Shown here: positions 1 through 64,000 of the stretch, one piece after another
How positions within the stretch are numbered: the stretch's first letter is position 1
Layout: each line of letters begins with the position of its first letter
From: an uncultured Planctomycetaceae bacterium
GTDB taxonomy: Bacteria > Planctomycetota > Planctomycetia > Planctomycetales > Planctomycetaceae
Length of the DNA stretch: 64,000 nucleotides
NCBI GenBank assembly: GCA_963815195.1
Contig: CAWFGE010000008.1
Location: forward strand, 1-64,000
Reading direction: 5' to 3'
Notes under the pieces: generated by a model
Seen by the model: only the letters and a program-made list of their open reading frames with translations
Databases searched by the model: none
What the model was told of the DNA's origin: nothing
Position numbers and translations under genes: made by a program

Positions 1-3000
1 CGAACAATAATTAATGTCTGTCAACGCTTTTAAGGTAAAGGGGGCAAAATGCGAATAAAGCTTCGTTTATTCACATGCCTGGCGATCGGGATACTGCTGG
101 TCGTGGTGGTGATGCCGTTCAGTATCCTGCCTGTCGATGCGCAGGATACCTCTCAAGCTACTGACACCGCGTCGGGCGAGGAGATTGCACGGCCATCAGA
201 TCCGGGCGACGCCGGATCGGCGGTCGATCTGACCGGTGACGCTGAGGCAGGCGCGCAAATCTTTGTGGACAACTGCCAGAAGTGTCACGGCGAAGCTGGG
301 CAGAGTGGGGTGGATAATCCTGGCTCGGACGACGGCACTGTGCCACCGCTGAACCCCATTGACGAAACGCTCATCAACTCCGATCCACATACCTATGCGA
401 CCAATCTGGACCTGTTCATCGAACATGGCTGGACCCTTGAGGGCGATAGTCCGCAGCAGACGATGCCCGCCTGGGGTGATGAAGGCAAACTGACGCCGCA
501 GCAAATCGCGGATGCCATCGCCTACATCATGAGCCTCAATCCAGCTCCGGCGGCGGCGGAGATCGCGCGGCCATCAAATCCGGGTGACGACGGATGGCGG
601 TCGATCTGACGGGCGACGCCAGGCAGGCGCGCAAATCTTTGTGGACAACTGCCAGAAGTGTCACGGCGAAGCTGGGCAGAGTGGGGTGGATAATCCTGGC
701 TCGGACGACGGCACTGTGCCGCCGCTGAACCCCATTGACGAGACACTGATCAACTCCGATCCGCATACCTACGCGACCAATCTGGACCTGTTCATCGAAC
801 ATGGCTCGACCCCTGAGGGCGATAGTCCGCAGCAGACGATGCCCGCCTGGGGTGATGAAGGCAAACTAACGCCGCAGCAAATCGCGGATGCCATCGCCTA
901 CATCATGAGCCTCAATCCAGCTCCGGCGGCGGCGGAGATCGCGCGGCCATCGAATCCGGGTGATGCCGGATCGCGGTGGTCTGACGGGCGACGCCAAGGC
1001 AGGCGCGCAAATCTTTGTGGACAACTGCCAGAAGTGTCACGGCGAAGCTGGGCAGAGTCAGGTGGGTGCATCCTGGCTCGGACGACGGCACTGTGCCGCC
1101 GCTGAACCCCATTGACGAGACACTGATCAACTCCGATCCACATACCTATGCGACCAATCTGGACCTGTTCATCGAACATGGCTCGACCCCTGAGGGCGAT
1201 AGTCCGCAGCAGACGATGCCCGCCTGGGGTGATGAAGGCAAACTGACGCCGCAGCAAATCGCGGATGCCATCGCCGCGTACGTCGGAGCCTCGATCAGGA
1301 ACAATGACGAACCTTACGACAGCGGAACGTGACCACAGATAGAATCCGTGCGCACGTTCCGCAACTTTCCGAATTCGAACCATTGGTCTGCATGTTGCCT
1401 GGAATTTCGCTCAGGGCTACGTGTTTGGTTTCCCGGTTAGCGGGAGCGATGCCCATTTATCCTTGCTTGCCACCAAACAGGCGGGCCCAGACATTTGGAT
1501 GGGTGGTGCTTTTCGGCCAGAAGGTGGTTTACTGGTTCTAGTGGCAACACTCTTGGGCATGCTGCTAACCTATGCTTGGATACTGCAGGACGCGACACCG
1601 GGCCTCTGTACAAACTCGATTAGCAGAATACTCACTTTTGCAACCGAAAGATAGAAGCGCTTGATTGCAAATCGCAATTATTCGCATTTCTGTTTGGTTT
1701 ACGAGAATAGCTGATACCATGAAAACGCTCCACCATTACCCTGGGTGACTGTACACTCAAGGCAGCAGGGCAAAATATCAAAGAATTGCTGAAGGTGACG
1801 TGCTGGTCGGGACAGACAACCCCACCGACACGTTGGTGGTGCATTTGCCATTCTGTCTTGACTTCAAAATCGGGCCTTGTCGGTGCAGCCCCTTGATTTT
1901 TCGTTGATGACTTCTTCAACATACTGGACAAAAATCCTGACGCAACATAATCATCCGGGGGTTGATGCTTAAATCTGTTGCGTAAAGCTCGCTGAAACAT
2001 GGATGAGAACGAGATGAACGCGCCCCGGTAGCGCATTGATTCATTCGAATTCAATGCGGCGCGTTCATCTCGTTCTATCGATGTTTCAGCGAGCTTTACG
2101 CAACAAATTAAGTATATCCGCACTTATTATGTTGCGTCAGTTTTGTCCAGTATGTTGAAGAAGTCATCAACGAAAAATCGAGGGGCTGCACCGACAAGGC
2201 CCGATTTTGAAGTCAAGACAGAATGGCAAATGCACCACCGATTCTCAGTGGCCTGCTTGCGCGTGTCGACCAGCACGTCACCTTCAGCAATTCTTTGATA
2301 TTTTGCCCTGCTCCCTTGAGTGTACAGTCACCCCAGGGTAACGGCGGAGCACTTTCATGGTCTCACTTATTCTGAAACGAAACAGAGGCTGCGAATATTG
2401 GAAATTCGCGAAATCAAGCGCTTCTTATCTTCGGTCAAAAGTGAGTATTCTGCTAATAGAGTCTACAGAGGCCCGGTGTCGCGTCCGCAGTATCCAAGCA
2501 TAGGTTTAGCAGCAGTGCCAAGAGCATCTGCAGCTACAGAACCTAAACCACCTTCCACGCACCACCCATCCAAATGTCTGGGCCCGCCTGTTTGGTGGCA
2601 AGCAAGGATAAATGGGCATCGCTCCCGGCTAACCGGGAGAACCCGAACACGTAGCCCTGAGCGAAATTCCAGGCAACATGCGGAGCCAATGGCTCGAATT
2701 GGTTGCGGAACGTGCGCACGGATCGTCTTGTTGGTCACGTTCCCGGCTGTCGTAAGGTTCGTGATTGTTCTGATTGAGGCTGATGATGTAGGCGATGGCA
2801 TCCGCGATTTGCTGCAGTCAGTTGCTTCCGTCACCAGGCGGGACCATGGTCCTCTGCGGACTATCACCCTCGGGGTCGAGCCATGTTCCGATGAACAGTA
2901 GGATTGGTCGCGTGGTTGTGTGGATCGGAGTGGATCAGTGCGTCAATGGGGTTCAGCGGCGGCGCGTGCCGTCGTCCGAGCCGGGTTGTCCACCACTCTG

Positions 3001-4040
3001 CCCACTTCGCCGTGACGCTTCTGGCGGTCTCACAAAGTTTTGCGCGCCTGCCTCGGCATAGCCCGTCAGATCAACCGCCGATCCGGCGTCGCCCGGAATT
3101 CGATGGCCGCGCGATCTCCGCCACCGCGGAGCTGGATTGAGGCTCATGATGTAGGCGATGGCATCCGCGATTTGCTGCGGCGTCAGTTTGCCTTCGTCGC
3201 CAGGCGGGCATCGTGTGCCTGCGGACTATCGCCCTCGGGTCGAGCCATGTTCTAGGGTCCAGATTGGTCGCATAGTTAGATCAGAGAATGATCGTGTCTC
3301 GTCAATGGGGTTCAGCGGCGGCACGGTGCCGTCGTCCGAGCCAGGATTATCCACCCCACCCCTCTGCAGGCTTCGCCCGGTGACAGCTTCTGGCAGTTGT
3401 CCGCGAAGATTTGCGCGCCTGCCTCGGCGTCGCCCATTGGGAACTCGACCGCCGATCCGGCGTCACCCGTCGATAGGCACGATGCTCCACCGCCGCCGGA
3501 GCTGGATTGAGGCTCATAGTGTAGGCGATGGCGGTACCCGCGATTTGCTGCGGCGCTAGTTTGCCTTCATCACCCCACGGCATCGTCTGCTGCGGACTAT
3601 GGCCTGCGGGGTCGAGCCATGTTCGATGAACAGGTCCGTTGGTCGCGTGGTTATATGAGATGGAGTCGATGGGGGCCGCTGATGGGTCGCGGTGGAGCGC
3701 GCGCTGCCGTGGTCCAAGCCAGGGTATCCACCCCACTCTGCCCACTTTCGCCGTGACACTTCTGGCAGTTGTCGCAAAGATTTGCGCGCCTCTCAGCGTG
3801 GCCGGTAGATCGAGCCGCCGATCCGGCGTCGCCCGGATTTGATGGCCGTGCCATGTCCTCGGCCCGACGCGGTGTCGGTGAGCTAGAGGTATCCTGCGCA
3901 TGCGACAGGCGGGTCCCTGAACGGCATCACCACCACGACCAGCCGTATCCCAATCGCCAGGCATGTGGTAAACACGAGCCTTATTCGCATTTTGCCCCCT
4001 TTACCTTAAAAGCGTTGACAGACATTAATTATTGTTTTCG
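1..4040. other. Fold-back inverted duplication, probably a long-read artefact
   Basis: 1-27 is the near reverse complement of ~4012-4040; 1895-1950 mirrors 2127-2180; axis at gcattga..tcaatgc ~2033-2057; second arm is indel-rich. Confidence 0.9.
49..1332 (+). CDS. Secreted c-type cytochrome with three near-identical CxxCH domains, broken by apparent frameshift errors
   Basis: Signal peptide at 49; repeated units (CQKCH..GTVPPL..TMPAWG..LTPQQIADAIAY) spread over ORFs 49-609, 584-1105 and 1015-1332; tgccagaagtgtcac occurs three times. Confidence 0.75.
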
Positions 4041-4083
4041 CCAAGACAATTTTTGCGTCTACTTGGTTCAGTTGGTGCTTGCT
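4041..4083 (+). other. Nanopore ligation-adapter-like remnant at a chimeric junction
   Basis: ttttgcgtctacttggttcagttggtgcttgct resembles adapter TGTACTTCGTTCAGTTACGTATTGCT and lies exactly where the fold-back ends. Confidence 0.7.
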
Positions 4084-4109
4084 CCCACACATTTCCCGGG
4101 AGCATCACA

Positions 4110-4967
4110 ATGGCCAACTTGTCCAGCCTCATCGAACCCGATTGTGAGATTGAAGTCGTCGAATATCCCCCGAATTTCGTCGCCCCCGAGCCGGCGATCG
4201 AATTGGACGATCCGCCCCCCGGCGAATTGGGAACGCTCGATCTCGTGGAACTGATTCTCAAAAAGCCCACGGCGCTCCATCGATTGATCCGTCAACCCAA
4301 ACGGCAGCCGGGCTTCATCCCGAAGCTGTTGGGCGTCTCGCTTGCGGGATTCACATTTTTCGGCGTGGCGATGGCGCTGGTGTTCGCGGCGGCGGGGATC
4401 TGGCCGCAACTGACGCCGGTGGTCGAATGGCTCGACCAGCCGCAGGCGAGGTTAATTCAATTTGCGTCCCGCGGAGGGAGCCTTTCTTCGCCGTGGCTCG
4501 ATGGATCGGCGTTTTATCTGATCGCAGCTTATACCTGCGGATTGATCGCCGCCAGCGGGATTTGCCTGCCGAGCTTGTACTTTTACGGCCTGTTGGCGGG
4601 CGTGCGGATGTCGATGATGGACGTGGTCCTGCACACTCTCAAATCCAAAGCCACCGCCGCCGTCGCATTGGTGGGCATTCTGCCGATCTATGCGACATTA
4701 GCGCTCAGCACGTTAATCTTCGAAGTGCCCGCCCCGCTGGTGGAGTTGGTGTTTTATCTGGGATTGATCCTGCCGTTCATCGCGGGGCTCTGGGGCACGC
4801 GGTCTTTGTACGTGGGCCTGTCCACGTTCTGCGACACCCTGCCCGCAAACCGCCGGGCTCACCGGGAATGTTTTCTGAGACGGTTGGTGCTCTCCTGGTC
4901 GGCCATCTACACCGCGATCACGCCCGTGATGATTTTTACGCTCTGGGAACTCTTCGCAAGGAATTGA
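4110..4967 (+). CDS. Hypothetical multi-pass membrane protein
   Basis: About five hydrophobic segments; ATG 4110 chosen because the upstream extension runs into the adapter-like junction. Confidence 0.75.
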   Translation: MANLSSLIEPDCEIEVVEYPPNFVAPEPAIELDDPPPGELGTLDLVELILKKPTALHRLIRQPKRQPGFIPKLLGVSLAGFTFFGVAMALVFAAAGIWPQLTPVVEWLDQPQARLIQFASRGGSLSSPWLDGSAFYLIAAYTCGLIAASGICLPSLYFYGLLAGVRMSMMDVVLHTLKSKATAAVALVGILPIYATLALSTLIFEVPAPLVELVFYLGLILPFIAGLWGTRSLYVGLSTFCDTLPANRRAHRECFLRRLVLSWSAIYTAITPVMIFTLWELFARN

Positions 4968-5046
4968 CGGCCTGACGGATTGGTGATTCCGGTGAACCGG
5001 GGCTACGCCCTGCGGCTGATTTATTCTTTCTCAACGGGATTGATCC

Positions 5047-5451
5047 ATGAAAACCTGGCGAGAGATTTTCTGGAATTTGAGGCATCTGTTTCGGTCGCCC
5101 CTCCGCACCGAACCAACGCCGACTTCGGAAATCGCCTTGGCGGAAGAAATCGAAGCCATGCTGGACTTGATGCTCTACACCGCGACCCAAGCCGTTGCCC
5201 ATGCAAAGCGGCTGGAGCGGCAACTCGATCAACCGCAGCCGAACCAAGAATTGATGACCGTGCAGCGAGAAATCGAACACCTCCGGCATTGCATCGGGCG
5301 GCTTCAAAATTTACTCAAGGCCGCCCGCAGCCGGGCATCGCTGTCCGACGCGCGGATGGCTTACGCAGACGCGTCGCAACTCGCGAGGGACGTTTTCAAC
5401 CCTCGCGAATGGGAAGACTTGGAACAGGCTGTCTTTTCTAGAAACGATTAA
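5047..5451 (+). CDS. Hypothetical helical/coiled-coil protein
   Basis: 134-aa ORF co-oriented with neighbours, amphipathic helical pattern. Confidence 0.6.
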   Translation: MKTWREIFWNLRHLFRSPLRTEPTPTSEIALAEEIEAMLDLMLYTATQAVAHAKRLERQLDQPQPNQELMTVQREIEHLRHCIGRLQNLLKAARSRASLSDARMAYADASQLARDVFNPREWEDLEQAVFSRND

Positions 5452-5491
5452 ACATTCCTTATCCTGAGGGCGAATTCGCCGGGAGGGACCG

Positions 5492-6184
5492 ATGAGCTTC
5501 ACCGTGTCTTGTTTGTTTTACCTATTGATCGGCGGCGGCGTGGGCACGGCGCTGTTTCTGGACGACAAGCCGCTCAGCCTTGGCGAACGAATTTTTCGCA
5601 GCCTGTCCGGGATTCTATTTTGGCCGCTGTATCTGCCGCTGCTTTTGCAGCCCGCGGACCCGCCGGCTCCCACCGGTCCCTTCCACCAACCAAAGCCGGC
5701 CCCGAAGGATGAGTTGGGAACCGCCATCGCCCAGGTGGAGCGAGAACTCGAAGCGGCCCTGGGCAGTTTGGACGGCTGGGCGGAAATCGCCTTGGCGGAC
5801 GCATCCGAGCGGATCGATGAACTCCGCGCTGCGTGGGGAACTCAGGCGGAGCGGATTCGCGAACTCGATCATCTGCTCGCCCGCCCCGAGTTTTTGACCA
5901 AACCGCCTGTGGGCGAGGAATTCCTATCGGTGCGCTCGAACGGCAGCGAAGCCTCCCGGCGGGAGAACATCGCCCGGCTGCATCAGGTTCGAAAGCAAAT
6001 GCACGAGGACCTGATGGGGACGCTGGCCTGGGTGCGGGAATTGGTCACGATGATCCATCTCGCCAAATTCACCGGAGCCCCGGCGTCGCGTGCGGAAGAG
6101 CTCATCGCCCAAATCGCCGCCAGCGTGGAAGGTTTGACGGAAGTGACCGGGTGGAATCAAGACGCCGTCGTTTCTCACCAATGA
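5492..6184 (+). CDS. Hypothetical protein, N-terminal membrane anchor plus coiled coil
   Basis: GGGAGG RBS; two N-terminal hydrophobic segments (LFWPLYLP), then E/R/A-rich helices. Confidence 0.75.
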   Translation: MSFTVSCLFYLLIGGGVGTALFLDDKPLSLGERIFRSLSGILFWPLYLPLLLQPADPPAPTGPFHQPKPAPKDELGTAIAQVERELEAALGSLDGWAEIALADASERIDELRAAWGTQAERIRELDHLLARPEFLTKPPVGEEFLSVRSNGSEASRRENIARLHQVRKQMHEDLMGTLAWVRELVTMIHLAKFTGAPASRAEELIAQIAASVEGLTEVTGWNQDAVVSHQ

Positions 6185-6299
6185 TCGCCCCCCTCTTTTT
6201 CGATGCGCTCTTTTCCCGCGGATTCTGCGTGGTACACTGGCGGCTGACAAGCAATTTCAGTACTTCCAAAAAAGCTCAGGAAATTGGTTTGGTTTTCAA

Positions 6300-6369
6300 G
6301 AGCCGCGCACGAAGTAAGCGGTTTTCAGGGACTCAGACAACGCAAAACCGCTTACTTCGTGCGCGGCTC
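6300..6369. repeat. REP/REPIN-like palindrome, family A
   Basis: 26-bp perfect arms gagccgcgcacgaagtaagcggtttt / aaaaccgcttacttcgtgcgcggctc; same arms recur at 12227-12294. Confidence 0.85.
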
Positions 6370-6432
6370 AGGCCTTTTTGGAACGACTGAATTTATTTCC
6401 TTCCGTCAGCCAAGCACCCATGAGGATCGGCG

Positions 6433-7977
6433 ATGAGCGTGTATCTGGGCATCGATGTGGGCACCAGCGGGACCAAGACGCTGGCCATTCGCGAAGACGG
6501 GACGCTGCTCGCCTCGGCCACGGTGGAATATCCGCTCTCCACGCCCAAGCCCGGCTGGTCGGAGCAGGACCCGGAACACTGGTGGCAGGCCGCGATCAAA
6601 AGCGTGAGGCAGGTGCTGGCCCAGGGGAACATCGCCGCCGGCGACGTGGCAGGCATCGGCTTGAGCGGCCAGATGCACGGCAGCGTGTTTCTGAACAAAG
6701 ATCATCAAGTCATCCGCCCCGCCATCTTGTGGAACGACCAGCGCACGACGAAGGAATGCCGCGAGATTGAAGCGGCCGTCGGCGGCCGTTCGCAACTCAT
6801 CGAACTCGTGGCGAACCCGGCCCTCGAAGGGTTTACCGCTCCCAAAATTCTCTGGTTGCGAAAGCACGAGCCGGACAACTTTGAAAAAACGGTGCAGGTC
6901 CTCTTGCCCAAAGATTACGTGCGGTTTCGGCTGACGGGCGAGTTCGCCACGGAAGTCAGCGATGCTTCGGGGACCTTGCTTTTGGATGTCAAAAACCGCG
7001 CGTGGTCGAAGCCTTTGCTCGATAAGCTGGAGCTTTCCGAATCGCTGCTCCCGAAGGTTTATGAATCCGAAGAAGTCAGCGGCAAACTGACGGCCCAGGC
7101 GGCGGAACTGTTGGGACTCAAAGCCGGCGTCCCCGTGGTGGGCGGCGGCGGAGACCAGGCCGCGGGAGCCGTGGGCAACGGGATTGTGGAACAGGGAGCG
7201 ATCTCGGCGACGATGGGCACCAGCGGCGTCGTGTTCGCCCACAGCGACGAAGTCCAGATCGATCCCCACGGCAGCGTGCACACGTTCTGCCACGCCGTCC
7301 GCGGGAAGTGGCACGTGATGGGCGTGGTGCTCTCGGCGGGCGGGAGCCTGCAATGGTATCGCAACAAGCTCGCGTCCGCGGAAACGGCGGTCGCCGAGGC
7401 CTTGGGCGTCGATCCGTATCAGGTCATTTGCGACGAAGCCGCCGCGGCCCCGGTGGGCAGCGAAGGCCTGTTCTTTTTGCCGTACCTCACCGGCGAACGC
7501 ACGCCGCACTGCGATGCGAACGCCCGCGGGAGTTGGGTGGGATTGTCGCTTCGTCACGGCCGGGCGCACCTGGCCCGCGCGGTGATGGAAGGGGCGACTT
7601 ATGCTCTCCGCGATTGCCTGCGGATCATTCGTGAGATGCAGATTCCCGTCTCGGAAATTCGGCTTTCCGGAGGCGGGGCCCGCAGCGCGTTTTGGCGGCA
7701 GCTTCAGGCGGATATTTACGGGCAGGAAGTCGTCACGATCAATGCCGAGGAAGGCCCCGCGTTCGGCGTCGCGCTGTTGGCGGCGGTGGGCACCGGGGCT
7801 TATTCGAACATCCAGGAAGCCTGCCGGCGGACGATCAAAGTCGTCAACCGCGTCCCGCACGATGAGCGCTCGGCAAAGTTTTATAACGAGGCCTACCCGA
7901 TCTACCGGCAGCTTTATGATGCATTGAAAGCCGACTTCGCCCGGATCGCCGACTTGAACAACCGCTGGCACGCCTGA
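6433..7977 (+). CDS. xylB: Xylulokinase (FGGY family)
   Basis: [41 protein letters not shown]. Confidence 0.93.
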
Positions 7978-8005
7978 TTCCCTACTCGAGCAAGGACTTC
8001 TTTTG

Positions 8006-8959
8006 ATGGCGATTTATCTCACGGAAGACGATGTACGTGATGTGATCGATATGGAAACGTCCATCGCGGTCATCGAAAAGGCGTTCCACGCGCTCGCGGA
8101 CGGCCAGGCGGACAACGTCCCCCGCCGGCGGGCGAAGGCTCCGGGGATCATGCTGCACATGATGTCCGCCGCCGCCGAGTACCTCGGGCTCGTGGGCTGG
8201 AAGGCTTACACCACAACGCGGGAGGGAGCGCGGTTTCACGTGGGGCTGTACCGCGCGGACACCGGCGAGCTTGTCGCGTTGATCGAAGCCAACTACCTGG
8301 GCCAGTTGCGCACGGGGGCCGCGAGCGGCGTGGCGACGGAATACATGGCCCGGCCGGATTCGCGGATCGTGGGGCTGTTGGGTTCGGGACTTCAAGCCCG
8401 CACGCAGCTCAAGGCGGTATGCACGGTGCGGCCGATTGAGCGGGTGGACGTTTACAGCCGAAGCGCCGAGCGCTGCGAGCAGTTCGCCGAGGAGATGAGC
8501 GAATACTGCCGGACGGAAATCGTGCCGGTGCACAGCCCCGATGCCGCCGCCGCCGAGAAGGACATCGTGATCTGCGCCACGAACAGCAAGGTGCCCGTGT
8601 TCGACGGGCGGGTGCTGGAACTGGGCACGCATTTGAACGTGATGGGCTCCAACCATCTGGGCAAGGCCGAGATCGACGTGGCCACCGTGCAACTCGCGGA
8701 GCACATCGTCTGCGACAGCGTGGAGGCCTGCAAGATCGAGGCCGGCGATTTTGTGGAAGCGCTGAACCAAGGCGTGACCGATTGGCGGCGGATGCACGAT
8801 CTCGCGGACGTCGTCGCGGGCCGGCAAACCGGGCGGGCAACGCCTGACGATGTCACCCTGTTTAAGTCCGTCGGTTTGGCCGTCGAAGATGTCGCGCTGG
8901 CTGCGACAATTCTCCAGCGCGCCGAAGCCGAAGGCCTGGGCAAACCTCTGCCGTTTTAA
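8006..8959 (+). CDS. Ornithine cyclodeaminase / mu-crystallin family protein
   Basis: LRTGAASGVA, GSGLQA nucleotide-binding loop, FKSVGLAVEDVA. Confidence 0.9.
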   Translation: MAIYLTEDDVRDVIDMETSIAVIEKAFHALADGQADNVPRRRAKAPGIMLHMMSAAAEYLGLVGWKAYTTTREGARFHVGLYRADTGELVALIEANYLGQLRTGAASGVATEYMARPDSRIVGLLGSGLQARTQLKAVCTVRPIERVDVYSRSAERCEQFAEEMSEYCRTEIVPVHSPDAAAAEKDIVICATNSKVPVFDGRVLELGTHLNVMGSNHLGKAEIDVATVQLAEHIVCDSVEACKIEAGDFVEALNQGVTDWRRMHDLADVVAGRQTGRATPDDVTLFKSVGLAVEDVALAATILQRAEAEGLGKPLPF

Positions 8960-8993
8960 ATCAGGGTGCGAAATTTCGCGCGTTTTCTGGTGC

Positions 8994-9165
8994 AAATCCG
9001 AAGCACGAAATCCGAAATCCGAAACCAATGCAAAATCCCAAATCCGAATGTTCCAAACAAATCAACTTTCCATTTTTGAAGTGACCGGCTGTTCCGCAGT
9101 TTGGATCATTCATTGGAATTTCGGTCATTGGAATTTGTTTCGGATTTCGAGATTCGGATTTCGGT
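8994..9165. repeat. Heptamer (aaatccg-like) runs in inverted arrangement
   Basis: aaatccg/aagcacg units at 8994-9046 face cggattt/cgagatt units at ~9141-9163, between convergent genes. Confidence 0.75.
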
Positions 9166-9218
9166 ATTTCCCGCGCGGAATCGCGCACGTTGGTTTGATG
9201 GAGATGGAACGTGGCCGA

Positions 9219-9668
9219 TCACTCAATCCGCTCGCGGTTCTTCGCCAGGAACTCCTCGGCCCAATGATAGTGGCCTAAGAGTCCCGCGGTGTCCCGGCCG
9301 AGTTTGATATAAGCCGCGTAGATCGCTTCGATGGTCGCGAGTCCCGCGGCGGGATCTTCAAAGAGTTTGGACGCGCGGGGATAAGCCGTCTCCCACGCCG
9401 GCAAGCTGCGGACCGGCACATCGGCGAACTCGGCTTCCATTTTCTCCGCCCACCGCCAACTGCCGTCCAGCACCAACAGTCCCTTGTCGGCATCATCTTC
9501 TGACAGCAAAGGCCCGCCGATGCCCAGCCGCACGTAGCCTTCCAAAGACTCCGGCCCGCGGTTCGGAAAGTTCCAGAACACAAACCCCTCCCGCCCGCGC
9601 AAGGGTGCCACCGTGCATTTGCTGGCGCGTTCTTTGGGATGAACAACAAGAATCGTCGGCGGGGGCAT
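9219..9668 (-). CDS. Tsr3/DUF367-like (DTW-related) putative RNA aminocarboxypropyltransferase
   Basis: H..E..KCT N-terminus, LDGSW (cf. Tsr3 DCSW / DTW DxTW), RSLP, LATIEA, terminal Y.W.EEFL..N. Confidence 0.65.
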
Positions 9669-9817
9669 TGGCTTTCCGTGCATGGGTGTTTTTCTTCCGA
9701 TCAGACCGGGCACTCTCCGTTTTGACTTCTGCGGCGAACTTTTTCAATGCCCGATCCATTGACCCCAAGCCTATAATGCATTGAGCGACTTGGCAGTTGA
9801 TGGAAACGAGGAGCCGC

Positions 9818-10675
9818 ATGGCGAATTTCAGCAAACGCGTTCCCGAGAACGTGCCCGGCGATTTTTTTGTGGATGCGACCTGCATCGACTGCGATGCCTG
9901 TCGTCAAATCGCGCCCGGCGTGTTTGCGGAAGCCGCGGAAACATCCTATGTGAAAACCCAGCCCCAAAGCCCGGCGGACCGCAAACAGGCGGTTTATGCG
10001 CTTTTATCCTGCCCGACCGGATCGATCGGCCGCCGGGGCGAAGGCGATGTGAAATCGGCGATGGAGGATTTTCCGCTCCTCTTGGAGCCGCCCGTTTATT
10101 ACTGTGGATTCAACTCCCCCAAGTCGTTCGGGGGCAATAGCTATTTCGTAAAGCATCCCGCCGGCAACTGGCTGATCGATTCGCCGAAGTTCCAGAAAAC
10201 TTTGGTCAAGAACCTCGAAGCTCTGGGCGGAGTGTCCTACATCTTTTTGACGCACCGGGACGATGTCGCGGACGCCGACCGTTTCGCCCGGCATTTCGGA
10301 GCGAGGCGGATTATCGATCGGCGGGAATTGTTTTCCCAGCCCGATGCGGAGATCTTGCTGGAGGGAGACGAGCCGGCGGAATTGGCTCGGGATTTCCTGG
10401 CGATTCCCACGCCGGGCCACACCGAAGGGCATTGCTGTCTGCTGTTCGCCGGGCGGTTTCTGTTTACGGGCGATCATCTGTCGTGGAGCCGGGACCACGA
10501 ACAGCTGCGGGCGTCGCGGACCCATTGCTGGTATTCGTGGGCCGTTCAAAAAACCTCCATGAACCGCCTCGCCGATTACCGCTTCGAGTGGATTCTGCCG
10601 GGTCACGGCCAACGCAAACAACTTCCCGCCGACGAAATGAGCGACGCGGTCCGCGAACTCGTCCGCCGCATGTGA
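9818..10675 (+). CDS. MBL-fold metallo-hydrolase with N-terminal ferredoxin domain
   Basis: CIDCDAC...CP Fe-S motif; THRDD, PGHTEGH, FTGDH, LPGHG; GAGGAG RBS. Confidence 0.9.
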   Translation: MANFSKRVPENVPGDFFVDATCIDCDACRQIAPGVFAEAAETSYVKTQPQSPADRKQAVYALLSCPTGSIGRRGEGDVKSAMEDFPLLLEPPVYYCGFNSPKSFGGNSYFVKHPAGNWLIDSPKFQKTLVKNLEALGGVSYIFLTHRDDVADADRFARHFGARRIIDRRELFSQPDAEILLEGDEPAELARDFLAIPTPGHTEGHCCLLFAGRFLFTGDHLSWSRDHEQLRASRTHCWYSWAVQKTSMNRLADYRFEWILPGHGQRKQLPADEMSDAVRELVRRM

Positions 10676-10682
10676 GAAAACC

Positions 10683-11001
10683 TGAACGGTAGGCGCTAGC
10701 CTCCGGTTTCGAGGAAACGACACTCACAAAAGACAAAACCGGCGGCTAGCGCCTTGCCGCTCACCGGCGGCTGGCCTTGCCGCTCACCGGCGGCTGGCCT
10801 TGCCGCTCACCGGCGGCTCACGCCTTGCCGCTCACGTTGGGGAAGGCCGGCGGCGAGCGCCTTGCCGCTCACGTTGGGGAAGGCCGGCGGCTAGCGCCTT
10901 GCCGCTCACCGGCGGCGAGCGCCTTGCCGCTCACGTTGGGGAAGGCCGGCGGCGAGCGCCTTGCCGCTCAGTTGACCGGCGGCTAGCGCCTTGCCGCTCA
11001 C
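10683..11001. repeat. REP-like palindrome family B with tandem expansion (9 x gccttgccgctca)
   Basis: Left arm 10683-10709 pairs with 10736-10763; the right arm is then repeated in tandem; related unit at 23913-23993. Confidence 0.85.
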
Positions 11002-12136
11002 TTTGGTGCCAGCCGTTGCGGCGGATCATTTCTGAGACGACGTACTGGCCTTTTTCGATGGCGGTCGTGCCGGAGGCGGTCCGCCAGAGTTCCATCTGTT
11101 GGGCCGCGCCGGTGTGCTTGGGTAAGTTCGAGGCCGATTCGAGTTCTTGCCGGCAATCCAACTCCTCGGCAACGGGCCTGAGCAATTCGACGAGATGGTC
11201 CGTGGTTTCCTGCACGGAATACTGCTGGTAGTTGTCGCTGTCCACCAAAGGGGCTTCGGCTCCAAAGCGGATCGCCCGCCATTTGTTTTGCTGCACCATC
11301 ATGGGATGGTACTCGGCGAAGTACGTGCCCTCCTCGATCTCGTTGGAGATGGCGTGCACCAGGCATTGGACGAGGGCGGTAATCGAGAGCACCTGGTCCA
11401 GCGAAGCCGGCACGTCGCAGACGCGGATCTCCACGGTGCCGAAGTTATGGTGCGGGCGGATGTCCCACCAGATCTCGCGGATCGTGTTGATGAAGCCCGT
11501 GCTAATGAGGTGGTTGATGAGCCACACATATTCGCTCCAATTCCGCATCTGATGCGGCAGTCCCGCGGTGGGAAGATCCTGCATGACCATCGAGCGGTTG
11601 GAATGCAGCCCCGTGCAGCGGCTGTTCCAGAACGGCGAATTGACCGACAACGCCAAGAGCAGCGGCAAATGCCGGAGCATGCGGTCGCAGATCATCACGG
11701 CTTTGTCGCCGCTGTCCACGCCGATATGCACATGCAGGCCAAACGTGACCAGCCGGCGGGCGACGTCCTGCATCAGTTCCACGAGGCGGTGGTAGCGGTC
11801 GTTGACGGTGATTTTCTGGTCCTTCCAATGGGAAAACGGATGCGTCGCTCCCCAAAACAGCTTGAGGCCCAGGTCGTCGGTGATTTTTTCCAGAACTTCG
11901 AGCGTGGACCGCAAATCCTCGCCGGCTTCCCGCACCGTCTGGCAGATGCCGGTGTTGATCTCCAGGTAGCTCTGCATCAACTCCGGTTTGATCCGCTCGG
12001 AAAACTCGGCGGGCACGGCTTTTTGCACCTGTTCGATGGCGCTCGACAGCGCCCAGGTCTCGGCATCCACCAGTTGCAGTTCCACCTCAACGCCGATGGT
12101 GGGCGAATCGTTTCGCGTAAACGGGAACGTTGACAT
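10931..12136 (-). CDS. ybdK: YbdK-family carboxylate-amine ligase (GCS2)
   Basis: TIGVEVELQL, FGLHVHIG, LALSVNSPFW, WWDIRP, GTVEIRVCD. Confidence 0.92.
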   Translation of the reverse strand: MSTFPFTRNDSPTIGVEVELQLVDAETWALSSAIEQVQKAVPAEFSERIKPELMQSYLEINTGICQTVREAGEDLRSTLEVLEKITDDLGLKLFWGATHPFSHWKDQKITVNDRYHRLVELMQDVARRLVTFGLHVHIGVDSGDKAVMICDRMLRHLPLLLALSVNSPFWNSRCTGLHSNRSMVMQDLPTAGLPHQMRNWSEYVWLINHLISTGFINTIREIWWDIRPHHNFGTVEIRVCDVPASLDQVLSITALVQCLVHAISNEIEEGTYFAEYHPMMVQQNKWRAIRFGAEAPLVDSDNYQQYSVQETTDHLVELLRPVAEELDCRQELESASNLPKHTGAAQQMELWRTASGTTAIEKGQYVVSEMIRRNGWHQSERQGASRRSTERQGARRRPSPT

Positions 12137-12226
12137 GCATTTCTCCTTGGGGACGGGAGGCGCGATGTGAAGGAGGACAGAAGATCGAGGATGGGGGATC
12201 GGATATTAGTCGTTCCAAAAAAGGCG

Positions 12227-12294
12227 AGAGCCGCGCACGAAGTAAGCGGTGTTGTGATCCTTTTTAAAAAACCGCTTACTTCGTGCGCGGCTCT
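12227..12294. repeat. REP/REPIN-like palindrome, family A (second copy)
   Basis: 24-bp arms matching those at 6300-6369 with a different loop. Confidence 0.85.
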
Positions 12295-12379
12295 TAAGAA
12301 GCGAACTACAGGATATGGTTCCGATGATCCCCTAACTTCAAACTTGTAATGTTTAACTCGAAACTTGTAACTTCCATCC

Positions 12380-13708
12380 TCACTCGGGTTGCTTTTTCAC
12401 GTTTTGATTCCAGTCGCAAACGGACAAATGCAGCGCGGTTCGCAGGAGGATGCGGGATCCCCAGGCGAGGATTCGCTCGTCCAGATCGAACAGCGGCGAA
12501 TGCAGAAAATGGGCTTCCCGCCCGGGAGGTCGGCAGCCCAAGCGGAGCATCGCACCGGGGGCGTGGTCCAGATACACCGAAAAATCTTCGCCGCCCATGC
12601 TGGGAAGGGCGATGGAATCGATCTGGTCCTCGCCGAGGACGTCTTTGGCCGATTGTTCGAGGACCGCGGTGACTCGGGGATCGTTCACGACGGCCCCGAG
12701 CGGATCGTAAAACCGGCGGCGGATGCTGGCTCCGGTGCTGAGCTCCGCCCCGGAGCAGATGCGGTCGATTTCAGTTTTCAGCGTCGCCCGGCTCGCGGAA
12801 TCAGTCGTGCGGAGGGTGCCCAGGAGGTGCACCGATTCGGGGATGACATTCGCCGCCGAGCCGCCTTCGATTTTGCCGATCGTGAACACCGCCGGGTGCC
12901 GGGAGTCCACCCGCCGGGGCAGAAATTCATAAAGCGACCCGACCAAATGGGCGGCGGCGGCGATGGGGTCGATCGAATGATGCGGTCGGGCCGCGTGTCC
13001 GCCCCGGCCTTCCACGAAGAGTTCGACCTCGTCGCAATTCGCCGTCAACACGCCGTAGCGGATCCCCGCCCGTCCCGCGGGACGTTCGGGATCGACGTGG
13101 AGCGCGACGATCGCGGCGACGCCTTCCATTGCTCCCTGGGCAATGAGCCACTCGGCCCCTTGCGAGGTCTCCTCGGCGGGTTGAAAAATCAACCTGAGCC
13201 TAAGCCCGAAGGCGTTGTGATCCTCTTCCGAAAGCAGGCCTTCCCGCCAAATCCGTTCCAAACGGGCCGCGGCCAAACCGGCTCCCAGCGTGATCGCGGT
13301 GTGCCCATCGTGCCCGCAGGCGTGGGCTTTGCCCGGATGCTGCGAGCGATAGGGAACGGCCTTGGCATCGGTCAGCGGCAAGGCGTCGATGTCTGTGCGA
13401 ATCGCGATTAACGGAGTCTCCGGCCCCGGACTTCCCAACGTGAGATCGGCAAAGGCGCCCGTTTCCAAGCCGTCGGGATTCCGGCAAACCGTCGGCGAGA
13501 AGCCGGCTTCCCGCAGCCGTTCGGCGATCAACCGCGTGGTCTCGATTTCTTCGCCGCTGATCTCGGGATGGGCATGCAGATGCCGGCGGATGTCGATTTG
13601 CTGCTGGGCCGATTTCGCGATCTGCTCATCAAGCCCCCGCGCCCAACGTTCTATGACGGCCCGGCGATGTGATTGCGCATTCTCCGGCTGTCCCGTTCCA
13701 CCTGGCAT
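12380..13708 (-). CDS. M20 family amidohydrolase
   Basis: HAHPEISGEE, RTDIDALP, HACGHDGH, FQPAEE, GGHAARPH, MGGEDF; exact start uncertain. Confidence 0.9.
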   Translation of the reverse strand: MPGGTGQPENAQSHRRAVIERWARGLDEQIAKSAQQQIDIRRHLHAHPEISGEEIETTRLIAERLREAGFSPTVCRNPDGLETGAFADLTLGSPGPETPLIAIRTDIDALPLTDAKAVPYRSQHPGKAHACGHDGHTAITLGAGLAAARLERIWREGLLSEEDHNAFGLRLRLIFQPAEETSQGAEWLIAQGAMEGVAAIVALHVDPERPAGRAGIRYGVLTANCDEVELFVEGRGGHAARPHHSIDPIAAAAHLVGSLYEFLPRRVDSRHPAVFTIGKIEGGSAANVIPESVHLLGTLRTTDSASRATLKTEIDRICSGAELSTGASIRRRFYDPLGAVVNDPRVTAVLEQSAKDVLGEDQIDSIALPSMGGEDFSVYLDHAPGAMLRLGCRPPGREAHFLHSPLFDLDERILAWGSRILLRTALHLSVCDWNQNVKKQPE

Positions 13709-13919
13709 AGAAAACTCGATCTTCCAAACTTGCATCAACGGAGTGGTTTCACCAAATCGTCAGTGAATTATAGCGATTTTCTCTACGGGCAAGATAGAGG
13801 CGTCCAGGAATGCCGCGATTCAGCCTTGCCCGCCGCGGCCTTTCCTGCAAGATTACAGTCTCAGAGAGATTCGCTGGAGAGATCTCTGAGGGACGCACCA
13901 TTCCGGGAGATCTCGACGC

Positions 13920-15623
13920 ATGACCGATGAAAACCGGGCGAGCACCATTGCTTATTTCTCAATGGAAATCGCCCTCGAATCCGATATTCCCACCTACAGC
14001 GGCGGGTTGGGGGTGCTCGCGGGCGATACGATTCGCTCGGCCGCGGACCTCAAGGTCCCGATGGTCGCGGTATCGCTGCTTCACCGGATGGGATATTTCT
14101 TTCAGCGGATCGACGCCTCCGGCCGGCAGCACGAGGAGCCCGTGCATTGGAGCCTGAACGATTATCTGGCCGAAATGCCGGGCCGAGCTTCGGTGACGAT
14201 CGAAGGCCGCCCGGTGCAAATTCGCGCCTGGAGATTTGAAAGGCGGGGCGTCAGCGGACATGTTGTCCCCGTCTATCTGCTCGATACCGATCTGCCGGAG
14301 AACTCCGACTTCGACCGCACGCTGACGCACTGGCTCTACGGCGGCGACTCGCACTATCGGCTCTGCCAGGAAACGGTGCTGGGCATCGGCGGCGTGCGGA
14401 TGCTCCGCGAGCTGGAATACGACAGCCTCCGGCAGTATCACATGAACGAAGGCCACGCGAGCCTGTTGGTCTTGGAACTGCTCTCCGAGCAAGCGCGGCT
14501 CGCCGGCCGGGAGCACGTGACGCATGAAGACATCGACCCCGTCCGCCGGCGGTGCGTGTTTACCACGCACACCCCCGTTCCCGCAGGGCACGACCAGTTC
14601 CCGATGGATCTCGTCACGCGGGTGCTCGGACGCCAGGAGGTGTTCGAAATGAAGGACGTCTTCTGCTGCGACGGCGTGTTGAACATGACGTTCCTCTCGC
14701 TGAACCTCAGCCATTACGTCAACGGCGTGGCCAAGCGGCACGGGCTGGTGACGCAGCACATGTTCGCCCACTACGTGATCGACGCAATCACCAACGGCGT
14801 GCATGCGGCGACCTGGACCGGGCCGGCCTTTCAGCGGCTCTTCGATCAGCACATTCCCGGCTGGCGGGAGGACAACTACAGCCTGCGGTATGCGCTCAAC
14901 ATCGCCCCGAACGACATCTGGGCCGCTCATCAGGAGCAAAAACGCGAACTCGTCCAACGTTTGAACCGGGAAACCAATGCGGGGATGGACGAGGATGTGC
15001 TGACCATCGGCTTCGCCCGCCGGATGACCGCCTACAAGCGGCCGGACCTGTTGTTTCGCGACAAAAACCGCCTCAAGCAAATCGCCGCGAAGTGCGGCCG
15101 GCTGCAACTCGTATTCGCGGGGAAGGCCCATCCGCACGATGAGGAAGGCAAGAACCTGATCCAGCGCGTGTTTCAAATCCGCGAAGAACTCGGCGATGGG
15201 ATCCGCATTGCCTACTTGAACAACTACGACATGCAGCTCGGAGGGTTGATGACCGGAGGCGTGGATGTCTGGCTCAACACGCCCAAGCCGCCGATGGAAG
15301 CCTCCGGGACCAGCGGCATGAAAGCCGCGCTCAATGGCGTGCCCTCGCTGAGCATTCTCGACGGCTGGTGGCTGGAAGGGTGCATCGAGGGGCTGACCGG
15401 CTGGGGCATCGGAGAAGAAGCCTCCGAACCACACAAACGCCAGGACGGCGAGCGCGACGCCCATTCGCTTTATGAGAAGCTCGAAAACATCGTCTGCCCC
15501 ACCTTCTATGACAACAGGTCTCGCTTTATCGAAATCATGCGGCACGCCATCGCACTCAACGGCTCATTCTTCAATACCCAACGCATGCTCAGCCAATATG
15601 TGCTCAAGGCGTATTTTGCATAA
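13920..15623 (+). CDS. glgP: Alpha-glucan phosphorylase
   Basis: [44 protein letters not shown] (PLP lysine). Confidence 0.93.
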
Positions 15624-15785
15624 CGCGTGTTTCACGGAAGTCAGGACTCGGGTGGCACGGGTGGCACGTCCCTGAGGAACGAAGGGCGTGGTCTTAGCGA
15701 TCGACACGCCCCTTGATCGTTTGATTCAACACATGCCTGTGTTAAGATGGGTTCCTGTCCCACTCCCTTTCTCTTGGAACTCGAT

Positions 15786-16775
15786 ATGTCCAACGCTTCG
15801 TTCTCCCGGCGGGATTTTCTTGCGGCATCGGCTTTGACGGGATCGGCATTCCTGACGGGGAATTGGCGTTCTCCCGCGAAGGCACAAACCGGAGCCGCGG
15901 CGGGCGACGCCGGCGCGAAACCTTCGATGCCGATCGTCGACTGCCATCTGCACATCAATCATTTCGACCGCTCGGTGGAAGACACCATCAAGCACATGGA
16001 CGCCACCGGCACGACGCAGGCGTTTATCTTGCCCTTGGAAACCGGCGAAGGCGGCGTGACGTTGCGGACGGAAACCGTGCTCCACGCCTATCACAAATAT
16101 CCCGACCGCGTAATTCCGTTTTGCCAGACCGACATCCGCCAGCCGGATGCGTTGGAGCGGGTCAGGGCGTATCATCTGTTGGGCTGCCGGGGCATTGGAG
16201 AACAGAAAGAGCACCTCCCCCTCAAAGACCGCCGCGTGGAAGCCGTGATCGCGGTGTGCGACGAATTGAACTGGCCGATCACGATGCATTTCCAGGACGG
16301 CAAGAACGGCTACAACCAGGGGCTGGCCGAGGATCTGGAACCCTATCTGAAAAAGTACAAGCGAGTGCGAATCATCGGCCACGCTCAAACGTGGTGGGCG
16401 AACATCAGCGCAGACGTGCCGCCCGCGGAGAAATCCCTGTACCCCCAAGGCCCCGTCAAACCGGGCGGTCTGCTCGATCGGCTGCTCGGCGAATATCCCA
16501 ACCTGTATGCCGACCTCTCCGCCGGCAGCGGGTACAACGCGCTCACCCGGGATGAGGACTTCACCGCGGGCTTTTTTGAACGGCATTCGAAGCAACTGCT
16601 CTTCGGCAGCGATTGCCCCTGCCGCGACGGCAAAGGCGCGAACTTCAAAGGCGTCTGCTACAACACGCAGCTGCAAACCTTTCTTAAACGCATGGTCCAA
16701 GACAAAACCGCCCTCGCGGACATCCTCGGCGGCAACGCGCTGCGGGCACTCCAGGGGACCAGCGAACGCGGATAA
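15786..16775 (+). CDS. Tat-exported amidohydrolase (TIM barrel)
   Basis: SRRDFL twin-arginine signal; DCHLH, MHF, IIGH, FGSDCP. Confidence 0.88.
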   Translation: MSNASFSRRDFLAASALTGSAFLTGNWRSPAKAQTGAAAGDAGAKPSMPIVDCHLHINHFDRSVEDTIKHMDATGTTQAFILPLETGEGGVTLRTETVLHAYHKYPDRVIPFCQTDIRQPDALERVRAYHLLGCRGIGEQKEHLPLKDRRVEAVIAVCDELNWPITMHFQDGKNGYNQGLAEDLEPYLKKYKRVRIIGHAQTWWANISADVPPAEKSLYPQGPVKPGGLLDRLLGEYPNLYADLSAGSGYNALTRDEDFTAGFFERHSKQLLFGSDCPCRDGKGANFKGVCYNTQLQTFLKRMVQDKTALADILGGNALRALQGTSERG

Positions 16776-16784
16776 TTCAACAGC

Positions 16785-16834
16785 CCGAAGCGCCAGCGAG
16801 GAAAATCCATTAAGTTCCCTCGCTGGCGCTTCGG
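16785..16834. repeat. REP-like palindrome, family C
   Basis: 17-bp arms ccgaagcgccagcgagg / cctcgctggcgcttcgg in the intergenic gap. Confidence 0.7.
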
Positions 16835-16859
16835 ACTGGTATCGACTGAGGAGGCGGTG

Positions 16860-18254
16860 ATGCTTTCGATCTTCGGACATTCGCCCCGGTTATGCGACGG
16901 CATCTCCCGGCGGGCCATTCTGCAAGCGGGCGGCTTCGGCGCGCTGGGACTCTCCGCATCAAGACCTCGCGTCGCGCCGGCCAATGACCCGCGGCCGATT
17001 CCGAAGCAGGCGAAGCAGTGCATTGTGCTGTTTCTTTTGGGCGGGCCGCCGCAGCACTCCACGTGGGATCCCAAGCCGCTCGCCGCCGCCGAAGTCCGCG
17101 GCGAGTTCGGGCCCATCGGCACCACGGTTCCCGGCATTCAGATTTCGGAACTGCTGCCGCTCTCGGCTCAGCGGATGGACAAGCTCGCCCTCGTGCGCTC
17201 GGTCGTCACCGGCGACAACGCCCACTCGTCGAGCGGGTATTACATGATGACCGGATACGCCCACGTCCCCAAGAACCGCGAAAACGCCAATCCGGGGCCG
17301 CCCAACGATTGGCCCACGATGGCGGCGGTCGTGCAGCATCTTTCCCGGAATCGGCATTTGCTGCCGGCCTCCATCCGGCTGCCGCACCACATCTTTAACA
17401 CCGACGGCTCGGTCTGGCCGGGGCAGGATTCGGGCTGGCTGGGACACAAGGCGAATCCGTGGTTGTTCCACTGCGAGCCGGCTTCGCCCAATTTCGACGT
17501 GCCGCAGTTTCGCTTGCAGGCCGACGTGACGTTGGGCCGGCTGAGCCATCGCCGGCGGCTGTTGGAGCAGTTGGAATCCGGCCTGCGGGACGCCGAGCAA
17601 AGCGGCCGGCTCGCGCGGTATTCCGACCAGCAACGGCAGGCGTTTGATTTGCTCACCACGGCCCGAGCCCGGGAGGCCTGCGACCTCGCGCGGGAGCCGC
17701 AAACGGTCCGCGACCGCTACGGCCGAAGCCAGTTCGGGCAGAGCGTCTTGTTGGCCCGGCGATTGATCGACGCCGACGTGGATTTCGTGCAGGTCAACTG
17801 GTTTCGCGGCCCCGACGAACCTTCGGACGCTCCGTGCTGGGACAGCCATTCCAACGAATCGAAGCGGCTGAAGACCGTGCTCGTCCCGCCGTTCGATCAG
17901 GCTCTCTCGGCATTGCTCGATGAACTGGAGCAAAGCGGCCGACTGTCGGAAACGCTGGTGGTCTGCCTGGCGGAGTTCGGGCGGACGCCGAAGTTCAACG
18001 GCCGGGCCGGGCGAGATCATTGGGGGAATGTGTTTTCGGTCGCGTTGGCGGGCGGGGGCATAAAGGGCGGGCAGGTTTACGGAGCCTCCGACGACCAGGC
18101 CGCGTACCCGCTCGAAAAACTCGTGCGTCCGGAAGACATCTCGGCGACGATTTTCCACTGCCTGGGCTATCCGCCCGAGACCGAACTCCGCGACCCCTTG
18201 GACCGCCCGCTGCCCATCTCCCGCGGCCGCGTGCTCTCCGCACTGCTCTCGTGA
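16860..18254 (+). CDS. DUF1501 domain protein
   Basis: SRR signal, GGPPQHSTWDPKP, LLARRL, WDSH, EFGRTP, GRDHW. Confidence 0.92.
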   Translation: MLSIFGHSPRLCDGISRRAILQAGGFGALGLSASRPRVAPANDPRPIPKQAKQCIVLFLLGGPPQHSTWDPKPLAAAEVRGEFGPIGTTVPGIQISELLPLSAQRMDKLALVRSVVTGDNAHSSSGYYMMTGYAHVPKNRENANPGPPNDWPTMAAVVQHLSRNRHLLPASIRLPHHIFNTDGSVWPGQDSGWLGHKANPWLFHCEPASPNFDVPQFRLQADVTLGRLSHRRRLLEQLESGLRDAEQSGRLARYSDQQRQAFDLLTTARAREACDLAREPQTVRDRYGRSQFGQSVLLARRLIDADVDFVQVNWFRGPDEPSDAPCWDSHSNESKRLKTVLVPPFDQALSALLDELEQSGRLSETLVVCLAEFGRTPKFNGRAGRDHWGNVFSVALAGGGIKGGQVYGASDDQAAYPLEKLVRPEDISATIFHCLGYPPETELRDPLDRPLPISRGRVLSALLS

Positions 18255-18277
18255 GGGAAGACGGCCGAAGAAACAAG

Positions 18278-19129
18278 TTAGCCCAGGATCGTTTCGCGAA
18301 GGTTTCTGAGCAGATTGACGGCATGGCCGATGTCGGCTTTTTGACGTTCGCGGTCGTGGGCGATTTCGCGTTCGATCGTTAAGGGGCCGGTGTAGCCGAT
18401 GTCTTTGAGCGTGCGGAGATAGGTTTCGATGCCCACGTCGCCTTCGCCGAGCGGGACTTCGCTGCCCCAGCTTTTGCCGCGCTCTCCGGGGGCTGCCCAT
18501 TTGGCGTCTTTGCAGTGGACGCTCTTGACGAGATTGCCAACGTTTTTGAGCGCCTCGATCGGATCGCCCGTGCCGTAGAGGATCATGTTCGCCGGATCGA
18601 AATTGATATAGAGGTTGTCGCGGCCCACGTCGACGATGAACTGCAACAGGTGGTCGGTGGTTTCCTGCCCGGTTTCCAGGTTGAGCCGCTGGCCGTTGGC
18701 CGCCACGTGGTCGAGGAGATCCCGCGTGGTCTGGAGCAGGTTTTTGTAGTTGTCGCTTTCGCGGTCTTCCGGGACGAAGCCGATGTGGAGGGCCACGGTC
18801 CCACAGCCCAGGAGCTTGGCGAAGTCGGAGATCTCTTTCATTTCCTGCGTCCGCGCGGCCCTGGCGGACTCCGGCACGAGGCCCACGGTCTTCGCGGTTG
18901 TGGGGATGTCGGCGTAGCTTTCGCCGTCGAAGCCGCCGAACACGGCGGTCACTTCAATGCCCGCGTCTTTGCATTTCTTCAGAAAGCGTTCCGCCGCCTC
19001 GGGGGTGCGGGTCTGTTTGTGCGGCGCGTGCACCTGCACGGTGGGGACTTTCAGCTCTTCCGCCACGTCGAGATGCACGCCCAAGCCGGCATCGACCGAA
19101 GTAAACACGCCCACGGGCCATTGCGTCAT
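18278..19129 (-). CDS. Sugar phosphate isomerase/epimerase (TIM barrel)
   Basis: LETGQE, NFDPANM, VHCKD, LGEGDV, LTIERE metal-binding pattern. Confidence 0.88.
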   Translation of the reverse strand: MTQWPVGVFTSVDAGLGVHLDVAEELKVPTVQVHAPHKQTRTPEAAERFLKKCKDAGIEVTAVFGGFDGESYADIPTTAKTVGLVPESARAARTQEMKEISDFAKLLGCGTVALHIGFVPEDRESDNYKNLLQTTRDLLDHVAANGQRLNLETGQETTDHLLQFIVDVGRDNLYINFDPANMILYGTGDPIEALKNVGNLVKSVHCKDAKWAAPGERGKSWGSEVPLGEGDVGIETYLRTLKDIGYTGPLTIEREIAHDRERQKADIGHAVNLLRNLRETILG

Positions 19130-19264
19130 GATGTTGCTTCCTCTGCGTAGGAATCTGGTGAAATCGTGCGATAAAGGATCACTCGAACAATTGTTGTCGT
19201 ATGAATTAGCCGCAGGGCGCTAGCCCCGGTTCGCGCGGAACCGACCTCAGCGTTTCGATATTCT

Positions 19265-20713
19265 CTAAGCCAAAACCTTCGACACGACATGGCCGGCCAC
19301 GTCCGTCAGGCGGAAATCCCGGCCTTGGAAGCGGTAGGTCAATCGTTCGTGATCGAGACCCAACAAATGCAAGATCGTCGCCTGCAGATCGTGAACGTGC
19401 ACAGGATCTTCGACGGAATAATAGCCCAATTCATCGGTCTTGCCCACGACCTGCCCGCCTTTCACGCCGCCGCCCGCCATCCACAGGGCATAAGCATCGA
19501 TGTGATGATCCCGGCCCGGCAGGTTGTCGCGTTCTTCGCCTTGCGGAGTCCGCCCGAACTCGCCGCTCCAAACCACCAAGGTGTCTTTTAAGAGGCCCCG
19601 GCGTTTGAGATCCATCACGAGTGCCGCGGATGGCTGGTCCGTTTCCCGGCAGCGGTCGTCGAGCGGCTGGGCCAGGTTGGTGCCGGGGTTCCCGTGGTGG
19701 TCCCAGTCGGTGTGATAAAGCTGCACGAACCGCACGCCCTTTTCGATCAGCCGGCGAGCGAGAAGACAGTTCCGCGCGAACGAAGGCTTGTCCGGATCGG
19801 CCCCGTAAAGGTCGAGCGTCTCTTTCGATTCGCCTCTGAGGTCCATGAGTTCCGGGGCGCTGGTCTGCATGCGGTAGGCCATTTCGTACGCGGCGATGCG
19901 GGTTTGAATCTCGGGGTCGCCCACCGATTGTTTGCGGATCGAATTGAGAGCCGTCACCGCCTCGACGAACTCGCCTTGTCTTTGGGCATTGAACCCCTGC
20001 GGGCTGGAGAGGTTCAGGATCGGATCGGCCCCGTTCAAAAACGGCACGCCCTGGTAAGTCGTCGGCAGAAATCCGCTGCCCCACAGCGGCGTTCCGCCTC
20101 GCGGACCGCGCGGCCCCGATTGCAAAACGACGAAGCCCGGCAAGTCCTGGGCTTCGCTGCCCAAGCCGTACGTCACCCAGGCCCCCATGCTCGGCCGGCC
20201 GAAGCGCGGCGAGCCGGTGTTGACGAACAGCTTCGCGGGGCCGTGGTTGAATACATCGGTCTTCATGCTGCGGATCAAACAGATGTCGTCCGCGAGGCCG
20301 CCGACGTGCGGAATGAGTTCCGAAAGCTCCATGCCGCATTCGCCGTACTTGTGGAACTTCCGCGCTGTGCCCAGGAGCTTCGCGTCCTTCTTGATGAACG
20401 CGAAGCGTTTGTTTTCCACGTACGATTGCGGAATCACCTGGCCGCTCAGTTCCTGGAGCTTGGGCTTGAGGTCGAACAGTTCCAGATGGCTCGGCCCGCC
20501 GGCTTGGAACAGGAAGATCACATTCTTGGCCCGCGCGGGGAAGTGCCCTTCGCGGGGCGCGAACGGCGTGGCTTGAATCTTCGCGGCGGCTTGGAGAGGC
20601 TGCTGATTGAGCAGCGAAGCCAACGCCATCGAACCCACGCCCAGGCCGCACTCGGCGAAGAAGTGCCGGCGGGTTCTGTGCTGTAAAAACTGTTGGAAAA
20701 GTGGTTGAGACAT
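19265..20713 (-). CDS. DUF1501 domain protein
   Basis: TRRHF signal, GGPSHLELFD, RPSMGAW, WDHH, EFGRTP, GRDHH. Confidence 0.92.
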   Translation of the reverse strand: MSQPLFQQFLQHRTRRHFFAECGLGVGSMALASLLNQQPLQAAAKIQATPFAPREGHFPARAKNVIFLFQAGGPSHLELFDLKPKLQELSGQVIPQSYVENKRFAFIKKDAKLLGTARKFHKYGECGMELSELIPHVGGLADDICLIRSMKTDVFNHGPAKLFVNTGSPRFGRPSMGAWVTYGLGSEAQDLPGFVVLQSGPRGPRGGTPLWGSGFLPTTYQGVPFLNGADPILNLSSPQGFNAQRQGEFVEAVTALNSIRKQSVGDPEIQTRIAAYEMAYRMQTSAPELMDLRGESKETLDLYGADPDKPSFARNCLLARRLIEKGVRFVQLYHTDWDHHGNPGTNLAQPLDDRCRETDQPSAALVMDLKRRGLLKDTLVVWSGEFGRTPQGEERDNLPGRDHHIDAYALWMAGGGVKGGQVVGKTDELGYYSVEDPVHVHDLQATILHLLGLDHERLTYRFQGRDFRLTDVAGHVVSKVLA

Positions 20714-20725
20714 GGCGGTTCCGAA

Positions 20726-23700
20726 TTATTCGCGGGTGATAAATTCATCCAGGTTCAACAAGACGCGCGCCGCGGCGACCCAGGTCGCGGCCTCGGCCGG
20801 CGAAATGTCTTTCGGGCAATCCTTGGGAGCGGCTAGGGCGGCGGCTTGGGGATTCTTCTCAAATTCCGCCCGCTGTTTTTCGATAAAGGGCAGCAGCACG
20901 GCGAGTTCTTTTTCGCTCGGCTCGCGGGTGAAGGCGACGTGAAACGCGTGCCGCAGTCGGCCTTCTTCGTAAGCCGGGGCTTCTTTCAAAATCCGCAAAG
21001 CCAAGGCCTGGGCCATCTCGACGAAGGCATGATCGTTCGCCAGCGTGAGGGCCTGGAGCGGCGTATTGGAACGCGGCCGGCGCGTGCAAGAGGTGGTGGC
21101 GTCGGAGGCATCGAACGTCACCAACATCGGATAAGGACTCGACCGCCAGAAGTACGTGTAAACCGCCCGGCGATAGCGGTCCAGGCCCTTTTCATCCGGC
21201 CAGGGTTTTTTCTGCTGCGTGAGCACATAGATGCCTTCAGGCTGCGGCGGATGCACGCCCGGCCCATGCATTTTGGTCGAGAGCAATCCGCTCGCGGCGA
21301 GCGAGACATCGCGGACGGCCTCGGCCGCGATCCGCATCCGCGTCTGCCGGGCTAAAAGGCGATTCCGCGGATCCCGCTCCGCCAGTTCCGGACGCAATCG
21401 CGACGACTGCCGATAAGTCGCCGAGGTCACGATTAAGCGGTGCAGCGATTTCATGCTCCAGGCATTGGGATTCTTGATCGATCCCTCAGACTGCGGCGTG
21501 CGGCGAAATTCCGAAGCCAGCCAATCCAAGAGTTCCGGATGCGAAGGCGGCGTGCTTTGGGTGCCGAAGTCGTTTTCCGTCTCCACAAAGCCCAGCCCAA
21601 AATACCGCTGCCAGATGCGGTTCACCGTCACGCGGGCCGTGAGCGGATGCGCCGGATCGAGCAGCCACTTCGCGAGTTCGAGCCGATTGGGGATTTCGTT
21701 CTCGGATTCCAAGGCCGGCAAAACGTCGGGCACGTCCGGCGTGACCTGGGCTCCCTTCCGCAAAAAATCCCCGCGGACATGAATGTGCGTCTCGCGCGGC
21801 GTAACGCGTTCCCGCAGGATCATCGTCGTGGGAACCGCCTTGGCGACGTCGTCTCGGTCCCGCTTGAGGCCCGCAACTTTTTCCGCGAGCGGTTTCCGCT
21901 CCGTATCCGTGTCGCGATACGCGGCGAGGAGCTGAGCCTGCTCGGTTTTCGTCCGCTTGGCTCGGGGCTTCTCCAGAATCCGGCGGATGGGAGCGGGGAT
22001 CATCAAAGACTCCGGCATCGCGTGACTCACCGACAACCGAAAATGCCCGAGCGTGTATTTCGAGCCATGATTCTGATGCAGTTGGATCTGGATCGCGGAC
22101 CCCTTTTCGGCGCTGATCGGGGCCGCGGGAAAGAAGATCGCTTCGCGGTCCACGTTGAAATTCCCGCCTTTGAGATTGATCGCCCAGCCGGTCTTTTCCC
22201 GCTTGCCGTCGATGGCATCGGTCACCGGGTAGTTGTCCTGCGAATGGTCCGCGACGGCATGCGCGAGTTTGACGGGAGCGAAAGTTTTCGCGTCGCCAGA
22301 GCCTTGCAGGACCTCAAATTCATTCAGCACAAAATTCCCGTTGCCCCCCCGGCCCGGACCTTTATTAGGGAGACTGATATGGGTGAGGGCTTCCAGGCGG
22401 ATCGCGGTGACTTTTTCCATCGGCAGGTTCGCCGTGATCAAAAACGTATCGCTGTCGGGGCCGCTGAAGTCCACGAAGATCGCCTCGTTCTCCTGCGCCG
22501 CCAACACGGACCCTTTTTCCGTCTCCAGATGCGAGGGCTTGAGCACCGTCCATTCGGGAGCCGACTGAATTTGGCCGGCGAGGTTCTGTTCCCAGGCCTC
22601 GAGGCCTTTGGCGAACTCGGCATCGTGGGCTTGGAGCGGTTTCTCGGCGGCGGCGATGGCCTGGTCGAGTTTCTTGAGCCGCTGGGTTTGATCTCCGGTG
22701 GGAACTTGCAGCGTCGGTTCATCCTGGTTGTTGAAGAACGCGAACAGCTCGTAATATTCCCGCTGGCTGATGGGGTCGAACTTGTGCTGATGGCATTGAG
22801 CGCAGCCCACGGTCAGCCCCATCCACACCGTGCCGGTCGTGTTGACGCGGTCGCCGACGGCTTCGATGCGAAACTGCTCCTGGTCGGTCCCGCCTTCCTG
22901 GTTGATGAGCGTGTTTCGATGAAAACCCGTGGCGATGAGTTGCTCCGGCGTCGGGTTCGGTAGCAAATCGCCCGCGAGTTGCTCGATCGTAAACTGATCG
23001 AAAGGCACATCGCGGTTGAAGGCATCGATCACCCAATCGCGGTACTTCCAGATGCTCCGCGGGCCGTCGATCGTAAACCCGTTCGAGTCCGCATAGCGGG
23101 CCACGTCCAGCCAATGCCGGCCCCAGCGTTCGCCATACTGAGGCGAAGCCAGCATCCGCTCCACGAGCCGTTCGTAAGCATCCGGGTGGGAATCCTGCAC
23201 GAAAGCTTCGGCTTCCTCCCACGTCGGCGGCAGTCCGCGAAGATCAAAGCTCAACCGGCGAATCAGCGTATAACGATCCGCGTCCGGCGAAGGCGTCAAC
23301 CCTTCCTGCTCCAACTTCGCCAGCACAAACCGGTCGATGGGGTTCCTCGCCCAGCCGCTGTTTTGAACCGAAGGCACCGCCGGCCTGACGATCGGTCGAA
23401 ACGCCCAATGGTCCGACTTGCCGTTGGCATTTTTGATGGTTTCCGCTTTGGGAAGCTTGGCTCCTTCTTCGATCCACCGCCGGATCAGAGCGATCTGGTC
23501 TGGGTTGAGCTTGGGCCCCTCAGCGGGCATTTCCGAAACATCGCCTTTGCCCGTGATCGATTGATACAGCAAACTCTCGGCGGATTTGCCCGCGGCGAAC
23601 GCGGCCCCGCGGTCGCCGCCTTGTTTCACAAACCGCGGCGAGTCCAGCCGCAGCCCGGATTCCTGTTTCTCGGAGCCGTGGCAGGTGATGCAGTGCTTTT

Positions 23701-23800
23701 GAAAAATCGGCTGGATGTCGCGCGCAAAATCCACCGGCTCGTCCGCCGAGATTGCGGAAGACATCCCCAACACCAACCCGATGAAAAACACGTTCCGCAT
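20726..23800 (-). CDS. PSD1 / planctomycete cytochrome c protein (DUF1549/DUF1553)
   Basis: CITCHG, YGERWGRHWLD, CAQCHQHKFDP, PSHPELLDWLA, NTPLQAL. Confidence 0.93.
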   Translation of the reverse strand: MRNVFFIGLVLGMSSAISADEPVDFARDIQPIFQKHCITCHGSEKQESGLRLDSPRFVKQGGDRGAAFAAGKSAESLLYQSITGKGDVSEMPAEGPKLNPDQIALIRRWIEEGAKLPKAETIKNANGKSDHWAFRPIVRPAVPSVQNSGWARNPIDRFVLAKLEQEGLTPSPDADRYTLIRRLSFDLRGLPPTWEEAEAFVQDSHPDAYERLVERMLASPQYGERWGRHWLDVARYADSNGFTIDGPRSIWKYRDWVIDAFNRDVPFDQFTIEQLAGDLLPNPTPEQLIATGFHRNTLINQEGGTDQEQFRIEAVGDRVNTTGTVWMGLTVGCAQCHQHKFDPISQREYYELFAFFNNQDEPTLQVPTGDQTQRLKKLDQAIAAAEKPLQAHDAEFAKGLEAWEQNLAGQIQSAPEWTVLKPSHLETEKGSVLAAQENEAIFVDFSGPDSDTFLITANLPMEKVTAIRLEALTHISLPNKGPGRGGNGNFVLNEFEVLQGSGDAKTFAPVKLAHAVADHSQDNYPVTDAIDGKREKTGWAINLKGGNFNVDREAIFFPAAPISAEKGSAIQIQLHQNHGSKYTLGHFRLSVSHAMPESLMIPAPIRRILEKPRAKRTKTEQAQLLAAYRDTDTERKPLAEKVAGLKRDRDDVAKAVPTTMILRERVTPRETHIHVRGDFLRKGAQVTPDVPDVLPALESENEIPNRLELAKWLLDPAHPLTARVTVNRIWQRYFGLGFVETENDFGTQSTPPSHPELLDWLASEFRRTPQSEGSIKNPNAWSMKSLHRLIVTSATYRQSSRLRPELAERDPRNRLLARQTRMRIAAEAVRDVSLAASGLLSTKMHGPGVHPPQPEGIYVLTQQKKPWPDEKGLDRYRRAVYTYFWRSSPYPMLVTFDASDATTSCTRRPRSNTPLQALTLANDHAFVEMAQALALRILKEAPAYEEGRLRHAFHVAFTREPSEKELAVLLPFIEKQRAEFEKNPQAAALAAPKDCPKDISPAEAATWVAAARVLLNLDEFITRE

Positions 23801-23912
23801 AAGCCTGCACCCAAAGAAATCTATACGATCCATGCCCCTTCCAAATTCCAATAATAAACAAAACTCGATGAGATCGACAATCCAAGGGTCGTCCGGCTAT
23901 AGTCTGAAAAAA

Positions 23913-23993
23913 GTGAGCGGTAGGCGCTAGCCTCCGGTTTTCGAGAAAACGATGGTCACAACAAAGACCGGCGGCTACCGCCTTGCCGCTCAC
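23913..23993. repeat. REP-like palindrome, family B (single copy)
   Basis: gtgagcggtaggcgctagcctccggt...accggcggctaccgccttgccgctcac, homologous to 10683-10763. Confidence 0.8.
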
Positions 23994-24024
23994 GTTCTGA
24001 AACATTTTTTTCAAACGGAACTTC

Positions 24025-24627
24025 ATGAGCGAGCCACTCCCCCAACTGGAAGGGCGGTTTTCGACGATCCTGGCCGATCCGCCTTGGCGGTTTCAAAACC
24101 GGACCGGCAAGGTTGCCCCCGAGCACCGCCGGCTCAGCCGATATCGCACGATGACGGTGGAGGAAATCTGCCATCTGCCAGTGTCGGCTCATGCCGAGAC
24201 TCCCGCCCACCTGTATTTGTGGGTCCCCAACGCCCTCCTGCCGGCGGGTTTGGAAGTGATGCAGGCTTGGGGCTTCACCTACAAGACGAACCTGGTGTGG
24301 TACAAAGTCCGCAAAGACGGCGGGCCGGACGGGCGGGGCGTCGGGTTTTATTTTCGGAACGTCACCGAACTCTTGCTCTTCGGCGTTCGCGGGCGAATGC
24401 GAACGCTCGACCCCGGCCGCCGACAGGTCAATCTGCTCTCCACCCGCAAACGGGAGCATTCCCGCAAGCCGCGGGAGATTTATTCCTTGATCGAAGATTG
24501 CAGCCCCGGCCCGTACCTGGAACTCTTCGCCCGAGAACGGGCCCAAGGCTGGACGTGCTGGGGCGATGAAGTGGAAACGTACCTCGACACCTGCCAGGTG
24601 GCCGCGGGTTATCGCGGCTCGGAGTAA
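24025..24627 (+). CDS. MT-A70 family adenine methyltransferase
   Basis: ILADPPW catalytic motif, LYLWV, WGFTYKT, EHSRKP, YLELFAR. Confidence 0.92.
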   Translation: MSEPLPQLEGRFSTILADPPWRFQNRTGKVAPEHRRLSRYRTMTVEEICHLPVSAHAETPAHLYLWVPNALLPAGLEVMQAWGFTYKTNLVWYKVRKDGGPDGRGVGFYFRNVTELLLFGVRGRMRTLDPGRRQVNLLSTRKREHSRKPREIYSLIEDCSPGPYLELFARERAQGWTCWGDEVETYLDTCQVAAGYRGSE

Positions 24628-24777
24628 AGAAGTCGGTTCGGAAGGTGGTGAAAAGGTTCTATTTCAGGCATGATAAAGACATATCTCAACGGCCGGGATC
24701 TCCGGCCCGGCACGTCAAAGGTCGCCGCGGGGCGATTTATCTAACTTTCCATTCTCATCGAATAAAGGTCACACGGA

Positions 24778-25011
24778 ATGTGCCCCATGGATCCTGCCTT
24801 CATGAGTCCGCCGCCGAAAGACTGGACGCCTCAACCGGGCGAGCGGGTTCGCCTGCTCTTTGGCGGAGAAATCCATGAGGTGGTGATTACGCAGTTGCTG
24901 GACGGGCCGGGTGGATCGGGATATGTTGTTGCCGGGGACGAGTTGCTGCTGCCCGTGGCGTGCGGCCGCGAGGCGATCCGGCCCCTCTCCAACGGCCGGA
25001 AGACGGAGTAG
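24778..25011 (+). CDS. Small hypothetical protein
   Basis: 77-aa ORF with plausible composition; no motif recognised. Confidence 0.4.
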   Translation: MCPMDPAFMSPPPKDWTPQPGERVRLLFGGEIHEVVITQLLDGPGGSGYVVAGDELLLPVACGREAIRPLSNGRKTE

Positions 25012-25235
25012 CCGGGTGCCGATTTTATGGATCGGAACGGTTTTAGCACACGGATTTCGCCGCGAAGCCGGGAAAGATCCGTTGAACGAATGCGGGTCTT
25101 AGCCTAAACTATTGGCATCTAAGATGTTTTGTGCATCGCCCGCGACCGGGAGTCAAAACTTTCGAGAAAATCTAAACACAGACCGGCCCCGTGTCGTAAT
25201 AAGGGAATAAGCAAAACATTGCTTCCACCAATCCC

Positions 25236-25590
25236 GGGGGCGATTGGATTCGACTGGTTCACGGAGATTGAGGTGGCGTGTCGTGGTTGATCAGCCGGCC
25301 ACGTAAAAAGCTGATCAAAAATCATTTGCCGAAAAGCAATATGCACTAGTTGCGTAGAAATACGCAGCTCCCGGTCGCGGAATCCCCGCCTGAGGAGTCC
25401 AAAAACCGGCCGCAAAATCAGGCTGGCCCGGGGTCAAGAACCGCTACGCCCCAGGTAAGACTCGTGGTGGTTATGTCGCCGGCTGGCCTTGTTTGTTGAG
25501 CCGAAGGCGACGAGATCAATCGACAAACTACACACGTAGAAGCCAAAATCAAAGGTTCACAGGACGCGGGTTCAATTCCCGCCGCCTCCA
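25236..25590 (+). ncRNA. ssrA: tmRNA; tag (A)AEKQYALVA at 25328-25357
   Basis: 5' GGGGGCGATTGGATTCGAC; T-arm GCGGGTTCAATTCCCGC; acceptor GGGGGCG/CGCCTCC with G3:U pair; tag ends YALVA-stop. Confidence 0.95.
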
Positions 25591-25594
25591 CTCC

Positions 25595-25634
25595 AATAGC
25601 CACTTGCGTTTTCGGACGCAAGTGGCTATTTTTT
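25595..25634 (+). terminator. Intrinsic terminator after ssrA
   Basis: 15-bp perfect stem aatagccacttgcgt / acgcaagtggctatt followed by a T tract. Confidence 0.85.
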
Positions 25635-25825
25635 GGCACTTCTGAATCGAATCTTGCCACAGAAAGCGACCGAAAACCGGGCCGATTTCGTCGGTTGTCC
25701 CATAAAGCCGAGCGTTTTTGTCCCATAGAACAGCCTGGATTGTCCCATTGCGCCATGGAATGGCCCTTTTATGGGACACGGCTTCCAACTCGCATTTTGT
25801 GGCGCATCCAAGGATGGTGAGTGCC

Positions 25826-27643
25826 ATGTCAACACGAAGCAAGTCTCGACGGACGCCTCTGAGCCAAGACAAGGCGACGGGGCGGTATTGCGCCAAGCTG
25901 GGAAGAAAGGTCACGAAGAACGGGAAGGTGGACGGCCACAAGTTCCGCTTTACAACCAGCGAGCGTGAATCGGAACGTCGCAAACAGCGAATTCAGGAAC
26001 TTTGGGATTACGCCGTAGAGAAACTCGGCGACTCCGAGTGGAACGAGCTTACCCTGCATATCGCCAAAGCGTTCGAGCGAGGCGAGGCAAGCGTTCGAGT
26101 TCCGATGAACATGATTACATGCTCATCGGAAGAGCCCCATTTGGCCCATCGGTTCGACTACGTGACGACCCTTGAGAAGTGGCGCAACATTTTTCCCTTC
26201 GTCCATTTCGTGCCCGAAGACGAGGAAGCCTACGAATTGGGTTCGCAGGAAGTCACATCCATTTCGGAGGGCCTCATGGAAGAGGTGCGATTCTTCGCCC
26301 AAGCCTCGAATGGACATGATCCCACCGAAGCGACGGTTGGAGAGGCGTTGGACGCCTATGAGAACGAGCACATCCGAGTCCGAATGCTGGTTGATCCCGA
26401 TCCAGAAGAAGGTCTCGCTGAGAAGCGTCTGAGCGACACTGCCCAGAAATACCTTGCGGCACTTGAGCGAATTCGGTGCTTCAACGGCCATCAACTGAAC
26501 TGGCCGCTATCGAAGCTGACCTACGACGGCTGCGATGCCATGATCGAGGTCTGGACGCAGAGACCGACTCGAAAGGACGGCACGGGACCGCTCGCTGTCA
26601 AGACGTGTCGTGAACACGACAAGCGAATCAAGGAGTTCATGCGCTGGCTCTCGAAGTCAGACCGTTTCGACTGGAAGAAGCCGATCGACTTCGACGAGTT
26701 GAAGTTGGCGATTCGAAAGTCGAACAAGGACAAGTCGGCACCTGTAACGGTACAGTCCCAGCAGGTCCGCACCTACACGGTCGAACAACTCAAGACGCTC
26801 AATGAGTTCGCCACTCCATTCGAGCGGTTCTTGTTGCTCTGCGGCTTGAACCTTGGTTTCAAGCGAATGGAATGCGCCACGCTGCGAGTGGGCGAGATTA
26901 CGCTGCGTCAGAAGCACCCTTATTCGCAGTACATTGCATTCGACTTCACCGAGAACGACTCGTTTGTGCGGCGAATCAGGACGAAAACCGAGGTGTATGG
27001 AGAATGGTTGCTTTGGCCCCTGACCGTTCAAGGCATGGAGTGGGTGCTTGATCGACGACGCAAGCAAACGCACATCCAACGAACCGATGGAACAACGCTG
27101 GGTATTCCATACCGTTCCACGTCCATCGCACTACTCAACGATGCTGGGCACTCCTTCACCAGGCCGACGAAGAGCGGGAATCCAAATCATCAACTGACCA
27201 ACATGTGGAACCGGCTTCTCGACCGGGTAGAGACTGCCGAGCCCAAGTTTCCACGGCTACCGCATGAGGCATTACGTGACACGGCTTCGAATTGGATACG
27301 TGAAGAGTTTTTGGGCGAGATCTCGGAGATCTTTCTTGGGCATGGATCTCCGTTGGGCAGCAAGAGCCTGATCGAATGCTACACGAACAAGCCGTTCGGA
27401 AACGTCTTCAGGGCTCTACAATGGCTACAAGAAAAGCTCAAACCGGTTTTCGACGCCACTCCTGACGATCCATTTCCGGTGGAGCGAAAGTTGGGAGGCG
27501 GTGGCCTCAACATTCGACAGATCAAACTAATCCGCCGCCTTTCCAAGGAAGGACTGCCGGTCGCCGAGATCGCCAAGAAAGTTGGGTGCTCCACAATGAG
27601 CGTTTATCGCCATCGTGAACACGAAACAGGGCAACCTAATTGA
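25826..27643 (+). CDS. Tyrosine recombinase/integrase-like protein with C-terminal HTH
   Basis: LGFKRMECATL (R), HEALRDT, LGH and downstream Y (ECYT); C-terminal GLPVAEIAKKVGCSTMSVYRH. Confidence 0.75.
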   Translation: MSTRSKSRRTPLSQDKATGRYCAKLGRKVTKNGKVDGHKFRFTTSERESERRKQRIQELWDYAVEKLGDSEWNELTLHIAKAFERGEASVRVPMNMITCSSEEPHLAHRFDYVTTLEKWRNIFPFVHFVPEDEEAYELGSQEVTSISEGLMEEVRFFAQASNGHDPTEATVGEALDAYENEHIRVRMLVDPDPEEGLAEKRLSDTAQKYLAALERIRCFNGHQLNWPLSKLTYDGCDAMIEVWTQRPTRKDGTGPLAVKTCREHDKRIKEFMRWLSKSDRFDWKKPIDFDELKLAIRKSNKDKSAPVTVQSQQVRTYTVEQLKTLNEFATPFERFLLLCGLNLGFKRMECATLRVGEITLRQKHPYSQYIAFDFTENDSFVRRIRTKTEVYGEWLLWPLTVQGMEWVLDRRRKQTHIQRTDGTTLGIPYRSTSIALLNDAGHSFTRPTKSGNPNHQLTNMWNRLLDRVETAEPKFPRLPHEALRDTASNWIREEFLGEISEIFLGHGSPLGSKSLIECYTNKPFGNVFRALQWLQEKLKPVFDATPDDPFPVERKLGGGGLNIRQIKLIRRLSKEGLPVAEIAKKVGCSTMSVYRHREHETGQPN

Positions 27644-27682
27644 ACTTCATTGCTCGATGGATAAGAGCCGACAGACCAATAT

Positions 27683-27712
27683 AGTTCTCCCCGCCGGGCG
27701 GCGGGGAGAACT
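27683..27712. terminator. GC-rich hairpin between convergent genes
   Basis: agttctccccgccg / cggcggggagaact. Confidence 0.6.
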
Positions 27713-27747
27713 TTGTCTGCCTGAGGAATCCCAAAATTGTTTCATGC

Positions 27748-27966
27748 TCACCTTTCCCGCCCCTCCAGGATTTCGCAGCCGGGGTAACGATGCATCAGCT
27801 TGGCAACAGCGGCGAACTGGTCCCTCGCCTCGATCAGGATGTTGCCAACGATCCCGCCGCTCTTCGTCTTGACCTTGAAGACGAACATCTTGTTGGCGGC
27901 GAGCGCAGTGGCATCGAAGCCGCATGCGACGAGCAGACCGAAGGCAAGAAATTGACGGCGTAACAT
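27748..27966 (-). CDS. Small putative exported protein
   Basis: MLRRQFL twin-arginine-like signal, hydrophobic core, ALA cleavage site, ~50-aa mature part. Confidence 0.55.
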   Translation of the reverse strand: MLRRQFLAFGLLVACGFDATALAANKMFVFKVKTKSGGIVGNILIEARDQFAAVAKLMHRYPGCEILEGRER

Positions 27967-28329
27967 GGCGGCACCTTGGGCGACGGAACAGTTCAACCGA
28001 GGTCATTCTTTGCCAGTTCTAACGACGAGGTCCAGCCTACTTCCGCCTGGTCGGCGATTCGCCCAACCTGGTCAGCAGCGGACAGAGCATGCGGAGGCCT
28101 GCCGGTCTGCCCCGTCGATCAATTGATCGGCCAGCTTCTTCGCTTGATCATATGGTCTCAATGAAATGAGGAATCGGGCGGCCTATTCGATTTACAAATC
28201 CATCTGGAGATCGGCGTGCAATTGGGACCCACTTCGGGGGCAGGATCGGCGCGGAAAATGGACCCACCGTAGAAAACTTCGCATGCTACAGGATTGGAGG
28301 AGTCTGGTCCTGTTTCAGCGGAGGAGAGG

Positions 28330-30333
28330 ATGCTCACGGTGGACGATTATGCACGGATTCGTCGGGCTTATCGCGATGGCATGAGCCTCAGGGAAATTGA
28401 GAGAACATTTCATCACTCGCGAAAAAAGATTCGTGAGGTCTTGCGAGGCGCGGGCGAGCCGACGCCTTACCCAAAACGGCGGCAGCAAGCGGCTCCCCAA
28501 TTGGGACGGTTTCACGATCGCATCCTGGAGATTCTCAAAGAGGATGAATCCGCGCCGCCCAAGCAGCGGCATACGCGGATGCGGATCTTCGAGCGGATCC
28601 GGGACGAAGACGGATACACGGGCGGCTATGATGCCGTGCGGCGGTTCGTGAACCGGCATCGGAAAAACCATGCTGAGACGTTCATCCCGTTGGATCATCG
28701 GCCCGGCCAGCGAATCGAAGCCGACTTTGGCGAGATTTCGGTGGACTTCCCCGACGGCCGCCGGAAGGTCAACGTGCTGATCCTGGTCTGGTCGTACTCC
28801 AACCTTCCGTTCGCGGTGGCGCTGCCGACGCAGCGAACCGAAGCGATCTTGGAGGGCATGACGCAGGCGTTTGATTTTTTCGGTTGTGTGCCGGAAGAAG
28901 TCTGGTGGGACAATCCGACGACCGTGGCCACCGAGTTATTGACCGGGCGTTCGCGGAAGATCAATCCGCGTTATCAAGCGCTCGCCAGTCATTACGTGTT
29001 CGAGCCGCTGTTCTGCATGCCTGCGCGGGGCAATGAAAAGCCGGTGGTGGAAAATCGCGTGAAGACGTTGGAGCGGAAATGGTCCACGCCGGTGCCTCGG
29101 GTGAAGGATATGGAAGAGTTCAATGCTTATCTTCGCGAGTGCTGTTTGAAGGAACACGATCGCTGCAGCAGCGGCCAGACGCAAACGATTGGGGAGCGCT
29201 TTGCGGAGGAAAAACAGCGATCCGCTCCGCTTCCGGGGCCGCGGTTTGATCCCTGCATCCGGCAATCGGCGAAGGTCAACAAGTATCAGTTCGCGCGGTT
29301 CGACAACGTGAACTACAGCGTGCCTCGCCACGCCGCGTTTCAAACGGTGACGGTCAAAGGCTATGTGGATCGCGTCGAGATTGTGTTGAACGAAACCGTC
29401 ATCGCCGTCCATAAACGGAGCTATCAGGCGGGCGAGGATGTGCTGGATCCTTTGCACTATTTGACCACATTAACGCGTCGCCCGGCGGCTTTGGATCATG
29501 CGAACGTGTATCGCGATTGGAAGCTGCCCGCCGTGTTCGGCGAACTCCGCGAGCGTTTGGAAAGGCGGCACGGTCCCCACGCGGGCGTGCGGCAATTCGT
29601 GCGGGTGCTGCAGTTGCTGGCCGAGCATCCGCTCTCGCGCGTGCAGGCGGCGATCGAGCAACTTCGCGGCCCCGAAGGAGCCGATGCCGATCGCATCATT
29701 CGCCGCGTGGAAGCCTCCGCCCTCCGCCTGTCGGAAACATCGTCCGAGGGCATTTCCACTCCGATCGAGTGCGAACACCCCGGCGTGTTGTCGGTTCAAG
29801 TTCCCTGTCCGAGCTTGAGCCATTTTGACCAGTTCCTGTCCTCCTTCCAAGGAGATTCCGATTATGTCCCCGAACCCGAAACACGATGCCAACCAGATGC
29901 TCCTCAAGGCCAACCTCAAGCAACTCCGGCTGCCGACAATCCTGGCCGAGTACGAGAAGTTGGCCCGCGAAGCGAGTGCCTCGAACCAGACCTTCGAGCA
30001 GTACCTGCTCCGGTTGACCGAACTGGAGGTCGCGGCCCGGCAGACCAATGCCTTGAACAGCCGGATCCGCAATGCGAACTTTCCGGTGGAGAAGGGACTG
30101 GAGGATTACGACTTCCAAGCGGTGCCCGGCCTCCACAAACAAACGATTTTGGAGTTGGCCCGCGGGGAGTGGATTGCCCAGCATTTCAATGTGTGTTTTC
30201 TCGGCCAACCGGGGACGGGAAAGGTCCGACCATCACAAGACACCTCTGGTCACTCAGTTATCGCGCGGTGAGATCACCGTCATCGATCCGGCCCATCCGC
30301 TTTATGGCCGAACATTTGATTTGTTCGGCTTAG
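28330..30333 (+). CDS. istA: IS21 transposase IstA; homologous part ends ~29870, frame reads on to 30333
   Basis: N-terminal HTH, EADFG, WWDN, GNEKPVVE (DDE), FDNVNYSVP. Confidence 0.9.
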   Translation: MLTVDDYARIRRAYRDGMSLREIERTFHHSRKKIREVLRGAGEPTPYPKRRQQAAPQLGRFHDRILEILKEDESAPPKQRHTRMRIFERIRDEDGYTGGYDAVRRFVNRHRKNHAETFIPLDHRPGQRIEADFGEISVDFPDGRRKVNVLILVWSYSNLPFAVALPTQRTEAILEGMTQAFDFFGCVPEEVWWDNPTTVATELLTGRSRKINPRYQALASHYVFEPLFCMPARGNEKPVVENRVKTLERKWSTPVPRVKDMEEFNAYLRECCLKEHDRCSSGQTQTIGERFAEEKQRSAPLPGPRFDPCIRQSAKVNKYQFARFDNVNYSVPRHAAFQTVTVKGYVDRVEIVLNETVIAVHKRSYQAGEDVLDPLHYLTTLTRRPAALDHANVYRDWKLPAVFGELRERLERRHGPHAGVRQFVRVLQLLAEHPLSRVQAAIEQLRGPEGADADRIIRRVEASALRLSETSSEGISTPIECEHPGVLSVQVPCPSLSHFDQFLSSFQGDSDYVPEPETRCQPDAPQGQPQATPAADNPGRVREVGPRSECLEPDLRAVPAPVDRTGGRGPADQCLEQPDPQCELSGGEGTGGLRLPSGARPPQTNDFGVGPRGVDCPAFQCVFSRPTGDGKGPTITRHLWSLSYRAVRSPSSIRPIRFMAEHLICSA

Positions 30334-30623
30334 CCCGCCTGCCAGGTTATCGTCAGTATTATCAAGTCGAGATTTTTCCTGACGAGATGACCTACATCGA
30401 CGTCAGCAGCACGAACCTTTCCACCGCTCCTCCCCAAAAAACTTCCTGTCTGACCCTGGACGCGCTCCAGGATTTGGTGACTACCTTTCGGGATATTCTT
30501 TCTCGGAGGGAAGCCGATGTCACCCATTGCCACGGACCAGGTGTGGAACCGTCTGACTCTTCCAGAGCAGCAGCGGATCATCCAGCAAATCGTCGTCATT
30601 CTAACGGAGGAACTGGAGCATGA
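30240..30623 (+). CDS. Small accessory protein of the recombinase element (DUF5372/Y4bD-like); start uncertain
   Basis: ITVIDPAHPLYGRTF motif; stop overlaps the recombinase ATG (ATGA 30620-30623). Confidence 0.5.
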   Translation, partial: TPLVTQLSRGEITVIDPAHPLYGRTFDLFGLARLPGYRQYYQVEIFPDEMTYIDVSSTNLSTAPPQKTSCLTLDALQDLVTTFRDILSRREADVTHCHGPGVEPSDSSRAAADHPANRRHSNGGTGA

Positions 30624-32696
30624 ACGGATCGATGAAAGTCAGCACCAGCCATTTGAATCGCCGCGGGATCGTATATCTTCGTCAGAGCACGACGAAGCAG
30701 GTCGAGAAAAACCAAGAGAGTGCCCACAACCAGCGAGCCTTGAAAACCCGGTTGTTGGAGTTGGGGTGGAAGCCGGAACAAGTCAGCATCCTGGAGGATG
30801 ATCAAGGGCAATCGGCCACGCAAACGGCGGGACGCGGGGCCTTTCAACAGATGGTCGCCGACGTCGGCTTGGGTAAGGTCGGCATCATTCTGGGCTATGA
30901 AGTTTCACGGCTTTCCCGCAACGATGTGGATTGGCATCGACTGTTGGAATTGTGTGCGATCTTTGACACACTCATCGGTGATGTGGATGGGTTGTATCAT
31001 CCACGGGATTTCAACGACAGGCTCCTCTTAGGCTTGAAGGGCACGATGTCTTCGGCAGAACTCCATAGCCTCCGATTGCGATTGGACGCGGGTCGATTGT
31101 CGAAGGCCGCGCGGGGCGAGTTGGTGCAAAACTTGCCGACGGGCTTGGTCCGCAATCTGGACAAGGCGGTAATGCTCGATCCCGATCTGAGCATTCAAAA
31201 GCGATTGCATTTGGTGTTCGACAAGTTCGTGGAGTTGGGCACGATTCAAAAAGTCTTGACGTTCCTGGCCAAGAAAAATTTGAAGATTCCCCGGCGCCAA
31301 GTTTCGGGCCTTTATGCGGGCGAAGTGTTTTGGAGAGAAGCCACGGCCGCTTCGTTGGGCTCGATCCTGCATAACCCGGCTTATGCAGGCGCGTTTGCTC
31401 ATGGGCGTCGGCAAGTCAATCCCACGCTACGAATTCCCGGTCGTCCTGCCACGGGTCGCACGCGCCGGCCCCAAGCGGAATGGTCGGTCTTAATTCCCGG
31501 CATCTACCCGGCCTATATCAGTTGGGAGCAGTACGAAGACAACCAACGCCGAATCGCTCAAAACAACCTCCGCATCCAACAACGACTCGCCGCCAAGCAA
31601 GCCATCCGCAACGGCTGCGCGTTGTTAACGGGCTTATTGCGCTGCGGAAAATGCGGTCGAACGATGGGAGTGAATTACAAGGAGAACCGCTTTCAATACT
31701 CATGCAATTCTGGCTATCGGCATTACGCCCAACGATCCTGCCAGTACTTGGGCGGCAACAAGATCGACGAGGCGGTGACGGAAGCTTTCTTTGAAGTGCT
31801 GCGGCCTGCCGAGATCGATGTGTTGGAGAAACTCTCCGCCGAAAGGGCTCGCACGCATGCGGACGTGGTTCGGCATTTGGAGCAAGACGTCGGGCGACTT
31901 GCAATACGCCGCCCATCGGGCCGAGCAACAATACGACTGTGTCGATCCCAAGAACCGTTTGATTGCGGCCAGTCTGGAAGAGAAATGGGAATCGGCTTTG
32001 TTGGCGCAAAAGCAAGCCGAAGAAAACCTGGCGGATGCCCGCCGAGAAATTCCCCAACCGATCCGCGTACCAAAGTCCTTGCGAGACGCCTTCGCGGATG
32101 TCGGGCGGCAGCTTCCCGAACTCTGGCCCGAGTTGTCTTGGGAGGCGAAGAAGTCGTTGTTGCGGACGATGATTACGGGAGTCAATCTTCACCGGCAATC
32201 GGATGGGCTGGTGCAAATTCGCATGGTCTGGGCCGGCGGTTCGGTGACCGAAACGTCGGCTCTCCTACGGCGTTTTTCAATGAAACACACGGACTTGGAA
32301 GAGCACATCGTGGAACGCATCCGGCAAGAAACCAGCGAAGGCCGGTCGAGTGAAATGATCGCGGCGGATCTCAATCGCGAAGGCCATCATCCCTGTCGTG
32401 GCGAACAATTCACCTCGCAAATCGTGAACAAGTTAAGACATCGCTACCGGATCAAAAGCCCGCGTGCAAAGAACCTGCCCCATGCCTGGACCGCCGCGGA
32501 AATGGCTCAGGAAATCGGGCGCAACATATCCTGGATGTATCATAAAATTGAGCAAAGACAGATCGTGGTTTCTGTCGATCCAATTTATCGGTGCTATCTG
32601 TTTCCCAAAACTGAGGAGGTTAAAGACGCCATGCTAAAACTCAAAAATCACGAAACCGAGCAAATCACTATCCCAAGGGGGCACAACAATGGCTGA
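30620..32696 (+). CDS. Large serine recombinase with one frameshift at ~31900
   Basis: VYLRQST catalytic Ser, DDQGQS, EVSRLSR, ILHNPAYAG, CGKCG zinc ribbon; C-terminal part in ORF 31791-32696. Confidence 0.9.
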
Positions 32697-33257
32697 GTCA
32701 AAACTCATATCAGCATTGGATTGGGCCTGGCCGCGTGCCGAGCGGGTTATAAGACCAAGTTCTTCACCGCCGCGGCTTTGGTGAATCGCCTGGAAGAAGC
32801 TCAGAAACATTACACCTTGGAGCGGTTGTTGAACCAACTCGACAAGCTCGATTTGTTGATCGTGGATGAACTGGGTTACTTGTCGTTCAACCGGTCGGGA
32901 GCAGAGTTGTTGTTCCAGGTCTTCGCGGATCGCTACGAACGCAAGAGCCTGCTGATCACGAGCAACCTGGCCTTTAGCGATTGGGGGCAAATCTTCCAAG
33001 GCGAACGCATGACCGCGGCATTACTGGACCGCATCACGCACCATTGCCACATCTTCGAGATGAACGGCGAAAGCTACCGCTTCAAACAGTCGATGAAAGA
33101 CAAAAAAGCGTCCGAAAACAAGAAGCCGAAAACCCGCTAAGTCGGCTCCGACGACGCCCGTCTTTCCTTCCCAACCTGCCCCATTCCACATCATTCCCCA
33201 CCCCAGGTGGGTCCCATTTCCGCGCCGAAGTGGGTCCCAATTGCACGCCGATCTCCA

Positions 33258-34563
33258 TCCCCGACCATTGCCGCCCATTCCGAGAACGGGTGTCGGGCCT
33301 CATGATCTAGTGGAGAACCGGCATCCTTCCATCGTGCCACCATCCCCCGCAGTTCTGCGGCAATGTGTTCACGGTTTTGAGGCAGAAACTCCAGCTTGGG
33401 ATTCCCAATCGGCGACGTTCTCTCTGAGACGTGCCCCACAGGATCAAGATGGATGGGTAGGCTGCGGTTGAGGATGTCCTCGCTCACAGAACCGAAGTTG
33501 GTTGAGATTGCCAGAACGATGTCGTTCCGGCGTCGAGTGGCCGGGCCAGTGCCGGTCGAGAACAGGAATGGGTGAGGGTCGGTGGCAAACCGCTCGATGA
33601 AGGCCGAAGCGATGGTATTGTCACGCCGGTCGAGACGTGCGTTCTCGATCACCAGAACCCCGGCGTCAGAGTTGTGATTGAGTGCCCCAACGAAGCTCCG
33701 TTCGAGCGCCCAGTTGGTACCCTGATAGCTGATCGAGCATTGCTCGGTCTCGCCCGAGGCGAATGCGATCACGGTGTCTTTTCCAGCATGGCTCTTCGAT
33801 GCCGTGGCGACGATGACCGGCTTTCCTCCCGGCCAGTGGTTGCGGAACAGGACCGTCAGTGCCGCTGCGAACGTATTGGCTCGGTCTGCCTGTGTCTCGA
33901 AGTCCATTACGTCGAGGAAGGCATTGATTCGATCCATCGAGTCGTAGACCTGCGGAGGATCGCCAACGAACAGGTATCGCTGGTCCGGGCCACCATCGTT
34001 GTAGCCCGGCTCTGTCAGTCGAAAGTCCGGCAGGTAGCGTGCCACCCTGCTGATCTGATCGACGACATCGAACTGCGACAGGAAAGCATCTGTCTTCAGC
34101 ATGGCGTTCATGTGCGCTGCTGAGAGCTTGCTGCCTTTGGGTTTGCCGTCGAGGTAGATGGTCAAAGCGACTCGATCCACAATCACCGGCGCAAGGTCAG
34201 CCGCCGTCGTGATTGACTTGGTTGATCCATCGGGACGCACGTGAAGCAATCCGCCGTCGTGACCCGAACGGCAGAAGAGATCACCGAACTTGCAAAGCGA
34301 TGCTCCAAGCTTGCGATAATTCTTGGCTGCCGGATCACCCTCATCCCAAGACAGTTCAGGGATTTTCGGAGGCTGTTCTCTCTATTGGTAACCCGGCGCA
34401 CCCGGCACAGCAGGCACGACAGATGGCTTTGTTGGCACTGAAAGTCGCTGGAAGGGCATGGAGCATTTGGCCCGCTACGCGGGCCAAATGCGGCCCTCAC
34501 TGCGACCTCCTGCTGCCACTCACAGCCGTCAGATATGCCGCCAACAACGTCATGGTTGCTCAT
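33258..34563 (-). pseudogene. Phage/plasmid primase-associated P-loop protein, 3'-truncated by IS21
   Basis: KSHAGKDT P-loop-like, ISTN, RSLPIHL; protein-like sequence stops at the IS end; frame break near 34385. Confidence 0.5.
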
Positions 34564-34846
34564 CGGTTTCTTCCTCGCCTGTGATGGCGTCGTCGCCGTC
34601 CTTCACCGAAATGTCGAATGACAGCGAGTCCCGCTTTTCAATGAAGGCGAGGTACTCCGTCAGAAAATCGACGATGTTGTCTGGCTCCACCTCGCATTGA
34701 AGTGCGGAGTAGAACCCATCGCTGTTCCTTACTTTCCCGTTCACTCGAAACTTCGAAGCCGATGCCAGATGCTCGACGTTGGCAACGAAACGAAGCCAGT
34801 CATGGACCGCCTCGGCAGTTCGCAATTTGCATTGAATGTGTTTCAT
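34550..34846 (-). CDS. Hypothetical protein
   Basis: 98-aa ORF overlapping both neighbours in operon fashion. Confidence 0.6.
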   Translation of the reverse strand: MKHIQCKLRTAEAVHDWLRFVANVEHLASASKFRVNGKVRNSDGFYSALQCEVEPDNIVDFLTEYLAFIEKRDSLSFDISVKDGDDAITGEEETDEQP

Positions 34847-35727
34847 GTGAGGCCCCCCAGCGCTTCAATTCTGTCGATCACCTGTTGAGGCACATCCTGC
34901 GTCTCTCCGTCAATGTCGGTCAGCGTCATTACGGCTGTGCCGAAAACGTGAAGTCCAACCATCGCCGATGCTCGCCGATTCAGTGGAAGTCCCTCAATTC
35001 GTCCGCTGTCGTGAACGTAGAATCCAAGTCCCTGCCCCTTTCTGAGAGAGATGCGTTCGATGAGGCCGCCGACCGCCTTCTGGTAGTCATCCAGCCCAGA
35101 CATCAATCGCACTTCTGCGCCACCATTCGTGTCAAAGACGATTGTTTTCACTGCCCTTTCTTTCCTCACCATTCGTTCTGGGCAATGCGGATTCGTCCCA
35201 AACTCTGAGAGCGGAGTTCCGCCCGGTACGGACTGGAAGATGAACATTTCCGCTGGGGTCTCTTTCCAGACGAGGAACTGTCCCTTCCGCTGGCCGCATT
35301 CAGGGCATGTGAGAGTTCGAGCGGAATGGTCCTCCGGCCTATGAGTGCAAACGACGAAGTGCAGGGAGCATCTCATGCACTTCGCCTTCACCTTCACGAA
35401 CGTGGACTGGTCTTCGTCGATCTCGTGCCACTCCTTGACGACCACTCGAAGATCGTCACGCTCCTTTTCCAGCTTCGCTTTGCCCTTCTCCAGTTCAGCG
35501 ATCTGGTCATGAAGCCGAGTCAGCGGCTTGAGACTCTCGATCTGCCCATCTTTGGAAGCGACTGTTCGCTCCAACTCGTCGATGCGTCTGGACAGGCTTG
35601 CCTTCTCACGTCGAAGCTCGCCCGAAAACCGCTCGACCTGCGACAGGAGCAAAAGTTCGTCCTTTCCCCCTTGGCAAGCTTCACGAAGGTCTGCCATTGC
35701 CTGCTTGAATTGCGTCTTGTCTGCCAT
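34843..35727 (-). CDS. Coiled-coil + Zn-ribbon + DUF3846-like protein, possibly two fused ORFs
   Basis: CMRC..CPEC; C-terminal YQKAVGGLIE..G...GLPLNRRAS..FG pattern; GGGGAG RBS. Confidence 0.6.
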   Translation of the reverse strand: MADKTQFKQAMADLREACQGGKDELLLLSQVERFSGELRREKASLSRRIDELERTVASKDGQIESLKPLTRLHDQIAELEKGKAKLEKERDDLRVVVKEWHEIDEDQSTFVKVKAKCMRCSLHFVVCTHRPEDHSARTLTCPECGQRKGQFLVWKETPAEMFIFQSVPGGTPLSEFGTNPHCPERMVRKERAVKTIVFDTNGGAEVRLMSGLDDYQKAVGGLIERISLRKGQGLGFYVHDSGRIEGLPLNRRASAMVGLHVFGTAVMTLTDIDGETQDVPQQVIDRIEALGGLT

Positions 35728-35932
35728 TGTGTTTCTCCCCTTGGCTTGGAATGAGTTGGAGCAGCGACGTGCTTGCTCCTCACGAGTCAAAGGGCGAACT
35801 GGCAATTCGGTTGACGAATTGGGAATTCGTCTGTTTTCGACGGCTGAATTCGGGCGACGAATTCGGCAATTCGCCCTCTTCTAAATGAGGGCCGTTATGA
35901 GTGATTGACCACAGACAGCAGGAGGAAGAACG

Positions 35933-36364
35933 ATGAATCCAGTAATTGATTATTTCGCATGTTTGCTTGACCACTATGCGCAAACCGGAGAATGCCCACC
36001 TAACGACGTGGGAACAATCGGTGCTGCTATTGAGTTTGAGAATTGGGAGTCACCGCATCTTGCTTTTCTTTGCAACTGTATGCGGGATCGCTACTCGGAT
36101 GAAAAACTGCATGAAGCACGGGAATTTGTTCTGCCTCGAACAGCAGACGACACCGTTGATTGGGAAGCCATTGAGAAAGAAGTGGAGGCGGCATCACTGC
36201 CTGACGCCCACATGTCGATGTGCCTCAGCCTAAGAGCCGACAACTTGGGCGACCTGATCGAACGACTTCGTGAACTTCGAGAGGAAACTCGTCTATGTGA
36301 CGAGGCATTGACCCTGCTGATCGAAAAGTATGGACCAGATGCTTTCACAGAGAGAATCGTTTGA
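35933..36364 (+). CDS. Hypothetical acidic protein
   Basis: AGGAGG RBS; 143-aa ORF divergent from the previous operon. Confidence 0.6.
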   Translation: MNPVIDYFACLLDHYAQTGECPPNDVGTIGAAIEFENWESPHLAFLCNCMRDRYSDEKLHEAREFVLPRTADDTVDWEAIEKEVEAASLPDAHMSMCLSLRADNLGDLIERLRELREETRLCDEALTLLIEKYGPDAFTERIV

Positions 36365-36395
36365 CATCCAAAACATGCCGACGAGGAGCGAGGCA

Positions 36396-37541
36396 TCACG
36401 CCGCCATCACCAGCCGCACCACATCGCCATCCCACTCGGCGACGGAGGCGAGGAAAAGTTCAACTGGGCTTCTGAACTCTCGACTTTTTTCAGAAACAAG
36501 CCCTTCGGCGAGAACTTCGAATGGCTTTCTCATTGTGGGGACAAGAGTTACGTCGTCGAGCGAGCAGTTCAAAAACACGATTTCGAGGATACGGCGCTTT
36601 GCGGCGTAGTCGGCGGTAAGCCATTGGCTACGAAGGGTTTGCGAAAGTTCAAAAACTTTCGAGGCCAACTCGGCCGTTTCGTCGTGCGAGCGATCCAACA
36701 CATCCAATTGCAGCTTGATTGATGCCAGCCGGTCTCGTAGCTCTGTGTGCTTGCGGGCGAACGTCTCCTGATCAATGTCTTCTGCCAGACGCATGTTGAG
36801 CAGCCGGTCCTGCTGTTGGACGAGCAGCGTTTCCTGACGCTGTAGCTCGCCGCGTTGTGCAAAGGACTCGGCCTGGGCGTCCCGCGTCTGCGAGGCAAGC
36901 ACGAGGCGGAACCAGTCCCGCACGTCCTCGTTTTCGGCCTTCATCTTGTCGAAGATCGCCAGCACCTGCTGTTCGAGGTCGGCTTCACGCACGCGGATGC
37001 GAGGGTGATCCTTGCGGTTGTAATAGGTGCAGCGGTAGTACGTGTAGTACCGCTCCCCGTTCTTGCTCTTCTTCGTGATCGTCTCACCGGTAATCGGGTG
37101 CCCGCAGTGGCCGCACTGGATGAGTTGGCTGGCGTAGGTGTGCGCCTGAGACTGATAGACATGCCCGCCAAGCAGGGCCTGCACCCGGTTCCAGGTCGCC
37201 CGGTCCACCAGCGGCTCATGTTTGCCCGGATACCACTCGCCCTTGTGCGAAATCTCGCCGATATAGGCCCGATCCTTGAGGATGTTATGAACGGAGCTTC
37301 GCGGAAACGTCGGCTGTGACTTCCGCCAGATACGTCCCTCTCCGTTGATCCGCTCGACTACGCCGTCAATCGTCAGGTTTTCGTAGGCGTAGAGTTGAAA
37401 GATGCGTTTGACGTTGGCGGCCTGTTCCGCGTCCGTTTCAATGATGCCCCGGCCGTCCTTACGGATGTTGCGATAGCCGTAGGGAGCCAAGCCAATCAAC
37501 CAACCCTCGCGGACGCGACGGGAAAGTCCTTCGCGAACGTC
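36396..37541 (-). pseudogene. Large serine recombinase lacking its catalytic N-terminus
   Basis: DVREGLSRRVREGWLIGLAPYGY, ILKDRAYIG, CGHCG zinc ribbon, coiled coil; homology ends at 37541. Confidence 0.85.
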
Positions 37542-40500
37542 ATGACCGGCAGGCGCATGGCCACCCTCCTTGAACTACGTGACCGCGCACGCCGCGTCCT
37601 GCAATCGCAGAACGAGGGCTGGCCCGATGAGAACCGTGACCAGGCCAGACGCGAATTGAACCGGACGTATGACCGCTTCGTCGCCGCCTACGGCCCGATC
37701 AACAAGACTACCTTCGGCGAAACCAAAGATGGCAGCATCATCCGCCGCATGCCCAACCTGGTGAAATTCAGGGAAGACCCGGACGCCATGCTCGTCATGT
37801 CGCTGGAAGACTATGACGAGGTGACCGGCAAGGCGGCCAAAAGCCGCCATCATGGAACGCGACGTGGTGGGCCGGCACGCCCCCATCACCCAGGTCCGCA
37901 GCGCCGAGGAAGGCTTGCTGGTGTCACTCAACCAGCATGGCTGCGTCTATCCCGACTATATCGCCACGCTCTACGGCAAACCGGAAGAGCAGGTCATCGA
38001 GGAACTCGGCGATCTGATCTTCAACGACCCACAAACCGGCAAGTGGGAAACGGCCGATGCCTACCTGTCCGGCAATGTCCGCGACAAACTCGCAGCCGCC
38101 AGGCGGGCCGGGCCGGAATTAGCCCGCAATGTCAGGAGTCTGGAGGCCGTCCAGCCCGAGGACGTGCTGCCGGGCGACATCGACGCCAATCTCGGCGCTC
38201 CGTGGATACCGGCCAGCGACATCCAGGCATTCGCCGCCGAACTGTTCAAGGTCAGCCCATCGTCGGTGCCGGTGTCACACCTCAAGAAAGATGCCGTCTG
38301 GAGTCTGGAGTCTGGTTCCCGATTACGCCGCCAAGGTCTCGGTCGCCGCCACTTCCGACTTCGGCACGCAGCGGGCCAACGGCAACTGGCTGCTCGAACT
38401 GGCGCTGAACATGAAGTCGCCGACCATCTACGACACCATCGACCACGGCGACCGCGAGGAGCGCGTCGTCAACCAGGAAGAGACGATGGCCGCCCGCGAG
38501 AAACAGAAGCTCATCAAGGAGCGGTTCCGCGCCTGGGTCTTTTCCGATCCCGACCGCACCGAGCGGTTGGTTCGCATCTATAACGACACCTACAACAATC
38601 TGCGGCCGCGCCTGTTCGACGGCTCGCATCTCGATTTCCCCGGCATGAACGATGCCCTGACGCTCCGCCCGCATCAGAAGGATGCCGTCTGGCGGGGCAT
38701 GAGTTCGCGGCAACACATTGCTCGCCCATGTCGTCGGGGCCGGCAAGACGTTCACGATGGCCGCCACCGGCATGAAGATGAAGCAGGCCGGCCTCGTCAA
38801 AAAACCGATGTACGTCGTCCCCAATCACCTGCTGGAGCAGTTCGCCCGCGAATTCATGCAGCTCTACCCGAACGCCCGGCTGCTGGTCGCCTCCAAGGAA
38901 GACCTGTCCCGCGACCGCCGCAAGTTCCTGACCGCCAAGATCGCCAGCGGCGACTGGGACGGCATCATCGTGACGCATTCCTCGTTCGAGCGGATCGGCA
39001 TGTCGAACGACTACCAGGAACGCTTCCTGCGCGAGCAGATCGAGGAATATGACCAACTGCTGATCGAACATGCCGCCGAACGCGGTTCAAACCGCAATGT
39101 CATCAAGACCATCGAGAAACAAAAGGCCGCCCGCGAGGAGAAACTCAAAAACCTGCTTGCCAGCGACAAGAAGGACAACGGCCTTGTCTTCGACGAACTC
39201 GGCGTCGATCACGTCTTCATCGACGAAGCCCATTACTTCAAGAACCTGGAGACGCCGACCAAGATGGATCGCGTCGCCGGCATCCAGACCGGCGGATCGG
39301 AACGCGCCTTCGACGTTTACATGAAGGCCCGCTATCTTGAGCGACCTGCATCCCGGCCACGGCGTGACGTTTGCCACCGGCACGCCGATCTCCAACACGA
39401 TGGTCGAGATGTACACGATGCAGCGCTTCCTCGACCCCGAGGGCCTCAAGAGCCGGGGCATCGAACATTTCGACGCCTGGGCCGCCACCTTCGGCGAAGT
39501 CGTGGACACGATGGAGATTTCTCCCGACGGCGCGGGCCTGCGTCCACGTTCCCGCTTCGCGAAATTCACCAACCTGCCGGAACTCCAGCAGATGTTCCGG
39601 GCGTTTTCCGACGTGCAGACCGCCGAGATGCTCAACCTGCCCTGCCCGAAACTCCAGGGCGGCAAGCCGATCATCGTCGCCTCGCCGATGTCGGATGACC
39701 AGGAGGCGCTGCAACAGGAACTGGTGGAACGCTACGAACGCTTGCGCTCCCAGAAGATCGACCCGCGCGTCGATAATGCTCTGGCGATTACCACCGACGG
39801 CCGCAAGCTGGCCACCGATGCCCGCATGCTGGACGCCGCCGCCGCCGACTTCCCCGAATCGAAGGTCAATAAGCTGGTCGATAACGTCCACGCCATCTGG
39901 GAGCGGACAAAACCGACGCGCGGTACGCAGATGATCTTCGCCGACATGGGCGTGCAACCCGACCACGTGGGGCTATTCGCCCTACCAGGAGATCATCCGC
40001 AAGCTCGTCGCCCAGGGCATCCCGCGTGACCAGATCGCCAGTATCGGCGAGGCCGAATCCGACGCCAAGAAACAGGCACTCTTCGAAAAGGTTCGCCAGG
40101 GATCGGTGCGCGTGCTGATCGGCAGCACCCAGAAGATGGGCACCGGCACCAACGTCCAGAAACGCCTGGTCGCCCTGCATCACCTCGATGCACCCTGGAA
40201 ACCGGCTGAAGTCGAGCAACGCGACGGCCGCATCCTGCGCCAGGGCAATCAGAACAAGGAAGTGGCCATTTACCGCTACGTCACCGAAGGTTCCTTCGAT
40301 GCCTATATGTGGCAAGCACTGGAAACCAAGGCCCGGTTCATCGGGCAGGTCATGACCGGCGACAACGCCTCCCGCCGCGCCGAGGACATCGGCGGTCAGG
40401 AACTCTCCTACGCCGAGGTCAAGGCCATCGCCTCCGGCAATCCGGCCGTGCTCACGCTCGCCGAGGCCGACGCTGAATTGCAACGCCTGGCACTCCTCAA

Positions 40501-41353
40501 GAAAAACCATCTCGACGAACAATACGTTGCTCGCCGCAGCGTCCGCGACCTGCCGGGCAAAATCGAAAGCATGAATGAACGGCTGGCGAAGCTCACCGCC
40601 GACGAGGCGACCGCCACGCAGCACGCGGATGACCGGATCGCCATCGGAAAGCATCCGCTGGCCCGCGGAGCCTCGCATGTACGCGAACCGACGCGGATTC
40701 CCATCGGCACCTATCGCGGCCTGACCTTCGGCGTGATCGTCAATCCGAGCTTTCCACCGGACGTGTATCTCGAAGGAGCGATGACCCGCCTGTTGGGCCT
40801 GTCGAAGGAGCACCAGGGGCCAAGGGCCGTGCTCAATGCCCTGGAACGCATCGTCACCGGCTACGCCGCTGAAACCCTCCGCGTCCGCCAAGACCTCGCC
40901 ATCTGCGAATCGCAGCTACGCGATTACCAGGATCGCCTGGGTGCGGCCTTCGCACACGAAGCGTATCAGTGCGAACTGACAGCGCTTCGTGATGCCCTGA
41001 AAGCCGGGCTTTCGGGACGGCAGGACGAGTCAAAACCGGGCGAAGAGCCGACCGCTTCCGAACTGGCTGACCGCATCAAGGCCCTCAACGCCGCAAACAC
41101 TATCGAGACCGCCGCACCGCGCGGCGAACGCAAGCAGTTCGCCGCCGAGGAACCTGTCACGTCCCGTATTCGCCGCCGACAGGAGGCACATCCCGAGACC
41201 GATCACACCGGTGAGCACGTTGCATCGCCGGACGAACCGAATTCACCGCTTGGCTACGCCGAGGCGAGCAGCACGCCGCCGATGACATTCCAGGAACGCA
41301 TCGACCTGGAACGCAAGCGGAAAGCCGAGGGCGAGGGCCAAAGTCCCGTTTGA
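37542..41353 (+). pseudogene. DarB-like SNF2/DEAH helicase, 5'-truncated, about five frameshifts
   Basis: YLSGNVR, LGAPWIP, AHVVGAGKT, DEAH, ATGTPISN, GTGTNVQ, EQRDGRILRQGN across consecutive frames. Confidence 0.88.
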
Positions 41354-41621
41354 CGAGCGGCTGTGTCAGTGCGGGTGAAATCCTACCTGCCCCCGGCCAC
41401 CATCCGGGGGCGGGACCAGAAGGCCCAACTTCCGTGAATTCCATCGGCTACGCACGTCCCTCACGCGATAACTCTCGACGCAACTTCAATATGAATTCGA
41501 GTTTATCTTGCCTTCCGCAACTTCTTCTTGCAGCGCGGAAGTCCGATAATGATCATCAGGGAACATCGTTTCGTCAACGACTTGCAGTCTGGGCGATCCA
41601 AAGTGACTGGGTGTCTTGTCA

Positions 41622-42296
41622 ATGCCGCGGATTCTTGTGATCGAAGACCAGCCGAACTTGCTGCGGAGCATCGCCCGGACGCTGCAAGAATCCGGGTTTG
41701 ATGTCCAGATGGCCGGCTCGCTGCAGGCGGCCCGGCCGTTGATTTCGCCGGACGTTGATGTAGTGATTCTCGATTTGATGCTGCCGGACGGGAACGGTCT
41801 GGAGCTGCTGGCCGAGTTGCGGGCGGTCAGCCGCCGGCCCCCTGTGCTCGTGCTGACGGCGCGGGATGCCGTCTCGGACCGCGTGGCCGGATTGGATGCG
41901 GGAGCCGACGATTACCTCGTTAAACCCTTCGCATTCGATGAACTGCTGGCGAGGATTCGCGTGCTCTTGCGGCGAGACGACAGCGAACGGAAGACGGTGC
42001 TCGCGCTGGGCGACCTGCACGTTGATCTTTTGTCGCGCACGGCCCGCCGGGGAAGTCACGAACTGGATCTTCAAAATCGACAATTCGAACTCTTGGTGTT
42101 TTTGATGCGGCACGCGAACCAGGTCGTCACGCGGGAAACGCTCGCCGAGGCGGTCTGGAAGGAAGAGACGGCCACTTGGACCAATGTGATCGCGGTCCAC
42201 ATCAATCAACTGCGGAAAAAACTCGAAATTTCCGGACAACCCCCGATCCTACACACAATTCGGGGACAGGGGTATTTATTGGGAGACGCTCCATGA
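41622..42296 (+). CDS. OmpR-family response regulator
   Basis: VIED, DLMLP, LTA, GADDYLVKPF, winged helix HINQLRKK..TIRGQGY. Confidence 0.93.
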   Translation: MPRILVIEDQPNLLRSIARTLQESGFDVQMAGSLQAARPLISPDVDVVILDLMLPDGNGLELLAELRAVSRRPPVLVLTARDAVSDRVAGLDAGADDYLVKPFAFDELLARIRVLLRRDDSERKTVLALGDLHVDLLSRTARRGSHELDLQNRQFELLVFLMRHANQVVTRETLAEAVWKEETATWTNVIAVHINQLRKKLEISGQPPILHTIRGQGYLLGDAP

Positions 42297-43768
42297 CGAA
42301 ATTGTCGATTCGCTGGCGGTTGACGCTCTGGTATGGAGCGACCTTGGCGTTGGCCTTGGGCGGTTTCTGCGTGTTGGTTTTGCTCTTGGCTCGGCATCAA
42401 TTGCTGGCCCATACGGATGCGGCTTTAAGGGAGGAGCTTCAGGAACTGGTCCTCGAAGTCCAAATGGCTCGCAACATGCCCGAACTGGAATCGGAACTGC
42501 AACGACGATTCTTTCAGCATGACATCTATGATTTCCGGGTGTTGGATGCCGCCGGGCGCGTGGTCTTCGCCAGTACGGGATTGAAGAATGTCTCGGAAAA
42601 AATGCCGCCCCAAAAATCCGCCTCCGCGTCTACTCTGCGTTACGAGACGCATCCCCTCGGACGCCAAGGGGATTACCGCATTGCCAGCACGCCGGCCCAA
42701 AGCCCGCTCGGACCGTTCACCGTTCAGGCGATGACGTCCTTGACCCCCTACTATGCCGAAATCCAAACCTTGGAGACGATCGTGCTGATCCTCTTGCCTT
42801 TGGTTCTCGTCGCGGCTTCCGCGGGAGGCTATCTCTTGGCGGGGCGGGCGTTGGCTCCGGTGAAGCAGATTGCGAACGTCGCCAACTCCATCACGATCGA
42901 CCGCCTGGACCGCCGCATCGAAATCGCCAATCCCGACGATGAGATCGGCCGCCTGGCGGCGACTTTGAATTCGCTGATCGCCCGTCTGCAACGCGCCGTC
43001 AATGAAATCCAGCGGTTCACCGCGGATGCCTCGCACGAACTGCGGACTCCGCTGGCCGCCTTGCTTTCGGAAGCCGAATCGGCGCTGCGTTCGCCGAGAT
43101 CCCACGAAGATTACAAACAGACCCTCGCCGTCGTCGTCGAGGAAGCCACCCGGCTGGGGCGGCTGGCAGACCAACTGTTGAACCTCAGCCGGCAGGATGC
43201 TGGAATCCTTCAGTACGCACAGGGCAGTGTCCGGCTGGATGCGTTGTTGTGGGATGTGGCCGACCAGTTGCGCCCATTGGCCGAAAAGCAGAATCTGCGG
43301 ATGGAATGCGGCGAAATGCAGTCCTGTGAACTGCAAGGGGACGACATCCGGCTCAGTCAGGCGTTTTTTAACGTGCTGGAAAATGCCGTGAAATACACCC
43401 CGGCGGGAGGACACATCGAGGTTCGCTGCCGGATTTCCCAAGGATCGGCCCAGATCGAAATCCAAGACGATGGCATCGGCATCCCGGCCGAGAAGCTGCC
43501 TCACGTTTTTGACCGGTTCTATCGCGTTGATCCCTCGCGTTCGGGAAAAGTGGGCGGCGCGGGATTGGGGCTGTCTATCGCCCGCGCGGCCATCATGGCT
43601 CACAGCGGCGACATCCAGGTTCAAAGTCAATCCGGAGCCGGAACGACGGTGACGATTCAGTTGCCGGGTGCCGAGCCCGCTTGCGATGACTTCGATTCGG
43701 GACCCTCACTCGCTGCGGTTGGTCTCGACCACCGGAAGACCATAAAGGGAAAGGGCAACGGCGTTTAG
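42293..43768 (+). CDS. Sensor histidine kinase (CusS/CzcS-like architecture)
   Basis: Two TMs, HAMP, DASHELRTPL, NAVKY, DDGIGI, GAGLGL; ATGA overlap with the regulator. Confidence 0.92.
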   Translation: MTKLSIRWRLTLWYGATLALALGGFCVLVLLLARHQLLAHTDAALREELQELVLEVQMARNMPELESELQRRFFQHDIYDFRVLDAAGRVVFASTGLKNVSEKMPPQKSASASTLRYETHPLGRQGDYRIASTPAQSPLGPFTVQAMTSLTPYYAEIQTLETIVLILLPLVLVAASAGGYLLAGRALAPVKQIANVANSITIDRLDRRIEIANPDDEIGRLAATLNSLIARLQRAVNEIQRFTADASHELRTPLAALLSEAESALRSPRSHEDYKQTLAVVVEEATRLGRLADQLLNLSRQDAGILQYAQGSVRLDALLWDVADQLRPLAEKQNLRMECGEMQSCELQGDDIRLSQAFFNVLENAVKYTPAGGHIEVRCRISQGSAQIEIQDDGIGIPAEKLPHVFDRFYRVDPSRSGKVGGAGLGLSIARAAIMAHSGDIQVQSQSGAGTTVTIQLPGAEPACDDFDSGPSLAAVGLDHRKTIKGKGNGV

Positions 43769-43984
43769 GCCCTTAACTCAAATGTTCACACCGCAATCCT
43801 GCCTCCATCGCTTGGTGAATTCGGGTTTATGTTGGTGGTGCGGTTATTGTGGGATGCGACGATTATCCGAACAATGAGATAGGAATCGTTGTGGACCGCT
43901 CCAAACGACGGACTGAGCCATCAAGGTTTGTGAAATATACGCAAAATGCCAAATAGAGTTTTTGACAATTTCGAGTTGGTTCGC

Positions 43985-44584
43985 TCAAGGCCGTGGTTCA
44001 GGCGTTTGGGGGAGCTGTGTTTCGGGCGTTTTGGTGAAGTCAATGACCAGATCGGCACCCGGTTCAAAGACGACCGTCCGCATCGCGTGAACGGGAATAC
44101 CGTTCACCATCCACGACGCTTGGAATCGGTAGCGATAGGTTCCCCGTTCCAATGTAGGCGTCGCAAATACCCGATTTTGCCCTTTCTGTTTCGTGATTTG
44201 GTCGTTGACCCGAAGTTGGGCGTCCGCTGTGGGAAGCTTTACCTTGATGGATGCTTCGGGCACCTGCCCGCGAGATCGTTTTGGGAAAGCCTGGCTTCGG
44301 CTTTGCAAACGAAGTTGCTGCAGCCGGGTTTGGGTGCTCGGATTCAGAATGTCACGGTTCAGAGCGTTCGAAGGCAAGGCGGGCGCAGTGGGGCGGAACG
44401 ACTGGCTTGGATTCGAGAACGGGGCACTCCGCAGTCCGCTGGGACTAAATGGGGTCGAAGCCCCGGCTCCTGCCGGCGTGTTGTACGTCCCCCCCTGCTG
44501 GTGGCCGGGCGGCGTCTGGCCCCGCGTAGGAACGACCGTCATCGTTGTGACTATCCAGCAAACCGCGATTGGGAATTGTTTCAT
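43985..44584 (-). CDS. TIGR03000-domain secreted protein (planctomycete)
   Basis: Signal peptide, P/S-rich linker, IKVKLP.ADAQL...G..RVFATPTL..G.YRY...ASW. Confidence 0.75.
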   Translation of the reverse strand: MKQFPIAVCWIVTTMTVVPTRGQTPPGHQQGGTYNTPAGAGASTPFSPSGLRSAPFSNPSQSFRPTAPALPSNALNRDILNPSTQTRLQQLRLQSRSQAFPKRSRGQVPEASIKVKLPTADAQLRVNDQITKQKGQNRVFATPTLERGTYRYRFQASWMVNGIPVHAMRTVVFEPGADLVIDFTKTPETQLPQTPEPRP

Positions 44585-44787
44585 CGCTGGCAGTCCGTCC
44601 TTATTGGGGGCGCCGCTATCTCTGCCGGACGAAACCGGCAACTCATAGGATTTATTATACGAGCGCGGGAAACTCCGCGTAAAGATCAACATTCGCCTTC
44701 CCGTTTGCAAGGAGCGTGGCCGGCGAAACAATCCTATCGGTCGGCATTTTCGCCAAGCGGTCGAACTCATCTCGACAGGGGAGTCTT

Positions 44788-46482
44788 ATGATGAATGAAC
44801 GAATACAAGGACGTGCTAGCTTTTCCGCTCGGAATAGGTCAGCGGGCCGCTTCGTTTGGGGGTTCGGGCTGAGTGCGGTGCTGCTCCTGACAGGCTGCGA
44901 CCACGCGGACGTGCGGCGAGAGATGCCGCGCATTGCCTCGCTGCCCATTGTGCCGAAAACCGCAGCCGCGTCGCGAACCACCGGCGGAGCTCCTGCCATA
45001 GTCCAGCCGGCGAGCCAGGAATCCCAGGCGGAAAGCGGGATGTCCCGTCTCCGAGCCTGTCGCAGGGTCACGGTGCCAATTCGGTCCGCATCGGCCGCAC
45101 CGCGCGACGTCATCACGGCGTCTACGGAGGATTCGCCGCCCGCCGGTTCGGCTCAGGAACCGGAGGTGCTTCCCCCGCCCGAACGGTTGTCGGCCCCTGA
45201 GTTGCCCTCGCCAAACGAGCCGGCGGCGGGTGCGCTGGATCTGACGTTGCCCTCGGCCCTGGCCCAGGGGTTGGCGGAGAATCCGGATTTGGTGACCCTC
45301 CGCGGACAGTTGCCGGTGAACGAAGCGATGGTGGGCGTCGCGGAAACCCCGATCTGGAATCCGTTTGTTCAAGCCCAGTTGTTGCCGCGCGGAAAGCCGT
45401 TTGACTCAGGAACGGGGCCCGGCACTGGCGTTGGCAAAACCAACTATTATGTGTGGGCGATGCAGCGATTCGAGATCGCCCATCAGCGCCGTTATCGCAC
45501 GGAAAGTGCTCTGGCGGCCTTGAATCAGGTTCAGTGGAACATTATGCAGGCCGAGTTGCTTTACGTCGCCCAGACGGCGCGGCTGTATTTCACCGCGCTG
45601 TACCAGAAGGAACTTTATGATCTGGCAATGACGGGCGCGGAACTGAGCGAGCATCTTCTGGAGGTGCAGCGGCGACGTTTTGAAGCGAACCTCGCCTTGG
45701 CCCGCGATGTGACAACGGCCGAAATCGCTGCTCGGCAGGCCCGCCGACAGGCCGAGGTGGCGAAAATCGCCTACGATGCGGCGCTCATACCGCTACGGCA
45801 GCAATTGAATCTTCCGACCTCGACGCCTTTGGTTCTCACGGAGCGACTGGCCGACCTCCGCTGGCTTCCTCTTTACGCCTCGGGGGATCCCCAAGACGAA
45901 ACCGCGCTCGCCGCCGAACTCGCAGAAGGCCGCCCGGATGTGATGGCCGCCCAAGTCGGCATTCGCGTGGCCCAGGCCAATTGGAGTCTGGCCCGCGCTG
46001 CGATGATTCCCGACATCCAGGCCGGACCGATCATTGACACCAGCGACGCCGGCACCAAATTCCTGGGGCTGCGGTTGCAAATGGACATCCCCGTTTGGAA
46101 CACGGGGGCCCCGCTGGCCCATCAGCGGCACATGGAAACCTGTCAGCAGGCACTGACCTACGAGCAATTGAAGATCAAGGCGGGCCTCGAAGCCCAGACC
46201 GCCATCCAGCAATTCGAACTCGTGCGGGAAATGGCCGCGAAATTCGAACCCGTCCGGGTCGATGCCGAAGCGCCGGAACTCACGGAAATCCTGCGTCTGT
46301 TCGAGGCGGGGCAGGCCGACATCCTGGCGGTGCTCGCCACGCAGAACGACTTGCTGCAGGAGCAGCGGACGAATCTGGACGTGCTCAATCAACTGGCCCA
46401 ATCCGCCGCGGGCGTCATTCAGGCCACTGCCTTGCCCGTGGAACGCGTTGTCGCCCGGCGCGACGAACTTAGCCGCCCTTAA
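44788..46482 (+). CDS. TolC-family outer-membrane efflux protein
   Basis: Lipobox LTGC, ENPDL, RPDV, DIPVWN, helical repeats; directly upstream of the RND gene. Confidence 0.85.
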   Translation: MMNERIQGRASFSARNRSAGRFVWGFGLSAVLLLTGCDHADVRREMPRIASLPIVPKTAAASRTTGGAPAIVQPASQESQAESGMSRLRACRRVTVPIRSASAAPRDVITASTEDSPPAGSAQEPEVLPPPERLSAPELPSPNEPAAGALDLTLPSALAQGLAENPDLVTLRGQLPVNEAMVGVAETPIWNPFVQAQLLPRGKPFDSGTGPGTGVGKTNYYVWAMQRFEIAHQRRYRTESALAALNQVQWNIMQAELLYVAQTARLYFTALYQKELYDLAMTGAELSEHLLEVQRRRFEANLALARDVTTAEIAARQARRQAEVAKIAYDAALIPLRQQLNLPTSTPLVLTERLADLRWLPLYASGDPQDETALAAELAEGRPDVMAAQVGIRVAQANWSLARAAMIPDIQAGPIIDTSDAGTKFLGLRLQMDIPVWNTGAPLAHQRHMETCQQALTYEQLKIKAGLEAQTAIQQFELVREMAAKFEPVRVDAEAPELTEILRLFEAGQADILAVLATQNDLLQEQRTNLDVLNQLAQSAAGVIQATALPVERVVARRDELSRP

Positions 46483-46497
46483 AGAACGAACGAAAGC

Positions 46498-49400
46498 ATG
46501 TTGAAATTGGAACCCGACCCCAAAAATCCCTCGGATAAGGCCGGCCTCGTGCTGCGGTTCGGCAAGGCGATCCTGTTTATTGTGATCGCGCTGTGCTTCG
46601 CCGGAGTTTATGCCGGCGTGACGATGCCCTCGTCCGTCTTTCCGCAAACCGATTTTCCCCGCGTCGTGATTCTGATCGACAACGGCGTCATGCCCGGCGA
46701 CGAGATGATGGCCACCATCACCCGGCCCGTCGAAGAGGCGATGAAGAACATTCCCGGCACGACGAACATCCGTTCCACGACCGGGCGCGGCTCCGCGGCG
46801 GTCAACGTGTTTTTCGATTGGAAGACCGACATGACCGAAGCCGAGCAATACGTGCTCGGGCGGTTGTCGCAGATCCGCAACACCCTGCCCGCCACAGCCG
46901 ACATTCAGGTGCACCGGCTGACGTTTTCCGCCTTTCCGATTCTGGGCATCAGCCTGACCAGCGAAACCCGCCCCCGCACCGACCTTTGGGAACTGGCCCG
47001 CTACGACATCTACCCGCGGTTCCTGAGAATCAACGGAGTCGCCCGGATCAATCTGGTCGGCGGCCGCGTCCCGGAATTTCATGTCATCGTCAATCCGGCC
47101 AAGCTGGATGCCCACCATCTGACGCTCGGCCAGGTTACAAAGGCCTTGGCCGAAACCAATCACTTCACTCCGGCGGGGATGCACGAGGAGAATTACCAGC
47201 TCTACCTGTCCGTCGTGGACAACCGCCTGCACGATCCGAAGGAAATCGAAGACGTTGTCATCAGTTGGGTGAACCAGTCCCCGATTCGCGTCCGCGATGT
47301 CGGCGTGGTCCGCCGCGGCGAAGCGCCCCAGTTCAACCGTGTCTCGGCGGATGGCAAAGATGCCGTGCTTTTAAACATCTATGGTCAGCCCGACTGCAAC
47401 ACCGTTCAAATCGCCGATGATCTGGAGGGAGAACTCCAACGTCTGAAACGCGAATTGCCGCCGGACATGAAGTTGGCGTTCTTTTACGATCAATCGCAAT
47501 TTGTCCGGGAAGGTGTGGCGAGCGTTTGGGAAGCGATCATTCTGGGATTGATCCTCTCGGTCGTCGTGCTGTTTCTGTTTCTAAGGAGCCTGTCCTCCAC
47601 GATCGTTGCAGCTCTCGTGATTCCGGTGACGATCATTCTGACCTTGATCGGCTTAAAGCTCTTGGGTATGAGCTTCAACCTGATGACGCTGGGGGGCATT
47701 GCCGCCGTGGTCGGAATCGTGATCGACGATGCCATCGTCGTCGTGGAAGCGATCTATGCCAAGGTGCTCGCCGGCGAATCGTCGGGGTCCGCCGTCCGGC
47801 TGGCGATGCGGGAGGTGGGGCCGGCTTTGGTCGGCAGCACGATGACGCCGGTGGTCGTGTTTATCCCTTTGGCGTTTCTCGACGGAGTCGCCGGCGTTTT
47901 CTTCCGGTCTCTGGCCGTGACGATGGTGATTGCCCTGTTGATTTCGCTGTTGCTCGCGGTGACATGGACTCCGGTGACCGCCGGACTTTTGATCCGCCGC
48001 CGCGAAGGCGTGGCCCAAAACGAACTGGAGCAAGGCGGTCCGATCTTGAGGCGTTTGATTAACGGATACGCCTCGGTGATGCGGGGCATGCTGCGGCTAC
48101 CGGCCGTCGCCACACTGGGCATGGCGCTGATCGCCGCGGGCGGGTTCTGGCTGTATGGGCAGTTGGAGTCGGACTTTCTTCCGGCCCAGGATGAAGGGGC
48201 ATTCGTCATCGACTACTATTCGCGGCCCGGCACGAGTTTGACGGAAACGGACCGCATGCTGCAGCATGTCGAGCAAATCCTTAACGGAACACCGGAAGTG
48301 GAAAGCTTCTCACGCCGGACCGGGGCGCGGTTGGCGTTGGCCATTGCCGAACCCAACACGGGCGATTTTCTGGTCAAACTCAAGCACGATCGTTCTCGAA
48401 ACACCGAAGCGGTCATTGAGGAACTGCGGGCCAAGTGTAATGCGGCGGAACCTGCTTTGAGTTTTGAATTTCCCGGCGTGCTGGGCGACTTGATCGGCGA
48501 TTTGACGTGGTCGCCTAATCCGGTGGAGATCAAAATCTTCTCCACCGACACGGCCTTGCTCAAAGAGAAAGCCACAGAGATCGCCGGCACCATTGAGGGC
48601 ATTCCCGGCGTGGTGGACGTGGAAGACGGGCTGGTTGTGGCCGGGCCTTCGATGCGGCTCAAGACCGATCTGGCCGTCGCCGCCCGAAGCGGCATGACCC
48701 CGCAGACCCTGGGAACGGAAATTCAAAGCACGATGCTGGGAACGGTGTCCTCGTATGTGCTTCAGGGGGACCGCACTTACAATGTCCGCGTGCTCTCGGC
48801 CCCGGAATCCCATCAGCGGGAGCGTTCCCTCGCCACGCTGCCGATCCATTCGGCAATGGGCGCGAAGCTAACCGTCCGTGACGTGGCCCGCCTGGAGCAC
48901 GAACCGGGCCTCCTGGAAATGCACCGCGAAGACTTGCGGCAGTTGGTGGCAGTGTCCGCGAGATTCGAGGGGATCGACATGGGCCACGGCATGCAGACGA
49001 TCAAGGACAAACTTTCCCAATCCGTCACGCTTCCCCCGGAAGCCTCGATCGAGTTCGGCGGTCTTTACCAACAACAGCAGGAATCGTTTCGGAATTTGAC
49101 GTTCGTCCTGATCGCGGCCCTGGTTCTGGTGTACGCCGTCTTGATGCTGGAGTTTCGCACGTTTCTCGCCCCCTTGGCGATTTGGATGGGGGCACTATTG
49201 GCCTTGGTGGGCGTCGTGGCCGCGCTGTGGCTGACCGGAACCACTCTGAACATCGTCTCGATCCTGGGAGCGATTATCGCGATGGGGATCGTGCACAAAA
49301 ACGGCATCTTGATGTTCGACTATGTGGAGCATCTGCGCAGCGAAGGCCTGCCGCTGAAAGAGGCGATGATCCAGTCGGGCCAGCGCCGGCTTCGCCCGGT

Positions 49401-49638
49401 GCTCATGACCTCGCTGACGACGTTTTTGGGACTATTACCGCTGGCCTACGGAATTGGTGCGGGGGCCGACATGCTCCGGCCGATGGCCATTGCTGTTATC
49501 GGTTCGCTGTGCATGTCGCTGCTGTTGTCCCTGGTGGCGACCCCGGTGTTTTATTACCTCCTCGTGCGGTTGCTGGGGCCCGATGCTTCCGGCAGCAGCC
49601 CAAAGCTCCTCTCAACCAGCCCGGAGCAAACAACATGA
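46498..49638 (+). CDS. RND efflux permease
   Basis: 1046 aa; FPQTDFP, IDDAIVVVE, KNGIL, RLRPVLMT. Confidence 0.93.
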   Translation: MLKLEPDPKNPSDKAGLVLRFGKAILFIVIALCFAGVYAGVTMPSSVFPQTDFPRVVILIDNGVMPGDEMMATITRPVEEAMKNIPGTTNIRSTTGRGSAAVNVFFDWKTDMTEAEQYVLGRLSQIRNTLPATADIQVHRLTFSAFPILGISLTSETRPRTDLWELARYDIYPRFLRINGVARINLVGGRVPEFHVIVNPAKLDAHHLTLGQVTKALAETNHFTPAGMHEENYQLYLSVVDNRLHDPKEIEDVVISWVNQSPIRVRDVGVVRRGEAPQFNRVSADGKDAVLLNIYGQPDCNTVQIADDLEGELQRLKRELPPDMKLAFFYDQSQFVREGVASVWEAIILGLILSVVVLFLFLRSLSSTIVAALVIPVTIILTLIGLKLLGMSFNLMTLGGIAAVVGIVIDDAIVVVEAIYAKVLAGESSGSAVRLAMREVGPALVGSTMTPVVVFIPLAFLDGVAGVFFRSLAVTMVIALLISLLLAVTWTPVTAGLLIRRREGVAQNELEQGGPILRRLINGYASVMRGMLRLPAVATLGMALIAAGGFWLYGQLESDFLPAQDEGAFVIDYYSRPGTSLTETDRMLQHVEQILNGTPEVESFSRRTGARLALAIAEPNTGDFLVKLKHDRSRNTEAVIEELRAKCNAAEPALSFEFPGVLGDLIGDLTWSPNPVEIKIFSTDTALLKEKATEIAGTIEGIPGVVDVEDGLVVAGPSMRLKTDLAVAARSGMTPQTLGTEIQSTMLGTVSSYVLQGDRTYNVRVLSAPESHQRERSLATLPIHSAMGAKLTVRDVARLEHEPGLLEMHREDLRQLVAVSARFEGIDMGHGMQTIKDKLSQSVTLPPEASIEFGGLYQQQQESFRNLTFVLIAALVLVYAVLMLEFRTFLAPLAIWMGALLALVGVVAALWLTGTTLNIVSILGAIIAMGIVHKNGILMFDYVEHLRSEGLPLKEAMIQSGQRRLRPVLMTSLTTFLGLLPLAYGIGAGADMLRPMAIAVIGSLCMSLLLSLVATPVFYYLLVRLLGPDASGSSPKLLSTSPEQTT

Positions 49639-50945
49639 AGCCGAACGTTCTATCGAGGATTGCTGTCATCGTCGTGATTTTGGCCTTTATAAGCGGCGGC
49701 GCTTACTGGCTTTTTGCCGGTTCCTCGCAGCCAACGGGCGGCGCGGAACCGGATGCCGCCGCGGAGTCGGCCGCTTCCGTTCCCGTGCAGGCGGCCCGCG
49801 TGGAACGCACGACCCTCCGGCCGACACTCGATCTCGTGGGAACGGTCGCGGCGATTCCCGAGCGGACGGCGATGGTCTCGCCGCAACTGGGAGGCTGGGT
49901 GGAGAAGCTCGACGCGCGGGAAGGGCAGTCGGTCAAAGCGGGAGAGCCGCTCGTGCACCTTGACGCCCGAACGGCGCACACGGACGTTCAACGTGCCCGG
50001 GCCGTCGTCGCCGAAAAGGAAGCGGCGCTCAAGCGTCTCAAACGAGGCTACCTGCCCAACGAAATCAAAGGCGCCCGGGATGATCGCGAGAAAGCCCAGG
50101 CCAGTGTGGACGGCTTGAAAAATGAACTCAAAGCCCTCGATGATTTGCTGAGACGCCGGGAGATCTCGCCGGTGACCTATGAAACGAAAGCCAAAGCCCT
50201 CAACGCCGCGGAAGCCGCCCTCGCCTCTGCCGATTCCCGTTTGAAACTCCTCGAAGAAGGCACGCCCGTCGAGCAGATCGATCAGGCGCAGGCCCTGCTC
50301 GATGCCGCCAAAGCGGATCTCGAGCACGCGGAATTGACGCTCCAGTGGTGTACGATTCCCAGCCCCATCGACGGCGTGGTTGTGCAATTATTGGCGCACC
50401 AGGGGCAGTATTTCGGCCAGGCCGTTTCGTTGGCGACCGTCATGGATCTGTCCCACGTCTTCGTGCAGCTTCGCCTTCCCAGCCGGGATTTCGGAAAAAT
50501 CCGCCTGGGGACGAAGATCGATGTGCACCTCGCGGCGATCCCCGGAGAGACATTTCACGGAACCATCGCCCGCATCAGCGGGGAAGCCGACCCCTTGACG
50601 GGCAACGTCACCGTGTTTGCCCTGGTCGAAAACCAGGCCGGCAAACTGCGTCCCGGTTTGGGGTGTGAGGCCCGGATCTGGTTGCCGGAAATCCCTGAGG
50701 CCCTCACCGTGCCGGTGGCGGCCGTCGGCGACCACTCCGGCACGCCGGTCGTGACCGTGATCCGAGACGGCAAGGCTCACGAAGCGGAAGTGGAAACCGG
50801 AGCCGAAACCGGCGACCGCGTGCAAATCCTGAAAGGCGTGTCGGCAGGCGACCTGGTGGCGACGGCCGGAGGATACGGGCTTCCCGACGAATGCCCGGTG
50901 CATGTCGTCGAAGATCTCGCCGCCGCAAACGCGGCCGGCAAATGA
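49635..50945 (+). CDS. RND periplasmic adaptor (MFP)
   Basis: N-terminal TM, lipoyl halves (GQSVKAGEPL, SPIDGVV), long helical hairpin, LRPG; ATGA overlap. Confidence 0.9.
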   Translation: MKPNVLSRIAVIVVILAFISGGAYWLFAGSSQPTGGAEPDAAAESAASVPVQAARVERTTLRPTLDLVGTVAAIPERTAMVSPQLGGWVEKLDAREGQSVKAGEPLVHLDARTAHTDVQRARAVVAEKEAALKRLKRGYLPNEIKGARDDREKAQASVDGLKNELKALDDLLRRREISPVTYETKAKALNAAEAALASADSRLKLLEEGTPVEQIDQAQALLDAAKADLEHAELTLQWCTIPSPIDGVVVQLLAHQGQYFGQAVSLATVMDLSHVFVQLRLPSRDFGKIRLGTKIDVHLAAIPGETFHGTIARISGEADPLTGNVTVFALVENQAGKLRPGLGCEARIWLPEIPEALTVPVAAVGDHSGTPVVTVIRDGKAHEAEVETGAETGDRVQILKGVSAGDLVATAGGYGLPDECPVHVVEDLAAANAAGK

Positions 50946-52159
50946 GAAACAGCGGCCGGCCGGAACCAGCCCCAGCCTCCGGCGAGGAACACAACGGGGC
51001 ATCGCGCCGGGCGGCGCTGGCCTTTGTCGTGCTGATGGGCCTCGTCAGCCTGTTTGCCGATATGACCTACGAAGGGGCGCGGAGCATTGCCGGTCCGTTC
51101 CTCGCCATCCTGGGAGCCGGGGGCACGGCGGTGGGACTCGTGGCGGGCACGGGAGAATTGGTGGGATACGGCTTGCGGCTCGCTTCAGGTTACCTGGCAG
51201 ACCGGACGGGCCGGCCTTGGATGATCACGATCGTTGGTTATGCGATCAATCTGGCGGCGGTGCCGCTCTTGGCATTGGCGGGCCGCTGGGAAATCGCGGC
51301 CGGGCTGATGATTGCCGAACGGATGGGGAAGGCGATTCGCACCCCCGCGCGCGACGCCATGCTCTCACACGCGACGCATCAAATCGGCCGGGGCTGGGGG
51401 TTCGGACTCCACGAGGCGATGGACCAGATCGGCGCAGTTCTCGGCCCCTTGGGCATGGCCGCGGTGATTTATTTCCAAAAGGGATATTCGTTCGGTTTCG
51501 CGATTCTGGCCATCCCCGCGGGCTTGGCGTTGTCCACTTTGCTCGTGGCCCGGATTCGCTATCCGCGGCCCAGCGAATTGGAGCCGGCCTCGGCTCCCCT
51601 CACGGGAGCCAAGTTTTCCGAAGGCTTCTGGTGGTACTTGGCGGCCGTCAGTTTCGTCGCCGCAGGCTTTGTCGATTTCCCGCTGATCGCCTATCACCTG
51701 AAGCGAACGGCAGTGACCTCCGACGCGGCGATTCCCCTCTTGTACGCGTTCGCGATGGGCGTGGATGCGGTCGCGGCTTTGGGACTCGGGATTTTGTTTG
51801 ATCGGCGGGGTCTTCGAGTGCTCGTGGGGGTTTCCCTCCTCTCTTCCGTGTTTGCCCCGCTGGTGTTTTTGACGGGCTTCGAGGGCGTGCTCGTCGGGGT
51901 TGCCATCTGGGGCGTGGGAATGGGAGCCCAAGAATCGATTGCCCGCGCGGCCATCGCCGGCATGGTGCCCAAAGACCGCCGCGGCTCGGCCTATGGCCTG
52001 TTCAACTTGTGTTATGGAATCTCCTGGTTTGCGGGGAGCGCGCTGATGGGCGTCCTGTACGATACGGCCCTGACAGGTCTGGTCGCCTTTTCCGTCGCCG
52101 CGCAGCTTGCCGCCGTCCCCTTTTTGCTGAGGGCCATGCGGGGCGAGATCGGCGATTGA
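50942..52159 (+). CDS. MFS transporter
   Basis: LVSLFADMTYEGARS, GYLADRTG, ERMGKAIRTPARD, about 12 TMs. Confidence 0.9.
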   Translation: MRNSGRPEPAPASGEEHNGASRRAALAFVVLMGLVSLFADMTYEGARSIAGPFLAILGAGGTAVGLVAGTGELVGYGLRLASGYLADRTGRPWMITIVGYAINLAAVPLLALAGRWEIAAGLMIAERMGKAIRTPARDAMLSHATHQIGRGWGFGLHEAMDQIGAVLGPLGMAAVIYFQKGYSFGFAILAIPAGLALSTLLVARIRYPRPSELEPASAPLTGAKFSEGFWWYLAAVSFVAAGFVDFPLIAYHLKRTAVTSDAAIPLLYAFAMGVDAVAALGLGILFDRRGLRVLVGVSLLSSVFAPLVFLTGFEGVLVGVAIWGVGMGAQESIARAAIAGMVPKDRRGSAYGLFNLCYGISWFAGSALMGVLYDTALTGLVAFSVAAQLAAVPFLLRAMRGEIGD

Positions 52160-52318
52160 CTCTCGCCTGCAACAACTGCAAAAATTGTTTTTGGACGATA
52201 ACGTGCTGGAAGGGAAAGATGCCATTCAAGATGACACGGACCAACGCAGGCGACTTGTCCCCGGCCAACATGCGGGGCCTGTGAACGGCGATACTCCCGA
52301 GTCGGAGTCGATTCACTC

Positions 52319-52695
52319 ATGTTGACCAAACTCCTGTGGATTTTTCTGGCCGGCCGACTGGGAACCTTGCGCGGTATGGCGTATCGGGACTGGTCCAGCG
52401 TCTTTCGGAAAGCGAACTCCCCTACGGCACCTTTTCGGTCAACGCGCTCGGCTGCCTGTTGTTCGGGCTGGTGTGGGGATTGGCGGACGAGCGGCTGATC
52501 ATCAGCGGCGAAACACGGTTCATCATGCTCACGGGATTCATGGGCGCCTTCACGACCTTTTCCACGTTCGCCTTTGAAACGGGCGGCATGTTGAGAGATT
52601 CTGAATGGTGGTACGCCGCCGGCAATGTGTTGGCACACAATGGCATTGGGATTGCCGCGGCATTGCTCGGCATGGCCGTGGCGAAACTGTTTTAA
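52319..52695 (+). CDS. crcB: Fluoride channel Fluc/CrcB, 1-nt frameshift near 52369
   Basis: MLTKLLWIFLAG.LGT|LARYG, PYGTFSVN, TGFMGAFTTFSTF. Confidence 0.9.
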
Positions 52696-52712
52696 CGGGA
52701 TGGGAAGCTGCA

Positions 52713-54421
<1,709 letters not shown>

Positions 54422-54428
54422 GGCAGTG

Positions 54429-55699
54429 ATGGATCACGAGGTTCAGCCCGCCGACCATGAAATCGCCAGCTTACCGGGGGAAGCAAATCGTGATTGGGCC
54501 AACCGCACGGTCGTTGGGGCGGGGTTCACCAGCGCGTTTGGGGATTTTGCCTACGAAACGACGAGTGTGATCTTGCCAGGGTTTCTGGCAGTGCTTGGCA
54601 TCCCGGCAGCGTTTCTCGGTGTGATCGAAGGAATTGCCGATGCGGTGATGAGCTTCACAAAGCTCGCAGCCGGACACATCGCCAACCGGGTTGGCCATCG
54701 AAAGGCTTTGGTAGTCGCAGGATACGCCCTGACTCCGGTTGGTCAGGTTCTGATTGCGCTTTCGCATGGGTGGGCGCTCGTCCTCATCGGCCGGTCCGTC
54801 AGTTGGTTCGGAAAGGGGCTTCGCGGGCCGCTGCGGGACACGATCATGGCTGAAGCCATTACTCCCGCCACACGGGGGCGAGCATTCGGGTTTCACCGAA
54901 TGATGGATACGGTCGGGGCCGTCCTCGGCCCATCGTTGGGCGTCGTCCTGCTGGCCTATTTCCAGTCATGGCAACCGAGCGATGCGGCGTTTCCATTCCG
55001 GCTCGTCTTCTGGATGACCCTGATTCCCGGTCTGCTCTCTGCACTGGTATCCTCCTGGTGCGGGACGATCAGAGCCTGCCCAACCGCACGCTTTCATTCA
55101 TGTCGTCAATTCGCGGGCTGCCCAGCCGATTCCGAAGGTATCTCGTGGCCGCCGGCATCTTCGGATTCGGAGACTTCTCGCATGCCTTGCTAATCCTCGC
55201 TGCAACCCAGGTTCTGACTCCCGCGTATGGCGTTGTCCGTGCCGCTCAAATCGCCGGAGCACTGTACGTTCTTCGCAACGTGGTCCAGGCGTTTTCTTCG
55301 TATCCCATCGGAGCAGCCGCCGACCGGTATGGGCACCACTCCGTCCTATTGGCAGGCTACATGCTCGGTGTAGCGACAGCGATCAGTGCCGCCCTTCTGT
55401 TTGCCACGGGTAGCACGAGCCTGATGCAACTTTCAGTGGTGTTTGTCATCGCCGGCCTGTATGTCGCCGTGCAAGAAGCGATCGAACCCTCGCTCACGGC
55501 TGAGTTCGTGTCAGGCGAATCGCGAAGTGTCAGCTTCGGCCTACTGGGGGCCGTGAACGGATTCGGCAAACTGATCTCAAGCACCGGCGTCGGACTCCTC
55601 TGGACAGCGGTCTCTCCCATTGTCGCTTTCAGCACTGCCGCAGTGCTGATGTTGCTCGGGACCGCCGCCTTGGCGTTTGCAACAATCACAAACCGTTGA
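54429..55699 (+). CDS. MFS transporter, frameshift near 55048
   Basis: SAFGDFAYE, GKGLRGPLRD, GRAFGFHRMMD; C-half in ORF 54968-55699; same subfamily as 50942-52159. Confidence 0.82.
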
Positions 55700-55898
55700 G
55701 CCGTAATCATCATTTTGAACTGGGCTTACCGCCATCCGGCCGTCCCTGCAAACCGGCTTCCCAGCCCAGGATGCCGGCCAGAAAAGTTCCATTGCCGTTT
55801 TGTCGTCCCGGTTACGTTGCAGTCGCATTGCATTCATGTTGCGGTGGTGTTGATCTCTCGATGGATCGATTACCGGAAACGAACTGTCGCAAGGATGG

Positions 55899-56942
55899 TT
55901 ATCCGATGGCTTCGTTGATTTCGGCCTCGATCCGGCGCAGCACTTCAATCAACCGCTCGAATTCCGGTGGTTCGCCGAAGATCATTTCCTGCATCTTGCG
56001 GTAATCCTGCTCCAGTTCCGGCAGGCGAGCATCGGGTGGCACGAGCCGCAGCGTTCCCGGCTTGGCATCCGCGTACCGTGCCCATGCCGCCGGGAAGAAC
56101 ACTTCCTTGTGCCGGGCGACCTTCAGCAGCAGTTCGATATCCTTGATCGCGGCCTTACCCAGGTCGTGCTCATACAGGCGAACCACGTCGTAGTAGTGCC
56201 GCGACTGCCGATCCCGGAACTACTTGTTCACAGGGGCATGATGCCACATATGAAGCGCCGTGGCCTTCTCCCAAAAGGTTCGTTCGGCAGCCAGCACGCG
56301 GACTTTGCACCCGGCCTCCTTGAAGACTTTGGGAAAATCCACCGCCGCGTAGGACGTGACCATTGCTTCAATCGCGGGCCAGTGGTCTGAACGTGCTCCA
56401 ATCTCCATCCGCACGGTTGACCGGATGTAGGCCGGTTCGTTGGCGGCGCGGTCGCGTTCTTCGGTCGGGTAGCTGAACAGCAGGGTTTGACTGTCCGGGT
56501 CGTCGTTGGCCAATTCCAGCCCCCAAGACGCCGAAGGTGGTTCACCCAAGGCATTGCCGAAGGACTCGGTGAGTTGCGGCAACAACTTCTCCTGGATCAC
56601 CCGCTGGCATGTTTCCGTCAGCGCTTCCAAGCCATGCTTCCGTTTCTTGCCCGAGGTGGCGTTGAGCGGATCGCTGTCGCCGCCGAAGCCCAACCCGACC
56701 CCGTCGAAGGAAAGATCCACATCCTCCGAGAAACGCTCGATGATGCCGAACACTTTCGACAGCGATGTGCCGCCCTTAAACAGCAACCCGGCGGGCGGAT
56801 CAGGCAGCGTGAACAGACGCTTGAGCGCCCAGCAGACCCAGAAATCCTTTTCGATGATCGCTGGTGTCAGCCCTCGCTGTCGAGCGACTTCAGCAAACAG
56901 GTCAGCCCGGTCGGTGAGAGGGAGCCGTGCAATGTCATCCAT
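55899..56942 (-). pseudogene. abiEii: AbiEii nucleotidyltransferase toxin with in-frame TAG at 56220-56222
   Basis: EKDFW, FKGGTSLSK, RFSEDVD, RTFWEK, then *FRDRQSRHYYD in the same frame. Confidence 0.9.
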
Positions 56943-57564
56943 GTCCGGCTGCCTCCATTTCCTCCTGGGCGATTTGGCGGACGGCAGACGCGATCCAGTC
57001 CGTCGTATAGCGGGCATCCTGGAGCAGACTCCGCCGCTGATCCGGCGACAGGGCACGACGAATCTGGCCGATTACCTTGTCGTTCACGGCAGCCTGCCCA
57101 AGATGCCGCAGGGCCTGGAAGACCATTGCGCTGGTCCGGCTCCCCACCGGCAGTTCTTTTGGGGCCGCATGGCGAATCTGAATCGTCGTGTTGCCGATTT
57201 TGACCTGACGGGTCCGCCCATCACTCAGGTAGACGGGCTTGGCAGGGACCTGCGTGGACAACCCCAGCCGGTTGGCGGCGACTGCACCCGAAGGGACAAC
57301 CCGGCTGCCTGTTTGCCGAGCAAGTGCGTCGGCGATCTCATCCAGATCGGGGCCGAGTGGGATACCCAGCCGCTGGTTCATCTGCGGATAATGGTAGAGG
57401 CCGCGCCCAAGCCGCAGAATGTCGCCGTTCCTGACCAGCCGGGAAAGCGACTGATCGGTAGCATCGCGGCTGCCCAGATCGAGGAAATCCTTCGGAATGA
57501 AGACCTTTCCCCGCCCCTGCTGGCGAATCCGGTCCAGAATTGTGTCTTGTACGGTCGTGGTCAT
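56935..57564 (-). CDS. abiEi: AbiEi-type antitoxin (DUF6088)
   Basis: DFLDLGSR, LSRL...RLGRGLY, AANRLGLSTQVP; overlaps the toxin start. Confidence 0.88.
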   Translation of the reverse strand: MTTTVQDTILDRIRQQGRGKVFIPKDFLDLGSRDATDQSLSRLVRNGDILRLGRGLYHYPQMNQRLGIPLGPDLDEIADALARQTGSRVVPSGAVAANRLGLSTQVPAKPVYLSDGRTRQVKIGNTTIQIRHAAPKELPVGSRTSAMVFQALRHLGQAAVNDKVIGQIRRALSPDQRRSLLQDARYTTDWIASAVRQIAQEEMEAAGHG

Positions 57565-57575
57565 GGGCTTGGCTC

Positions 57576-57607
57576 CTGTCAGAAAAGTGTACTCGAATTT
57601 CTGACAG
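57576..57607. promoter_or_regulatory. Inverted repeat upstream of abiEi, candidate autorepression operator
   Basis: ctgtcagaaa-N12-tttctgacag just upstream of the start codon. Confidence 0.55.
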
Positions 57608-57943
57608 AAGACAAGAGACTTCAGGGGGTGATTTCCGAATAGACTGCGGGCGATCGGCCCCAAGCCGTGTGCCTGTTCGGAAAATGCCGGAAAAACAATG
57701 GCCTACGCCGCGACCCGCAACCCTCACTCTGGCTTCGGCTTACTGCCCTTAAATTGCCGCCGCAAACCGGCTTCCCAGCCCCGGACGCCGACGAAAAAAA
57801 GTTCAATAGCCGTCTTGTCGCCCCGACTATCCGTAAGACGGGCCAAACCAACGACTTGTGTACCTGCCGGCGGTCGGCAGCGTGGCCTGAAAACCGAAGA
57901 GAAATCCGGTACATACCGGATTTGGTTTCCAGGAGCTGCGCCA

Positions 57944-58295
57944 ATGCCAAAACCCGCCCGTCGCGTGCCCACGTACCGCAAGCACAAGCCCAGCGGTCAA
58001 GCCGTCGTCACCCTTTGCGGGACCGACTTCTATCTCGGCCCTCACAATTCCCAGACCTCCATCAACGAATATGACCGCCTCATCGCCGAATGGCTCTCCA
58101 ATGGCCGCGGAATGGCGAGCGGAGAACTGCTGGAATCCCAACCAACTCCGGCACAACGCCGCGACGAAGGCCCGCAAGGAATCGGGCTTGGAGACGGCCC
58201 AAATCATTTGCGGGCATTCCCAAGCCGACGTGACGCAGATCTACGCCGAAGTCGATCGGCAGAAGGCCATCCGTTATATGGCCCTGCACGGTTAA
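57944..58295 (+). pseudogene. Phage integrase remnant with large internal deletion
   Basis: N-terminus YRKHKPSGQAVV..YLG..YDRLIAEW joined out of frame to C-terminus PNQLRHNAAT..GH..VTQIYAE; AGGAG RBS. Confidence 0.85.
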
Positions 58296-58416
58296 TCCCC
58301 GTATCATTTTAACCGCCGGGTAGTGGTTGATCCCCACGTGGTCGGTGGCGTTCGATGGCTTTCCTTTCTTGGCCCGAACGCCCCGGCCGCCCGGCCCAAA
58401 AAGAAAGGAACAAGCG

Positions 58417-60016
58417 ATGAATTCTCGCACCATTAAATGCAACTCGCGGACTGTACCGATTAGATTGCCTTATAAAAATGGTGATGAGCTCCTAAATGTT
58501 TGGGCGATCGAAGCGGATTTTGGAATCAAACCCGGAACATTCGATACTCGGCAGGCGAATGGCTGGCCCCATCTTGGTAGTCGCCGCGCAATGGCTCACC
58601 AGCGGGAAATTTCACCTGCGAACGGACGATCGGGACCGCAGAATTTCCATTCGCGTCGAGAAATTGAATGTCTCACCAATGACTCGGGAGCGGCACGACA
58701 GACAATCCATTCCGACGCGCCCTTGGTTGTTCCGATCGGATGTAAGAATCCCCGCGAGGCGGCAAGAGCCAGAATCATTACTCTTCCAAATGGGAACGAC
58801 GGTTTGAATGCCGCTGCCATCTGCGCAGTACGGCATCTCCTATCACGTTTTCCGTTATCACCAGCGTAAAGCCGGTTGGCCGGCGAATGACGGTTTGCCG
58901 ATCGATGGGTACGAATATGAGGTTTCAACACTCACGGGAAAGCCTACTCAGGAATTCTTTGACCGTGCCGACATAGAACGCTTCGTTGTTCCTTATATAA
59001 AAGCACGACAGTTGCCAAAAAATGGGACCAAAAGACAAAGTCCCAGGATTCATACAGAAGCTGATGGAACCAGAACTTTCAATTACACAGCGGCCCTCGA
59101 CGCGTTCAATCGAAACCACACGCTGTTTAACAAATTGATCGAGGCGGGAAAACTAACGCCGATGGAGCGAAAATCCCCGCTGACAGGGCTTCCCGAAATC
59201 GCCTTCCCGGAAAGCCAGATTAAAACGTGCCAAGAGGAAGTCGGCTACAACAAACGGTCCAGACGGCAAGTTGATCGAACGTGGTACATCGACTTCAAGC
59301 GAGCCGTGAACGAGCTACCGGGCATCACCGCGAATATGCTTAGAACGCTCGGCGAGCGTAACCGGTTCCTTAATGAAGCCGGCATTCCGCATCTCACCAT
59401 TTCCGGAAAAACTTGGTGGTGTGAAGATGCCATAAAGCGCACTCGCGATGCAATTATCTCCATACAAAATGAGGCCCCACCCGAAAAATGGAAAGTCGCT
59501 CGCGAATTGGCGAAGTGTGAGATTGACGAATCGCATCGGCAGACTCTTCCGAATGCCATTCGGAACGGCGGTTCGCAGTTGGATGCGATTCGCCATTTAC
59601 TGACGAATGCGCAACATGAGGGGACCCTTATTGAGGGAAGGGATTTTTGGATTCCGAAATTGCCCGTGGTGATGCCCAACGGGCAACGCCAATATCCCAT
59701 TTACTATGATCCCGAAACCGTCATCCCTTGGCTTCGGAGCGAGCCGCTGGCGGACACGGAAACGCCGGCGACGCAGAATAAACCGGCGGACGAATTTGTC
59801 CCGTCAGACACGCAGCGGGAAATCCTGGAATCGCTCGATGGCGTGGCAAAGACCGCTGATGAATTGATGGACGCTCTTGATGTTTCGCGGCACAAACTTT
59901 TCGGGCGGCGAGACGGCAAAGGCGGACTGAAAGAACTGATGTCCTGGGGCATGATCGAAAATGTTTCCGGGATTCGCGGGTATTATCGCCCCGACCGACC
60001 ACCCAGCGCGCACTAA
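58417..60016 (+). CDS. Putative multi-HTH DNA-binding protein, probable frameshift near 58825
   Basis: AAAGGA RBS; ORFs 58417-58869 and 58808-60016 join into repeated HTH-like modules plus a C-terminal winged helix. Confidence 0.55.
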
Positions 60017-60134
60017 ATCGCGAATCGCGCGCACTAAAAAAGCGCACCAAAGTGGCACTGAATTCTCAGCTTTCCGCCCCCACAATCCTTGCAGTTCATG
60101 GCACTTTTGCCCCTGAAGCTGTGAGGATTTTTTT

Positions 60135-60419
60135 ATGACGATTGATCTGGAACGAGACCGACTGACGTTGACCGAAGCCGCTCAACTGCTGGCCAAGGAC
60201 CTCTCCACGATCTGGCGATGGTGCCTGCGTGGGGTCCGCGGCCGCAAGCTGGCGAGCTTCGTCATTGGCGGCCGCCGGTACGTGTACCGCGATGATCTGG
60301 ACGATTTTCTCGCCGCGCAAAATGCCGACGATCCGCGGCCGGCCCAGCCGACGCAAAAATCGAAACGCCGCAACGCAGCGGCCGCGAAGAAACTTGATGC
60401 GCTCGGGATTGGCACGTAA
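60135..60419 (+). CDS. Excisionase-like HTH protein (DUF1580-like)
   Basis: LTLTEAA..STIWRWCLRGVRGRKL..IGGRRY..LDDF. Confidence 0.8.
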   Translation: MTIDLERDRLTLTEAAQLLAKDLSTIWRWCLRGVRGRKLASFVIGGRRYVYRDDLDDFLAAQNADDPRPAQPTQKSKRRNAAAAKKLDALGIGT

Positions 60420-60563
60420 AAAAGGCCCGCCGGCGTTGTGCCCACCGACGGGCCGGAGCTGCGCCCACCTGCCACGGTGGGGAACACTGCCATCCTATGC
60501 CCCGTCGCGCCCCCAAACAATCCCAACGCCGCCGCGGGTCTCCATTGGAATGGAGGCTTTATT

Positions 60564-61530
60564 GTGAACGAACCCCAAGCGGAGCCAAGAGGTTATCCGC
60601 AACGCGATTCCCATTTCGCTCACCGGTTTACGCGGCTGTTGACCAAGACGGCCGCGGCCCAAGAAATCGGGCCGGAAGGCACATGGATGTTGACAGTCAT
60701 CGTGCATCAGGAAGACGCCAAGCGATACAAAGGCGCTGTCACATTCTACAACACCCAACTGATGCCTCTGTGCGGCATCGGGAGCGATCGGCGGCTTTTT
60801 CAGGTGCGCGACCGGTTAGTCGAAGCCGGTTGGCTTCACTACGAAGCCGGGGCGAAACGCCGGCCGGGGAAATACTGGGTATTGGTTCCTGACGATTTGA
60901 GCGATGCGTCGGATGCGCCGGTCGATGAACGGCACGAATTTTTCTCCTGCGAATCGCAGGAGAAAGCGAAGAGAAACCGTAGGGAAAGCGAAGAGAAAGC
61001 GAAGACTAACCGAAGAGAAGGTGCGCGCCCTTCTACCCTAGATCCTAACCCTGCCCCTAATCCCGAAGAGAGGGGTTCCCCCGCCCTCGATGGCGCTCAT
61101 TCCGGAATTGATGAAAAAGTTCAATTCGGTTTCGGGAGTCACAAAATGCACCGCTTTCTCGGGGAAGCGCCGCACGGCTCTGAGTGCGAGGCTACGGGAT
61201 GCGATTTTTCGCGACCGATGGCCCGAGGCAATCGAGCGAATGGCCGAGTCCCACTTCTGCCGCGGGGAGAATGATCGGGGCTGGAAAGCCGATATGGATT
61301 GGTTTTTGAAACCGGATTCCGTGCTGAAGCTGCTTGAAGGCAAATACGCCCCATCACCAATCGCAACGAACAGAATCGACGAAAAATTCAGGGATGGCCC
61401 GGCGGGGAGTACCGCCGGCAATGCGGAAAGTGTGCCCTTTTCGAGTTTTAGGAGAAAGACAAGTGATAGCCACCAACGAAACTCCAGCGACTGGAGAGCG
61501 CGCGAACTTGAGCAGGCCTGCGAGGGCTAA
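60564..61530 (+). CDS. Phage-type replication initiator, frameshift near 61080
   Basis: N-terminal wHTH (RDRLVEAGWL), repeat-rich linker, C-terminal GENDRGWKADMDWFLKPDSVLKLLEGKY. Confidence 0.7.
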
Positions 61531-62107
61531 ATCTCTATTGGCTCAAATCGTCAAAGCCCTCGAACCGCTGCAGCTCAATTGCCAGCCGCCGAAGGATTCC
61601 GCCGCACTTCGGAGTTATGCCGAAGTGCTGCTTTTCGACGATCCGGAATTGTCACCCGATTTGATTCGCAAGGCCGCGATGCGCTATCTGCGGCAATCGG
61701 AAGAGAACTGGTTTCCCCCGGCCGGTTTGTTATTGAAGATTGCAAAAGAACTTGCAGACGGGGAACTTCCCGAATGGCAACAGACTTGGCATCGGGTCAT
61801 GGACGCCTGCCGAATGTGGGACCAATACGATACAAAAAAGGCGATCGCCGCCCGCCAGCATATCGGCGAAACCCTGTATGAATTTGTGCGAATGCTTGGG
61901 GGGTTCATCGCTCTGACCTCAGTAGATTCCGATACGCTTTCGGTGTTGCAATCGAATTTCCGGAACGCATTTACCGCGGAGCGAAAGCGTGCGGAACGCA
62001 ATCGAGCGCTCCCGGATTCGTTGCGGCCCGTCCCGGCCAAATTGGAAACTCCGCAATCCTCGATTCAAAATATCGAAGTTTTGGAACGGGGAGATTCCGA
62101 TGCCTAA
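61463..62107 (+). CDS. Putative helicase loader/inhibitor-like phage protein
   Basis: Follows rep; A..YL....WFPP and W..V motifs; AGGAG RBS before GTG. Confidence 0.5.
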   Translation: MIATNETPATGERANLSRPARAKSLLAQIVKALEPLQLNCQPPKDSAALRSYAEVLLFDDPELSPDLIRKAAMRYLRQSEENWFPPAGLLLKIAKELADGELPEWQQTWHRVMDACRMWDQYDTKKAIAARQHIGETLYEFVRMLGGFIALTSVDSDTLSVLQSNFRNAFTAERKRAERNRALPDSLRPVPAKLETPQSSIQNIEVLERGDSDA

Positions 62108-62465
62108 ACAACTCGAACTATTCGCGGAACCCGCTGCAAAGAAACCGGTAGGCCAATCCCTGCCGCACAACGGAACCGACACAAGCCGGGATGCGGCCGA
62201 ATCCATCGCGCCCGTTGTCAACGAATTGGCACGCGGCGTTTATGATTTCATCAAAAGCCGCGGGCCGTTCGGGGCCACCGATGAAGAACAGCAAATGAAC
62301 TTGGGGATTCCCGGAAACACGCAGCGCCCGCGCCGCAATCGGTTGGAAGCCGCCGGGCTGATTCGTCGGTCGGGCGACAAACGGGCAACGGCATCGGGCC
62401 GGATGGCCCACGTTTGGGTTGCGAGCGATTTAATAAGCGCATCTTCCGCCAAGGATTCGTTTTAG
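62100..62465 (+). CDS. Phage-type winged-helix protein
   Basis: GATDEE...NTQRPRRNRLEAAGLI..SG..R.T.SGR.A.VW. Confidence 0.7.
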   Translation: MPKQLELFAEPAAKKPVGQSLPHNGTDTSRDAAESIAPVVNELARGVYDFIKSRGPFGATDEEQQMNLGIPGNTQRPRRNRLEAAGLIRRSGDKRATASGRMAHVWVASDLISASSAKDSF

Positions 62466-62561
62466 GGCGAATTTGGAAAAAAACCGATCGAAACAAACTC
62501 TGTATTCTATTTGAGGTACTTCTCGCCCAGTCTCGATCCTTGGCGTGGCGGGGAAGAACCT

Positions 62562-62816
62562 ATGAGGATCCCGACCTTTCCCGCATCATGGAAGCATGGC
62601 CCACGGAATATGAATCTGGAATATCTCATCGACATGGCCGGCCAGATGTGGCGCGGCCCGATCAATCCCGGGGGCAATTTGCATTGGGAACGCTTCGAAG
62701 GCCGGAACCCGGACGGCTCGGAGATCTGGCGTCTCTGCCGGGAACGGCCGCCGCTGAGCGGCAGCCGCATTCCCGCGACTGATGCCCGGCGGTTGATTGC
62801 CGGGACCGCGAAATAA
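62562..62816 (+). CDS. Hypothetical protein
   Basis: Short co-oriented ORF in the module; start uncertain. Confidence 0.35.
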   Translation: MRIPTFPASWKHGPRNMNLEYLIDMAGQMWRGPINPGGNLHWERFEGRNPDGSEIWRLCRERPPLSGSRIPATDARRLIAGTAK

Positions 62817-62905
62817 TAGTAGTGATTCACCCGTCGGCGGGGTTGTACAATCTGCAAACGAAAGCCGCGGGCCATGAAAGGCCAACATCAAACGAGGATG
62901 CACGG

Positions 62906-63139
62906 ATGCACGACAATCAATTTGAGCAATTCGGCCATCTGCTCACCGAAGCAATGTCGATCGCGAAGCTCGCCGGATACTTCAAGGTGAATCGGGCGAC
63001 GATGGCTTCCGTCCTTCAACACATGGAGGGCGTCGAGCGCTTCGGCTCGAAGTTTCAAATCCCCGTCCGCCGAATGCCCCTGCGATATTTCATCGATGCC
63101 CATCTGCTAAAACCGAACGAAATTGACCGTTTCGGTTGA
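62906..63139 (+). CDS. Small HTH-like protein
   Basis: GAGG RBS; MSIAKLAGYFKVNRATM HTH-like pattern. Confidence 0.5.
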   Translation: MHDNQFEQFGHLLTEAMSIAKLAGYFKVNRATMASVLQHMEGVERFGSKFQIPVRRMPLRYFIDAHLLKPNEIDRFG

Positions 63140-63192
63140 GGATTGCAAAACCAGGCTTCGCGATTCGCTTCCCCATCTATAGGGTTTCAATC

Positions 63193-63399
63193 ATGTCGAG
63201 TCTCATCGATCAACAATTCGCCGCAGACCTTCTCGCGATTTCCGTTCGTCGTCTCGCGAAGATGGTCCGCGACGGCGAGCTCCCCTTCATTGAACTGCCG
63301 GGGGGCGAGATCAGATTCAGCCGAGAGGATTTGCAAGATTGGATCGGAACCCGAAAGCGTGGAATTGAGGATGGAAACAACCTACTCGCAAGGGTTTAG
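63193..63399 (+). CDS. Excisionase/HTH_17-family protein
   Basis: AADLLAISVRRL..MVRDGELP....GGEIRFSREDLQDWI. Confidence 0.8.
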   Translation: MSSLIDQQFAADLLAISVRRLAKMVRDGELPFIELPGGEIRFSREDLQDWIGTRKRGIEDGNNLLARV

Positions 63400-63632
63400 G
63401 ATGAACGGGCCGGTCGGCCCGGTCGGGGACGCCCGCGGGTCCTTCCCAGGCCCCCGCCGGGGCGCGCGGGTCCACACCGGCGCGTTTTTTGTCAATAACA
63501 GAGCGTTTTTCCGGGGTTCTTCTTCTTAACATACGGATTTACAGTGGGGGGCTTCGGGGGTTCGTCCCACATCAGCCTTCCGAAGCCCCCCAATTTTGAT
63601 TCGGCGGATTCCGCCTGAAAGGATTCTGGAAC

Positions 63633-64000
63633 ATGCCCGCAACCACGCCGATCCGCGTCTCCGAAAGCGAACGCGAAAAGTTTTACGCCGCCGCTCGCGA
63701 TGCGTTCCTGATGCGTTCGCTGCGAACGGCGGGTCTCGATCCGAACAGAGGGCTGCAAGCTGCCCAAGCCGGCGGCGATTTCGACGCCATTAAACGCTGC
63801 CAGCACTTGGTGACGACCTTCCAAAAGCCCGCGGCCGGTCACGAGGATTTCAGGCATGTTTCCATGATCGACCTGGCCCGGATGTTCCTGGAAAAAGCCG
63901 GCGATCGCATTCCCGCGGGAATGCCGGGCGGGGCAATCGCGCAGCGGGCCATCCAGATGGGCCGCTTTGTGGAGATCAACCAATGGATGCAGCGCGACGC
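63633..64000 (+). CDS. Putative major capsid protein N-terminus (partial; not in the ORF track)
   Basis: AAAGGA RBS; open to the window end: MPATTPIRVSESEREKFYAAARDAFLMRS...GHEDFRHVSMIDLARMFLEKAG..IAQRA, resembling the region preceding the capsid domain of protease-capsid fusions. Confidence 0.5.
   Translation, partial: MPATTPIRVSESEREKFYAAARDAFLMRSLRTAGLDPNRGLQAAQAGGDFDAIKRCQHLVTTFQKPAAGHEDFRHVSMIDLARMFLEKAGDRIPAGMPGGAIAQRAIQMGRFVEINQWMQRD

Follow-up and report, generated by a model that had tools for sequence, protein, structure and literature searches.

The window analysed here, a stretch of 64,000 nucleotides of the source genome (G000), contains an insertion sequence that is assigned to IS21 by the presence of istA and istB between terminal inverted repeats, of which the left (28205..28237, forward strand) and the right (33225..33257, reverse strand) are 33 nt long and match each other perfectly (100%). 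The istA transposase frame (28330..30333, forward strand; NF033546, 258 bits against a cut-off of 160) has no stop ahead of istB and continues across the 5' part of that gene into the DNA that interrupts it; in the naturally empty relatives L122 and L123 the istA frame likewise overruns istB. On the same strand, istB is present as a 5' part (29864..30220), which extends to the last Gly codon of the Walker A motif and whose read-through ends at a stop at 30271 (135 aa), and a 3' part (32702..33140), and the two halves match positions 2-106 and 112-236 of Pfam IstB_IS21 (PF01695) and 1-103 and 111-232 of NF038214. Any target-site duplication of this IS21 copy is at most 2 nt long, and the C7 copy has none. 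The sequences on either side of the window copy do not together make up one gene; the right end cuts a gene on the reverse strand (33258..34249) that has an intact 91% homologue in genome G285, and the 3' part of this gene is absent from G000 in a blastn search with the intact G285 locus.

Between the two parts of istB lies an integrative element of 2479 bp (30221..32699, forward strand), placed inside the Walker A Lys codon; nine copies of it, 99.5-100% identical, are present in the genome. The dinucleotide AA, the sole sequence common to both junctions, forms the attL core (30221..30222, the first two bases of the Lys codon) and the attR core (32700..32701), both on the forward strand, and removal of the 2479 bp in silico gives an open 265-aa IstB that starts at the ATG at 29864 and has an intact Walker A motif. 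The original prediction had proposed an insertion in the Walker A codons of istB with junctions sharing only AA and a 265-aa IstB upon removal, and the coordinates and the in-silico removal confirm it; both att sites can also be read directly, as had been claimed. The crossover of the element has a 2-bp core and leaves no target duplication, and attP, which is about 55 bp long and symmetric, is an imperfect inverted repeat in which 12-21 of 30 positions are symmetric per element and 13 positions are symmetric in at least four of five elements. The symmetry earlier described at the predicted circle junction is present over 4 bp and forms part of this longer repeat. Bases conserved in attP coincide with positions that the Gly, Lys, Thr/Ser, and His codons hold constant.

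The element encodes a large serine recombinase (30620..32696, forward strand; 691 aa when intact) that matches PF00239, PF07508, and PF13408 above cut-off. It comprises an N-terminal catalytic domain with the nucleophilic Ser, a recombinase domain, a zinc ribbon, and a coiled coil, with helices at 397-440 and 446-475; S23, C342, C345, C362, and C374 are invariant in 30 sequences, and the top Foldseek matches are serine integrases (E 2e-13). A C-terminal addition of about 140 aa has HTH_17/MerR-like features. DUF4368, which is present in 63% of the multi-targeting LSR clade (Durrant 2022), is not among the Pfam matches of the recombinase at E up to 1. The window copy carries a frameshift near 31897 that is assembly-level and may not be genuine; it recurs in the copy at C7:41275, a deletion lies within a few bases of it in two more copies, the additional base is missing from short-read contigs of three runs, and three copies (on C15, C18, and C12) encode an intact 691-aa protein. 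A developmental excision element of the XisF type was considered and rejected, the frameshifted window product scoring 69.6 bits against a cut-off of 375 for NF041201.

Two further reading frames, ORF1 and ORF2, were, like the further copies of the element, absent from the original prediction. The 3' part of ORF1 (30222..30623, forward strand; 133 codons) is a conserved, DUF5372-like frame for which an SH3/KOW-type barrel plus helix is modelled. In the integrated state ORF1 has no start codon, and its stop overlaps the recombinase ATG. Its ribosome-binding site and ATG (32675..32691, with the ATG at 32689; forward strand) are stranded at the right end of the element, in frame with ORF1 only via the circle junction, and for this reason ORF1 is whole only on the excised circle. 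Since attP lies inside ORF1, the element divides two genes on integrating, istB and its own ORF1, each of which excision would make whole again. Read through the circle junction, the right-end start codon shares the frame of ORF1 in 11 of the 13 elements that have both ends (8 computed and 3 read from printed sequence), with no direct rebuilding of ORF1 in L165 and in the element nested in L017; the start is CTG rather than ATG in L012 and L014, and in L039, L043, and L049 it is held 11 nt before the core despite a distant integrase stop. ORF1 is under purifying selection (pN 0.26 versus pS 0.69). Its model (pLDDT 89) matched only generic SH3/KOW folds (Z up to 6.3) in a wide fold search and had no Foldseek match at E up to 0.001, and direct Pfam and NCBIfam scans gave nothing significant for either ORF1 or ORF2. 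PF17342 has no direct match in the window ORF1 and matches 6 of 106 aligned relatives (best E 6e-7); the top atlas clusters are DUF5372 at 0.94, a match of low recognition value. Two other ways of expressing the split genes were rejected, namely passage from istB into ORF1 at attL by a -1 frameshift, because ORF1 is in the +1 frame, and a restart of IstB from the stranded attR ATG, which yields an out-of-frame 31-aa peptide. A scan for promoters and terminators returned matches at chance level only.

ORF2 (30517..30636, forward strand, in a frame open to 30801) has a conserved core of about 38 aa and its own ribosome site, and is a candidate recombination directionality factor (RDF). Its profile matches at 62 of 166 loci, and W10 and L13 are invariant in 39 sequences. 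A predicted complex of ORF2 with the integrase scored 0.76 (0.00 for the best of three controls), with at least 76% contact agreement between runs and a partner pLDDT of at least 76; the mark applied to such scores is reached by 116 of 157 solved pairs and by 2 of 215 mismatched pairs. The predicted interface on the integrase (389-405, 481-517, and 534-545) is the junction of the zinc domain and the coiled coil. Verified RDFs are predicted to bind that junction, and false positives of complex prediction, one of them at the same junction, have also been reported, both according to one study (PMC12286644). The score may reflect likeness to solved integrase-RDF structures. Excision of the element, with ORF2 as the candidate RDF, is plausible because ORF2 is predicted to sit at the hinge where directionality factors bind.

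All nine copies in G000 lie at the Walker A Lys codon of istB, in three IS21 types, and of the 252 GxxGxGK[T/S] motifs in the genome only those of istB contain the element. This recurrence is not due to chance, because nine of nine left junctions and seven of seven readable right junctions share the codon. Both junctions are bridged by short-read contigs (X1, 29692-30272, on the left; X2, 32007-33068, on the right), in which arms of types B and C also occur at these positions. Five of the eight near-full copies have indels in the assembly, and the copy at C8:399180 is itself interrupted by another element, as is the relative L017. Within the element, T at 30283 is found in four of four type-A-left copies and is missing from the variant A' copy, C at 30242 is found in two of three type-B-left copies, and on four contigs the right arm of type B recurs near-identically together with its second recombinase element; the shuffled istB arms (copies C12, C15, and C16) could be assembly chimeras. 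The G000 assembly has no empty type-A copy of IS21; unoccupied copies are found there for types B to E. Occupied IS21 copies are near-identical at several loci, their element SNPs tracking the IS arm, and on this pattern they appear to have multiplied. The earlier claim that the element blocks its IS in cis until excised is for that reason doubtful, and the apparent spread of occupied IS21 points instead to complementation in trans or to transient excision. A check for the empty istB site and the circle junction, proposed with that claim, found neither joint in contigs, from which rare forms drop out, of four out of at least 20 DNA runs, with no RNA set among those listed, and the G000 assembly likewise has no circle junction.

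Relatives with more than 50% identity, seven in all (five genomes labelled Chloroflexota and Planctomycetota, and two metagenome contigs), are without exception at the same istB Walker A codon and form one clade with support 1.0 in a tree that leaves out L017. A shifted-frame Walker A signature stands upstream of ORF1 in 14 of the 19 scorable top ORF1 matches, versus 1 of 129 control offsets, and is missing from the other 5. Distant relatives abut cut genes for a transposase, IstB, IS66 TnpB, a group II intron reverse transcriptase (RT), or a recombinase. Homologues at unrelated sites, which had been named as a refutation, are absent from the clade above 50% identity; distant clades do show them, with the qualification that their sites are genes of other mobile elements. 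Samples of 401 genomes of the source genome's phylum and 401 of the phylum of G454 added no member with more than 50% identity; matches occur in 17 of the former (source genome counted) and 20 of the latter (G454 counted), the new ones at about 41% identity or less. Viral contigs yielded three distant loci, and all matches in the plasmid collection were below 60% identity (best 40%). With the 5' half of istB as query, the plasmid matches listed were istB genes. The 431 PLSDB records, from rhizobial and other plasmids, contain "recombinase family protein" elements with DUF5372; these relatives have 32-40% identity and the same layout of ORF1, ORF2, and integrase, are annotated as recombinase or hypothetical only, and, where examined, sit in IS66 tnpB or related recombinase genes and not in istB.

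The best account of these observations is probably that of an integrative element that is minimal, selfish, and parasitic on IS21. The original prediction of a minimal serine-integrase element that targets the Walker A codons of istB and is carried within the IS is supported by the genome copies and the relatives. In the proposed mechanism, the integrase alone would join the attP of the circle to istB. The integrated element would be transcribed from the istAB operon, with ORF2 and the integrase made and ORF1 not, and ORF2 would act as the directionality factor that permits excision. On the circle, translation of ORF1 would cross the ORF2 ribosome site and end on the integrase ATG, shifting the balance towards re-integration. 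Spread could follow from the element's own integration into any acceptable istB and from riding IS21 copies mobilised by IstB in trans or after transient excision. Copies of the element may also serve as mobile stretches of homology, through which istB halves are exchanged and DNA is deleted.

A different origin of the target bias, compatible with the remainder of this account and in our judgement unlikely, is that many Walker A codon runs are acceptable to the integrase and that selection removes its insertions from host ATPase genes, so that istB alone is left as a safe site. A DNA profile built from sites outside G000 ranks Walker A codons highest among 1,033,710 AA sites and fails to distinguish istB from the remaining Walker A sites, with several unoccupied ATPase genes of the host scoring as high as occupied istB sites; motifs which we take to be FtsH-like, ComM-like, and Clp-like score 17-22, compared with 8-27 for occupied sites, and the five top ORF1 matches without the signature point the same way. 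However, the profile comprises only 4 left and 9 right arms, all seven close relatives are in istB, and the Walker A motifs that G000 has outside istB, probably dispensable in many cases, contain no copy. That a repeat was misplaced into istB by the assembler, for which the many indels and three contigs ending at the right junction of the element might be cited, is practically out of the question; for the junctions it is refuted by the short-read contigs that cross both of them, and the structure is identical at seven other loci.

Two further readings, both improbable, concern what excision does. Insertion might be one-way, with no precise excision and with copy number arising from IS21 transposition and homologous recombination only, as the lack of an empty site or circle in the assembly or in the contigs of the four runs, the indels in five of eight near-full copies, and the tracking of IS arms would allow; yet the presence of the element in three IS21 types of one genome, and in differing istB genes in every other genome, calls for repeated formation of attP, ORF1 is under purifying selection even though it is whole only on the circle, and a candidate RDF is present. 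The element might conversely be a domesticated switch by which the host or the IS turns on IS21 transposition through regulated gene integrity. Excision restores a full IstB, which is required for strand transfer according to PMC11208146, every type-A copy is occupied, and a candidate RDF is present. Against this, the element has multiple copies, is found across IS types and phyla, and has itself been interrupted at C8:399180 and in L017; occupied IS copies appear to have spread, empty types B to E coexist with them, and no regulatory input is seen. For the excision switch suggested earlier, ORF2 provides a candidate excision factor; a switch of benefit to the host is not borne out, and no empty site or circle was seen among the contigs.

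The element resembles the integrases of phiC31, Bxb1, SPbeta, and A118/LI in domain order, 2-bp core, lack of target duplication, and symmetric attP of about 55 bp, and these integrases with their RDFs in the small partner predicted at the hinge of zinc domain and coiled coil. It differs from them in having no phage, a total length of 2.5 kb, multiple copies, an insertion-sequence gene as target, about 140 extra C-terminal residues, and an attP within an accessory gene. Like Tn4451/Tn4453 (TnpX), it combines a serine recombinase with a 2-bp core and a (here predicted) circular intermediate. Lyras and Rood are said to have found in 2000 that expression depends on the circle junction. In TnpX elements the junction forms a promoter, whereas here it would equip a separate gene with its ribosome site and start codon. 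TnpX, according to PMC5704250, has low target specificity and needs no RDF, whereas the present element is at one codon position in all copies. Serine-integrase IMEs, which insert in conserved ICE genes such as traG and for which that review states that no RDF had been proposed (PMC5704250), share with it the site-specific disruption of a conserved mobile-element gene, travel inside the host element, and restoration of the gene by excision; unlike them, the element lacks a relaxase and cargo, its 2479 bp holding ORF1, ORF2, and the integrase only, and its host is an IS and not an ICE. A hyperparasitic lifestyle is common to it and to other elements that target mobile DNA. These include IS4321/IS5075 in Tn21 ends, group II introns in IS elements, and RIT elements, all of which use different chemistry, while the present element relies on a serine integrase and on the codon-constrained positions that it reads within an enzyme motif.

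No description of an istB-targeting element was found in the literature covered; Mageeney 2020 (TIGER), which lies outside that coverage, could list such sites. The terms "istB", "IS21", and "IS66" are absent from the main text and eight supplementary files of Durrant 2022, in which the GO row for transposase targets (6/1069 versus 2/908) is not significant. Nor was any paper found for "DUF5372" or describing plasmid elements with DUF5372 recombinases. Tentatively, the element may be one branch of a large undescribed family of minimal serine-integrase hyperparasites, each branch locked onto codon-fixed bases of the catalytic motif of a mobile-element enzyme (IstB on its Walker A and Walker B sides, IstA/rve, IS66 TnpB and TnpC, DDE transposases, group II intron RT, and the family's own recombinases), with a translation-level direction switch, in which the RDF is made when integrated and a split gene is rebuilt on the circle, and a reversible brake on transposition. 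If so, the family would provide many orthogonal and very small sets of integrase, att sites, and RDF.

As a practical consequence, a split istB, tnpB, or RT gene beside a "recombinase family protein" may represent a reversible insertion rather than a pseudogene, and an integrase, its attP, many natural attB variants, and a candidate RDF can be read from sequence as potential tools. The analysis gives a testable role to the DUF5372 context and a candidate 38-aa RDF, and suggests a state-dependent expression, with a start codon supplied by attP, that is distinct from known promoter swaps. The element would represent a layer of parasitism below insertion sequences, attaching where the codons of a transposon ATPase are most constrained, and its relatives appear to treat other mobile-element enzymes likewise.

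The element lies in an IS21 copy bounded by perfect, mutually pairing inverted repeats of 33 nt (28205-28237 on the left, 33225-33257 on the right), in which istA matches NF033546 (258 bits) and istB is read as two pieces corresponding to PF01695 positions 2-106 and 112-236. The break falls in the Walker A lysine codon, an AA dinucleotide is present at both junctions (30221-30222 and 32700-32701), and in-silico deletion of the 2479-bp insert yields an open IstB of 265 aa, upholding the precise insertion in istB Walker A proposed in the original prediction. Uninterrupted natural homologues of this istB occur at two related loci, L122 and L123. The istA frame (28330-30333) has no stop ahead of istB and overlaps it by about 150 codons, as it does in L122, L123, and L131. 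This IS21 has no target duplication, and its right end interrupts a gene whose 3' part was not found in the source genome. The surrounding region (24025-38580) looks mobile; it includes genes for an MT-A70 methyltransferase (24025-24627), a 641-aa protein (25718-27643) that has an HTH at its C terminus, a DUF3846 protein (34843-35805), and a fragment of a second, unrelated serine recombinase (36396-37499). An inverted repeat of 25 nt with a 2-nt loop, 3' of the 641-aa gene (27672-27723), is possibly a terminator or an element end.

The source genome (8.87 Mb) carries nine copies of the element at 99.5-100% identity, seven full, one reaching a contig end, and one truncated after 681 bp; this count is a minimum, because three contigs end at a type-B arm just past the core. 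Every readable junction (left 9/9, right 7/7) falls in the same istB codon, and the occupied genes belong to three IS21 types, A (the window copy), B, and C; where compared, the IstB proteins of the other occupied types share 30-41% identity with that of type A. A six-frame scan of this genome counts 252 GxxGxGK[T/S] motifs, and no copy was found outside istB. Unoccupied istB genes occur alongside for types B and C, for D (two), and for E (two); none was found for type A. In contigs from sequencing runs, the left junction is spanned in X1, possibly the sample of origin, and the right in X2, and type-B and type-C arms occur at identical junction positions. The 691-aa integrase is intact in three copies. 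An extra base near 31897 in the window copy also occurs in one further copy, and two others carry a deletion no more than a few bases away; contigs of runs X1, X2, and X4 lack the extra base. It is probably a sequencing error, with the reservation that these contigs collapse repeats. At C6:1454-1553 lies a remnant of the right end of the element, diverged and richer in AT (81% over 98 nt). Its junction is degraded, and it stands between an IS3-like element (family assigned by eye) before it and a type-A right arm after it.

Integrases of more than 50% identity are found at seven loci, five in genomes labelled Chloroflexota and Planctomycetota (L011-L014 and L017) and two in metagenomes (L037 and L038). 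In all seven, an istB half ends or resumes at the same AA core; at this level of identity the homologue survey also bears out insertion at Walker A. In a tree of 69 of the 143 integrase sequences, from which L017 was left out, the source-genome integrase and six of these relatives form one clade (support 1.0). An indirect count comes from ORF1, the DUF5372-like gene at 30222-30623, for which a search of 1.84 billion proteins gave 402 matches. Among the best 150, relatives often have an upstream extension that reads Walker A in the +1 frame, a signature present, once 77 unscorable matches are left out, in 14/19 top matches (control 1/129), 2/6 middle matches (control 0/21), and 14/48 distant matches (control 6/241). 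In another genome of the same genus (G401, contig C20; L121/L133), the same type-A istB holds a different, inverted element, 33% identical, with its junction about 10 nt upstream, inside Walker A.

The arms of the predicted circle junction, attP, match at 12-21 of 30 positions in five elements with both ends, and at 13 positions, reaching position 27, symmetry holds in four or more of these five. The conserved inner bases are those fixed by the Walker A Gly, Lys, Thr/Ser, and His codons. A site profile built from four left and nine right arms, all from other genomes, ranks the Walker A codons first among the 1,033,710 AA sites of the source genome, and several empty host ATPase genes score level with occupied istB sites. 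Targeting of istB only may come from finer reading of DNA, from an assisting protein, or from insertions elsewhere having been lost.

The integrase comprises catalytic, recombinase, and zinc-ribbon domains, with Ser23 and four cysteines invariant and a coiled coil at 397-475 (model pLDDT 73), and its closest structural matches are serine integrases. Its last 140 residues resemble HTH_17/MerR-type clusters, these families being assigned to a minority of top-cluster members. The candidate recombination directionality factor (RDF), ORF2, starts at 30517 with its own ribosome site and is the sole accessory gene with a start codon when the element is integrated; a profile of its core of about 38 aa has matches in 62 of 166 loci. 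The predicted complex of ORF2 with integrase residues 325-552 scores 0.76, the highest of three controls scoring 0.00; contact agreement is at least 76%, partner pLDDT is at least 76, and the complex passes a mark reached by 116/157 solved pairs and 2/215 mismatched pairs. Likeness to integrase-RDF complexes already solved may account in part for this pass. The predicted interface (389-405, 481-517, and 534-545) lies where the zinc domain meets the coiled coil, the place at which verified RDFs are predicted to bind (PMC12286644, which notes false positives as well). The modelled complex supports binding of ORF2 to the integrase at the level of prediction.

By its sequence, ORF1 is split at attP. 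Its frame is conserved in six close elements (pN 0.26 vs pS 0.69), and the two other frames over this stretch lack such conservation. DUF5372 members make up 6 of 106 relatives, the top atlas clusters give DUF5372 at 0.94 with a low recognition value, and the model is a confident SH3/KOW-type barrel plus helix with generic structural matches only. Inside the element, no start codon lies upstream of the conserved part. The right end carries a ribosome site and ATG (32675-32691), 11 nt ahead of the core, in frame with ORF1 across the predicted circle junction to give 137 codons. The circle would rebuild ORF1 in 11 of 13 elements with both ends readable (eight computed, three from printed sequence): in istB Walker A, the window element, L011, L037, L038, and L012 (CTG start); elsewhere, four elements in IS66 tnpB (L075, L144, L142, and L088), L063, which lies inverted in istB, and a second element of the source genome. 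The rule fails for L165 and for the element that is nested in L017. In L039, L043, and L049 the ATG keeps its distance even with the integrase stop far upstream, so integrase coding does not account for its presence there. The ORF1 stop overlaps the integrase ATG in four of six close elements. L043, L044, and L049 have an additional HTH_23/HTH_32 gene between integrase and right end.

Element SNPs follow the adjoining IS arm (30283 T in 4/4 type-A-left copies; 30242 C in 2/3 type-B-left copies), and four contigs share, at 99.9-100%, a type-B right arm that carries a second recombinase element. The simplest reading of these sequences is that occupied IS21 copies were multiplied as whole units. 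This speaks against a lasting block of IS21 and makes doubtful the proposal that the element blocks its IS in cis until excised. Strand transfer requires IstB (PMC11208146, in which 'in trans' does not occur), so IstB would be supplied by another copy or by transient excision. Excision and any switch function are themselves putative. Three copies join arms of different IS21 types and may be assembly chimeras; the order on contig C12 (B-left, element, A-right, B right end) is what a deletion between two copies of the element would give.

Distant relatives (32-45%) are common, with 431 plasmid records, mostly rhizobial, and 598 of 601 metagenome candidates confirmed, 80 of them kept. Beyond the integrase stop, 76 non-redundant loci had sequence, 69 candidate frames, and 29 a Pfam match, only one side being examined for most. 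These matches are to mobile-element enzymes in 23 (rve 7, group II intron-type reverse transcriptase 5, other DDE 5, IstB 2, IS66 TnpB 2, IS66 transposase 1, resolvase 1), cargo HTH genes in 3, and other genes in 3. Precise splits were reconstructed in IS66 tnpB (L075, L144), in istB directly after Walker B (the second source-genome element), in istB with the element inverted (L063, L165), and in a related integrase gene (L017). The second source-genome element (about 2.6 kb, integrase 34% identical; locus L007 at C21:191-2792, also on C14, C19, and C18, with an 84% variant on C16) sits just past Walker B in type-B istB, so these genes are interrupted twice. In L017 (1473-3842), a 36%-identical element lies inverted in the Walker A element's integrase gene at residue 140, by its sequence a parasite of a parasite, and on the circle its upstream frame may continue into ORF1. 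One branch of the family (L058, L062, L067, L074, and L083, with L066 and L089 by eye) lies inverted beside reverse transcriptase genes of group II intron type that are cut near profile position 60-70.

The element would work like phage-type serine integrases with an RDF and like the serine-integrase IMEs that disrupt conserved ICE genes (PMC5704250). It is itself not an IME, since it lacks a relaxase, nor Tn4451-like, since its target is specific; DUF4368 is absent from its integrase. For TnpX, circle-dependent expression is known in the form of promoter formation, whereas here the circle junction would supply a start codon instead. No such element is described in the literature searched, a scope that excluded most subscription papers, and a term search of the main text and 8 supplementary files of Durrant 2022 found none, although attachment sites given only as sequence would escape it. 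The chemistry of the element is known. Its target, the aim of the family as a whole at motifs in enzymes of mobile elements, the splitting of ORF1, and so small a candidate RDF appear to be undescribed, and the element, which is real and site-specific, is richer than first described.
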